Assembly: GCA_951406725.2 (NCBI GenBank)
Contig: OX597837.1
Span: forward strand, 2,790,001 to 2,854,000
Direction: 5' to 3'
Source of the DNA: Octopus vulgaris
Lineage: Eukaryota
Length of the DNA stretch: 64,000 nt
Both the position numbers and the translations under genes were made by a program. Positions 1-64,000 of this stretch are shown in pieces. Every line of letters begins with the position of its first letter. The stretch's first letter is position 1. A model generated the notes under the pieces. It was given only the letters and a program-made list of their open reading frames with translations, had not been told where the DNA came from and made no database searches.

Positions 1-860
1 TATCTGTGCTAAATCATTCATTGATGGAAGTACACTAACTAAACACAAACGTATTCATACAAAGGAAAAAGCCACATCACTGGGATGCTTTTGATGCATC
101 TTGCCCTTGTGTGAATATTAATTCATAAGCGTATTTATTCAGGAGAAAAAGTGTTTTACTGTGATATGTCTGATAAATCAGTCATGAAGATAATATGGAC
201 GCCGCTCGGGCTCGAAAATTGAACCATTATGTAAACCTCCTCGAGGAATGTGAAGATGCAGGCTGGAAAGTGGAACATTTTCCAATTGAAGTCGGATGTA
301 GAGGGTTCGTTGGACACAGTGTGAGACGACTGTTGTTATCTCTAGGCCTAACTCATCGTAAAGTCAATACCACCATGACCGATATCCAAACTACAGTGGA
401 GAAGGCTAGCCACTGGATTTGGTTAAAAAGAGACGATGAGCAATGGCTAGAAGAATATTGAGCCTTATTTGATAACCAGCTGACCTAGCAAGTGGAGCCT
501 CATATCAGTGAGGGGGGGGGCGATGTGCATTGATGCCGTCGAGTGGTAGGCCCCAAAACAGCGCGCATTCTTTCCTGATGAACCCATACACTTGCTGGCT
601 TCCGGTATGCGGAGCTTTTGACTTGTAGCACTTGCATGTGCAAGTTGTTTGCAAGACATATGTCTGATAAATCAGTCATGCTGCAAACAAATGAGATGAA
701 GGTACACAAGACCATTATATAAGAGAGAAACCATATTATTGTGATATCTGTGACAACTCCTTCACTGATTGAAGTAAATCAACTGCTCACAAATGTAGAG
801 CAAAAGCCATATCACTTTGATACAAGGGGTAAATCTATCTCTCGAGCAGCTATTTAACCT
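1..860 (+). pseudogene. Degenerate C2H2 finger remnants (3' tail of an upstream ZNF paralogue), interrupted by a HERO-like LINE fragment
   Basis: Frameshifted finger-like text (tatctgtgctaaatcattcattgatggaagtacactaactaaacacaaacgtattcatac; gagaaaccatattattgtgatatctgtg), like the post-stop tails of the intact genes. Confidence 0.75.
187..657 (+). mobile_element. 5'-truncated non-LTR retrotransposon, restriction-like endonuclease C-terminus (HERO-clade-like) plus 3' UTR
   Basis: ORF 195-461 (..EDNMDAARARK..Y..L.EEC..AGW......EVGCRGFV...EKASHWIWLKR) matches the RLE C-terminal pattern; flanked by the 23-bp direct repeat atatgtctgataaatcagtcatg (164-186, 658-680). Confidence 0.8.
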
Positions 861-956
861 AATGCTTATTTCTTCACATTGATATGAATTAGTCTTGATT
901 TACCTCATAGCTTTGAGATTTCGGTGACATGATTGTTGACTTTTAGTAAAATAATT

Positions 957-1176
957 GCAAGCAATAATAAATCTCTGAACGAGGTATAAAGAGTAACTGC
1001 AGGACAATGTGAGGTATGTTTGCCATCTCAATATGGCTGACCACTAAGGGTGGGTGTTACTGTAGCTTGTATCCCCAGGAGAACAATAGCCAGTTGGAGA
1101 CGATGTTCTCCTGGGGCTACAAGCTACAGTAACACCCACCCTTAGTGGTTAGCCATATTGAGATGGCAGACATACC
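957..1176. repeat. Inverted-repeat insertion (~73-bp arms), probable Penelope-like pseudo-LTR remnant
   Basis: 1013-1085 is the reverse complement of 1104-1176; flanked by the direct repeat agtaaaataatt (945-956, 1177-1188). Confidence 0.65.
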
Positions 1177-1309
1177 AGTAAAATAATTATTGTAGGGTAA
1201 TTGTGAGGCTGGATCTGGCCAGTTGGAAGACGAAGCAGGGAGATCATTTTGGCCGGATATGGACAAATGTGTCATATGTTCTCAGTCGTATACAAACAGG
1301 TGAAATTAA

Positions 1310-1482
1310 GGTGGTGAGCTGGCAGAAACGTTAGCACGCTGGGCGAAATGCTTAGTGGTATTTCGTCTGCCGCTACGTTCTGAGTTCAAATTCCGCCGAG
1401 GTCGACTTTGTCTTTCATCCTTTCGGAGTCAGTTAAATAAATACCAGTTACGCACTGGGGTCAATATAATCGACTTAATCCG
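1310..1482 (+). mobile_element. tRNA-derived SINE family A
   Basis: ggtggtgagctggcagaaacgttagc...gagttcaaattccgcc (Pol III A/B-box-like head) plus the central gtcgactttgcctttcatcctttcgggg domain; many copies in window. Confidence 0.8.
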
Positions 1483-2178
1483 AATACAATTTGGTTTTGA
1501 AATATCTTCAATGTCTTATAACTGATTCTGGGAAAAACTATCAGTGATGTTAGAAAAGGTTTTGTCGGACAAGATCACAGAATATGTGATTGTATGGGCT
1601 GTAGGGAACCACAGCACCATTTGTCAAAAAGCATATCAGGAATAACTTTTACATCCATCACATGTGTTAGACATTCCAGCATCAGTACATTTCTGATTAC
1701 ATTGTATCTAGGACTTTAGAGCAATAAATTTGTCACATGATTATTTAAACTTTAGATTGGCTCTTGTTATATTTACTTTATTTTATATGGAAGTATTATG
1801 ATCTTATGTTGACTTTCAAGTCTTTCTCTGATTATCCCCCTTGAAAGCATGCTCATGGTTTCCACATAAGTTATGGAAGCTTTGCTGTTTCCAGAGTTAT
1901 ATTTTCATTTCTCTATTATTATTTTTATTCGCATCTCTATCTTAGTTGAAACTGATGGATAAAGAGATCAAACTACATAAATAAACGGCAGCAAAACCGT
2001 TCAGAAATTAAATAACACCAAGATATTTAGTAACAATAATAAATTTTATTTATCTTCGACAATTTTTAGTTTTACCAATTTTGACTATATTGCTCCTGTT
2101 TAAAACCTCTTACCTGCTTGATAATTGCATTTCTATCTCTGCCTTGAAAGAAGCTTTACTTCTTGGACTTAAGTTTTT

Positions 2179-2420
2179 GTGCACAACGATGTTGTTAAAC
2201 ATCCGTTAACAGCACCACATGCAGGTCCTTTCCATTTTCTTTCACGCACGGATAAATTTTTCACTATAAACTTTATTGGTTGTAAAGACGCTATATCAGT
2301 GGATAGACTAAAAAAGGCTTTCAAAGAGAAAAATGACCCTATTCCCACTGCAGACGACACACACACAGCATTACAAGCACGGCCCGCACACTCACCTTCA
2401 TATTCCATGACTACCATTGG
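2179..2420 (+). mobile_element. Gypsy LTR-retrotransposon integrase C-terminal fragment
   Basis: PLTAPHAGPFHFLSRTDKFFTI...ISVDRLKKAF resembles the GPY/F integrase tail. Confidence 0.7.
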
Positions 2421-2632
2421 GATCAATCTGGTACTCGACAAGGATTCTGGATTATTTTTCCGGTTTTATTACTTAATTTTCGTGAGCGGTTGGGTTCATT
2501 TCTAGTATTCTCGTTTGTGAGAGCAGTCGAGTTTATTTCAGTTATTCTCATTTTAAAAATCATCTCTGATTAATCGTTGAGAGGACATTGGTGTTGCCTT
2601 GGTGGAGCTTTGCACTCTCTGAGTGCTCTTAT
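2420..2632 (-). mobile_element. Partial HINE/DINE-1-like non-autonomous element
   Basis: Reverse-complement homologue of the element at 26063-26421. Confidence 0.55.
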
Positions 2633-2810
2633 TATTATTATTATTACTATTTCATTTGTTTTTACATTCTAAGTTTAAATTCTGCCAAGATCAACTTTGC
2701 CTTTCATCCTTTCAGGGTCAATAAATTAAGTACCAGTTATGCACTGAGGTTGACGCAATGGACTGGTCTCCTCTCCCAAATTTTCAGGCCTTGTGACTTT
2801 AGCGGAAAGG

Positions 2811-2858
<48 letters not shown>

Positions 2859-4629
2859 GTTGTTGTTGTTGTTCTAAACATTTAATTATATAGATCAAAA
2901 GACTATTTGCCCTCTGCAAGAACCAGATATAAAGTTCATGCCAGACGCAGCATTTAAGTTTGTAACGAAATTAAAAGTATTTTAACTCTACAGGATCTAA
3001 GCGATTATTTGTTAAAAGTTTCATTAAAAAGTTTCCATTTTTCTGGAAGTTATGAGGCAACAAAGTCGTGGAGTATACATCTGTAGTTATACCAAACTTT
3101 CTTTACAAATTTTGTGGGTTGTGATTTCAATGCAAGATTTACTTCTGTGGAGATTCACTTTAATTTAGATATTATTAATAACACTTAGCAAATAGAAAAC
3201 ACTTAGGCCAGCCCCAAGTAAGGAAATAAACAATGCTGTTGAACAATGTTTCGTCATTTGTGTTTTTAGACACTCATGGAGTGGTTGGCATTAGGAAGGG
3301 CATCCAGCTGTAGAAACACTGCCAGATCAAACTGGAGCCTGGTGCAGACCCTGGTCGAACTGTCCAACCCATGCTAGCACGGAAAATGGACGTTAAACAA
3401 TGATGATGATAATGATGTAGTTTAAGGAAAATTTGGCTGTTATTTCTAGCAGGTCATGTGAGCATGTATAGGTGTAGAGTGACCGTACGTATAGGAGATG
3501 GTGATAAATGTATCCTTTTTGAACGCCGAATGGTTGCCTTACAAAAGAAGCCAAAATACAAGTGCCAAAAGGAATAAGAAAACACAACCATATAATGTAA
3601 GAGAGAAAAGGTTTTATTTATAGGTTTTGATAATATGGGTAGCAGAGTGTGTGTTCATGAGTGCAACAAGTGTGTGTCTGTGTTCGTGTCATAAGAGTGT
3701 CTGTACGTGTGTGCGTTATAAGTGTGAGATAACAATACAGAGCATAGAAAGAGTGTCCAGACACAAATGGAGATAATTACCAGTTTGTAGTAACGAACAC
3801 AATAGTATTAGTTCTATATCAATGAAGTTGGTAGTCACAAGGCAGATGCCAGTTGAACACATTGTGTAGCAGTTGTGGCTTCAATGCTGTGCCAGGTTAC
3901 TTTGGTACAGAAAGTTCTTGCAGGTAGACTGAGCTGTTAACCTTGGTAAGTATTCACAACAGCGTAAAGTTAAACCTGGGTGATGTTAATGTTGATGTGT
4001 ACGTAGACATGTAGGTGGTGTCGATAAGCTTAAGTGGAGGTCCCAAAATGCTGCGGTGGTGTTGGTGTCGTCGCTGTCTGTCGCTGGAACTGATTGAGTC
4101 ACTTGATCTGGCTGTCTGCTTTGTGGTCAGAGGTTAGTCCTAAGAAGGACTAGAACCAAAGACAAATAGTGGTTTGTCATGACTAGTTTTTAAAGGGTTT
4201 AGGTGGCTCAAACAAGGCATTAGAAAAAGTGTCACGGGACCTTATCTGAAGGTTGCGATTGGTTGGTTTACACATTGGCACAAAATAAAGCAAGAGGTAA
4301 AACTGTACCAAAACCAACCAATCAGGGTAGTGGACACAACAGGGCCTAAGCAGCCAAAGGATGGCTGCTATCTGCCACAACATTTGTATGATGTCTCTCA
4401 AAGAGGGACATTGTATTTCACTAAATGCTACATAGGTTTGTGTGGCGATCAGCCCGAACAATATGCAGTGAAATGGAGGCTGCCAATTGGCTAAAATTAT
4501 GTAAGTATAGATGTTTGCAACTTCTTAATAACTAATTTCTGGAAAAAAAAGAAAAGAAATTAAATAAATAAAAGCTATTATCATCATCAGCATGCAAAAT
4601 TACAACAAAACTAATCTAGTAAAAACTGA

Positions 4630-5201
4630 AAGTAATCTGTACTAGTTCCTTAATCCAGCTACGGTATGCTTCCCAAGTCAAAATAGACTTGTTCATCTTC
4701 CAGTGGCCAGATCCTCGCTTAACTGTACTATGTTCAGCTTACACTTAACCATTCTATGGTCAGTGTAGGACACTTGAACAAGCTGTGGACAACTAAAACT
4801 AGCCTTATCTCTAGTTCTTATAACTATCCTAAGTAAGACTTGAACCTTCTGTCGCCATTCATCCAGATCCACTCTGGGACGTTCAGATGGTCAAGCTTGT
4901 AATAATCTGCTAGCTGGAAGCGCTTAAGCAGATCTACAAGATGTGAGTTCACTTTCCTATTGGTCGAGCCAACGCTATCAATGCATGCATCAACGATAGT
5001 GTTATAGTCTCCTAACACCACTAATGTCTTCAACATCGTGAGAAAGTTCTCCAGGCGCTGATAAAAATCAGATTGTAATCCTCTAGCACAGAGTGCATAT
5101 ATCCCAATCAACCTGAAGGCCTTACAAGAAAAAATTTTTAAAAATTCCAAATGTTTTTGCAGAAAATAGTTCTTACCTCCCAGCACCGGGAAACAGTACA
5201 A
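4630..5201 (-). mobile_element. L1/Tx1-like LINE apurinic-endonuclease fragment (pseudogenised)
   Basis: ORF 4824-5201 has FRLIGIYA and LVVLGDYN; a downstream SDH-like segment (tacactgaccatagaatg on the minus strand). Confidence 0.7.
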
Positions 5202-5660
5202 TCCAATAAGCGTAAAATTAATCTAATAACAAAAACACAGTCCACAAACGATAAATCCTACAACGAGCAAGCACTTCCAACTTGCAGCGAAAGCAGATAT
5301 GTCTTTAACAGAAGCGGGAGAAAGCTTCTTTATTTCATAAATATTTGCTATACAAGAATTACAAAGAGGAGACAAACGTAAAATGGGGTAGAAGCTGCTA
5401 CAATTTAAAAGTCTTTTTTTTTTATTATTAATGATAAATTACGATTTAGATTACAGTAAAAATTTAAAAGTACAATGATATCATATTGCCACGTGCAATT
5501 TATCTCCTGAAGGAAAGGCACCCCGACCGCCACTGTAGAACCTTTACTTTTTTGCCGGGGCACCACTTACTTGGTGCCAATCACACCCAGACTAGTTCCA
5601 ATCCCGGCGTAACTTCGGTATACGTACCGTATACATTTCAAGAAAGTGTTTTATATATAT

Positions 5661-6461
5661 ACTAGCAGTATCGCCCGGCGTTGCTCGGGTTTGTAAGGGA
5701 AATAACTATATAAGCATTTTTAGAGAGTTATAGCCAAAAAATAGCAAAAAAATGCATTAAAAATGGAAAAAAATGATGGTAAATTATTTTTAAAATCGTA
5801 GACTCATCGTAGACGCGCGCTAATACCCAGAAGGGCTCGATATGAATCACGACTATAAGATACCCGGTTTTGGTTAAACTGCACCGCAAAATGTGGGAGT
5901 AGTTAGGAATCTAAATCGTAGGAGACAGACACACAACTTTACTTTTATATAAATACTAGCAGTATCGCCCGGCGTTGCTCGGGTTTGTAAGGGAAATAAC
6001 TATATAAGCATTTTTAGAGAGTTACTTCCTTTATAGATGCCAATTCGGGCTTTCTTAGCCATTTCTGTTTTGGTGTCTTCAAGCCATGAAGTCGTTGTTC
6101 TAAAAGAACGCTGGTCTCCTTGACAACGCATTACGACGTTGATTTCCTTAAACTCCCTTCCCCACAGCTTCACGAGGGAGGGGAGAAGCAAACACAGGTG
6201 CAGGTGTTTGAGTGTGGACGCCAACTCCGCCGCCATCGACACACGAAAAATTATGCATTAAAATGGAATAAAAAATTATGTTAAATTATTTTTAAAATCG
6301 TAGACTCATCGTTGACGCGCGCTAATAGCCAGACGGGCTCGATATGAATCACGACTATAAGATACCCGAATTTGGTTAAACTGCACTGCAAAATGTGGGA
6401 GGAGTTAGGAATCTAAATCGTAGGAGACAGACACTCACACAACTACAGTTTTATATATAGA
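5661..6461 (-). mobile_element. Two tandem non-autonomous Helitron-like elements
   Basis: Minus-strand 5' TC at 6461, 3' CTAG ends at ~5662 and ~5956, each with the subterminal hairpin cccggcgttgctcggg; inserted in an AT tract. Confidence 0.7.
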
Positions 6462-6480
6462 TATATATATATATATATAT

Positions 6481-6859
6481 AAATAATAGTTATCGCCATA
6501 CTAATATGGCATTCTTATAAAAATAAGAATAAAGCTGTCCGCTTATTAGCTCCATGAGGCCATCGCCTTAAGTTAGCTATTTGATACACAAACTGTATCC
6601 ATATAACCTACGCTACATTGAAAAGGGGCAATACCCCGAAACGCGTCTGTAGCTGCCGGTCAAGTAGTGTGGAGCGACTGACCTCCCTTGTTCAAAGGTT
6701 ATATGGATACAGTTTGTGTATCAAATAGCTAACTTAAGACGATGGCCTCATGGAGCTAATAAGCGGACAGCTTTATTCTTATTTTTATAAGAATGCCATA
6801 TTAGTATGGCGATAACTATTATTTTCCGGGAACGCTGCCGTTGTTCTCTTTTAGAGAGA
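6481..6859. mobile_element. Penelope-like element remnant with inverted pseudo-LTR arms
   Basis: 6481-6609 is a near-perfect reverse complement of 6696-6824; the loop contains a hammerhead motif; inserted in (TA)n. Confidence 0.75.
6612..6653 (+). ncRNA. Minimal type-I hammerhead ribozyme (U3-A8 core variant)
   Basis: gctaca-TTGAAAA-gggg caata cccc-GAAA-cgcg-TC-tgtagc: stem I 6 bp, stem II 4 bp, palindromic CGCG stem III, GUC triplet. Confidence 0.75.
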
Positions 6860-6873
6860 CTTAGTAATTTTAA

Positions 6874-6922
<49 letters not shown>

Positions 6923-7429
6923 GGCGTTAGGGGTGGAAGAAAAGGGTTTCTGTTATCTTCAGAAATGTAAACAAAGCCACTTCCGGTACTTACAGGACGT
7001 ATACCGAAGGATCGTCCCAATCCCGCCCCCGCTAGGGGCAGAGCACAAGTACAAAGTTCTGAAACGACTTAAAACAATTCGAATTTTTACACAAAATTCA
7101 AAAAAAAAAAAAGTAATGCCACAATTGCCACGGAAGTAAGTTAACAGTTCCTATTTCCCGGTATTCAGGGGAATAGTAAAAAATACGACGGTAAGAATCC
7201 AACAATAACAAAATGCTTACCAACACACAAAAATAAAAAAAAAGGACCACGTGGTATGAACGGAAGCAACTCCACCTTTTTATTATTTTATAAAAAATAA
7301 AATTTCATCAGTTGCTTCCTTCTATTGTATAATATCCTATTAATATTCTAAGACTGAAGAAGGCTTTTCTCTTTCGTTTTTAAAATGCGTTGATTACAAT
7401 TACACCTTAAATTATAGCCTTGTAAATGT

Positions 7430-7567
7430 TTCGTATCGAAACTGCGGCTTAAGTCCTGCAAGTCAGCTCCACTTGTTCTCTGTGACAAGACAGGAATTTG
7501 ATGTAATTAAATCATTTTTGTGAACCTGAATCCAATTAAGAAATGATTTCTTCGCTAAACGGTAAGT
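7430..7567 (+). promoter_or_regulatory. Putative promoter/non-coding exon 1 of ZNF gene 1; splice donor at 7562
   Basis: Paralogue-conserved motif atcgaaactgcggc...tcagctccacttg and aaacg|gtaagttg donor, followed by conserved intronic tttaatgctgtaataatgta. Confidence 0.6.
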
Positions 7568-7743
7568 TGACCAACGTTTCTTTAATGCTGTAATAATGTA
7601 TATAAATAGTAGGACTGTGTTACAATTGGAGGTTATTGTAGTTATATAAAAATGAAGATATTTCGATGGTAAAAGATATTTTCTTCAGGGAAATAGTAAT
7701 TCTATGGGCGTAGAGCCCAGACAAGAAATAAGTTACAGGAATA

Positions 7744-8147
7744 GGATCTTTTCGGTTTGAACGGCAGTTTTTAACATAATTTCCACGTAACTAAACACTT
7801 TTAAACTTCGTATACTGGTAGAATGTGTTTATAAAACATCTTTTTCTCTTGGCTTTATTGAGAAAATTCTATAGTTTATAAGATATTTGTTGTTTTTTTC
7901 TTCAATTTCAACCAATCAGTGACGTCCATTGAGGTAAAAAAAAAACATTGTGCCGTATGAATATGTCCCTCGTTTAAGAAACAGATTGGGTTTATTTACA
8001 TTTATGAAGAAAAAAAAGATACCCTTCCCCCCAACCCTAACCCTAAAACAAATTGAAATGCAATACATCGATACTAGGGTCATAAATATAGGTGACAATT
8101 TCATATGACACCGCTAGAAAAAACTGCCGTTCAAACCGAAAAGTTCC
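7744..8147. mobile_element. ~410-bp MITE (TIR ggatcttttcggtttgaacggcagtttt)
   Basis: Terminal inverted repeats; further copies at ~14797, 29052, 44708, 53601, 55109, 61505 and 62635. Confidence 0.85.
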
Positions 8148-8153
8148 AATAAG

Positions 8154-8297
8154 GGTAAAATTTTCGTGTCCGGACCAAAATATGGGATTTGCAGCATATT
8201 ACGAAGTCAGGGTACTTGATTCCACGCAAAAAATCCGAGGATTTTTTGGGTTTTTTTCTTAGTGAAAATCGTGCGGGTGTTACTCGAAAATTTTACC
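8154..8297. mobile_element. Small MITE (TIR ggtaaaattttcg)
   Basis: ggtaaaattttcg ... cgaaaattttacc. Confidence 0.6.
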
Positions 8298-8610
8298 GAA
8301 GTAAGTTACAGGAATACTATGTTTAACACGATTCGTTTTGTATGTTAATGTCGCCCGCTTGTTTTAAAGTATGGCCTTGAATACATACAAGCTCATTCAA
8401 TGATAGATTCCAGAGTGGATAAACTCTCCTTAAATATTGCTAGAAATTATTGAGCCACTTCCTGCTGAGAATGATTTACGATACACGTCTCTGTGATAGG
8501 GTTTCTTCCCTTGTAATGAATCCAGTTAATCGTTGGGTAGGCCGCATTTTGAGGTGTTCTTCGTGTTCCATCCAATTTTCCCTTCATTCATCCAGATTGT
8601 TTCTTTTTAT

Positions 8611-8775
8611 GGCGATCCTTCGGTATACGTACCGTAAGTACCTTTGTTTACATTTCTGAAGACAACAGAAACCCTTTTCTCCCATCCCTGACTCTAACCC
8701 CCGATATATATATATATAAAACACACTTTCTTGGAATGTATCCGGTACTTCCGGTACCTATACCGAAGTTACGCC
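8611..8775. mobile_element. Merlin-type short MITE
   Basis: ggcgatccttcggtata ... tataccgaagttacgcc; same family as 5606-7016. Confidence 0.8.
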
Positions 8776-9193
8776 CTCTTTTTATAACTGCTATTCAGTT
8801 CATGATACCTATGAAAGCATTTTCACTTTGGTTATAGATCTGGGGGATATAGAACAACGGTGAGCCAACGGGATGGAAACTATGTGGTTAGTCGATTCCT
8901 TTGAAACAGGAGCCAGATCTATAAATTGCACCTTACCAGTTTGGTAAGCGAGAGGCATACTAGACAATGTATTCCTAGTTCGACAGTGTCAGAGTGAAGG
9001 ATGGGAATGTCATGATTTCTGTGTTTGATCATAGGTCTGCTTAGATAAAAGATGTTTCCAGAGAGAGAGAGAACCGTTATTGTCTACTATTCTATAAATT
9101 TTGTTATGACTATAAGCGTAGATTGTTAGGTGTAATAGTTGATCTTATCCTAGGATTGACCCTGTCTCCGTAAGCCAGAATATTTACATGTGT

Positions 9194-9497
9194 GGGGCAC
9201 GTGGCCTAGTGGTTAGAGCAGCAGACTCGCAGCTGAGAGATCGCGGGTTTGAATCTCAGACCGGGCGATGTGTGTGTTTATGAGCGAAACACCTAAGCTC
9301 CATGCTGCTCTGGCTGAAGGTAATGGCGAAACTTCTGCTGACTCTTTCGCCAAAACTTTCACTCTTTCCTCCTGCATCTTGCAGCTCACCTGCGATGGAC
9401 CAGCGTCTCGTCCAGGTGGGGAACCTATATGCCAAAGAAACCAGGAAACCGGCTCTTATGAGCTAGGCATGACTCGAGAAGGAACAAACAACAACAA
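9194..9497 (+). mobile_element. tRNA(Arg)-like SINE family C
   Basis: ggcacgtggcctagtggttagagcagcagactcgc...gggtttgaatctc head and (aac)n tail; copies at 16705-16990 (+) and 22012-22301 (-), both with TSDs. Confidence 0.8.
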
Positions 9498-9570
9498 TGT
9501 TTATATATACTCTGCTAGAATGGTAATGAAGCAGTGACATTACAAAAAGAATACCAATGTGGAGAATATA

Positions 9571-9955
9571 AGGCGCAGGAGTGGCTGTGTGGTAAGTAGC
9601 TTGCTTACCAGCCACATGGTTCCGGGTTCAGTCCCACTGCGTGGCATCTTGAGCAAGTGTCTTCTGCTTTAGCCCCGGGCCGACCAATGCCTTGTGAGTG
9701 GATTTGGTAGACGGAAACTGGAAGAAGCCTGTCGTATATATGTATATATATATATGTGTGTGTGTATGTGTTTGTGTGTCTGTGTTTGTCCCCCTAGCAT
9801 TGCTTGACAACTGATGCTGGTGTGTTTATGTCCCCGTCACTTAGCGGTTCAGCAAAAGAGACTGATAGAATAAGTCCCGGGGTCGAGTTGCTCGACTAAA
9901 GGCGGTGCTCCAGCATGGCCGCAGTCAAAGGACTGAAACAAGTAAAAGAGAGAGA
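9571..9955 (+). mobile_element. tRNA-derived SINE family B
   Basis: aggcgcaggagtggctgtgtggtaagtagc...gggttcagtccc head, internal (TA/TG)n, (ag)n tail; copies at ~15401, 16079, 20428(-), 25292(-), 34715 and 40126(-). Confidence 0.85.
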
Positions 9956-10946
9956 TTCAGTTCCAAATTCTGAGAATATTACTGAATATGAGAAGCATCT
10001 GAAGAAGTCCTGAACAGCCAAAGACACTAAACCGTGTAACATGTAAACTCATTATTGTTGTAATATATGTAATGTTACACAATCTGGAAGTGTATCTGTA
10101 GTTTGTAAATGTGTAAATTTAACACAACTTTTTTTGATGTAATTTAAATAACAAATTAAAATGTAAAGTTCAGTTGCTGAGGTAAAAGTTTATAGTTTAT
10201 GACTATAAGTAAAATTTGACTGTTGAATCCTTATTTTTTAATTATCTTCAATATCTTATACTGTTTCTCTATAATTTCAGAATATCAGATGACATTGACA
10301 TCGAAGATACATCATTAATATTTATCGCCATTTACAGACAAAAGAGAGATTTTATAAGGAAGAGCTGCGTCTCTCTTTGCATCAATTTATCTGAGAGTTA
10401 TTGAGACTTATTTCTTCCAAGTGATACATTTCTCTTCTATTGAGTCAAGTACGTCCACACCAACATCAAAATCAAAATCAAATGGAAATTGTAGTTATGA
10501 TACCCGTGCTAACGTTTCTGCCAGCTCGTCGCCAGTACCGCCTGACTGGTGTCCGTGTCGGTAACACCTAAAAAGCACCAACTGATTGTGGCCGTTTGCC
10601 AGCCTCCTTTCCAACATCCAGAACAGGCATGGGCAACCTTTCTTGTGAAGCAGGCAACATGAAACATGGTTTCCCATCTAGTGGGCTGCACTACTCAGAA
10701 TAATAATGGTAATGTTTTTTGTTAGGCATGTCATTTAGAAGGTCCCACTGGTCTGGAAGGTGTACAAGATGATTTTGTTTTCCAGTTAAGTCTGGACAAA
10801 TTCAAAAAGTAGTTTGCCTCTCTTTTCTGATACTAACAGAGACAACAGTTGATTACAAATATTACAGGATAAAAGTTGTGATCAATGCAATAACAGAGCT
10901 GAAAATATCAATGTAATTGTCGTCAGAAAAGAAAATTTATAGAAGA

Positions 10947-12821
10947 ATGGATTCTCCTGAAGAATTGTCAAAGAAGGTGGGAAAATCATCATATTCCTGT
11001 AATATCTGTCAAAAGACATTCTCTTTAAAAAGCAGCCTTACTAATCATAAAATTATTCACTCAGGAGAGAAACGACATAACTGTGATATCTGTGGTAAAG
11101 CCTTCTCCAGATTACAAACCTTAATTACTCATAAACGTATCCATACTGGAGAAAAGCCTTATGAATGTAATATCTGTGGTAAATCATTCTCTGTCAGAAG
11201 TCATTTAGCTGATCACATACGTACTCATACAGGTGAAAAGCCATATCATTGCGATATCTGCGGAAAGTCATTCTCTCGAAGTAATGGCCTAACTAGGCAC
11301 ATTCGTGTTCACACAGGCGAGAAGCCATATCAGTGTAACATTTGTGGTGAATCATTCTCTGAAAAAGGTAATTTAACTAAGCACATATACATTCATACAG
11401 GTGAAAAGTTGTACCACTGTGAGATCTGTGGAAAATCATTCTTTCAGAAAGTTCATTTAAATTCTCACAAATATGTTCATACTGGAGAGAAACCATATCA
11501 CTGTGATGTCTGTGGTAAATCCTTCACTGATAGAAATACTTTAATTAAGCACAAACTCATTCATACGGGAGTGAGACCACATCCCTGCGATATCTGTGGT
11601 AAGTCATTCGCTAAGGGCAGTACATTAAATATTCACAAACGTATTCATACAGGAAATAAACCGTATCACTGTGATATCTGTGGTAAATCATACTCGCAAA
11701 ATAGTGAACTGACTTTACACAAGAGACGTATTCATACAAGAGAAAAGCCATATCAGTGTGAATTCTGTGGCAAATCCTTCACTGACGGAACTGGATTAAC
11801 TGTTCACAGACGTATTCATACAGGGGAAAAGCCATATCACTGTAGTATCTGTAGCAAGTCATTCGCATGTGCAGGTTCCTTAACTGTTCACATACGCATT
11901 CATTCAGGTGAAAAACCATATCATTGTGATATTTGTGATAAATCGTTCACCTATGTTAGAACATTAGCTTATCACAAACGTGGTCATTCAGGAGAAAAGC
12001 CGTATCACCCTGGTAAATCATTCTCTGGAACAAGTCGTTTAACAAGACGTAAGAGGCACATTCGTAAAAGAAAGAAAACCTATCGCTGCGATACTTGTGG
12101 TAAATCATTCACTGATGGAAGTGTGTTAATTGTTCACAAACGTATTCATACAGGTGAGAAACCATATCACTGTAATACCTGTGGTAAATCATTTTCCCAA
12201 AGTTCTGGCCTAATTAGGCACATACGTATTCATACAGGAGAGAAACCATATCACTGTGACACTTGTGGCAAGTCATTTACTGATGGACGTACGTTAACCT
12301 CTCATAAACGTATGCATACAGGGGAAAAACCATATCACTGTGATATCTGTGGTATGTCATTCTCTGAAACATATAATTTAACTAAACACAAATACACTCA
12401 TACAGGAGAAAAGCTATATCACTGTGATGTCTGTGGTAAATCCTTCTCTCAGACAAGTCACTTAACTGTCCACAGTCGTACTCATACAGGTGAGAAACCT
12501 TATCATTGTGACATCTGTAATAAATCTTTTTCTCAAACTGCTCATCTAACAATTCATAAACGTACTCATACAGGTGAGAAACTGTATCACTGTGATATCT
12601 GCGGTAAATCTTTCTCTCAGACAGGTCATTTAACAATTCACCGACGTATCCATACAGGGGAGAAACCCTATCAGTGTGATATCTGTGGTAAATCATTCTT
12701 CCAAAACAGCGATGTGACCAAGCACAAACGCATTCATACAGGGGAAAGGCCTTACCACTGTAATATCTGTGGTAAATCATTTTCTGGAAGTACTTCCTTA
12801 ACGATTCACAAATGCATTTAA
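10947..12821 (+). CDS. C2H2 zinc-finger protein 1 (~22 finger units, one degenerate internal, last one truncated)
   Basis: Tandem CxxC-x12-HxxxH with TGEKPY linkers; ATG at 10947 (MDSPEELSK..) matches paralogue starts; putative acceptor tttcag ending at 10280. Confidence 0.95.
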
Positions 12822-12882
12822 CCAGGAGAATAACCATATCACTGTATCTGCAGTAAATAATTTTCTCAAAACCATGATTTAA

Positions 12883-13809
12883 CCCTTTTGCTACCAACCC
12901 AGCTGAAACCGGCTCTGGCTCTGTTGTACAAATGTCTTGTTTTCATAAATTTTGAATTAAAATCTTCCACCAAACCTTAGTCACAATTTATGTTCCTAAC
13001 ACCAGCTTAATGATAACAACGTTATTTTACTAAATTTTTTGTTATATTTAAAATTAATTGAAAGAAACACAGAGCATCTCTGCAGAAATATGGTTACAAA
13101 AGGGTTAAGATATATAATAAAGAAACAATTCTTAACCCTTTTGATACCAACCCGGCTGAAACTGGTTCTGGCTCTGTTGTACAAATGTCTTGTTTTCATA
13201 AATTTTGAATTAAAATCTTCCACCAAAACTTAGTCACAATTTATGTTCCTAACACCAGCTTAATGATAACAAAGTTATTTTACGAAATTCTTTGTTATGT
13301 CTAAAATAATTGAGAAAAACACAAAGCATCTCAAAATAAAATACAGTAACGAAAGGGTTAAGCTAGTGTTTGGGACATGAATTAACATGAAATTTTATTG
13401 GAAGGTTTTAATTTAGACCAATTTGATCCTTTTGTTACCATATTTCAGTTGAAATGCATTGCTTTTGTTTCAGTTAATTCTAACAGTATTGAAGAATTTT
13501 AGTTAAGTAATTTTGTTGAAATACACTGCCTGTATTTCTATTAATTTTTTAAATAATGAAGAATTCAGTAAAAGAAACTTCGTCATCATTAACCCTTTCG
13601 TTACCAACCCAGCTGAAACCGGCTCTGTTGTATAAATGTCTTGTTTTCATAAGTTTTGAATTAAAATCTTCCACCAAACCTTAGTCACAATTTATGTTCC
13701 TAACACAAGCTGAATGATAACTAAGTTATTTTACTAAATTCTTTGTTATGTCTAAAAATAATTGAGAAAAACAGAAAGCATCTCAAAATAAAATACAGTA
13801 ACGAAAGGG
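12883..13809. mobile_element. Three ~220-bp piggyBac-like MITEs (TTAA-flanked, CCC..GGG) in the ZNF1 3' region
   Basis: ttaa|ccctt...aaggg|ttaa at 12883-13104, 13136-13357 and 13593-13809; more copies at ~21493, 26788, 27435, 28698 and 39862. Confidence 0.8.
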
Positions 13810-14359
13810 TTAACCAAACACAAATATATTCATTCTGAAGAATAAATATCACATTTATATGTGATAAATCATTCTCTGTTACAAATCACTCCTCTACTTA
13901 GTAATATGTGCAATGTGGAGTGGTTGGGAAATTGTAACAGAGGTTTCAGGATTCTTAAATCTACTGCATGACATGACTGCCTGGTTCCACAATAAAATAC
14001 ATCCAACACACTACCAATTTGATGGTGACAATAAGGGCAGCCAGCTATAAAAATCATGCCACTAAAATGGAACTTGAAAGTGAAATATATTTCCTGATTC
14101 ACCAAATTCAAGAAATAAATTATTTTTTTTTGTACAAGTTCAATATATTGTATTACATTTGTTATTGATTGCTTCAGGATTATGAAGGATCTGATCATTT
14201 GTTTTTGTTTTCCATTATATTGCATTTGATAAAGTTTTACATAGCACTTTGGTTACCCCTTACTTTGCAATTTTTATGTACATTCATTAAAAATATGCTA
14301 ATTTCAATATTAATTAAGCTCACACATATGACTGACAAAAAAGTACGATCAAAAGAATT

Positions 14360-14722
14360 CTATCTATCTATCTATCCGCTCAGTCGAAGTAGTCTCTCGG
14401 TTACTCGATGGATCAGTGTTCTCCGGCCAGTTCTATCCTGGGTCGCTTCTTTCAGATTGGCTATGGCCACTCCCGTGTCACTCTTAATGGTGTCAAGCCA
14501 GCGGGTTCTTGGTCGGCCTCTTCCTCTCTTGCCACTGACCATTCCGAGCATGATGACCTTCTCCAGGGATTTTCTCTGCATAATATGACCAAAATATGTC
14601 AATCTATGCTTGGTGATTCAAGCTTCTAGCGACAGTTTCGGCTTGATCTGGTTAAGAACTTCTCCATTGGTGAGCCTCGCTGTCCATGGAATCCGTAAAA
14701 GTCTTCTCCAACACCAAAGCTC
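14360..14722 (-). mobile_element. RTE-clade LINE 3' fragment
   Basis: LWCWRRLLRIPWTAR..N.EVL and YFGHIMQR.SLEKVIMLG.VSGKRGRGRPRTRWLD; (GATA)n tail. Confidence 0.85.
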
Positions 14723-17330
14723 TTTTACCAAACCCAAATTTTCAATGAAACTGAGAGAACTTATAATCAAAATTAACGAAATTGTTAAAAATAGGGGATC
14801 TTTTTGGTTTGAACGGCAGTTTTTTCTAGCGGTGTCATATGACCCTAGTATCGATCTATTGCATTTCAATCTGTTTTAGGGGTGGGGGGGAAAGGGTATC
14901 TTTTTTTCTTCACAAATGTAAATAAACCTAATCTGTTTCTTAAACGAGGGACATATTCATATGACACAGAATGTTTTTTTACCTCAGTAGACGTCAATGA
15001 TTGGTTGAAATTGAAGAAAAAAAAACAACAAATATCTTACAAACTATAGAATTTTCTCAATAAAGCCAAGAGAAAAAGATGTTTTATAAACACATTCTAC
15101 CAGTATACGAAGTTATCAGCGTCGCCTTACTGGCACTTGTGCCTGTGCTAGTAGGGTGCCAAGAGCACCATCCGTGCATGATCGTTGCCAGAGCAGCCAA
15201 CTGGCTTCCGTGCCAGTGGCACGTAAAAGGGCACCATTCAGACTGATTGTTCATCACAACTTGCATATGCAACTGATTTGGTCCTTGTAGCCGAGACTGG
15301 AGGATATAGAGGAAAAATTCCAAATGGTATCCAGTAAAAATTTCTTACTCAACTTTTTATAAAAGTGAAATTTCTATAAGTACTGTGAAGTCAACATTTA
15401 TAGGCATAGGAGTGGCTGTGTGGTAAGTAGCTTGCTTACCAACCACATGGTTCCAGGTTCAGTCCACTGCGTGACACCTTGGGCAAGTGTCTTCTACTAA
15501 AGCCTCAGGCCAACCAAAGCCTTGTGAGTGGATTTGGTAGAGGGAAACTGAAAGAAGCCTGTCGTGTATATGTTTGTGTGTCTGTGTTTGTCCCCCCACC
15601 ATCACTTGACAACCGATGCTGGTGTGTTTACATCCCCGTAACTTAGTGGTTCGGTGAAGGAGGCCGATAGAATAAGTATTAGGCTTACAAAGAATAAGAC
15701 CTGGGGTCGATTTGCTTGACTAAAAAAGGTGGTGCTCCAGCATGGCCACAGCCAAATGACTGAAACAAGTAAAATAATAAAAAGAGAGTAAAGAGTATTT
15801 TGATATCTCCAGGGAAATCATGCTTATTTGACAGGGAAGTAGTAGGCAGGAATTCAACGTAGTATATGCAGTGTGATCTGTTGGTACAGAGATGGTGTAG
15901 TGGAATCAAAGACGAACTAAGTGAATAAAGAGAGAGTTTTTGGTAGATGCACAGAAGTTGTCAGAGCAACAGTAAAATAAATTTTATTTATAATGTTCAA
16001 AATGCTCTGTACAAGTAGTTGATAGTATTTGTAAGTGACTTAATCAGCAGTGGAAGGATTACTGGAAGCATAATAATCAGGCGCAGGAGTGGCTGTGTGG
16101 TAAGTAGCTTGCATACCAACCATATGGCTCCGGGTTCAGTCCCACTGCGTGGCACCTTGGGCAAAGTGTCTTCTACTATAGCCTTGGGCCGACCAAAGCC
16201 TTGTGAGTGGATTTGGTAGATGGAAACTGAAAGAAGCCTGTCATATATATGTGTGTCTGTGTTTGTCCCGCTAGCATTGCTTGACAACCGATGGTGGTGT
16301 GTTTATGTCCCCGTAACTTAGCGGTTCAGTAAAAGAGACCGATAGAATAAGTACTGGGCTTACAAAGAATAAGTCTCGGGGTCGATTTGCTCGACTAAAA
16401 AAGGCGGTGCTCCAGCATGGCCGCAGTCAAATGACTGAAACAAGTAAAAGAGAGAATAAAAACATGGCAGTGAATAATCAGGAAACTAACAAGAAGATAA
16501 TCCTGTCGAGCAAGAGGCATGCAATGCCCCCCCCCCCATGGTAGTGTGGGCACTAAATATAGGGGTTTTGTGGAAGCTGAAAAGAAATGAAGCTTGATGT
16601 GTTACATAGGAAATGAGGAGCAAGGTCCAAGTGAGCTGAGGGATAAAATGAAGTGTGCAAGGAAGACTATTGTCACAAACAATGTACCAATGGTGACTGA
16701 TAGGTGGAGGCACATGGCCTAGTGGTTAGAGCAGCGGTTGAGGGATTGCGGGTTCGAATATCTGACCGGGCGATGTTTGTGTTTATGAGCAAAACACCAA
16801 AGCTCCAGCAGAAGATAATGGCGAAACTTCTGCTGACTCTTTTGCCACAACTTTCTCTCACTCTTTCCACCTGCATCTTGCAGCTCACCTGCAACGGACC
16901 GGTGTCCTGTCCAGGTGGGGAACCTATACGCCAAGGAAACCAGGAAACTGGCCCTTATGAGCCACGCATGGCTCGAGAAGGAACAAACAAAATGGTGACT
17001 GATGGGTAGAGAAGTGTCAGGAGATCCCTGTAGAAGAGGGAGAGCCAAACAAATGAGGTAAAGGCTAATCCCTGAAGGATCAACCTCAAAGAAATACAGC
17101 AAAGTTGAAGACTTGTCTGACCCAAGCAAACGTGGAAAAACAACTTTAAAATGTTAATGATGATCATTCTCATCATCAACTTGTGTTCAAAAATGAGGAA
17201 ATAGCATATAAAATATGTTTGCAGAAATCAAAAATATTTCAGGGCAAATTGTGAGGGAAATGTTTGTGCTGTTGTGTGAAAATATCAGTGTTGGGATATT
17301 ACAGTAACAGTTGAGTTATTAACTTAATTA

Positions 17331-18325
17331 TCATCATCATCATCGTTTAATGTTCGTTTTCCATGCTAGCATGTGTTGGACGGTTCGACCGGGGTCTGGG
17401 AAGCCAGGAGGCTGCACCAGGCTCCGGTCTGATTTGGCAGTGTTTCTACAGCTGGATGCCCTTCCTAATGCCAACCACTCTGTGAGTGTAGTGGGTGCTG
17501 TTTACGTGCCACTGGCACGGGCCAGAGGAGGCTGGCAAATGGCCACGATCGGTTGGTGCTTTTTATGTGTCATCGACACAGACGCCAGTTAGACAGCATG
17601 GGTATCTTAACTACAATTTCCATTTGATTTTTATTTTGATGCTGGTGTTGATGTACTTGACTCAATAGGTCTCCTCAAGAACAGCGGGTCACTCTATGAT
17701 CCAAGGTTAGCACATCCTGTTCTAACCTTGGATCGTTAGTTTCCATATATAAATAAATATCCTGAACATTAACAAAGGGTTCAATTACTTATTTTTGAGG
17801 TGTTCATATATTCTTGCCTGCTGTAATCATTTACAGTGTTTATTGATACTAAACTCTGCTTGCGAGGACCTGTTGAAGTTTAAAAGTGAAATCGAAATCA
17901 AATTCGATGACAGGCATCCGTGCTAGTGGAGTGCTAAGAGCACCATCTAACTAGCTTCCATGCCGGTGGCACATAAAAAGCACCATTCGGGCATGATCAT
18001 TACCAGTATCGCCTTACTTGTGCTGGTGGCACATGAAAAAATATTCGAGCGAGGTCGTTACCAGTTCCGCTGAACTAGCTCCTGTGCAGGTGGCACGTAA
18101 AAAACACCATTTGAGCGTGGCCATTGCCCTTCCTAATGCCAACCACTCCGAGAGTATAGTGGGTACTTTTACGTGCCACCGGCACGAGGGCCAGTTTGGT
18201 GGTACTGGCAACGGCCACGCTCAATTGGTGTTTTTTACGTGCCACCTGCACGAGAGCCAGTCCAGTAGCACTGGCGATGACCTCGCTTGAATGTTTCACA
18301 TGCCACCAGCACAAGCGCTGGTAAG
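17331..18325. mobile_element. SINE family D copies (RTE-type (GAT)n tail, internal ~50-bp tandem units)
   Basis: catcatcgtttaa..ccatgctagcatgggttggac..ctggatgcccttcctaacgccaacc; copies also at ~3270, 24118, 27927, 32653, 38560-39780, 59820 and 61980. Confidence 0.75.
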
Positions 18326-18811
18326 GCAACGCGGTAAGTTAAAATATTTTGTGTATTGTACAAGTAAAACCAATTTATTGGACATAAAGTTTAACAGCAA
18401 AATCTTACGTGGACCCTGGTTGAGAACCACTGGTCTGTACCATTGGTCCTCTGTACTTAACTGGTGTTTTTCTGTTTGTACGTGCCCCATTGTTTGAGAA
18501 CTGGTGTTTGATTGTGTACATTGCCATAACTTAGAAGTCCGATAAAAGATGTGCATAGAATAAGCAGCAGATTTAAAATATATGTACTTTTGTTCAATTG
18601 TTCAACTAAACCCTTCGAAGTGGTTGCCTAGCATGACCATAATAGTAAAAGATAGATGGCATATGTATGCACAGTGTGGCTATGTGATAAGAAGCTTGCT
18701 TTTCAACCATATAGTCACTGCATGGTATCTTGGGCAAGGGTCTTCCATTATCATACTGGGCTGTCCAAAACCCTTGTGAGTGGATTTCATAGACAGAAAC
18801 TGAAAGAAACT

Positions 18812-19220
18812 AAGGTAGCAAGCTGGCAGAATCGTTAGCATGTTGGGCGAAATGCTTAGCGGTATTTCGTCTGCCGTTACGTTCTGAGTTCAAAATCTGC
18901 CGAGGTCGACTTTGCCTTTCATCCTTTCGGGGTCAATTAAATAAGTACCAGTTACGCACTGGGGTCGATATAATCGACTTAATCTGTTTGTCTGTATTTG
19001 TTTGTCCTTTCTGTGTTTAGCCCCTTGTGGGTAGTAAAGAAATAGGTATTTTGTCTGCCGTTTCGTTCTGAGTTCAAATTCCGCCAAGGTCAACTTTGCC
19101 TTTCATCCTTTCGGGGTCGATAAATGAAGTACCTGCTATGCACTGGAGTCGATCTAATCGACTTAATCTCTTTGTTTATCCCCTCTATGTTTAGCCCCTT
19201 GTGGGCAGTAAAGAAATAAC
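18812..19220 (+). mobile_element. Dimeric SINE family A copy
   Basis: Two tandem family A bodies; similar dimers at 36832-37230 and 63415-63755 (-). Confidence 0.75.
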
Positions 19221-19649
19221 TGAAAGAAGCTCATGATATATACATATGTGTGTGTCTATTTGGGTTTTCCCTCCACCATCACTTGACAACTGGTGTTGGT
19301 TTCTTTTGCTTCCTATAATTTGGTAAGTTAGTAAAAAAAAAGTAAACTGATAGAATAAGTACCAAACTTTGGAAAGAAAAGGCTTGGGGTTCATCTGTTT
19401 GACTAAAGCCTTCAAGGAGGTGGCCCGGCATGGCCACAGTCCAGTGACTAAATCGAACTAGTGTGTTAGGTATTAAGATAGTATGATTCTCCCCAGACAC
19501 AACAAAAATTTTAAAAAGTTATCTTGAAAATGCTTTTAAAACATTAAGCGTTTTATTTCCAAGAAAATTCACATCACTAGAAATCCCCAACGTCCCCTTC
19601 TGAATCGCGACATCTCCAAGGGGACGCTACCATTGAGGTTGTTATACTT

Positions 19650-19850
19650 GATACCGAAAATGCGGCCGCAGACATAAAAGTCAGCTTTACTTGTGTTCTG
19701 TTAGGATTTTATTGTGGAAGAAACAAGGAATTCTTTGAATGGTAAATCATCGGTAAACCTCTCATTCTAACAGTCAGATGATTACTTTGGTAGTTTAGTG
19801 AAAGCGCTTAGCACAATGATTCCCTGTTTACATCTGGAAAAAGGTAAGCT
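19650..19850 (+). promoter_or_regulatory. Putative promoter/non-coding exon 1 of ZNF gene 2; donor at 19844
   Basis: Conserved ataccgaaaatgcggc...tcagctttacttg and tgtttacatctggaaaaag|gtaagc. Confidence 0.6.
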
Positions 19851-19898
19851 GATAAAACGTTTATCTTAATGCTTATGTATGTAAATAATAGAATTTTT

Positions 19899-20003
19899 GG
19901 CGATCCTCCCCCTAACCCTAACCCCCCCATATATATAAAAAAAAAAAAAAACACTTTCTTGAAATATATCCTATACTTCCGGTACCTATACCGAAGTTAC
20001 GCC
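19899..20003. mobile_element. Merlin-type short MITE in intron 1 of ZNF2
   Basis: ggcgatcc..gttacgcc; TSD gaattttt at 19891-19898 and 20004-20011. Confidence 0.8.
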
Positions 20004-20208
20004 GAATTTTTTTTTTTTTTTTGGAGGATGTTAATTATATTCAAGTAAAAACATATAACAGGGGGAAAATATATTTCTTTCGGATACAGTAATTATATAA
20101 ATGTAAAAACTCATAGCAACATTGATAAAATATATTTCCTACAAGAATACAATAATTACATTGAACTGAAAATAATAAATTTGGGGAAATATTTACATGT
20201 CTTGATTT

Positions 20209-20299
20209 AGCGAAAGTAAAGAATACCTACACCCGGTGTTTAGGGTCAGGGTTTTTGTTAGGCCGAAAACGGGTGGTGTACGTATTCTTTACCTCCGCC
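20209..20299. mobile_element. Small MITE with 9-bp TSD
   Basis: TIR (g)gcg.a.gtaaagaatac / gtattctttacctccgcc; TSD tcttgattt on both sides. Confidence 0.65.
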
Positions 20300-20635
20300 T
20301 CTTGATTTTTATGTAGAAATAAGTCTTTCATGTTAATCTCTATTCTTAAAAAATCCTTTAAAAATCAACTTACAAGAACAGAAACGAATTGAACTATATT
20401 AACAGATATGTGTGTGTGTGTATATATACTCTTTTACTTGTTTCAGCCATTTGACTGTGGCCATGCTGGAGCACCGCCTTTAGTCGAGCAAATCGACCCC
20501 AGGACTTATTCTTTGTAAGCCTAGTACTTATTCTATCGGACTCTTTTGCCGAACAGCTAAGTTACGGTGACGTAAACACACCAGCATCGGTTGTCAAGCG
20601 ATGTTGGGGAGACAAGCACAGACACACAAACATTT

Positions 20636-20668
<33 letters not shown>

Positions 20669-22831
20669 CACACACGACGGCTTTCAGTTTCCGTCTACCA
20701 AATCCACTCACAAAGCTTTGGTCGGCCCGAGGCTATAGTAGAAGACACTTGCCCAAGGTGCCACACAGTGGGACTGAACCTGGAACCATGTGATATAAAG
20801 TATCAAACCTAAAGTATCAACATTTTTCATAACATTGTGAGTCTCATTTAACTGTTTGAAGTTACGAAACACAGCTGCAAAATTATCCAGACGGATTTAT
20901 ATCAGATATCAGTAATTTGGCTTCTGTTTGCTTTCTGTAAATAATGGTTTCACAACAGATGGCATGATATTGTTTCATCTCCATATGAATGGACGTATTA
21001 GGAGTTAGGTCACTTTTTTTTAAGAAGTACTTCGTTTTTTGATCATTTTTTCCCCCTGTCATTCAAAGTTCGTTTTTTCATTCATAATATTTTTTGTTCG
21101 ATCCGTTATAGTACTTGTAGTACAGATAAGAACGGACTTCACTTTGATTATTGGTCTGCTCAGTTACGGCTGACTAGGGACAAAATAGCAACAATGAGGC
21201 CCCTGAGGTGGAAACTATGCGATTACTCAACCTTCTTGAAATAAGAGCTAAATTTCTCACAAATTACACCTAGCCGTCTTAGAAATTATGGCAGGGTATG
21301 GTAATTGGACACTAAAGATAATGCATCCCAAGATATACAACGACAGTGTCGTGGCCGGAATGTGTTTGATAATAGGTTTGCTTAGTAAGGATTGCCCACG
21401 GATTACGTAACAGTGACAACAGATGTTTCTAGTGAGAGAAAAATGTCCAACGTTCTGTAAATTTTGGTATAGTGAACATATGTCATATGTAACCCTTTCG
21501 TTACCAACCTGGCTAAAACTGGCTCTGGTTCTGTGTACAAATGTCTTATTTTCTTAAGTTTGGAATTAAAATCTTCCCCCCAAACCTTAATCACAATTTA
21601 TGTTCCTAACACTAGCTGAATGATGACTAAGTTATTTTATTAAATTCTTTGTTATATTTTAAAGTAATTGAAAGAAACACAGAGCATCTCAAAATAAATG
21701 CAGTTACTAAAGGGATGTCAACTGTTTAGTAGTAGGGAGGTCAATCCCTGGGTAAGTCAGGGTATATTCTGGTTGAAGTGTAGCAAACTAATGGCATCAC
21801 AATTAGTTGAATAACAAATGAGGAGAATATCTGTAGTGTAGACAATGGAATGAGATCACTATACCTATGTGGGTTTCATAAAGATTCCAAACTCTGAGAA
21901 TATTATTGAATATGAGAGGTACCTGAAGAAGTCAGGTACCTCCTGATCATACAAGGACTGAAGATATCAATCAAGATATGTACACTCGCTGTTGTTGATT
22001 GTAATATGGGTTTGTTTTTTTTTGGTCCTTCTCGAGCCATGCCTGGCTCATAAGGGCCGGTTTCTTGGCGTATAGGTTCCCCACCTGGACGGGACGCTGG
22101 TCTGTCGCGGGTGAGCTACAAGATGCAGGAGGAAAGAGTGAGAGAAAGTTGTGGCGAAAGAGTCAGCAGAAGTTCGCCATTACCTTCTGCCGGAGCTTAG
22201 GTGTTTCACTCATAAACACACACATCGCCCGGTCTGAGATTCGAACCCGCGATACCTTGACCACGAGGCTGCTGCTCTAACCACTAGGCCATGTACCTCC
22301 ACTATTGTAATATGGGTAATGTTACACAATCTGAAGGTGTAGACTGTAAATATGTAAACTTCACACAGCTTTGTATGATGTAATTTGAATCAATAACAAA
22401 TTAATTAAAAGTTCAGTTATTGAGGTGAAAGTTTATAATTTCTTTTTTCAATATAGAATTGTAGTAAAATTACTCTGTTGAACCTCTATTTTATCTAATT
22501 ATTTTTGGTATCTTATTCTTTCTCTATTTCCGTATCCCAAATGAGATTGCCATTAAAAATAATATCAATATTTATCATTTACAGACAAATGAAAGCTGTT
22601 ATGCAGAAGATTTACAACTCTGTTTCTTTAAATTCATCATTGAGTTTGTGCAAAATATTTCTTCTGATTGAGACATTTCTCTTCTTCAATGTCTAGAGGG
22701 TAAACAAGATGATTTTGTATTCCAGTTAAACATGGACAGATTTACGTTGGAAATATTGCAGTGTAAATATTTTGATCTCAAAGCAATGAAAATATCCATA
22801 TTGTCATTGGAAAAGAAAAAATTATAGAAGA

Positions 22832-23962
22832 ATGAATTTTCCTGATGAATTGTCAAAGGAGGTGGGAAAATCATCATATTCCTGTGATATCTGTCAAAGG
22901 ACATTCTCTCTAAAAGGTAGTCTTGCTACTCATAAATGTATTCACACAGGTGAGAAACCATACAACTGTGATATCTGTGGTAAAACATTCACTGTGAGAA
23001 GGAACTTAACTGAACATAGACATATTCATACAGGAGAGAAACCACATAACTGTGATATCTGTGGTAAATCATTCTCTAGAATTCGTACTTTAATTACCCA
23101 TAAACGTGTCCACACTGGAGAAAAGCCATACGAATGTGATACTTGTGGTAAATCTTTCTCTGTAGGAAGTCATTTAGCTGATCATGTACGTACTCATACA
23201 GGTGAAAGGCCATATCATTGTGATATCTGTAATAAATCGTTCTCTTGCACCAGTAGCCTGACTCGCCATATACGTATCCATACAGGAGAGAAACCATATC
23301 AGTGTGATATTTGTGGTGAATCATTCTCTGAAACGGGTAATTTGACTAAACACAAATACATTCATACAGGAGAGAAGTTTCATCACTGTGATACCTGTGG
23401 AAGAGCATTTTTTCAAAGATCTCAGTTAAACTCTCACAAACGTATTCATACAGGTAAAAAACCATATCACTGTGACATCTGCAGTAAATCCTTCTCTCAC
23501 ACAAGTCAATTGACAATACACAACAGGCGCGTTCATACAGGAGAAAAACCATATCAGTGTGATATCTGTGGTAAATCGTTCACTGATGGGGGTACATTAG
23601 GTGTTCACAAGCGTATTCATTCAGGGGAGAAGCCATATCATTGCGATATCTGTGGTAAATCATTCACTTACACAGGTACATTAACTGTTCACAGGCGTAT
23701 TCATACAAAAGAGAAACCATGTCAGTGTGATATCTGTGGTAAATCTTTCACTGATGGAAGTGCACTGGCTTCTCATAAACGTATGCATACAGGGGAAAAA
23801 CCATATCACTGTGATATCTGTGGTAAGTCATTCTCTCGTAGTTACGACCTAACTAGACATGTACGTTTTCATACAGGTGAGAAGCCATATCAGTGTAATA
23901 TTTGCAGTAAATCATTCTATGAAGCATGTAAATTAACGAAACACAAATACACACATACATGA
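22832..23962 (+). CDS. C2H2 zinc-finger protein 2 (13 fingers)
   Basis: 376-aa ORF of tandem C2H2 fingers; start MNFPDELSKEVGKSSY. Confidence 0.95.
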   Translation: MNFPDELSKEVGKSSYSCDICQRTFSLKGSLATHKCIHTGEKPYNCDICGKTFTVRRNLTEHRHIHTGEKPHNCDICGKSFSRIRTLITHKRVHTGEKPYECDTCGKSFSVGSHLADHVRTHTGERPYHCDICNKSFSCTSSLTRHIRIHTGEKPYQCDICGESFSETGNLTKHKYIHTGEKFHHCDTCGRAFFQRSQLNSHKRIHTGKKPYHCDICSKSFSHTSQLTIHNRRVHTGEKPYQCDICGKSFTDGGTLGVHKRIHSGEKPYHCDICGKSFTYTGTLTVHRRIHTKEKPCQCDICGKSFTDGSALASHKRMHTGEKPYHCDICGKSFSRSYDLTRHVRFHTGEKPYQCNICSKSFYEACKLTKHKYTHT

Positions 23963-25494
23963 TGAAATCCATGTCACTGATATTTTTAGTAAATCATTCA
24001 TGCAAGAATTCATATCACTGTGATATCTGTGGTATTCCTCTGTCAGTAGCATCTCTGTATATACTCACCAACGCTTCGATACTGACAGGAAATTGTATCA
24101 CTGTGAAATCTGAGGTACATCATCATCATCGTTTAATGTCTGCTTTCCATGCTAGCATGGGTTGGACAATTTTGACTGAGGGCTGGCAAACCAGATGGCT
24201 GCACCAGGCTCCAGTCTTGATCTGGCAGAGTTTCTACAGCTGGATGCCCTTCCTAACGCCAACCACTCCGAGAGTGTAGTGGGTGCTTTTTATGTGCTAG
24301 TCAGGCGGTACTGGCAACGACCTTGCTCGAATCTTTTTACACATGCCACTGGCACCGGTACCAGTAAGGCGGCGGTGGTAATGATCACGCTCGAATGGTG
24401 CCTTTTACGTGCCACCGATACAGAAGCCAGTTAGCCATTCTGGCAACAATCATGCTCAGATGGTGCTCTTGGCACCCTACTAGCACGAGGCACAGGTGCC
24501 AGTAAGGCGACACTGGTAACGATCACACTCAAATGGTGCCTTTTATGTGCCACTGGCACGGAAGCCGGTTATTTTCTCAAAATAGTAATCTAACTACACA
24601 TAAGTATTGATTGAAAAAAATAAATCTATTTCTGGTAAACCATTCTCTATAACAAATGACTCCTCTTCTCAGCAACATACACTTTGTGAAGTTAGTGGCA
24701 AATGGACAGACATCAGCAGTCATGTCACCAGGGCGGCGAGCTGGCAGAAACGTTTGCACGCCGGGTGAAATGCTTAGCGGTATTTCGTCTGCGTTACATT
24801 GTGAGTTCAAATTCCGCCGAGGTTGACTTTGCCTTTCATCCTTTCGGGGTCGATAAATTAAGTACCAGTTACGCACTGGGGTCGATGTAATCGTCTTAAT
24901 ACCTATGTCTGTCCTTGTTTGTCCCCTCTGTGTTTAGCCCCTTGTGGGTAATAAAGAAATAGGTATATCCCCACCTCTAGTGCTGTCTCCACAATGTAAT
25001 CTATCCAGTAAGCTGAAATTGATTGTGGTAGGTAGGGCAGGAAGTCTTAAGAAGCATGCATGAAATGGAAGATATTAGTAAAATGTTCCTTCTGGCTCAT
25101 CTAATATATGAAATGGATTTGTTTGGTCTTTTTTTTTAATGGTAGTAATAAATGAATCAATAAAAAATATTGCATTGGTTATTGATCTCTCGAAAGATGT
25201 GTTTTATCGGAGGCTGTTTCCATATTTTTTTCTTTATAAAATTGTGTTTTGGATCAAATTGTTTCTCGTTTTTGTTTTATTTTATCGTGGTTACTCTTTT
25301 ACTTGTTTCAGTCATTTGAGTGTGGCCATGCTGGAGCACCGCCTTTAGTCAAGCAAATCGGCCCCAGGACTTATTCTTTGTAAGCCTAGTACTTATTCTA
25401 TTTGTCTCGTTTGCCGAACCGCTAAGTTACGGGGACGTAAACACATCAGCATCAGTTGTCAAGCGATGTTGGGGAGACAATCACAGACACACAA

Positions 25495-25533
<39 letters not shown>

Positions 25534-26062
25534 CATATATACGACAAGCTTCTTTCAGTTTCCGTCTACCAAATCCACTCACAAGGTTTTGGTCGGCCCG
25601 AGGCTATAGTAGAAGTCACTTGCCCAAGGTGCCACGCAGTTGGACTGAACCCGGAACCATGTGGTTGGTAAGCAAATTACTTAACTCACAGCCACTCCTG
25701 CGCCTGGTCGAAAAACTTTCACAAAAGTCATTTTGGTTATCCCATACTTTCTAATTTGTTCATACTGGGTTTTGCACATTCACTTCAAATCATCATCATA
25801 CTCGTTTAACATCCGTTTTCCATGCTAGCATGGGTTGGACGGTTCAGCCAGGGTCTGCACCAGGCTCCAGTCTGATCTGGCAGCCTGGATCTAAATATAA
25901 AGCTAACATATTTAGCCCCAGGTCAACTCTCATTGAGAAAAAAGTACGATTAAAAGCATTCCAGCTGTTTTCAGATTCAAATTTCAGCTGAAATTAAGAA
26001 AAGTTCAAATCAAAATGAATAAAATTTATGAGGCATTTTATTCAAACATGATACAATTCATA

Positions 26063-26421
26063 ATAAGAGCACTCAGAGAGCGCAAACTTCCTCTGCCAAG
26101 GCAACACCAACGTCCTCTCAACAATTAGCCAGAGATGATTTTTAAAACGAGAATATCTGAAATAATCTCGACTGCTCTTGCAAATACTAAAAATGAACCC
26201 GACCGCTCTCAAAAATTAAGTAAAAAACAGGAAAAATAATCCAGAATCCTTGTCCGGTACCGGATCGATCCCAAAATCTAATCAGTTCATGCCAGTCACG
26301 AGTGCAAACATTCCTGTAAGTTTCATCTGAATCCATCCAGCGGTTCTTGAGATATCTTGTCCACAGACAAACAAACAAACAATTGAAAACAATACCTCTG
26401 CCTTAGCAAAGGTGGAGCTAA
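26063..26421 (+). mobile_element. HINE/DINE-1-like (Helentron-associated) non-autonomous element
   Basis: aataagagcactcagagagc start, internal (acaa)n microsatellite, 3' hairpin cctctgcc..ggtggag. Confidence 0.55.
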
Positions 26422-29051
26422 TAAATACCATTTATGAGAAGAATCCAATGAAGAAAACGTTCAGCTTCACATCCTGGTATTTAAACCCTTCTACCTCAAG
26501 AAATGAATGCATTTGTATTCACTTTTCTGCTAGAGTTCCCTCTAAGATAAAATTAAGTTCCATTAGGGGTGGTAATAGACTGGCTATAGCCTTGTTAAAT
26601 ATCCCAATATTAGAACAATATCAGGGATCAAAATTTGGTCACATAGTGATATTGAAAATGAAAAATAGACTCAACTTTCACTAAATGATAAAATCAATCA
26701 TGTCTTACTTGTCTCAATAAATGTGTTTAGAATGTAGAGGGGTCTCAATGGAAGTTCAATGAATACAACTGGAGCCAATAGATTTAACCCTTTTGTTACC
26801 AACCCGGCTGAAATCGGCTCTGGCTCTGAGTATGAATGTCTTGTTTTCATAAGTTTTGAATTAAAATCTTCCACCAAACCTTAGCCACAATTTATGTTCC
26901 TACCACTAGCTGAATGATAACCAAGTCATTTTACGAAATTCTTTGTTATATTTAAAATTAATTGAAAGAAACACAAAGCATCTCAAAATAAATACAGTAA
27001 CGAAAGGGGTTAAAGAAGGAATTGTGATTTTCAAAGTTGTATTTATGCGATGTCTACTTTAACCAACATACATAGCTGTGTAGTGAAGACATCTGCTTCA
27101 TAACCAGGTAGATCTACTGTGTGGAATACTGTGTATGTGCTTTCTACTATAGCCCTGGGCTGACCAATGCCTGGTTATTGTATTTTAAAGGCAGAAACTG
27201 TTGAAAGTCTGTTGTGCATATACATGTGAGTTATACTTAATGTTTTGTCACTGCTTCAGTAACATGATGATGATGTTGATATTTTGGTTGGTTGCTCTGC
27301 ACCTTTGAAGACCTGGAATAAAAAAATCTCTTAATTGAAACATAATAAATATTGATGACATGAAGAGCTTCCAGTCATAATATCTGTTTCAAATCCATGC
27401 TTGTATAATTTGTCTAATCCATGCTAGTATTTAACCCTTTCGATACCTACCTGCCTGAAACCACTTCTGACTCTATAGTACAAATGTCTTGTTTACAAAA
27501 GTTCTGAATTAAAATCTGCCACCAAATCTTAGTCACAATTTATGTTCCTAACACTAGCTAAATGATAACTAAATTATTTTACTAAATTCATTGTTATATT
27601 TAAGATAATTGAAAGAACTACAGAGCACCTCAAAGTAAATACGGTAACGAAAGGGTTAAAAACAAATGTTAATTAAATGATTGAAAAACTAATTTTAGTC
27701 AATAGATATGCCTTTGTACATAGTGATGTCTGAGTTGAAAGTTGGTGATAAAATAGAGAGAACTGCCAAAGAGTTAAGTGAAGAATTTAGGACAGACGTA
27801 AGTATTCATCAAGGTTTGGTTCTGAGCCTGATTGTTTTTAAAATATTGCAAGTCATAACTGGAATTTATAACTGGGTGTTTGTGAGAGCTTGCATATACA
27901 ACAGTGACTGTGGAGGATTTGTGGTGGAAATTGTAGTTGTGATACCAGTGCCAGTAGCACGTAAAAGAACTATCCAAACTTGGCCGTTGCCAGCACCGCC
28001 CCGACTGGCCTCCGTGCTGGTGGCATGTAAAAAGCACCAACCGATCGTGGCCGTTGCCAGCCTTGCCAGGCACCTGTGCCAATGGCATGTAAAAGGCACC
28101 CACTACACTCACGGAGTGGTTGGCGTTAGGAAGGGCATCCAGCTGTAGAAACATTGCCAGATCAGACTGGGCCTGGCGCAGCCTCCTGGCTTCCCAGACC
28201 CCAGTCGAACCGTCCAACCCATGCTAGCATGGAAAACGGATGTTAAACGATGAAGATGATATCATCGGGGAAAATGGTCATGCTTTTAGGCAGGAAAGTA
28301 GTCGGTAGAAATTCCATACAATATACTCTGTGATTTGTGGATGCTCAAGAGATGTAGTGATATATGGAGCAGAGTGGTAATTCAATAATTTGTGGCAGTT
28401 GCAGAGAAGTAGCCTGCAGTCAGGGCACCAGTAAAATATATTCTTTGAAATGCTGAGAGAGCTCTACAGAAATAACTAATTGCTCATTACCAAGATGACC
28501 AAATCAGATAGATTGTATGATGCTTATATAAACACCTCAGTGATACATGGTTGATATGTGGGAGCTGAATACAGGGAATGTGTGAAGGTTAAAAACCTGA
28601 GACCAGCATGATTCACAAGTTGTGTATTTGTGTGCATGAAGGATAAGGCATAAATGAACAGTGAAAAACATAAGTAGAGATGTGTTAGGGACATTAACCC
28701 TTTTGATACCAATCTAGCCAAAACTGCCACTGGCTCTCAGGTACAAATGTCTTATTTTCATAAATTTTGAATTAAAATCTTCCACCAAACCTTAGTCACA
28801 ATTTATGTTCCTAACACTTGTTTAGTGATAACTCTCTCTCTTTTACTTGTTTCAGTCGTGACTGTGGCCATGCTAGTGTGCCGCCTTTAGTCGAGCATTT
28901 TTATGGAATATGTAAATGTTACCTGCTAATCTTGTTTTTTAAACTCTATTTTGTAGTGTGTGTGTTATGATTTCCTTAAAAATCCATAGTGTGCTTACGA
29001 GAGTGTTGTACTAAGTATGGACACTGTAATGTACCAAGTGATCAGCGAAAT

Positions 29052-29462
29052 GGATCTTTTCGGTTTGAACGGCAGTTTTTTCTAGCGGTGCCATATGAAA
29101 TTATCACCCATAATTATCGATCTATTGCATTTCAATGTTTTAGGGTTAGGGTTAGGGTTAGGGATGGGGGGAAGGGTATCTTTTTTTTTCTTCAGGAATT
29201 TAAATAAACACAATCTGTTTCTTAAACGAGGGACATAGTCATACGGCACAGAATGTTTGTTTTTTTTTACCTCAATAGACGTCATTGATTGGTTGAAATT
29301 GAAGAAAAAAAACAACAAATATCTTACAAACTATAGAATTTTCTCAATAGAGCCAAGAGAAAAAGATGTTTTATAAACACATTCTACCAGTATACGAAGT
29401 TTAAAATTTTTTAGTTACGTGGAAATTATTTTTAAAAACTGCCGTTCAAACCGAAAAGATCC
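29052..29462. mobile_element. ~410-bp MITE with internal (TTAGGG)n
   Basis: TIRs as at 7744; gggttagggttagggttaggg at 29143-29163. Confidence 0.85.
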
Positions 29463-29619
29463 ACTGTTTCTATATTTTTTTCTTTATAAAATTTCGTCAA
29501 CTGTTTTCCTCTACTGTATAATACCCTATTAATATTCTATGACTGACAAGGGCTTTTTTTTTTTTTCAAAATGTGTTAATAACATAACGATTGTTCCTTA
29601 AAATACGGTTTTCTAAATA

Positions 29620-29820
29620 TATTTCATACCGAAACTGCGGCTAAAGCCCTACAATCGGCTTCTCTTGTTCCATGTGATAAGATAGAAAGAGACGGAGCTC
29701 CGTGAACGTTGTTAAACCATTTATTAAACCTCGAGCGAACAATGGAATATTTGCTGAGGTAAATTAAGCGAAAAAGAAACACAAAACGATTTACTGTTTA
29801 CGTCTCGAAACGGTAAGTTG
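29620..29820 (+). promoter_or_regulatory. Putative promoter/non-coding exon 1 of ZNF gene 3; donor at 29813
   Basis: ataccgaaactgcggctaaag (closest to the ZNF1 version) and gaaacg|gtaagttg. Confidence 0.6.
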
Positions 29821-30006
29821 AGCAACATTCGTTTTGATATTGAAATTTTTATATATAATAAAACGTCAGTCAGGCTGAGAGAGGGCACTGAAGCAACAAA
29901 GGGAGTGCGAGAGGCTGAATGCAGACGAATCTGTAGTTTGCGGTTTCGCTCTGCAGTCGAATTTTCTTTTATTATTGTAAATTACATATAATTTATCAAT
30001 CCCCGC

Positions 30007-30069
<63 letters not shown>

Positions 30070-30072
<3 letters not shown>

Positions 30073-30200
30073 CTTAATAATTAGGGTTCAGCAAAGATTT
30101 GCTTTACCACATACCGAAGTTTAGAAATAGCAGCCAAAAAACGTTAGCTATTTCGGTATGTGGTAAAGCAAATCTTTGCTGAACCCTAATTATTAAGTAT
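30070..30200. repeat. Inverted repeat (~49-bp arms) inside (TA)n, probable Penelope-like remnant
   Basis: 30070-30118 is the reverse complement of 30152-30200. Confidence 0.65.
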
Positions 30201-30876
30201 TACCTAAGTTTACCATGAAATGGTCCTTTTTTCATGCCGAATTCTACTTGGTGAAATTATTGATTACTTCTTAATTAATTAATTTTACCCTTTGTTATTA
30301 TTATATATATATATATATACCCACGAGGGGCTAAACACAGAGAGGACAGACAAACGGATTAAGTCGATTATATCGACTCCAGTGCGTAACTGGTATTTAA
30401 TCGACCCCAAAAGGATGAAAGGCAAAGTCGATCTTGGCGGAATTTGAACTCAGAACGCAACGGCAAATGAAATACCGCGAAGCATTTAGCCCGGCGTGCT
30501 AACGTTTCTGCCAGCTCGCCGCCTTCAAAATACATAAGCTTCTGATCATTTGTATCATGTAATTTAAATAACAACTTAAATGTAAAGTTCAATTGTTGAG
30601 GTAAAAGCTTATGTCACTTGTTTATTTACATAGAATTGTTGTCAAATTTCTCCCATTGAATTTCATCTCTACTTCTTCAATATCTTATACTATTTCCCTA
30701 TCATTTCAGAGTGTCTGACGACATTGGCATTGAAGATATATCATCGATGTTTATCGACGTTCACAGACAGAAGGAAGATTTTATACAGGAGATCTACATT
30801 TTCGTTTCTATAAATTTATCTTCAAGTTTCTGAGAGTCATTCTTCTGAGTGAAACATTTCTCTTCATTGTATAGAC

Positions 30877-31077
30877 CAGTGGTTTTCAACCAGGGTTCCG
30901 CCTGTACAGTCCAGGGGTTCCGCATGAAGTTACAAAACTGCTAAAATCGACAGTAATTTTTAATTCTCCTGTGCAGATATGTGTGTATATGACTATTAAA
31001 TTATTGCACAGGGGTTCCTCGAGCCAGTGGAATGTTTCCTTGGGGTTCCGCTCCAGCAAAAAGTTTGAAAAGCACTT
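30877..31077. mobile_element. hAT-like MITE inserted in the putative 5' UTR of ZNF3
   Basis: cagtggttttcaac..tttgaaaagcact; 8-bp TSD gtataga(c/a); second copy at 60599-60799 with TSD (t/c)tttatat. Confidence 0.75.
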
Positions 31078-31246
31078 GTATAGAACATGTATGAAATGAA
31101 TTTTGTATTGCAATTAAATTTGGACATACTTACAAAGCAGTTTGGTACCCATTGTAATATTTGATGAAAATATTGCAACAGTAGTATTAAATAAATTCAG
31201 GAAAAAATATATATTATTGTTGTGAGATAAGAAATCTCATTGAAGA

Positions 31247-32494
31247 ATGGATTCTCCTGAAGACTTGCCAAAGGAGGTGAGAAAATCACATCCCTGTGAT
31301 ATCTGTCAAAAGACATTTTCTCTAAAAAGTAGTCTTACTAATCATAAAATTATTCACTCAGGAGAGAAACCACATAACTGTGATATCTGTGGTAAATCTT
31401 TCCCACGGTTACAAACCTTAATGACTCATAAACGCATCCACTCTGGTGAAAAGCCTTATGAATGTGATATCTGTGGTAAATCATTCACTGTAAAAGGCAC
31501 CTTAACTGAACATAGGCATATACATATGGGAAAGAAACCGCATAACTGTGATATCTGCAGTAAATCATTCTCTCGAATGCATAACTTGAATATTCACAAA
31601 CGCATCCATACAGGGGAACGACCGCATAGATGTACTATCTGTGGTAACTCGTTCTCTCTAAGAAGTCACTTAGCTCTTCATGTACGCACTCATACAGGTG
31701 AAAGACCATTTCACTGTGATATCTGTGGTAAATCATTCTCTCAGAATCATAGCCTAACTCGCCACATACGTACTCATACAGGTGAGAAGCCATATCAGTG
31801 TAACGTTTGTGGTGAATCATTCTCTGACAGAGGTAACTTAGCTAAACACAAATACATTCATACAGGAGAGAAATCATATCGCTGTGATATCTGTGGAAAG
31901 TCATTCTTTCAAAAAGTCCATTTGCTTTCTCACAAACGTATTCATACCGGAGAGAAGCCATATCACTGTGATGTTTGCGGTAAATCATTCTCTCATGGGA
32001 ATGCCTTAAATACTCACAAACGTATTCACACAGGAGAGAAACCATATCAGTGTGACATCTGTGGTAAATCATTCAGCGGTGGTGGTCCATTAACTGTTCA
32101 CAAACGAATTCATACAGGGGAAAAACCATATCAGTGTGATATTTGCAGTAAGCCATTCTCTAAAACAAGTCTTTTGATGGGACACAGAAGACGCATTCAT
32201 ACAAAGGAGAAACCATATCAGTGTGATATCTGTGGTAAATCATTCTCTGACAGAAGAGGTTTAACTGTTCACAAGCGTATTCACACGGGAGAGGAGCCGT
32301 ACCATTGCGGTACCTGTGGTAAATCGTTTTCTCAAAGTTCCGGCCTAATTAAGCATGTACGTATTCATACAGGTGAGAAGCCATATCACTGTAATATCTG
32401 TGGTAAGTCATTCTCTGGAAGTAGTTCCTTAACTACTCACAAATATAGTCACATGAGAAAGAAACCGAATCACTGCAACAGATCAGTTAAATAA
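31247..32494 (+). CDS. C2H2 zinc-finger protein 3 (14 fingers)
   Basis: 415-aa tandem C2H2 ORF; acceptor tttcag ending at 30709. Confidence 0.95.
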
Positions 32495-33189
32495 ACACAA
32501 ATACATTCATACAGGACAATAGCCGTGCCACCATGATGCCTGTTATAAATCCTTCTATCAAACCAGTCATTTGACTATTTTCAGATGTTTACGTACAGAA
32601 GAGAAAACCCTGTCAGAATGATATTTGTTGTAAATCTTACAAAATAGTGATATCATCATCATCATCGTTTAACGTCTGTTTTCCATGCTAGCATGGGTTG
32701 GACTGTTCAACTGGGGTCTGGGAAGCCAGTAGGCTGCGCCAGGCCCAGTCTGATCTGGCAGTGTTTCTACAGCTGGATGCCCTTCCTAACGCCAACCACT
32801 CCATGAGTGTAGTGGGTGCTTTTTATGTGCCACTGGCACGGGGGCCAGACAAGGCTGGCAAACGGCCACAATCAGATGGTGCTTTTTACGTACCACTGGC
32901 ACGGGAGCCAGACAAGGCTGGCAAACGGCCACGATCAGATGGTGCTTTTTATGTGCCACTGGCACGGAGGCCAGTCGGGGCGGTGCTGGCAACGACCACG
33001 TTCGGATGGTTCTCTTATGTGCCACCGGCACTGGTATCACAGCTACAATTTAGATATAAGTAAGCTTAATCACATAGAGGCAGGAGAAAAACCATATCAC
33101 TGTAATATCTGTATTGTATCATTCTGTGTTAGAAGTGCTGTAACTACTCACAAATGCATTGATACAGGAAGAAAACCATATAATAATTA

Positions 33190-33550
33190 CGTTTATATAT
33201 TTGTTTTGCAAGATTTTTGATGTGAAATCGTGTGTTGAAACATGTTGTATTTAGGAATGGTCATTTTGCCAGTTTAGCCAATAAAAACATGCACTATATA
33301 TTTGGTGTTACTTTGCTTCAGTGTTATTCATTTTTTACGACCGTTAGTAAGGAGAGACACACAAATAAGAAAGAAGAAAGCAAAGAACCACTGATGAGGT
33401 CACAGGAGTGTGACGAAAGAACTCTGGCCAAAATAAGATTAAGATTAATGTAAAAAATGTATAACGCTGAAGCAAAGTAACACCAAATATATAGTGCGTG
33501 TGGGTTTGTTTTTGGCTAAACTGGCAACATGACCATTCCGAAATACAACA
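33190..33550. mobile_element. Penelope-like inverted pseudo-LTR remnant in the ZNF3 3' region
   Basis: 33243-33338 is an imperfect reverse complement of 33450-33550; hammerhead in the loop; left flank shared with the element at ~40660. Confidence 0.7.
33388..33427 (+). ncRNA. Minimal type-I hammerhead ribozyme
   Basis: cca-CTGATGA-g-gtcaca ggag tgtgac-GAAA-gaac-TC-tgg. Confidence 0.65.
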
Positions 33551-33823
33551 ACATATGAATAAAGCCTGTGGAAAACCATTTTCTGAAAGCAACCAATTAA
33601 ACTAAACACAGATGTACTCATTTCAAAGGAAAGTTATATCACAATATCTATGACAAATCATTCTCTGTAACAAACGATTCATATTGGAATATACACTCTG
33701 TGAACTAAGTGGCAAATAAACAGAAACATCAGCACTCTAATGATGTCAGAGGCATGACAACCTCCCTTGTGCTGGCTGCACAATAAAATATATCTTGTAC
33801 AATGTGAAATTGATGCTGACAAA

Positions 33824-34316
33824 TCTATATATATAAAACTCAACTTGTGTGTCTGTGTGTGTATCTGTGTGTAACTTTTGGATCTACCAAGTTTCATTAT
33901 TAAGGATGGAAAGTAGTGTGTAGCAAATCTATATATATAAAGCTGAAGTTGTTTGTGTATAGCAGGTTTGGTAACCTTCAACTAACACTATCTCCTTCGA
34001 GACCCTGCAGCGCAAGTTGACCAAAATTGAGAGTATGATAGAAGAAGGCTTGCTCTTCATTCTGTAGAAGATAAAATTCAAATCGGACCATGTTAACACC
34101 AAAAATTATTTATATCAAAAAGGTGCTTTTTTTCTATGAAAATCCCTATTTGTTACGATTTTTGACTGCTGTGTCACCATTTTTCGGTGTATTTCAACTG
34201 GAAAAATGTTCACTTGAAGAGAATAACAAGTTGCATAATGCAAAATTTTTACTTTAAAAAAATTCCAATTCTAAAGGGTCGAAACAAACCCAAGCAACAC
34301 CGGGTGATACTGCTAG
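33824..34316 (+). mobile_element. Non-autonomous Helitron-like element (duplicated 5' TC heads)
   Basis: a|TCtatatatataaa at 33824 and 33928; 3' hairpin cccaagcaacaccggg and CTAG|t end. Confidence 0.7.
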
Positions 34317-35199
34317 TACTACAATAAAATGGAAATCGGAAGTGAAGTACTTTTCTTGACTCATCTAAGACATGGAATAGAGCTTTACTGTTTGCTATGG
34401 AAGTAATAATAAATTCATTAAATATATTGCATTGTATTGGTTATTAATTAATTAGGGATTATGAAAAGGAATTGTGTTTTAGCAGGACCGAATTGTTGTT
34501 CATTTTTTGGTTGCCTATTTTATTGCATTTGATGAAATTTTTTGATAACTTGTTTTAATTATCCTTCGCCTTGCAATTGGATTCATTCTGTGTTTTGCAC
34601 ATATGCTTACTCCAGCTTAAATAGAGTTAACACATCCATCTTCTGGTCAGCTCTAATTGAGAAAAAAATAAGATGAAGAGTAGGCCAGCTTTTTCCAAAC
34701 TGAAATTTAGAAAAGGTGCAGGGGTGGTTGTGTGGTAAGTAGCTTGCTTACCAACCACATGGTTCCAGGTTCAGTCCCACTGCGTGGCACCTTGGGCAAG
34801 TGTCTTCTACTATAGCCTCGGGCCGACTAAAGCCTTGTGAGTGGATTTGGTAGACGGAAACTGAAAGAAGCCTGTCGTATATATGTGTGTATATATATAT
34901 ATATGTATGTATGTGTGTGTATGTTTGTGTCTGTGTTTGTCCCCCCCAACATCGCTTGGCAACCGATGCTGGTGTGTTTGCATCCCCATATGTGTTTCAG
35001 TCTGTATGAATGTGCTGTTTACACACACACTCAAGCATATGTTTATATATATATTGGGTCGTCCTATAAACAATGTGTTTTTTTTTATACTTCCTTTATT
35101 TTCCAAATTACAATAAACAGAATTCCTTTTAATCTAAAATATACTCTCCTTCATTTTCTACAATGCCTTTCCACCTCTCTAGTAGACTTGCAGGGCCCC

Positions 35200-36490
35200 T
35201 CTTCTAAAATTCACTTGTCTGTGATGATAAATACTCCTCCAGTACTGTTCTGACCCCATCTACAGAATTCATATATTTTCCGTTCAAATAATTTTGAAAA
35301 GGTCACACATGTCATTCCACAGCTTTGAGGTGAATTGTGGACCCTGATCAGATGAGATGCTATCTGGGACACCGAAACAGGTGACCCAGTTTGTGATGAA
35401 ACCTCGGCCGACTTCTTGTGTTTCTGTACTGCGGAGGGGGATAGCTTCAGGCAAACGGGTGCAGCGGTCTATCAAGGTTAGTAGAAATGAGCAACCCTGT
35501 GAAGGTGGTAGGGGGCTGAATCGGGCCTGAGGTGGTTCATTGTTGCCAAGGGGTACTTTGGTGTGTTGATGGATCTTGGCTTGTTGACAGGAGATGAAGG
35601 ACCTGGTCCAGTCCCCAATTTGCTTGGTCATACCATTCCAGATAAATTTGCTTGACAGCAGCCGCCGTGTGGCTTTTGTACCTGGGTGGAAAAGTCTGTG
35701 GATGATGTGGAAAACTTTATTGCGCCAGGCTGATGGGACGATCGGTCATGGCTTGCCAGTGGATACATCACACAGTAGTGTTGTGCCGTTAGAGCCAAAG
35801 TAGTGTACATCCTGCAAAGAAAGTGATGTGATGGCAGAGCGGTAGGCCCTGATCTCGTCATCTGTCTGTTGGTTTGCAGCCATAGCTTCGTAATCCAAGC
35901 CTTCCGTTATTGGTGCTAGGTAGGTATGAGAGTGGATAGGAGCACAAGAGAGTACATCAGCAACTGGGTTGGATGTCTGAGTTGTACTCAGAAATTGCCA
36001 ATAGCTGTCATTGTTGGAGTACAGACCAAGGCTCAGAGAGCTTGCTCAAAGCAAAGGTGAGTGGTTTGTGATCTGTGAATACTGTAAATGGGCAGCTTTC
36101 AAGGAAATACCAAAAGTAGTGGACAGCCAGTAGATCCCTGTCGAAAGCACTGTATTTCTGTTCAGGGGATCGTAGTTGTCCACTGAAGAAGGCAAGTGGT
36201 CGCCACTGACTGTTGATATATTAGTCCAAAACGCCCCCAATAGCTGTGTCGGATGCATCAACTGTGAGTGCAGTCCAAGCTGACATGCGAGGATGTGACA
36301 GCATGGTTGCTTGGGCCAGGGCTTGTTTTGTGTATTCGAAGGCTGAAGTCATTTTACTGTCCCATTCCACCTGTCTTTTTGAATCCTCTTTTGATAGTGC
36401 CTTGAATAGGAGTCTCAACACTTTTGCTGCAGAAGGGATGAAGCGATGGTAAAAGTTTACTATGCCCACGAAATGATGTATGTGCATTTA
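35200..36490 (-). mobile_element. Gypsy LTR-retrotransposon pol fragment (RT end, RNase H, integrase), pseudogenised
   Basis: FVGIVNFYHRFIP..LTVDASDTAIGGVL (RNase H); C..CQQAK..H, LLTLIDR.TR.PEAIP, ISSDQGPQFTS (integrase). Confidence 0.9.
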
Positions 36491-36831
36491 TAAAAATAAG
36501 GAATGATTGTCATACTTTTGAACAGTGGTTATCCAACTTTCGTCAATAAGCATCTTCCATTGAAAAATAGCACTCACAGCATGTGTGACAATAACATTAG
36601 ACGATAGAGGCAGGGAAAAAACGGTAATTATTTGATGAAACCGAAACTAATTTTGTCCACTGGTTTCTTAGCATTTCTACCTACGACTAATGTGTTTTAT
36701 TCATATTCTAAAAATCAGAGAGATGTCTTTTTGAAAATGTTTATAAAACTCTGATGGAAACATCCCGTACCCCGACTGGGAGCTGACATCTCCAACTGGA
36801 CATTACCATTCAGGTTATAATATTTGACATC

Positions 36832-37230
36832 TGGCAGAGACGGTAGGGCGCCGGGCGAAATGCTTAGCGGTATTTCGTCTGCCGCCACGTTCTGAGTTCA
36901 AATTCCGCCGAGGTCGACTTTTCCTTTCATCCTTTCGGGGTCGACTAAATAAGTACCAGTTACGCACTGGGATCGATATAATCGAGTTAATCCGTTTGTC
37001 TGTCCTTGTTTGTCTCCTCCGTGTTTAGCCCCTTGTGGGTAGTAAAGAAATAGAAATAGGTATTTCGTCTGCAGTTACGTTCTGAGTTCAGATTCCGCCG
37101 AGGTCGACTTTGCCTTTCATCCTTTCAGGGTCGATAAATTAAGTACCAGTTGTGTACTGAGGTCGATCTAATCGTCTGGCCGGCCCCCTCCCCCAAAATT
37201 TCGGGCCTTGTGCTTAGAGCAGAAAAGAAC
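36832..37230 (+). mobile_element. Dimeric SINE A inserted into the conserved ZNF4 promoter motif
   Basis: TSD atttgacatc at 36822-36831 and 37231-37240. Confidence 0.8.
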
Positions 37231-37825
37231 ATTTGACATCGAAAGTTCGGCTGGAAAGATAGAGCCAGCTTCACTTGTTTGTTCATGGTGATAAGTTAGG
37301 ATTCTATGGAAGAAATTAGACGATATTTGAATATTGGATGCTGACAGTTCGGGTGCATCTCGGATGTAACTTAGTTGGACGGCCGACACTGAGAGGTAGG
37401 TGGATTGCTCTTTATTCCTCATATTACAGTTCCCCATACCACAGTATATTCAAAGTAACGTTTGATGCTATGTGTTCTACAAATACCCTCCTCCACCAAT
37501 TTCTGTTTATAATTAAGAATTATTGGAAAGCCTGGGAGTCGTTGCTGGGATTTATCCAATTATTTTAAAAGCGTATGTAAAATATAAGTTATTTTAATAA
37601 CATGCTTCAGTATACCTATGCTTGTTTGTTTGTAAATGCTTTTTTTCTTATACACTCACACATTCACTAATTTGATGGGAGAGAAGGACCACCTTTCCAT
37701 AAAATTTGTTTATGAGTAGAAAAATATTGAAAAACATGAATACACGTCAAAGTGATAAAGAATTGAGGAAGGTATCAGGAAGATCGTAGGATGAGCTAGA
37801 AACAACAGTTAAATCTCCTTTAAAT

Positions 37826-38079
37826 GGTCAATATATATTGACCGAAATTTCTTCATAATTTGTGCCATTTGAACGGTATTTCTATAAAATTTCATCAATA
37901 TATATCCATTTTCCTGAAAGTTTTGAGGGAAAAATCGGATCTTGTGAATTTTCCGAAAGTCTCCCACCTCCACGTTCGTTTGCGCAATTTTTTTTTTTTC
38001 ATATTCGTTCCCTACACGCTTTTTTACACCAAGTAGGCTTTTGTCTTTTTTCGTTAGGGTATTAAACTTTTTACTGACC
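37826..38079. mobile_element. Merlin-related MITE
   Basis: GG..CC ends, TSD ctttaaat (37818-37825, 38080-38087); internal similarity to the subterminal region of the Merlin element at 47800-47890. Confidence 0.7.
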
Positions 38080-38812
38080 CTTTAAATCACACACATTTTC
38101 GTCTGAAATTATTTTCAAAACTTTTTTTGTTTTTATCGAAAAGACTTCTCCCATTGTTTTTAAGTAGTACAAAAAAAAAAAACCGGCAATTTGCCACATC
38201 TATAACGATACATCTTCTCTCACTTATCAATAGGTACATGGGTAGTAAAACTACATCATTCAGAGAATATTCTTTCTTTCCAATATGAACGCATTTACTA
38301 GCATTTAGGTTTCCATTTTGAGAAATTTTAAAAACTTATTTCTTCATTCACCCTTCTTTTCATCGTTCCAAATGTTCCTCACGAAACTCGAAGCATCGAT
38401 GAAGGGAAATTTAATTTGATTGGAAGTTTTGTCAGTCATGATTGATTCAGGGGCCAAAACGGCAATTAGTCACCAGAAGAGAGCAAGACACGTTTCTATC
38501 TGTCACACTATGACTTTGCATCATTTGGCACAGGATCATCTCCTCCAATGTCCCATCCTCCAATGTCCCATCCCCTCTCAAAGATTTTTGTTTTGCAAGT
38601 TATTTGATGGCCCTACCAGTGCCAGTGCCATGTAAAAAGCATCCAGCCCACACTGTAGACTGGTTTGTGTTAGGAAGAGCATCCAGCTGTAAAAAAACAT
38701 ACCACGACTGACCTCACCTGTGCTGGTGCCATATAAAAAGCACTCAGTCCATTCTCTGAAGTGGATGGTGTTAGGAAGGGCATCTAGCCATAAAAACCAT
38801 GTCAAAACAGAC

Positions 38813-39332
38813 GTCATCATCATCATTGTTTGACCGTGGTTGAGACAATGGAATTTACCATGCTACGGCAGACTTCACAGTCCATCATAGCATTACAGAG
38901 GTCCTGTTGCTGGATGCCTGTATCCCTGGAGATTACATCAGGGTAGGAGAGTGTGCGCCCTCTGGTGTTGTGAGTAGAAAGGGTATGGCCTGGTCAGCCT
39001 GTAATGACATGCATAAGATCTGGTCATCAAATCTAAGTAGAGACTTCAAACTTGAAATCTTCAAAGCCACAGTCGAACCAATTCTACTCTATGGCTCAGA
39101 AACCTGGACATTATCAAAGAAGCTTGAGAGGTGGTTGGATGGAACCTACACTTGCCTCCTTATGAGAGCTCAAAATCTCTCGTGGAAGCATCATCCAACC
39201 AAAATGCAAATATATGGGAAACTACCACCTGTGTCATCTCTTGTGAAAGGTAGGAGAGTCCAGTTTGCTGGACATTGTTGCTGAAAACGAGGTAATTTCT
39301 ACTCTTCTCCTCTGGAAGCCATCTACTCGCAA
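38813..39332 (-). mobile_element. RTE-like LINE 3' fragment with 5' inversion
   Basis: The plus piece encodes ..IFKATVEPILLYGSETWTL..FAGHC; the minus piece 38814-38965 encodes its continuation TRGRTLSYPDVISRDTG.. plus a (GAT)n tail; TSD caaaacagac. Confidence 0.8.
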
Positions 39333-40654
39333 CAAAACAGACAGTGAATCCTGGTGCTGTCCTCTGGTTTGCCAGCTCTTGTCAAACCATCCAACCCATG
39401 CCAGCATAGAAAGCAGATGTTAAATGATGTTAAATGATGATATATGTGTGTGTGTGAAGGCGACTTCAGAAATGCTCTTGTTAAAGTGTTAGAAAGTAGC
39501 AGCATCACAACTATTAGAGTTACTACCAGGGAGAATATCCCTGGTGTGTACAATGGCCTGTGAACAATGTACTCCTGTTGATTTTATAATGGATTCAGTT
39601 CCAAATTCTAAGAACAGTAGTCCACTCCATAATGTGATTGGTGTTAGAGCATCCAGCTGTAAAAAGGCCTGTGAAAACAGAGTGAAGCCTGGTGCAGTCT
39701 CCTGCCTAGCCATCCCCTGTCAAACTGTTCAACCCATTCCAGCATGGAAAACAGGTGTTAAATGACGATGATGATGATTACTGAATATGAGATTCACCTG
39801 AAGACATCATGAATGACCAAAGACCTTCATCCAAGTATAATGTATAATAATTATTGTTTAACCCTTTCATTACCAACCTGGCTGAAACCGACTCTGGTTC
39901 TGAGTACAAATGTCTTGTTTTCATACATTTTGAATTAAAATCTTCCACCAAACCTTACTCACAATTTATCTTCTTAACATTATCTGAATGACAACTAAGT
40001 TATTTTACTAAATTCTTTGTTACATTTAAAGTAATTGAAAGAAACACAGAGCATCTCAAAGTAAAGACAGTAATGAAAGGGTTAATATATGTAACGTTAC
40101 AGTCTGAAGATGTATGGGGTAGTGTCTCTCTCTTTTACTTGTTTCAGTCATTTGACTGCAGCCATGCAGTCAAATTGACCCCGGGACTTATTCTTTGTAA
40201 GCCCAGTACTTATTCTATCGGTCTCTTTTGCCGAACCGCTAAGTGACAGGGACATAAACACACCAGCTTCAGTTGTCAAGCAATGCTAGAGAGACAAATA
40301 CAGACAAACATATATACACACACACACACATATATACATATATACGACAGGCTTCTTTCAGTTTCCGTCTACCAAATCCACTCACAAGGCTTTGGTCAGC
40401 CCGAGGCTATAGCAGAAGACATTTGCCCAAGATGCCACGCAGTGGGACTGAACCCGGAACCATGTGGTTGGTTAGCAAGCTACTTACCACACAGCCCCTC
40501 CTGCGCCTGTGAGTAAATTTTGCACAACTTTGTATAATGTAATTTAAATGACAAATAAAAATATATAGATCAGTTTTTGAGGTAAAAGAATATATCGATA
40601 GTTCAACAATATACAATTCTAGTAGAATTTTACTATTGAATCTCTACTTTTTAT

Positions 40655-41081
40655 TTCGTTTGATTTGGTTTGCAAGATTCTTTATGTGAGTTCGTGTGTT
40701 GAAGCATATTCTGTTGTGTCTGGGGAGAGTCATTTTCTTTTTGTGCCTTACAATTTAACACACTCACTGGTAAAATTTCAATAAAAATAAGAAATATGTG
40801 GAAATTTTACCGGTGAGTGTGTTAACCCTTTAGTGTTCACATTATTCTGCCACAATTAATGCTTTTTTTTATCCACATTGTTTTGAATTAATCATGCATT
40901 ATCTTGTAGCTATGAGATTTTGATGAGGTAGCTGTTCGTTTTTAAAACGATATTGTAGGGTTGGTGAGAGAGACTAGATCTGGCCAGTTTGAACATAAAA
41001 CAGGCAGAATACTTTTGGCCGGATATGGCCAGTTTAAATTATATGGCACACAAAGAAAATGACTCTCCCCAGACACAACAG
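40655..41081. repeat. Inverted-repeat remnant (Penelope-like) split by a TTAA-type insertion
   Basis: tctgttgtgtctggggagagtcattttc..ttaacacactcactggtaaaatttc mirrored by gaaattttaccggtgagtgtgttaa and gaaaatgactctccccagacacaacaga. Confidence 0.6.
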
Positions 41082-41417
41082 ACTCTACTTTTTAATCATT
41101 TTTAATATCTTAAACTATTTCTCTATCATTTCAGGATATGACGGATATTGCCATTAAGGATATATAATTAATATATATCGTCATTTACATAGAAGAGGAA
41201 GATTTTATACAGATGTGCTACAACTCTTGTTTATATAAATTTCTCCATACGTTACTGAGAGTTAGTTCTTCTGAGTGAGACATTCTTCTTCATTGCATAA
41301 AATGTGTATGAGATGGTTTTGTATTCTGCTTAAATTTTGACTGATTTACAAAGTAGTTTGCTACCACTTGCTGATAACAACAGAGATAACATTTGAAGTC
41401 AGAAAAATTAAAGAACA

Positions 41418-42314
41418 ATGGATCTTTCTGAAGAATTGCCAAAGGAGGTGAGAAGATCAGCATATCTCTGTGATATCTGTCAACGAACATTTTCTTTAAA
41501 AAGTAGACTTACCAACCATAAATGTGTACCCACAGAGGAGAAACAATACAACTGTGATACCTGTGGCAAATCATTCTCTCGACTGGATCACTTATATACA
41601 CACAAACGCTTACATACAGGAGAAAGGCCATATACCTGTAATATCTGTGGTAATTCATTCTCTGTAGCAAGTCACCTAAACAGTCATAAACGTACTCATA
41701 CAGGTGAAAAACCATATCATTGTGATATCTGTGGTAAATCATTCTCTCAGACTAATGGCTTAACTAGCCACGTACGTACTCATACAGGTGAGAAACCATA
41801 TCAGTGTAACATTTGTGGGGAATCTTTCTCTGAAAGGGGTAACTTGGCTAAACACAAAAATATTCATACAGGTGAGAAGTCTTATCATTGTGACATCTGT
41901 GGCAAATCATTCTTTCAAAAAGTACATTTGAATTCTCACAGACGTACTCATACAGGTGAGAGACCGTATCACTGTGATGTCTGCGGTACTTCATTCATTT
42001 ATGCCGACACATTAACTAAACACAAACGTACTCACACGGGAGAAAAGCCGTATTGCTGTGATACTTGCGGTAAATCCTTCATTGAAGGAGGTTCATTAAC
42101 TGTTCACAGACGTATTCATACAGGTGAGAAGCCATATCCATGTGATATCTGCGGCATATCATTCTGCCGAACCAATCAGTTAACAGTACATAAAAGACGC
42201 ATTCATACAGGGGAGAAATCATATCACTGCAATAACTGTGGGAGATCATTCACAAGTAGAAGGTCCTTAACTGCTCATAAACGGAATCATTCAAATGAGA
42301 AACCATATAATTGA
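41418..42314 (+). CDS. C2H2 zinc-finger protein 4 (10 finger units)
   Basis: 298-aa tandem C2H2 ORF; acceptor ending at 41134. Confidence 0.93.
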   Translation: MDLSEELPKEVRRSAYLCDICQRTFSLKSRLTNHKCVPTEEKQYNCDTCGKSFSRLDHLYTHKRLHTGERPYTCNICGNSFSVASHLNSHKRTHTGEKPYHCDICGKSFSQTNGLTSHVRTHTGEKPYQCNICGESFSERGNLAKHKNIHTGEKSYHCDICGKSFFQKVHLNSHRRTHTGERPYHCDVCGTSFIYADTLTKHKRTHTGEKPYCCDTCGKSFIEGGSLTVHRRIHTGEKPYPCDICGISFCRTNQLTVHKRRIHTGEKSYHCNNCGRSFTSRRSLTAHKRNHSNEKPYN

Positions 42315-44707
42315 TATCTTCAACGGAGCAAGTCATTTATTGATACAGATGAGACACATTCATACAAAAGAAAAATCATGTGATTACAATATCTCTGGTA
42401 AATCTTTCACTGATGAAAGTAGATTAACTAGTCAAAAATGTATTCATACTGGTCAGAAGCCATATAGTGTTATCATCATCATTTAGTGTTTTTTTTTTCC
42501 AGGCTAGCACGGGTCAGACTATTTGACTAGAGCTGGTAAGTTGTTGAGCTGCACCAGACTCCATTCTGTTGTATGTATTGTAAATTGTTCAAGCTAAATT
42601 AAGCTGAAACATTTTCATACAGGTGAGAAACCAACCAACCTACTGTAATATCTTCGGTGAATGACTATGAAAGGTGTTATTTAACTAAAGACAAATACAC
42701 TCTCACAGGAGAGAACTTATATTACTGGGATGTTGTGGTACATTATTCTCTTAAACAAGTTATATAACTATTCACAGATGTATCTATACAAGAGAAGAAA
42801 CCATTCAGTGTGATATTTGTGTTAAATCTCTCTTCCAAAATAGTGATGCAATTAAGCACAAACTTATACAGGGGGAATAATCTGACATCTGTGGTAAATT
42901 GCTCTGCTTTTATTACTCACAAATGCATTCAGACAGAAGTAAAAATTATAATTCTGTGATATCGGTGGTAAATCATTTTATCAAAATAGTCATTTAACCA
43001 AACACAAATGTATTCAATCCAATGAAAATCTGTACCACATATCTGAGATATCAGTATTCTTATGTGGCCAAGGACATGACAGCCTCTGTAGTGCTGGCTC
43101 TACACCAAAATACATCCAGTACACTTTCAAAGAGACAGTGATATGTAGGGAAGTATTCCCCAAAATGGTGCATAGAATTCAAATGTTTTTCCTCATCTAT
43201 GAAACATGGAATAGAGCCTAATGTCAATTTGTTTCGTTTTTCTTTTCTGGTATTAATAATTCTCCGTTAATTATAAATATTGTTTTGCATTGGTTACTAA
43301 TTCATGCAGTGTTATGAGAATGAATTGAGTTTCAGATTAATCATTTTGTCCATGTTATACTTTGCAATCTGATTCATTCTGAGTTTTGCTCATTCACTAA
43401 AAATATGCTTATTTCAACATAAATGCAGGTTAGAAAAATATAGGATCATAACTTACAGCTATTTTCAAAATCAAATTTCAACTAAAAATTTCAATTCAAA
43501 GGTAAATTTTTCTGCTGCATTTTATTCCAGCATAAAATATAACTTATTACAATAGAATTGATTCAAGATGTTTTTGAGAATAATACAGTTTAGGATAATT
43601 AAAAATCATTGCTGTTGACCGAGATCTTAACTTAAAATGCGTGCTGCTTCACCTTCTGGTATTTAAGCCATCTACCTCAGAAAATTGAAGTATTTGTATG
43701 TTTTATTAATATAGTTATCCCTAGGATGAATCATGTCTCACCAAGGGATCATAGTGTTTATAGCCTTGTTAAGTATCCCAATACCCGGGATTAAAGTTTT
43801 GTCATATGCTGACATTGAAAATTAAAATAGACTCAAATGTCTTTAAATGATGATACCAGTAGCCAAGATTGTGTTGAGTGAATTACTTGTCAACCTCTCC
43901 ATAAATGTGCGTTTTGACCAGCTGCTCTGTGCTTTTTAATACCTGGAATAAAAAACAAATCTCTTGGAATACAGGTAGTTCTTGTGAGGAAAAGCATCTG
44001 TCCAGTCCAATCAAGTATGGGAAAACAAACATTAAATATAATGATTGAAGAAATAATTTTGGTCAATAGACGTGTCTTTTCTCATAGTGATGTCTGAGTA
44101 TAAAACGGAGAGATACAGGCAGCAAAATAAGAGTTGGCAAGGAGTTCTGGGAAGAAATTAGGGTGCTAATAGGTGTAATTCACAGTTTGGTTCTGGGTTT
44201 GATATTATTTATTATGATTCTTGCAGTCATATCAGGAATTTAAGACCATATATATGCTGCAAACATAGTCCTTATAGCAGAGATTGGGGAGGTATTTGGA
44301 TAAGCAATTCCAAATGTGAAAGTGTGGTGGTGGTGAAAAGCAAAGTCGACCTTGGCGGAATTTGAACTCAGAACGTAGCAGCAGACGAAATGCCACTAAG
44401 CATTTCGCCCGGTGTGCTAACGATTCTGCCAGCTCACCACCGGAAGGCTTATAACACCATTGCGAACCTTGGTTATAATCAGTGTCAATCACTCAGTTAA
44501 TTTTGTCGATCCTATTTCACATGCTTCAACCAATCATGTAGAGGGAATGTAGAACAGGGCCAAAAGACAGAATAAAAGAGAAATTGGAACAGCAAGGACA
44601 TGTCTTAATAGTTATTTAGTTGAATTCATGTGGTGATATCACTTTAATGATGATCCGTTCCAGAATCTTTTGAATGGTATGTGAAATGTTTATAATCTAT
44701 AATTTTC

Positions 44708-45231
44708 GGATTTTTCGGTTTGAACGGCAGTTTATTCTAGCGGTGTCATATGAAATTGTCACCCATAATTATGACCCTAGTATCGATCTATTGCATTTCA
44801 ATCTGTTTTAGGGTTAGGGGTGGGGGGAAGGATAGTTTTTTTCTTCACAAATGTAAATAAACCCTATCTGTTTCTTAAACGAGGGACATATTCATACGGC
44901 ACGGAATGTTTTTTTTTTACCTCAATAGACGTCATTGATTGGTTGAAATTGCAGAAATTAAAGAAAAAAACAACAAATATCTTACAAACTATAGAATTTT
45001 CTCAATAAAGCCAAGAGAAAAAGATGTTTTATAAACACATTCTACCAGTATACGAAGTTTAAAAGTGTTTAGTTACGTGGAAATTATTTTAAAAAACTGC
45101 CGGTCAAACCGAAAAGACCTCTAACCCTAAAACAGATTGAAATGCAATAGATCGATACTAGGGTCATAATTATGGGTGACAATTTCATATGACACCGCTA
45201 GAAAAAACTGCCGTTCAAACCGAAAAGATCC
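44708..45231. mobile_element. ~410-bp MITE fused to an inverted copy of its own left end
   Basis: Full copy 44708-45119, followed directly by the reverse complement of its first ~110 bp (45121-45231). Confidence 0.75.
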
Positions 45232-45246
45232 CAGCTTAGAAAAGTA

Positions 45247-47948
45247 GGTTAAACTAAAGCGTTACGCCATTCAAAGAATCAAAAAAAAAATATGTGTAAT
45301 AGGTGTAAAACAACTTCCTATGAACGAATATGAAAAAAAAATGCCCGCACGAGAAAGTGGGGTGGGGGAGATTCCTCGGAAAATTCACATCGGGAATTTC
45401 CGAAAGCGTCTGAGGGATTGACCCGGGCACCAAAACAAAAAAAAAATAGTGTAATATGTGTAAAACAACTTGCTCTAAACGAATATGATAAAAAAAATGC
45501 GCGCTCGCGAAAGGAGGGTGGGGGAGAGGGTTCGGAAATTTCACATCTTCAGTCCACGTCCTTTAAACTAAGAAAAAATTGTGTAATTGGTGTAAAACTA
45601 CTTGTTCTAAACGAGTATCAAGAACACACACTCACACATGAATCATAAACTCCGTATTTTTGTACATATTTCGCAAAAAAAAAAATAAATAAAGAGAAGA
45701 AATTCTGGAAAAAGTGAAGAAATGTTGGATCTCCGCCATGTGAATCAAAATACGTGTCAGAAACATCTTGAAATACTACAGAAATTATGTTACGAAAATG
45801 ATAATGTATACATACCTCTTTGAGTGGTCCATCGACAGTGTTGATAAAGAAATGAGATGGGTTGCGTTTGGAGGAAAAAATTATCTCGGGCCAGGATAAA
45901 GACTTGCTGCTACCAATAAGAATACGTGTATTCTCTTGGCAGCAGGTTTAATGCTGTCCATAAAAAGGAACTTGGCGATGTATTGTTTTAAGTAACAGGC
46001 ACGAATGCCTGGGCGAACAACTGATCTCTTAACTGACCCCCACAATCTCTCTATCGTCTGTGTGTGCACCGACGCGTTTGTCGGATTAACAAAGTTTTCA
46101 CTGTGGTTGATGCGGAAGTGGGTATACCCGAGATTTCCAAGAGAGTTATACGCAGCCCAAGAATCGCTATATACTACCGACCCTTGGCGTATATATCGGG
46201 TAATTAAGGGGATCAGTGTGGCGGCATCTCGCCTTTCCTCTTCACCACACTCAGATGAAAGAGGTATCAAAACTTTTTTTTGCCTATTCACTCTATCCCA
46301 CCGAAAAGCCAGATAGTTTTTGTGAGTCTTCCATGATTGTATTTCCTCCTTACAATAACTGTTTCATCGAACTCTACTTCAACTCCTGGTCCACCGATTT
46401 AGTCCCGGTAATTCTCTATCCAATGCTGACAAACCTCGGAGCAGAAGGATCGCCAATCAATTGAGGTCGGATACGAAATGTTCAAATTTTCCACGACTAA
46501 TGCATGCGACCAACAGTCTGTAAGGAAGTAATTCACAAATAACAGGATTTTACAGGGTGGTAGCTGATTCCGCTCCAAAAATGTGTTGCTGTATAGGGAT
46601 ATTGAATATCCACATTGCGTTGGCCTTTGCCTTCGACGGCGAACAGTCCTTCCACATCGGAAGATGTTTGTATTTTCGCGCAATGTACATGGTAAATTGC
46701 ATCTAGGGCAGTCAACTGTGTTGGGAATGATATTATGTTTTCGAAAGAAATCTAATGCCTCACTGTCATTAGTAAATCGCGAATCCCATCATGTAATGTT
46801 AATTCACATGAATTGCAAAGTGCCATTCTCTATCATACAACTTAACGCTTGTGTATCTACGACTGAAATGAATAAGAACTTGTTCTGTACCAAGGAGCGG
46901 GAAATCCTCCACACCAGAAGATGGGATGAGTAAACACTGGTCAATGAAAGGTCAGTCTTGTCTAAGGACAGTTGTTTACAAGACGATTGTTGGTACCAAG
47001 TTATAGGCCCCTAAGGACAGTGTCCTTAAGGACATTTGATAAGGCATTTCTTGGGCTGCGTATAACTCTCTTGGAAATCTCGGGTATACCCACTTCCGCA
47101 TCAACCACAGTGAAAACTTTGTTAATCCGACAAACGCGTCGGTGCACACACAGACGATAGAGAGATTGTGGGGGTCAGTTAAGAGATCAGTTGTTCGCCC
47201 AGGCATTCGTGCCTGTTACTTAAAACAATACATCGCCAAGTTCCTTTTTATGGACAGCATTAAACCTGCTGCCAAGAGAATACACGTATTCTTATTGGCA
47301 GCAGCAAGTCTTTATCCTGGCCCGAGATAATTTTTTCCTCCAAACGCAACCCATCTCATTTCTTTATCATCACTGTCGATGGACCACTCAAAGAGGTATG
47401 TATACATTATCATTTTCGTAACATAATTTCTGTAGTATTTCAAGATGTTTCTGACACGTATTTTGATTCACATGGCGGAGATCCAACATTTCTTCACTTT
47501 TTCCAGAATTTCTTCTCTTTATTTATTTTTTTTTTTGCGAAATATGTACAAAAATACGGAGTTTATGATTCATGTGTGAGTGTGTGTTCTTGATCCTCGT
47601 TTAGAACAAGTAGTTTTACACCAATTACACAATTTTTTCTTAGTTTAAAGGCCGTGGACTGAAGATGTGAAATTTCCGAACCCTCTCCCCCACCCCCCCC
47701 TTTCGCGAGCGCGCATTTTTTTTATCATATTCGTTTAGAGCAAGTTGTTTTACACATATTACACTATTTTTTTTTTTGTTTTGGTGCCCGGGTCAGATGC
47801 TTTCGGAAATTCCCGATGTGAATTTTCCGAGGCATCTCCCCCACCCCCCTTTCGCGTGCGGGCATTTTTTTTCATATTCGTTCATAGGAAGTTGTTTTAC
47901 ACCTATTTTTTTTTGATTCTTTGAATGGCGTAACGCTTTAGTTTAACC
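45247..47948 (-). mobile_element. Merlin (IS1595/ISXO2-family) DNA transposon with ~900-bp inverted arms
   Basis: Termini ggttaaactaaagcgttacgcc / ggcgtaacgctttagtttaacc; perfect 8-bp TSD gaaaagta (45239-45246, 47949-47956); arms 45247-46163 and 47048-47948. Confidence 0.92.
45881..46835 (-). pseudogene. Merlin/IS1595-family DDE transposase (stop plus frameshift)
   Basis: CPRC..C zinc ribbon; *IGGPGVEVEFDET..RKYNHGR..WLFGGIE; YSDSWAAY..L..GYTH..INHS.NFV....HTQTIERLW. Confidence 0.9.
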
Positions 47949-48233
47949 GAAAAGTATATTATTGTGCCAAATTAAGAAATTTTCGATAAACTTTAATTTT
48001 TTGAAATGCTGACAACCAAACAAACTGCATCCAGATTTTTAAGTAAAATAAAGTCTCTACTTGAAACATTCCAGGACCGCATTGGTCGGAGACTCTACCA
48101 TTCCAGCTATTTTGTTAAGGTTCTTTCTACAGATATTCTATAGAACTTAAAGCCAGCACTGTCTTTTGCTACAACGTTTCGTATCGAGACGTCAGATATA
48201 AACAGACAATGTCATCGCAGGCAAAAGTGGCTA

Positions 48234-48285
48234 ATGAGTGTATATGCCATATTTCGAGGGTTGTTGCCCCTTCTTCAGCACTCAT
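48234..48285 (-). ncRNA. Type-I hammerhead ribozyme, antisense to the ZNF5 promoter
   Basis: Minus strand: atgagtg-CTGAAGA-aggggcaacaaccctc-GAAA-tatggcata-TA-cactcat; 7-bp stem I, AUA triplet. Confidence 0.7.
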
Positions 48286-48329
48286 CTAACCTACGAAGTA
48301 CCACGTACCTATAAATCTTAATGATTACT

Positions 48330-48575
48330 TTTGAGGTTATAATTCTTGGGATCGAAAGTTCGGCTGGAGACGTAAAGTCAGCTTCACTTGCAAATTGTCA
48401 CAAATTAGGATTTTATTGCAGAAGGAAGTTGGAAGCTGAGGGAAGGCAATAAACTTGGAAGTTCTATAGAGAAACATCAATGAATTTCGTTTTAACTATC
48501 AGATATTTGCACTGGTAGTTTGGTGAAAACATATGACTCACTGATTTACTGTTTACACCTGAAAACGGTAAGTTG
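48330..48575 (+). promoter_or_regulatory. Putative promoter/non-coding exon 1 of ZNF gene 5; donor at 48568
   Basis: gatcgaaagttcggctggagacgtaaagtcagcttcacttg; gaaaacg|gtaagttg. Confidence 0.65.
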
Positions 48576-48626
48576 ATAAACGCCTGTTTTAATGCAGTAA
48601 TAATGTATGTAAATAGTAGAATCGTG

Positions 48627-48704
48627 GGTGAACCTTGTAAGTGGCTTTGTTTACATTTATGAAGATAACAGAAACCCTTTTTTCCCACCCCTAACCCTAA
48701 GCCC

Positions 48705-48754
<50 letters not shown>

Positions 48755-48795
48755 CCTTCTTGAAATGTTTCCGGGACGTATATCGAAGTTACGCC
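48627..48795. mobile_element. Merlin-type short MITE in intron 1 of ZNF5
   Basis: TSD gaatcgtg at 48619-48626 and 48796-48803. Confidence 0.8.
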
Positions 48796-49039
48796 GAATC
48801 GTGTTTCACTTGGCTGATAAGGTGATTATATGGAAGTGAAATAGCGGAGTTCTAAACGAAGAACCATTTAACCTGTCGGGATATTATGGATTCTGGATCG
48901 AAGCACACTTTGTAGCTTTTGCGTTTCCTTATTTTGGGGGGAATTGTCAGAAAACTTTCGCCAATTTGGTGCCAGTGGGAGTAACCTAATCGTTTCTACT
49001 GCAGGGTATGGGTTTTCTTGAGTACAGTAAGGCACCATG

Positions 49040-49420
49040 TATCTCAATTTTATGTAATCTAGCCTGAAATGTTCATTGTCCTTAGGTCATTTCTCAGTTC
49101 TTCATCCCATGTATTCCTGGGTCTCCTGCTTCCACTTGTTCTATCTACTTTCAGTCATCAACATTTCGTTATGGGACTATCAGCATCCATGTGCATCACA
49201 TGACCAAACCAGTGCAGTCTTCTCTCTTGCACACAGCATCTAATTCCTCCTATGCCTAACTTCTCTCTCAATACACTAGCACCCTGATAAACATGTACAC
49301 ATACATTACACATCCAGCAGAACATGCTAGACTCATTCCTCTTTAATCTTCACATGTCCTCTGCATTCAAGGCCCACATCTCACTACCATGTAAAATTGC
49401 TGTCCGTATACATACTTCAA
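49040..49420 (-). mobile_element. RTE LINE fragment shared with the ZNF6 intron (57130-57310)
   Basis: Reverse complement encodes LLHGSEMWAL..RMSLACSAGC / RRLHWFGHV-like RT C-terminus; homologous copy upstream of ZNF6. Confidence 0.65.
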
Positions 49421-49910
49421 ATAACAGATGAAGAAGCAGTTTTTAAAGTAAATGAACTTGGTTTTATCAATTTGGAATTAATGTAAAATGTCACTGTAAA
49501 ATCCCTACTTTTTACTTATCTTTAATATCTTACACTGTTTTGCTATCATTTCAGAATATCAGATGAGATTGGTGTTAAAAATATATTCTCAATATTTGTC
49601 ACCATTTACAGAGAAATGGAAGATTTTATACAACTCTTCTGTAAATTTATTTTTTGAGTTACTGAAAGTTCGTCCAAGTGAAACATATCCCCTCATTGTG
49701 TAGAAGGCCTATAAGAGGATTTTGGAGTCTAATTCAGTTTGGACTGATTGACAAAGCAGTAGTTTGCTACCACTTTCTGATAACAACAAAGATAACAGTT
49801 GATGGAGGTATTGCAGTCGAAAGCTTTTCATCAGTGCTGTAATAAGTAAAGAGGATGGAAAATATCAATATAACTATTGTGTGAAATTAAAATAAAAGAA
49901 AAATAAAAGA

Positions 49911-50885
49911 ATGAATTTTTCTGAAGAATTGCCAAAGAAGGAGGGAAAATCATCATATCGCTGTGATGTCTGTCAAAAGACATTCTCTCTTGAGAATAAC
50001 CTTTCCAACCATAAATGTATTCACAGAAAAGAGAAACGACACAACTGTGATATCTGTGGTATATCATTTTCTCGTACGGATTACTTAAATAATCATAAAC
50101 GATTACATACAGGTGAAAGGCCATATGTGTGTAATATCTGTGGTAGTTCATTCTCTGTAGCAAGTAGCTTAAACAGACATAAACGTACTCATACAGGTGA
50201 GAAACCGTTTCATTGTGACACCTGTGGTAAATCTTTCTCTCAGACTTATGACTTAACACGACACATACGTACTCATACAGGTGAGAAACCATATCAGTGT
50301 AACATTTGTGGTGAGTCATTCTCCGAAAGGGGTAATTTGGCTAAACACAAAAACATTCATACAGGTGAGAAGTCACATCGCTGTGACATCTGTGGCAAAT
50401 CATTCTTTCAAAAAGTACATTTAAATTCTCACAGAGGTATTCATACAGGAGAGAAACCATATCACTGTGATATCTGCGGTAAGTCATTCATTGATGCTGG
50501 TAAGTTAACTAAACACAAACGTACTCACACAGGAGAAAAGCCATATCCCTGTGAAATCTGTGGTAAATTATTCTCTCACTCGAGTCAGTTAATAGTACAC
50601 AGGAGACGCATTCATACAAGTGAGAAGCCATATCATTGTGATATCTGTGGTAAATCATTCATTGTTGGAGGTTCATTAACTGTTCACAGACGTATTCATA
50701 CAGGTGAGAAGCCATATCCATGTGATATCTGTGGCATATCATTCCGTCTAACTAATCAGTTAACGAAACATAGGAAACGCATTCATACGGGAGAGAAACC
50801 ATATCACTGCAATCACTGTGGTAGATCATTCACAAGTGGAAGGTCATTAACTGCTCATAAACAGAACCATAAGGATAAGAATTGA
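49911..50885 (+). CDS. C2H2 zinc-finger protein 5 (11 fingers)
   Basis: 324-aa tandem C2H2 ORF; acceptor ending at 49554. Confidence 0.95.
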
Positions 50886-53091
50886 TATCTTTGATAAATC
50901 ATTCAATGGAACAAGTCATTTATTGATACAGATGAGACACATTCATACAAAAGAAAATCATGATTACAATATCTCTGGTAAATCTTTCACTGATGAAAGT
51001 AGATTAACTAGTCAAAAATGTATTCATACTGGTCAGAAGCCATATAGTGTTATCATCATCATCATTTAATGTTCTTTTTTCCAGGCTAGCAGGGGTCAGA
51101 CTATTTGATTAGAGCTGGTAAGTTGTAGAGTTGCCCCAGGCTCCACACTGTTGTATGTATTGTAAATTGTTTTAGCTAAATTAGGCTGAAACATTTTCAT
51201 ACAGGTGAGAAACCAACCAACCTACTGTAATATGTTTGGTGAATATGAAAGGTGTTATTTAACTAAAGACAAACACACTCTCACAGAAGAGAACTTTACT
51301 GGGATGTTGTACACTATTCTCTTAGACAAGTCATTTAACTATTCACAGATGTATCAATACTAGAGAAGAAACCATTCAGTGTGATATTTGTGTTAAATCT
51401 CTCTTCTAAAATAGTGATGCAATTAAGCACAAACTTATACAGGGGAAATAATCATATCACTGACATCTGGTAAATTGCTTTGCTTTTATTACTCACGAAT
51501 GCATTCAGACAGAAGTAAAAATTATAATATTGTGATATCGGTAGTAAATCATTTTATCAAAATAGTCATTTAACCAAACACAAATGTATTCAATCCAAAG
51601 AAAATCTGCATCATACTGATATCTGTGGCAAATCACTTTCTTTATGAAATCACTCATTTAATTAGAAATGCACACACTGTGAAGTGGGTGACAATTGAAC
51701 AGAGATATCAGCATTCTAATGTGGCCAAGGACATGACAGCCTCTGTAGTGCTGGCTCTACACCAAAATACATCCAGTACACTTCAAAGAGACAGTGGTAA
51801 GTAAGGAAGCTAGCTATGAAAAGCCTTCCACAAAATGGAGCATAGAATTCAAATGTTTTTCCTCGTCTATGAAACATGGAATAGAGCTTAAATTCATTTT
51901 TTTTTTTTTTCTTTTCTGGTATTAAAAATTCTTTATTTATTATAAAAATTGTATTAGTTACTGATTCATGCAGTGTTTTGTTACAGAATAATCATTTTGT
52001 CCATTTTCTATATGCTTTGCAATCTGATTCATTCTGAGTTTTGCTCATTCACTAAAAATATGCTTATTTCAACATAAATGCAGCTAATACATTAGAAAAA
52101 TGTACAATCAGGACTTCCAGCTATTTCTAAAATTCAAATTTCAACTGAAATTGAGAAAATTTCAAATATAAGGTAATAGATTTTTGCTGCAATTTATTCC
52201 AACATAATATAATTTATTACAATATGATTCAAGAAACGTTCTGATTTTGAGAATAATGCAATTTAGGATAATTACAAGCCATAGCTGTTGACAGAGGTCT
52301 GAACTTAAAATGTGTGCTGCTTCATCTCCTTTGTGGTAGCTGGCAATATGACGTAATGTTGTATTGCCGAAGAAATATGATTGTCGTTTTCCCATTGGTT
52401 AATATAACTGCTCATATAGGAATTCTAAGAATTAGTTAAAGAATATTTGTATGTGATTTCCATTCTTTAAAGTCAAGTTGAGCAGTTATAAAAACCCTGG
52501 ATTTTGGGAAAAACTTCAGTGTTTGTTGGATGTAACTAAACTCTACGACACTCACTCCTTTGAGACATTGGTTATTTTTTATGCCATGTCCAAGAAATAC
52601 ATTTTATATATAACGTGAAGAAAGAGAAAACATTTTCTACATTAATTTTTATTATATACATATAGCATTTTGAAGAAAAGTAAATTTTGTCGTAAAGAAT
52701 TACGACTATATATTTTAACTAATTAACTTCTCATTCTATCTATATTAAATCTCAACAAAGGCATCATCCTCAAGAAATTTAAGTATTTGTTTTCATTTTA
52801 TTAATATAGTTCTGCCACAGATGAATCAAGTCCCACCAGGGGGGGTCATAGTCTGTTTATAGCCTTGTTAAGTATTCCAAAGTTAGAACAATACCAGGGA
52901 TTAAAGTTTTGTCACCTGCTCAGCATCCTCAAGCACAGGTTGAGTGCTGCATTGGAAATGCCTCAGCTTTCTACACTTACTGTGCCTTAACACACACACA
53001 CATGCATGCATATATAAGTTGGATGTGTTGTTCTGCACACTGTAGACTGTGGTAATCTTCCCGAGAGATCCCCTCATATTCACTTTATATA

Positions 53092-54878
53092 CTGGGTGTT
53101 CAAAATGTTTCTCCGCAGCAAGTATGTTATTGCAAAATAAATATTTATAAGATGGTATAAGACCACAAAAGAATATATTAGACTTTACAAGACTTTAAAA
53201 AACTTTATAAGAGGTGATGAAAGTGTCGGACTTGATTATTAATACATAAGATGTCTCTTCTACACGTGTTTTGAAATACATCTTGGAGAGTCTGATGCGT
53301 TATGGACCGTGTGAAGGTTATGATTGTGTCTTTTAGCTCATTAATGGTTTTCAGGCGATTCTTGTACACCGATCCTTTACTTGCTCCTCAAGAAATAAAA
53401 GTTTGGCGGTGTTAAATCAGGTGATCTTGGTGGCCAAAGTCCCTTCGAAATAATCCGTTAACCGAAAAACTCTTGAAGTAGCACCATGGCGCTGTAGCTC
53501 GATCTTGCTGAAAGTATGCATTATTAATTTCACTTTTAGTGGCCTACAAATGAATAACAATATTTGAGCAATATCTCTCGGTGTTGATGGTGTCCTCGGG
53601 GGATCTTTTCGGTTTGAACGGCAGTTTTTAACATAATTTCTAGGTAACTAAAAAATTTGAAACTTCGTATACTGGTAGAATGTGTTTATAAAACATCTTT
53701 TTCTCTTGGCTTTATTGAGAAAATTCTATAGTTCGTAAGATATCTGTTGTTGTTTTTTTTCAATTTCAACCAATCACTGACGTCTATTGAGGTAAAAAAA
53801 ACATTCCGTGCCGTATGAATATGTCCCTCGTTTAAGAAACAGATTGGGTTTATTTACATTTGTGAAGAAAAAAAAGATACCCTTCCCCCACCCCTAACCC
53901 TAAAACAGATTGAAATGCAATAGATCGATAGTAGGGTCATAATTATGGGTGACAATTTCATGACACCGCTAGAAAAAAACTGCCGTTCAAACCGAAAAGA
54001 TCCCATATCGGTCCCACAACACGCTTTCTCGAAATTGCTATCCATCTTCCAACTTTTTCGTGATGCAGAGGTTGCTCATACGTCGCGTGGGGATTTTCAG
54101 TGCTCCATAACCTTGTGTGGCGTAACCTCGGTATATGTACCGGAAACATTTCAAGAAAGTGTTTTTTTTATATATATGGGGGGTTAGGGGTGGGAGAAAA
54201 AGGTTTCTGTTATCTTCAGAAATGTAAACAAAGTCACGTGTGTATCTATACCGAGGCATCGCCCCTTGTGTTCTGCGAATTTCTGTCCCGACAGATGAAA
54301 CCAAGCCTCGTCGATGTAAAATCACCCATTCAGCACTTCTATGCTTTTTTCGGCAACAAAATTTTGGAACCAATGTCCAATAATGAAAGTCATTCAGTTT
54401 GATCCGTCGTTTTCAAATCTTGAATGGGCAGCACTTTGTATGGAGAGAAATGTAATTTCTTTTTTACTGCCGTGTGAGCACTTCCTAGGCTAATCTCCGT
54501 TTCCTGTGACAATTTGCGTAAGGACTTAGACGGGTTTGCCAACAGTTTATCAGAAATATTGGAGAGTGTTGCGTCTGAAAGAACGGTGGGCCGACCGCTT
54601 CTTGCTGTGTCTTCCACTGACCCAGTCTTTCTAAATTTTCTTATCAATTCCCGCACAGTGTCACGATGTGGGACAGCAGTATTTGGAAAAGCTTCGCTGA
54701 ACTTCTGTTTCACGCTATCTGTGTATTTGTTTCCAGCTCGAAACACCCATTCGACTAAAAACGTTCGTTCTTCGATGGTCAACATTTCGACATGCCAAAA
54801 GGACAGGAGCGATGATAGCCAAGTTGCGCATGCGCACGATGGAAATTTTCACTGCGGAGAGACTTTCTGAACACCCTG
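53092..54878 (-). mobile_element. Tc1/mariner-superfamily fossil (DUF4817-type HTH N-terminus) with two nested MITEs
   Basis: TIRs c(t/a)gggtgttca.aa.gt.tctccgcag; ORF 54390-54785 (..KFRKTGSVED..RSGRP..); decayed DEAWFHLSG, FQQD and WPPRSPDL motifs. Confidence 0.85.
54119..54263. mobile_element. Merlin-type short MITE nested in the mariner fossil
   Basis: TSD ccttgtgt at 54111-54118 and 54264-54271. Confidence 0.85.
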
Positions 54879-55599
54879 TCTAATTTCACAGGCATACCTC
54901 CACATATGTGTCCCTCTCTTAAATTTTGTTTCCTCATAACTTTCAGAAAAATGGGTTTTATTTTTCTAATGAACTTTCTTTTTTGGGGATCTTTTCACTT
55001 TGACCGGCAGATTTTAAAAATAATTGTCAAAGTGAAAAGAAATTTTTTTTTTACAAGCACTTCATAGAGATTGTCAATTTTGATCATTATTTAATATGAA
55101 CATTTTTTGGATCTTTTCGGTTTGAACGGCAGTTTTTTCTAGCGGTGTCATGAAATTGTCACCCATAATTATGACCCTAGTATCGATCTATTGCATTTCA
55201 ATCTGTTTTAGGGTTAGGGGTGGAGGGAAGGGTATCTTTTTCACTTCACAAATGTAATTAAACCCAATGTTTCTTAAACGAGGGACATTTTCATACGACA
55301 CAGAATGTTTTTTACCCCAATAGACGTCATTGATTGGTTGAAATTGAAGAAAAAAAAAAAATCTTACAAACTGTAGAATTTTCTCAATAAAGCCAAGAGA
55401 AAAAGATGTTTTATAAACACATTCTACCAGTATACGAAGTTTAAAAGTGTTTAGTTAACTAGAAATTATTTTAAAAAACTGCCGTTCAAACCGAAAATAT
55501 CCAAAATATCCATCAATCGTAAATAATGAACCAAAGTTATCGAAGATTTCTTGGTAGTTAAAAAAATTTCTACTGGAAACGCTCCAGTATCGAATTGGA

Positions 55600-55855
55600 A
55601 GCTGACATCTCCAAGGGGACTTTACCATTGGGGGGGGGGGGGGGTTAGGATATTTAGGATCGAAAGTTCGGCTGGAGACGTAAAGTCAGCTTCACTTGCA
55701 AATTGTCACAAGTTGAGATTTTATTGCAGAAGGAAGTTGGATGTTGACGGAAGGAGATGAAGTTAGAAGTTCTATTTCGTTCTATTAGATATTTACAGTG
55801 GTAGAAAACATACAACACACTGATTCACTGTTTACATCTAAAGACGGTAAGTGGA
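55600..55855 (+). promoter_or_regulatory. Putative promoter/non-coding exon 1 of ZNF gene 6; donor at 55847
   Basis: Near-identical to the ZNF5 motif gatcgaaagttcggctggagacgtaaagtcagc; aagacg|gtaagtg. Confidence 0.65.
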
Positions 55856-55924
55856 TAGACGTCTGTTTTAATGCTGTAATAATGTATAATGGAATCGTGT
55901 TTCACTTGCCTGATAGGGTGATTA

Positions 55925-56440
55925 TATAATAATAATAATAATAATGAAATTATTGTATACAGTGCTCAGGTGCACCACAGCTTGTCAATCAGTGCGTATA
56001 AAGCATATGCAGTAATGTCTGGGAAGCGAACAGTGTATGAGTCAGATACATGCTTGCGTGTGTATGGAGGGGAGAAAAATCAGGTGTAGTGTTGGCGAAT
56101 CTCAGGAAGTATGGAAGTTTTGAAGGATGCAATACTCCGACAACTAACAACTGATGCCGGCAGTTTGCTCCATGCTTCAGCAACTCTTAGCGTGAAAAAA
56201 TGTTTCCGAAAGTCATGGGAGCTGTGCTGTTTTCTGACTTTGTAAATATGTCCACGAGTGTTAGATGGGTGGAGTTTGGAAAGGTGCTCGGAGTTATTGT
56301 TTGTAAGATGGTTGATAATTTTATGGGTGTCTGCCAAGTCAGCTGCCAGACGTCGGAGTTTCAGTGAGTCCATGCCCAGGGAAGTAAGGCATTCAGAATA
56401 TGGCAAATGCCTGATGGAGGGTATTCTTTCGGTTGCACGC
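55925..56440 (-). mobile_element. CR1-like LINE 3' fragment
   Basis: LPYSECL..LGMDSLKLRRL..DL; SNTRGH..K; RKHFFTLRVAEAWSKLP; (ATT)n tail. Confidence 0.8.
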
Positions 56441-57815
56441 GGCGAGCTGCTTAGCAGTATTTCGTCTGTCATTACGTTCTGAGTTCAAATTCCGCCGAGG
56501 TCGACTTTACCTTTCGTCCTCTCGGGGTCGATAAATAAAGTACCAGTTTCGCACTGGATCGATGTAATCGACTTAATCCCTTTGTCTGTCCTTGTTTGTC
56601 CCCTCTATGTTTAGCCCCTTGTGTGCAATAAAGAAATATATATTGAAGGGAACACTTTGTACTTGTAATATTTTTAGTTTTTTGTATTTTCAGATCAATT
56701 TTGCGACTTTATGTCCCACAAACTTATATCTCATACGGTTAAACAGTTTGCGCAAATTTTTGTGCTCATTTGTTTTCTACAATTTTTTTAACACCTGGTA
56801 GGCTGTTTTTGTGTGTGTGTGTGTGACCGGGGCTTCCAGTTTCTTAAACGTTATGATGGAAAAAATCGGATCTTGTGAATTTTCCGAAAGTCCTTCGTTG
56901 GTGTAAATTTTTGTTTTCATATTTGATTATACACATTTTTTTACAGCTATTTTACATTTTTGTTTTGGTGACCGGTAGTTAAAGTAAACATTAACCAAAA
57001 TAAATTGTCTTTTACATACGATTTTTTAAAATCACTCCCTGCAGTGATCTCAGACTCTCTAACATTTTAATACTGTAATCAAAAACGAAGTGGGGTGGTA
57101 ATGAAAAATGTTTCTACATTTTCTTTTAATAGCATCTAATTCCTCTTATGCCTAACTTCTTTCTCAATACACTAGCACCCTGATGAACATGTACACTTGC
57201 ATTACACATCCAGCAGAGCATGCTGACCTCGTTCCTCTCTAACCTTGACATGTCTTCTGCATTCAAGGCCCACATCTCACTACCATGTAAAATTGCTGTC
57301 CGTATACATGATTTAAATAACAGATGAAGAAGCAGTTTTTAAAGGAAATGAACTAGTGTTATTCAATATGGAATTAATGTAGAATTTCACTGTCAGATCC
57401 CTACGTTTTAATTATCTTTAATATCTTATTCTGTTTTCCTATCTTTTCAGAATAACAGATGAGATTGGCATCAAAGATATATTCTCAATATTTCTCACCA
57501 TTTACAAAGAAAGGAAAGATTTTACACAGAAGAGCTCCAACTTTTCTTCTATGAATATATCTTTTGAGTTCCCAACAATAAGTTCTTCCAAGTGAAACAT
57601 TTCTCCCCATTGTCTGGGAGGTGTGTGAGAGGATTTTGTATTCTAATTTAATTTGGACTGTTTTACAAAGCAGTAGTTTGCTACCACTTTCTGATAGCAG
57701 CAAAGATAACAGTTGATGGAGGTATGGCAGCAGAATGGTTTTCATCAGTGCTGTAAGGAATAAATAGAAGGAAAAATGTCAATATAACTATTGTGTAGAA
57801 GAAAAAAATAAAAGA

Positions 57816-58874
57816 ATGGATTTTTCTGAAGAATTGCCAAAGAAGGAGGGAAAATCATCATATCACTGTGATGTCTGTCAAAAGACATTCTCTCTTGAGA
57901 ATAGCCTTTCCAACCATAAATGTATTCACGGAAAAGAGAAACAATACAACTGTGATATCTGTGGTAAATCATTCTCTCGAAAGGATCACTTACGAACTCA
58001 CAAACGCTTACATACAGGAGAAAGGCCATATACCTGTAATATCTGTGGTAATTCATTCTCTGCAGCGAGTCACTTAAACAGTCACAAACGTACTCACACA
58101 GGTGAAAAACCACATCACTGTGATATCTGTGGTAAATCATTCGCTCGAAGTGATAGCCTGACTTGCCACATTCGTGTTCATACAGGAGAGAAACCATATC
58201 AGTGTAATACTTGTGGTGAGTCATTCTCTGAAAGGGGCAATTTAGCTAAACACAATTATATTCATACAGGAGAGAAGTCATATTGCTGTGATGTCTGTGG
58301 AAAATCCTTCTTTCAAAAAGTACACTTAAATTCTCACGTACGTATTCATACAGGAGAGAAACCATATCACTGTGATATCTGTGGTGCATCATTCACTGCA
58401 ACTGATAAAGTAACTAAACACAAACGTACTCACACAGGAGAAAAGCCATATCCGTGTGATATCTGTGGTAAATCATTCAGTGTTGTTAGTAGATTAACTA
58501 AACACAAACGCATTCACACAGGAGAAAAGCCATACAACTGTGATATCTGTGGTGAATTATTCTCTTACACAAGTCAGCTTATAGTACACAGGAGACGTAT
58601 TCATACAAGTGAGAAGCCATATCACTGTGATATCTGTGGTAAATCATTTATTGATGGAAGTTCACTAACTGTCCACAGGCGTATACATACAGGTGAAAAA
58701 CCATATCCATGTGATATCTGTGGAATATCGTTCTCTCAAAGACGTCAGTTAATGGTGCATAAAGGACGTATTCACACAGGAGAGAAACCTTATTACTGCA
58801 ATCACTGTGGTAGATCATTCACAAGTAGAAAGTCATTAGCTGCTCATAAACAGAGTCATAAGGATGAGAAATGA
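57816..58874 (+). CDS. C2H2 zinc-finger protein 6 (12 fingers)
   Basis: 352-aa tandem C2H2 ORF; acceptor ending at 57450. Confidence 0.95.
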   Translation: MDFSEELPKKEGKSSYHCDVCQKTFSLENSLSNHKCIHGKEKQYNCDICGKSFSRKDHLRTHKRLHTGERPYTCNICGNSFSAASHLNSHKRTHTGEKPHHCDICGKSFARSDSLTCHIRVHTGEKPYQCNTCGESFSERGNLAKHNYIHTGEKSYCCDVCGKSFFQKVHLNSHVRIHTGEKPYHCDICGASFTATDKVTKHKRTHTGEKPYPCDICGKSFSVVSRLTKHKRIHTGEKPYNCDICGELFSYTSQLIVHRRRIHTSEKPYHCDICGKSFIDGSSLTVHRRIHTGEKPYPCDICGISFSQRRQLMVHKGRIHTGEKPYYCNHCGRSFTSRKSLAAHKQSHKDEK

Positions 58875-58973
58875 TATCACTGATATCTTTGATAAATCAT
58901 TCAATGGAACAAATCATTTATTGATACAGATGAGATACATTCATACAAAAGGAAAATTCTGATTACAATATCT

Positions 58974-59222
58974 GTGATAATTTCTTTCATTGATGGAAGT
59001 GCATTAACTGTTCACAGACGTATTCATACAGGCGAAAAGCCATATCCATGTGATATCTGTGGTTTATCATTCTGTCGAACAAGCCAGTTAAAAATACATA
59101 GGAAACACATTCATACAGGAGAGAAACCATTTTACTGCTATAACTGTGGTAGATCATTCACTGACAGGAGCTCGTTAACTGTTCATAAATGGAATCATTC
59201 AAATGAGAAACCATATCACTGA
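58974..59222 (+). pseudogene. Post-stop duplicated finger block of ZNF6
   Basis: Two intact fingers plus a half finger repeating 58650-58990; no conserved N-terminal start. Confidence 0.7.
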
Positions 59223-62200
59223 TATCTTTGATAAATCATTCAATGGAAAAAGTCATTTATTGATACAGCTGAGATGCATTCATACAAAAGAAAATTATGA
59301 TTACAATATCTGTGAGAATTTCTTTCATTGATTGGCCAAAAATTTATTCATACAGATCAGAAGCCATATAATGTTATCATCATCATCATCATCTAGTGTT
59401 CATTTTTCCATGCTTGCATAGGTAAGACGGTTTGACTGAGAGCTGGTAAGCTGTAGAGATGCCCCAGGCTCCAGTTTGAAGTATGTATGGTAAATTATTC
59501 TGGCTCATGCTTTTTCATACAGCTAAGAAACCATACCACTGTAATATCTGTGTTGAATGACTATGAAAGATGTTATTTAACACAAATACACTTTCATGGG
59601 TGAGAACTTATATTACTGGGATGTTGTGGTAGATTATTCTCTTAGAGAAGTTATTTAATTATTCACAGATGTTCTGTCAATTGCCTTTAATCCTTGTTCT
59701 CCTAACTCGTGTGTTTCTTTCCCTTGCTTCTTATCATATAATAAATCTCAGTGGTTATGTGCGTGTATGTGCATATGATGTGTATATATATACATATGAA
59801 TTTCTATGTGGGAGTATCTAGGCTTGCCGATTGTGGCCATTGCCAGCCTCGTCTGGCCCCCGTGCCAGTGGCACGTAAAAAGCCCCATCTGATTGTGGCT
59901 GTTTGCCAGCCTTGTCTGGCACCTGTGCAGGTGGCACGTAAAAAGCACACGGAATGGTTGGCGTTAGGAAGGGCATCCAGCTGTAGAAACACTGCCAGAT
60001 CAGACTGGGCCTGGCGCAGCCTACTGTTGAATCGTCCAACCCATGCTAGCATGGAAAACGGTGATGATGATGATGAAAATATATGTCTGTCATTTAGTGT
60101 ATCATGCAGGTATATGTGTGTAGTATATGTCTGTATATTTCTATATGTATAGGGGTATGTATATGTGTGTGTATGTATATATATGTTTCTTTATTACCCA
60201 CAAGGGGCTAAACTTAGAGGGGACAAATAAGGACAGACAACTGGATTAAGTTGATTACATCGACCCCAGTGCGTAACTGGTACGTAATTTATCGACCCTG
60301 AAAGGATGAAAGGAAAAGTCGACCTCGGCGGAATTTGAATGTATATATATGTTTGTGTATGCATGAGGATATACATGTTCAATCAATTTTTAAATAAATT
60401 AAATAACTTAATTTATCATTAATATTTTCATTTAGTTTTGTTTGTTTTTTCTTCATCTGTGTACGGTATCTACTTTAATTGAATATATCAATTAATTGGT
60501 ACATCCAACTTGACTTGGATGTGTTGTTTTGAACACTGTAGGCTATGATAGTAGGCCTGAGAAGTCATCTCAAACTGAAGTTAGTTGTTATTTTATATCA
60601 GTGCTTTTCAAACTTTTTGCTGGAGCGGAACCCCAAGGAAACGTTCCACTGGCTCGAGGAACCCCTGTGCAATAATTTAATAGTCTTATACACACATATC
60701 TGCACAGGAGAATTAAAAATTACTGACGATTTTAGCAGTTTTGTAACTTCTTGCGGAACCCCTGGACTGTACTGGCGGAACCCTGGTTGAAAACCACTGC
60801 TTTATATATATACTTGCAGCTAAGCCCGGTTTCACTTGGTTTGTTTGGCTGATGTGGCTATGATCGTTCCCGGTTAGGCATAATCTATAACAGCATTTCT
60901 CAACCTTATCATTTTGGGTCCCCTGTTTCAATTGGATCCTCCAACTGTATGAAAATTTCCTGACCCTACCGCATCAGAAAACAGCTTCTAAGCAACTGTT
61001 TGTTTTAATGGCAGAAGAAAGAGAGGAATTCCATTAGAAAAAGTTTTAATTGATTTTCTCGGTAAGTATGGAGGCTAGGAAAAAAAATACAAACTGCATT
61101 CCAATCTATGCACCCATCTCCACATGTGTGCCATTTTTCATGCGAATCCACCCAGCCATTTGACTGTGAACCTCAAGACAAGAAAGAATACAACGATCGC
61201 CCATGTCCAATTTATATTATAGATTTTATGTATCTGTGTGTGCGTTTGTATCAAAAGATGGAATAACTAATGCTTTTAAATAGTGATGATGCAACGTTTG
61301 TTGGTGAACATCTATTATTGGAAAATAACACCAGCCGTATGTTTAACAATAACATTAGAAAGTAGGGCCAAGGGAAAATGGTAATTATTTCATGAAATCG
61401 AAACTAATCTTGCCCACTGGTTTATTATCTGAATTTCAGCCTTCGAATAATACGCTTTATTCATATTGTAAAGACTAAAGAGGTTTTTCATTGGAAAATG
61501 TTTAGGATCTTTTCAGTTTGAACGGCAGCTTTTTCTAGCGGTGTCATATGAAATTGTCACCCATAATTATGACCCTAGTATCGGTCTATTGCATTTCAAT
61601 CTGTTTTAGGATTAGGGGTTGGGGGGAAGGGTATCTTTTTTTCTTCACAAATGTAAATAAACTCATCCTCAGTCACAAGCACCTGGATGCCAAAGTTTGC
61701 TATGTTTGCGCTGGTATTGTCATGTACTACGGATGGATGAGGAGAGATGTGTGAAGAAGTGCCACTCCCAAACATTTGAAGGAATCCAGGGTAGAGGTAG
61801 ACCCTGCAAGACATGGGATGAGGTGGTCAAGCATGACCTTCGAATGTTGGGCCTCACATAGGCAATGACGAAAGACCGAGATCTCTGGAGATATGATGTG
61901 ACTGCGAAGAACCAAAAAATAATGTGAGTTCATGGCTGTTTCCTGCACCAGCTTCACATAGCAGCCCCAGCCCATCCAAAGTACCTTGGATCGTAGGGCA
62001 ACCTTCTGTACTTGAGGAGACTTATTGAGTCAAGTACATCAAAATAAAAATAAAAATCAAATGGAAATTGTAGTTGTGATACCTGTGCTGGTGGCACGTA
62101 AAAAGCACCATCTGAACGTGGCTGATGCCAGCGCCGCCTTGACTGGCTTCCATGCCGGTGACACGTAAAAAGCACCCACTACACTCATGGAGTTGTTGGC

Positions 62201-63079
62201 GTTAGGAAGGGCATCCAGCTGTAGAAACACTGTCAGATCAGACTGGAGCCTGGTGCAGCCTCCTGGCTTCCTAGACCTCGGTCGAACCATCCGACCATGC
62301 TAGCATGGAAAACGGACGTTAAACGATGATGATAATAATGGATGCAGAAAATCCTAAGAGCAAACCAACACGCTCATGGCATTACCACAGGTGATGACGA
62401 GGGTAAGACTTCGGAATAGCAAAGAATCCTCTCCGGCATCACTTAGCAACTCAGTAAGGTGACATCATAACTAATTTTGCCTAGTGGTTTATTATTTACA
62501 TTTTCACCTGCCAATAATATATATCTTATTAATATTCTAAAGATTAAAGAGATTCTCTTGGAAAATGTTTTTAAAACGTATGTATTATATCTGGTTTCAA
62601 TATTTTACTTTTAAGAAAAGTTAAACCTCGCATATTTTTGGTTTGAACGGCAGTTTTTTCTAGCGGTGTCATATGAAATTGTCACCCATAATTATGACCC
62701 TAGTAACGATCTATTGCATTTCAATCTGTTTTAGGGTTAGGGTTAGAGGTCGGGGGAAGGGTATATTTTTTATTCACAAATGTAAATAAACCCAATCTGT
62801 TTCTTAAACGAAGGACATATTCATACGGCACAGAATGGGTTGTTTTTTTATACCTCAATAGACGTCATTGATTGGTTGAAATTGCAGAAATTAAAGAAAA
62901 AAAAAACAATAAATATCTTACAAACTATAGAATTTTCTCAATAAAGCCAAGAGAAAAAGATGTTTTATAAACACATTCTACCAGTATACGAAGTTTAAAA
63001 GCGTTTAGTTATGTGGAAATTATTTTTAAAAACTGCCGGTCAAACCGAAAAGATCGTAAACGTCTACAAGAAACATTGT

Positions 63080-63335
63080 GTGCAGACATCTGCAAGTGAA
63101 CGCTAGCGTTGCAGTTGTAATATTTGGATACGAAAGTGCGGCGATGGGCTTATCATTCAGCTTCAGTTGTTTGTGGTGAGATACTGGGAATTTATTCTTG
63201 GAGATCCGACGAGCGACTGGAATGGTGTGGAATGCAGCAAATAAAACGTTGGTAAATCTCGTTCTGACTGTCAGATATTTAGTTTATTGAAGACATACAA
63301 CAGACATTGTCTACATCTGAAAACGGTAAGTTGAT
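63080..63335 (+). promoter_or_regulatory. Putative promoter/non-coding exon 1 of a seventh ZNF paralogue beyond the window; donor at 63326
   Basis: gatacgaaagtgcggc...tcagcttcagttg; ctacatctgaaaacg|gtaagttg plus the conserved intron start. Confidence 0.6.
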
Positions 63336-64000
63336 GAACATCTATTTTAATGCTGTAATAACGTATTTAAATAACAGAATCGTGTTTCACTTGGTTGATT
63401 AAGGTGATTATATATTTCTTTACTACCCTCAAGGGGCCAAACACAGAGGGGACAAACAAATGAATTAAGACGATTACATCGACCCAGTACGAAGCTGATA
63501 CTTTATTTATCGACCCAGAGAGGATGAAAGGCAAAGTCGACTTCGGCGGAATTTGAACTCAGAACATAAAGACAGATGAAATACCTATTTCTTTATTACC
63601 CACAAGGGGCTAAACATAGAGGGGACAAACAAGGACAGGCAAACGGATTAAGTCGATTATATCGACCCCAGTGCGAAACTGGTACTTTATTTATCGACCC
63701 CGAAAGGATGAAAGGCAAAGTTGACCTCGGCGGAATTTGAACTCAGAACGTAACGACATGGTAATTATACTGAAGTGAACGACGACGGAGTTCCGATCAA
63801 AGAATGCCATTTAACCCGTTGGCCAGTTACAGATTCTTGATCGATGCACATTTTGTAACTTGTCTTAACATTTTTAGCTTTTGGTGGTTTCAGGAATTTT
63901 TTGTGTTCTGCAAACTCTATCTCCTGCGATGAAGCAAAAAAAAAAAAAAAGAGAAAAAATTGGGCGTAACTTCGGTATAGGTACCGGATACATTTCAAGA

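Follow-up and report, generated by a model that had tools for sequence, protein, structure and literature searches.

A dead Merlin transposon in the octopus genome whose fold-back arms probably arose when its 5' inverted repeat was lengthened by copying its own 3' end

The window analysed here, a stretch of 64,000 nucleotides from Octopus vulgaris (positions 2,790,001 to 2,854,000 of contig OX597837.1, GenBank assembly GCA_951406725.2), is a tandem array of C2H2 zinc-finger (ZNF) genes, and between two of them lies a transposon whose ends are long mirror images of each other that include part of its own transposase gene. How did a transposon come to carry coding sequence in both of its arms, did it move in this form, and could it fold into a double-stranded RNA that silences its family, as the initial annotation proposed by analogy with Mu killer of maize? 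The fold-back structure itself is real. The left arm (45247-46163, 917 bp) and the right arm (47048-47948, 901 bp) are identical in 889 of 898 aligned columns and differ by nine substitutions and five indels (of 10, 1, 8, 1 and 2 bases), which confirms the long, little-diverged mirror arms that had been described, and the last 283 bp of the transposase coding sequence, given earlier as ~280 bp, are present in both. Each arm begins with 5'-GG and opens with three related tandem units of ~130-155 bp each, and the inner transposase sequence of one end is repeated, inverted, behind the terminal inverted repeat (TIR) of the opposite end, as in an extended TIR. The perfect 8-bp target-site duplication (TSD) said to surround the whole structure is likewise there: an identical 8-mer in direct orientation borders both arms (Table 1), the sequences beyond it differ, and the chance of an 8/8 match at a fixed place is ~2.6e-5.

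Table 1. Features of the fold-back element and of the neighbouring ZNF gene (window positions)
Feature	Position	Strand	Remarks
Left TSD copy	45239..45246	.	8 bp
Left (3'-side) native TIR	45247..45635	.	~375-390 bp; GG start; three tandem units; inner border approximate
3' spacer/UTR	45636..45880	-	template of the duplicated part
Full-length Merlin (DDE_Tnp_IS1595) transposase pseudogene	45881..46826	-	ATG 46826; stop codon 45883-45881
Unduplicated loop	46164..47047	.	884 bp; 5' two thirds of the transposase gene and retained 5' spacer
Retained native 5' spacer	46827..47047	-	~220 bp; repeated 8-11-bp motifs and 14-bp palindrome 47021-47034
New junction of 5' spacer and copied arm	47047..47049	.	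inferred 2-bp microhomology
Recruited inverted copy	47048..47572	+	last 283 bp of transposase and 3' spacer
Right TIR	47573..47948	.	probably the original 5' TIR, overwritten in part from its inner side
Right TSD copy	47949..47956	.	8 bp
Next C2H2 ZNF gene: inferred promoter/first non-coding exon	48340..48568	+	coding exon 49896-50885; conserved, splice donor included, in 7 paralogous stretches

By the features listed in the accessible part of a published survey of the superfamily (PMC8101967), the element is a Merlin transposon, as had been recognised from the outset: it has GG ends, an 8-bp TSD, internal tandem repeats and a DDE_Tnp_IS1595 transposase with a D-D-E triad. The conceptual transposase matches the PF12762 profile (E 1.7e-16, 61 bits against a cut-off of 27), keeps all three catalytic residues (D at 46368, D at 46165 and E at 46051) and is 64-72% identical to the full-length 314-315-aa proteins P0001 and P0002. 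The Pfam domain Zn_Tnp_IS1595 was found neither in the N-terminal pieces at E<=0.1 nor in P0001 and P0002 at E<=0.01. This copy of the transposase is dead, a point that the initial annotation left unmentioned: in place of the intact ORF of an autonomous Merlin it has an ORF broken by two in-frame stops (46401 and 46290) and two frameshifts (near 46775 and 46275), and all four lesions are confined to the unduplicated loop. The right arm codes for residues ~223-314, which include the catalytic E and neither D. The element departs from the superfamily as that survey portrays it in that its ORF is dead and its inverted repeat, lengthened to ~900 bp, includes 283 bp of the coding region.

The locus was compared with Logan contigs, with 4 of 24 listed sequencing runs placed on 46110-48400; nine of the 24 are guessed to be RNA, none being recorded as such. 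Runs X1 and X3, from organisms A and B, are DNA-like; X15 and X16 are only guessed to be RNA and might contain DNA. The results cover 31 records listed beside 6643 further pieces and 40 of 185 variant rows; X1 was read to ~76%, contigs drop rare variants, and the depth figures are rough, summed contig depth being no copy number. Single-copy flank contigs have depths of ~40 in X1 and 40-60 in X3, and among the records listed for these DNA-like runs contig depth is 314 and 447-484 in the element's 5' part and 1142 and 1177 in the duplicated coding part. Summed depth is 29,000-110,000 over 47342-47572 against 220,000-480,000 over 47573-47880, with a step at 47573 from 65,000 to 376,000 in X1 and from 97,000 to 385,000 in X3, and a contig among the records listed for X1 has a loose end at 47573. 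Taken roughly, the profile reads as some ten near-identical long copies together with a MITE family of very large size. To this MITE family belong the TIR and 3' spacer (47342-47948); its summed depth is thousands of times single-copy in organisms A and B, its members vary in the number of tandem units, and their joints skip or repeat ~90-175 bp. We also noted a diverged Merlin-like locus (places 46736-46855) that is single-copy in X1 (depth 38.7) and reaches depths of 242 and 154 in the guessed-RNA runs; it may be an expressed or domesticated relative of Merlin.

The differences between the arms are unevenly spread: 12 of the 14 fall within the outer 374 bp, and the inner 543 bp hold two (binomial p 0.0008, or 0.006 after scan correction). 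Depth and difference density are independent of each other and agree on a border between TIR/MITE and inner sequence near 47573, which suggests that the native TIR ends there, ~375 bp from the terminus, a position drawn from these two measures rather than from a canonical full copy. When substitutions alone are counted, the outer part holds seven and the inner part two (p 0.03 at the chosen cut, 0.13 after scan correction), a weak contrast, and to that extent a point against extension of the TIR by copying. GC and CpG content are similar in the two parts, and homopolymer bases make up 53 of 374 outer and 37 of 543 inner positions; faster mutation of the outer part, or assembly errors within it, may be another source of the unevenness.

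Letters that the two arms share, and that the family does not, bear on the order of events. An A at 47124 in the right arm and at the matching position 46087 in the left turns FVDP into FVNP; D occupies this position in 6 of 6 aligned homologues, and the 17 contigs that cover the place in the four runs all carry the other letter, none of them the A. Since both arms have this private A, one of them was copied from the lineage's own mutated 3' end. Of the four places that disable the gene, three (46290, 46273 and 46778) have different letters in the contigs, and these lesions therefore belong to the present lineage. At 47631/45580 the letter shared by the arms is accompanied by only ~3.6 single-copy depths among thousands, and the copied tract probably extended at least to this position. 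Fourteen of the 18 right-arm variant rows listed were mapped to the left arm (the four present in one run only were omitted), and at 12 of these 14 the two arms agree with each other and depart from the family letter, which the left arm has at the other two (47595 and 47798); the right arm agrees with the family contigs at 47299 and 47370. The letters common to both outer arms at 47681, 47834 and 47861 are minority letters of the family, which fits subfamily variants and also a copy event that reached the very end, and the remaining shared letters, whose residuals are larger in one run or more, could be subfamily variants as well. In the outer ~310-375 bp the two TIRs are likely still those that the element started with. 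The earlier statement that each end copies the element's 3' end is shown only for the inner ~540-600 bp; the outer part is ordinary family TIR, and the lineage-private letters support a rearranged derivative over a family with natively long TIRs.

The initial annotation had read the short repeats beside the junction as suggestive of template switching. Both the palindrome (47021-47034) and the 11-mer pair (46962 and 47011) are present, but they are not borne out as a scar, in that family contigs carry them: X3 record 26, a multi-copy contig (depth 484), holds both copies of the 11-mer, and X16 record 21 (depth 34), which is without the fold-back, continues through the palindrome. The latter contig tracks the 5' spacer to 47049 and then runs on for 27 letters that diverge from the reference, as expected of a canonical 5' end, although this is one contig and the extra letters themselves are not visible. 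Judged from these contigs, the junction motifs are most likely native, and they may perhaps have been the fragile spot. Native spacer and template overlap by 2 bp at the junction, and no contig among the 31 records listed from the four runs spans 47047/47048. A special hairpin around the junction (46940-47100) was considered and rejected, the region folding no better than shuffled sequence (z -0.67). Exact matches were found neither for a 24-mer of the 5' spacer in metagenome contigs nor for the terminal 20-mer in metagenome and viral contigs, collections that are not expected to include octopus DNA.

The account that we favour, and regard as probable, is that of a dead full-length Merlin whose 5' TIR was lengthened from ~375 to ~900 bp by copying of its own 3' end, leaving a fold-back relic that is probably neutral. 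A canonical copy, consisting of TIR, 5' spacer, an ORF of ~314 aa, 3' spacer and TIR, would have inserted ~400 bp upstream of a ZNF gene and then decayed. A break in its 5' part would have left a 5' TIR stub that used the homologous 3' TIR, on the same copy or on its sister chromatid, as a priming site; synthesis would have proceeded ~540 bp beyond the TIR into coding sequence, and the strand would have rejoined the 5' spacer at 47047/47048 over 2 bp of microhomology, with slight later drift of both arms. Because copying in place from the 3' end spares the outer TIR and the TSD, the TSD is no proof that the fold-back moved as a unit, and on the repair model it would date from the original insertion. 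The earlier inference that the rearranged element had moved as a unit was accordingly not sustained by the data, with 12 of the 14 differences lying in the outer ~375 bp and no junction contig among the records listed; since transposition does not reset differences between TIRs, a later jump would still be compatible with them.

A fold-back formed elsewhere and later moved, as a non-autonomous unit, by mobilisation in trans, in the way of mariner Rpmar49, would belong to a small 3'-3' sublineage and would fit the perfect ends and TSD, the efficient trans movement of such ends seen in the MITE family, and the greater depth of the duplicated coding part in both DNA-like runs (~1140-1180 against 310-480 for the 5' part). 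Copies deleted at the 5' end would also account for that extra 3' depth, however, and such a sublineage is hard to square with a marker letter at 47124 found in 0 of 17 contigs from four runs, with the missing junction contig among the records listed and with outer TIRs that are more diverged than the inner arms; we consider this origin unlikely.

Two further readings would do away with the rearrangement altogether, and we give each of them very little credence. One takes the 900-bp arms as the native TIRs of a Merlin family in which they overlap the transposase gene. Only one full copy is in view, and long, internally repeated TIRs are described in other superfamilies (PMC3573991, in the part accessible), but against this stand the lineage-private letters common to both arms, the family contig that departs from the reference at 47049, the depth border near 47573 and the range of published Merlin TIRs, which in the accessible part of the survey is 24-462 bp (PMC8101967) and includes the ~375 bp inferred here. 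The other takes the second arm as an artefact of assembly or of a chimeric read, for which the failure to recover the junction among the listed contigs of four runs could speak. Yet the arms differ at 14 places, the family letter stands in the left arm at 47595 and 47798 and in the right arm at 47299 and 47370, and a direct TSD between differing flanks is not a product of read fold-back, so that the locus, as initially assumed, is probably no assembly artefact.

The neighbourhood of the element supplies the setting for any transcription. The coding exon of the upstream ZNF gene ends at 42314, and the first exon of the downstream ZNF gene, conserved in seven ZNF paralogues, lies ~400 bp from the element's right end, where the initial annotation had placed a promoter; as an inferred promoter this stands, with transcription directed away from the element. 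No empty insertion site was found among the ZNF paralogues compared. The unique N-terminus of one ZNF protein had a single hit, to an Octopus sinensis protein (55% identity, 1 of 3 candidates), in line with the octopus host, to which a search with full-length ZNF5 gave no pointer. Between element and promoter, 48108-48291 is another multi-copy, palindromic MITE-like repeat with high depth and opposite-strand joints. On the other side, a ~410-bp MITE copy (44708-45231) has behind its right TIR an additional 115 bp that duplicate its left end in inverted form (45117-45231), an addition that is absent from 6 of 6 other aligned copies of that MITE in the window and that stops a few bases before the Merlin TSD, so that a second inverted end-duplication adjoins the fold-back. 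Old relics of the Merlin TIR tandem unit, at ~70% identity, occur at 37943-38051 and 56907-56975. ORF fragments at 35284-35745 and 54390-54848 resemble what we take to be a retrotransposon integrase region and the N-terminus of a Tc1/mariner-type transposase.

A transcript across both arms would indeed fold as had been proposed: the predicted structure has 890 arm-arm pairs, with ~-1850 kcal/mol on either strand and perfect stems of 251 and 224 bp. It could in principle make the locus a natural Merlin killer, in which a ~0.9-kb hairpin, transcribed divergently from the ZNF promoter or by read-through from the upstream ZNF gene, represses the transposase mRNA of the family, whether through small RNAs or through hyper-edited RNA routed to piRNA or decay. 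The inferred promoter ~400 bp away would suit such a role, the guessed-RNA runs contain transposase contigs of the family, and coleoid editing targets repeats (PMC9068888, PMC9989829, in the parts accessible). There are also two faint hints from runs that are only guessed to be RNA: X16 record 18 (depth 3) is identical to the loop over 190 bp, and X15 record 15 (depth 4.8) covers the flank at 47957-48115. The ZNF gene nevertheless runs away from the element, so that an antisense or read-through RNA of 2.7-3.1 kb would be needed; the marker letter at 47124 is unseen in four runs, as would hardly be expected of a locus that is fixed and conserved, and the insertion may be polymorphic; and the arms have drifted, indels included. 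Mu killer, moreover, duplicates the promoter-bearing 5' end, and its own read-through hairpin model is contested, as far as the accessible text of PMC3440606 goes. We think it highly unlikely that the octopus locus is an animal transposon killer, with a transcribed hairpin beside the ZNF promoter silencing Merlin transposase mRNA via ADAR hyper-editing or piRNA.

The fate of any RNA that did cross the element is easier to suggest. A 2025 survey of molluscs that includes O. bimaculoides found neither an Argonaute nor a Dicer dedicated to siRNA, saw few reads in Dicer pairs, and suggests that such RNA is melted by editing (PMC12479628), which tells against siRNA silencing here and makes ADAR editing the likelier fate of any read-through. 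As described for metazoans and coleoids, what ADAR ordinarily acts on is dsRNA derived from repeats (PMC9989829, PMC9068888), so hyper-editing at this locus would be expected rather than surprising. On this analysis, stray RNA across both arms would most likely form ~890 base pairs and serve as an ordinary ADAR substrate, not as a source of siRNA. In the contigs, which drop rare variants, A>G/T>C places number 16/16 in X16 and 9/11 in X15, not above the C>T/G>A places (23/22 and 11/10) and like the DNA-like runs. Each arm has an inward-facing AATAAA pair (45684/45688 and its mirror) that could stop read-through, to which we give no weight at a window background of ~1.2 per kb per strand, and Rfam gave 0 matches in 44600-48700. 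Were the hairpin transcribed and repressive, it would extend the Mu killer principle to animals and reveal how long transposase dsRNA is dealt with in a mollusc that has no dedicated siRNA pathway.

With Mu killer and the silencing alleles of Ac/Ds, as presented in the accessible parts of the sources (PMC3440606; bioRxiv 10.1101/2020.01.07.897926), the octopus locus shares an inverted duplication of part of a transposase gene, in or beside a transposon and near host genes. The plant loci, however, are defined by transcription, siRNAs and dominant silencing, and the octopus locus by its sequence. Mu killer, defined by genetics and small RNAs, duplicates TIRA plus 1.3 kb of mudrA (PMC3440606), that is, the 5' end with its promoter, whereas here it is the 3' third that is duplicated. 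A literature search for an animal counterpart of Mu killer turned up a single paper, which concerns meiotic drive. The sequence suggests a resemblance to Mu killer in outline, which would not suffice to class the locus with it.

Closer parallels exist among rearranged DNA transposons, each known to us from partial text. Two mariner elements of Rhodnius prolixus, Rpmar49 and Rpmar17, have their 3' part in place of the 5' part; their TIRs are exceptionally long as a result, and the rearranged arm has homology to the transposase (PMC4678618). The Drosophila mariner MITEs Dromar7/11 show the mirror change, with 3' replaced by 5' (PMC4161770). The octopus element has the same anatomy as Rpmar49/17, its 5' side carrying 3' sequence and its rearranged arm transposase homology. 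The mariner lineages differ in superfamily and are shortened (under ~1 kb) and multi-copy, whereas the octopus copy still has its entire gene, without a second copy turning up among the records listed from four runs; the model put forward for Rpmar and Dromar is a deletion between two neighbouring copies, whereas the private letters shared by the octopus arms favour self-templated repair. A break-repair model with copying past the opposite TIR has been proposed for the extended or recombinant-TIR (2RT) copies of Galileo in Drosophila mojavensis (PMC3573991), and it fits here, where long, internally repeated TIRs were likewise lengthened by recruiting inner sequence; Galileo, by contrast, belongs to the P superfamily, recruits F1/F2 spacers, and its longest-TIR copies are without a transposase ORF. 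No Merlin case of such an extension turned up in the literature searched, which left Repbase, supplements (Merlin family tables) and most subscription papers outside its scope. Both the anatomy and the repair model are already known, and within that literature this is apparently the first time that they have been noted in a Merlin element. The locus points, besides, to a Merlin MITE family that is very abundant in octopus, and on present evidence it provides one clean instance of a TIR extended by self-templated repair, in which the two-layered arms make the order of events legible.
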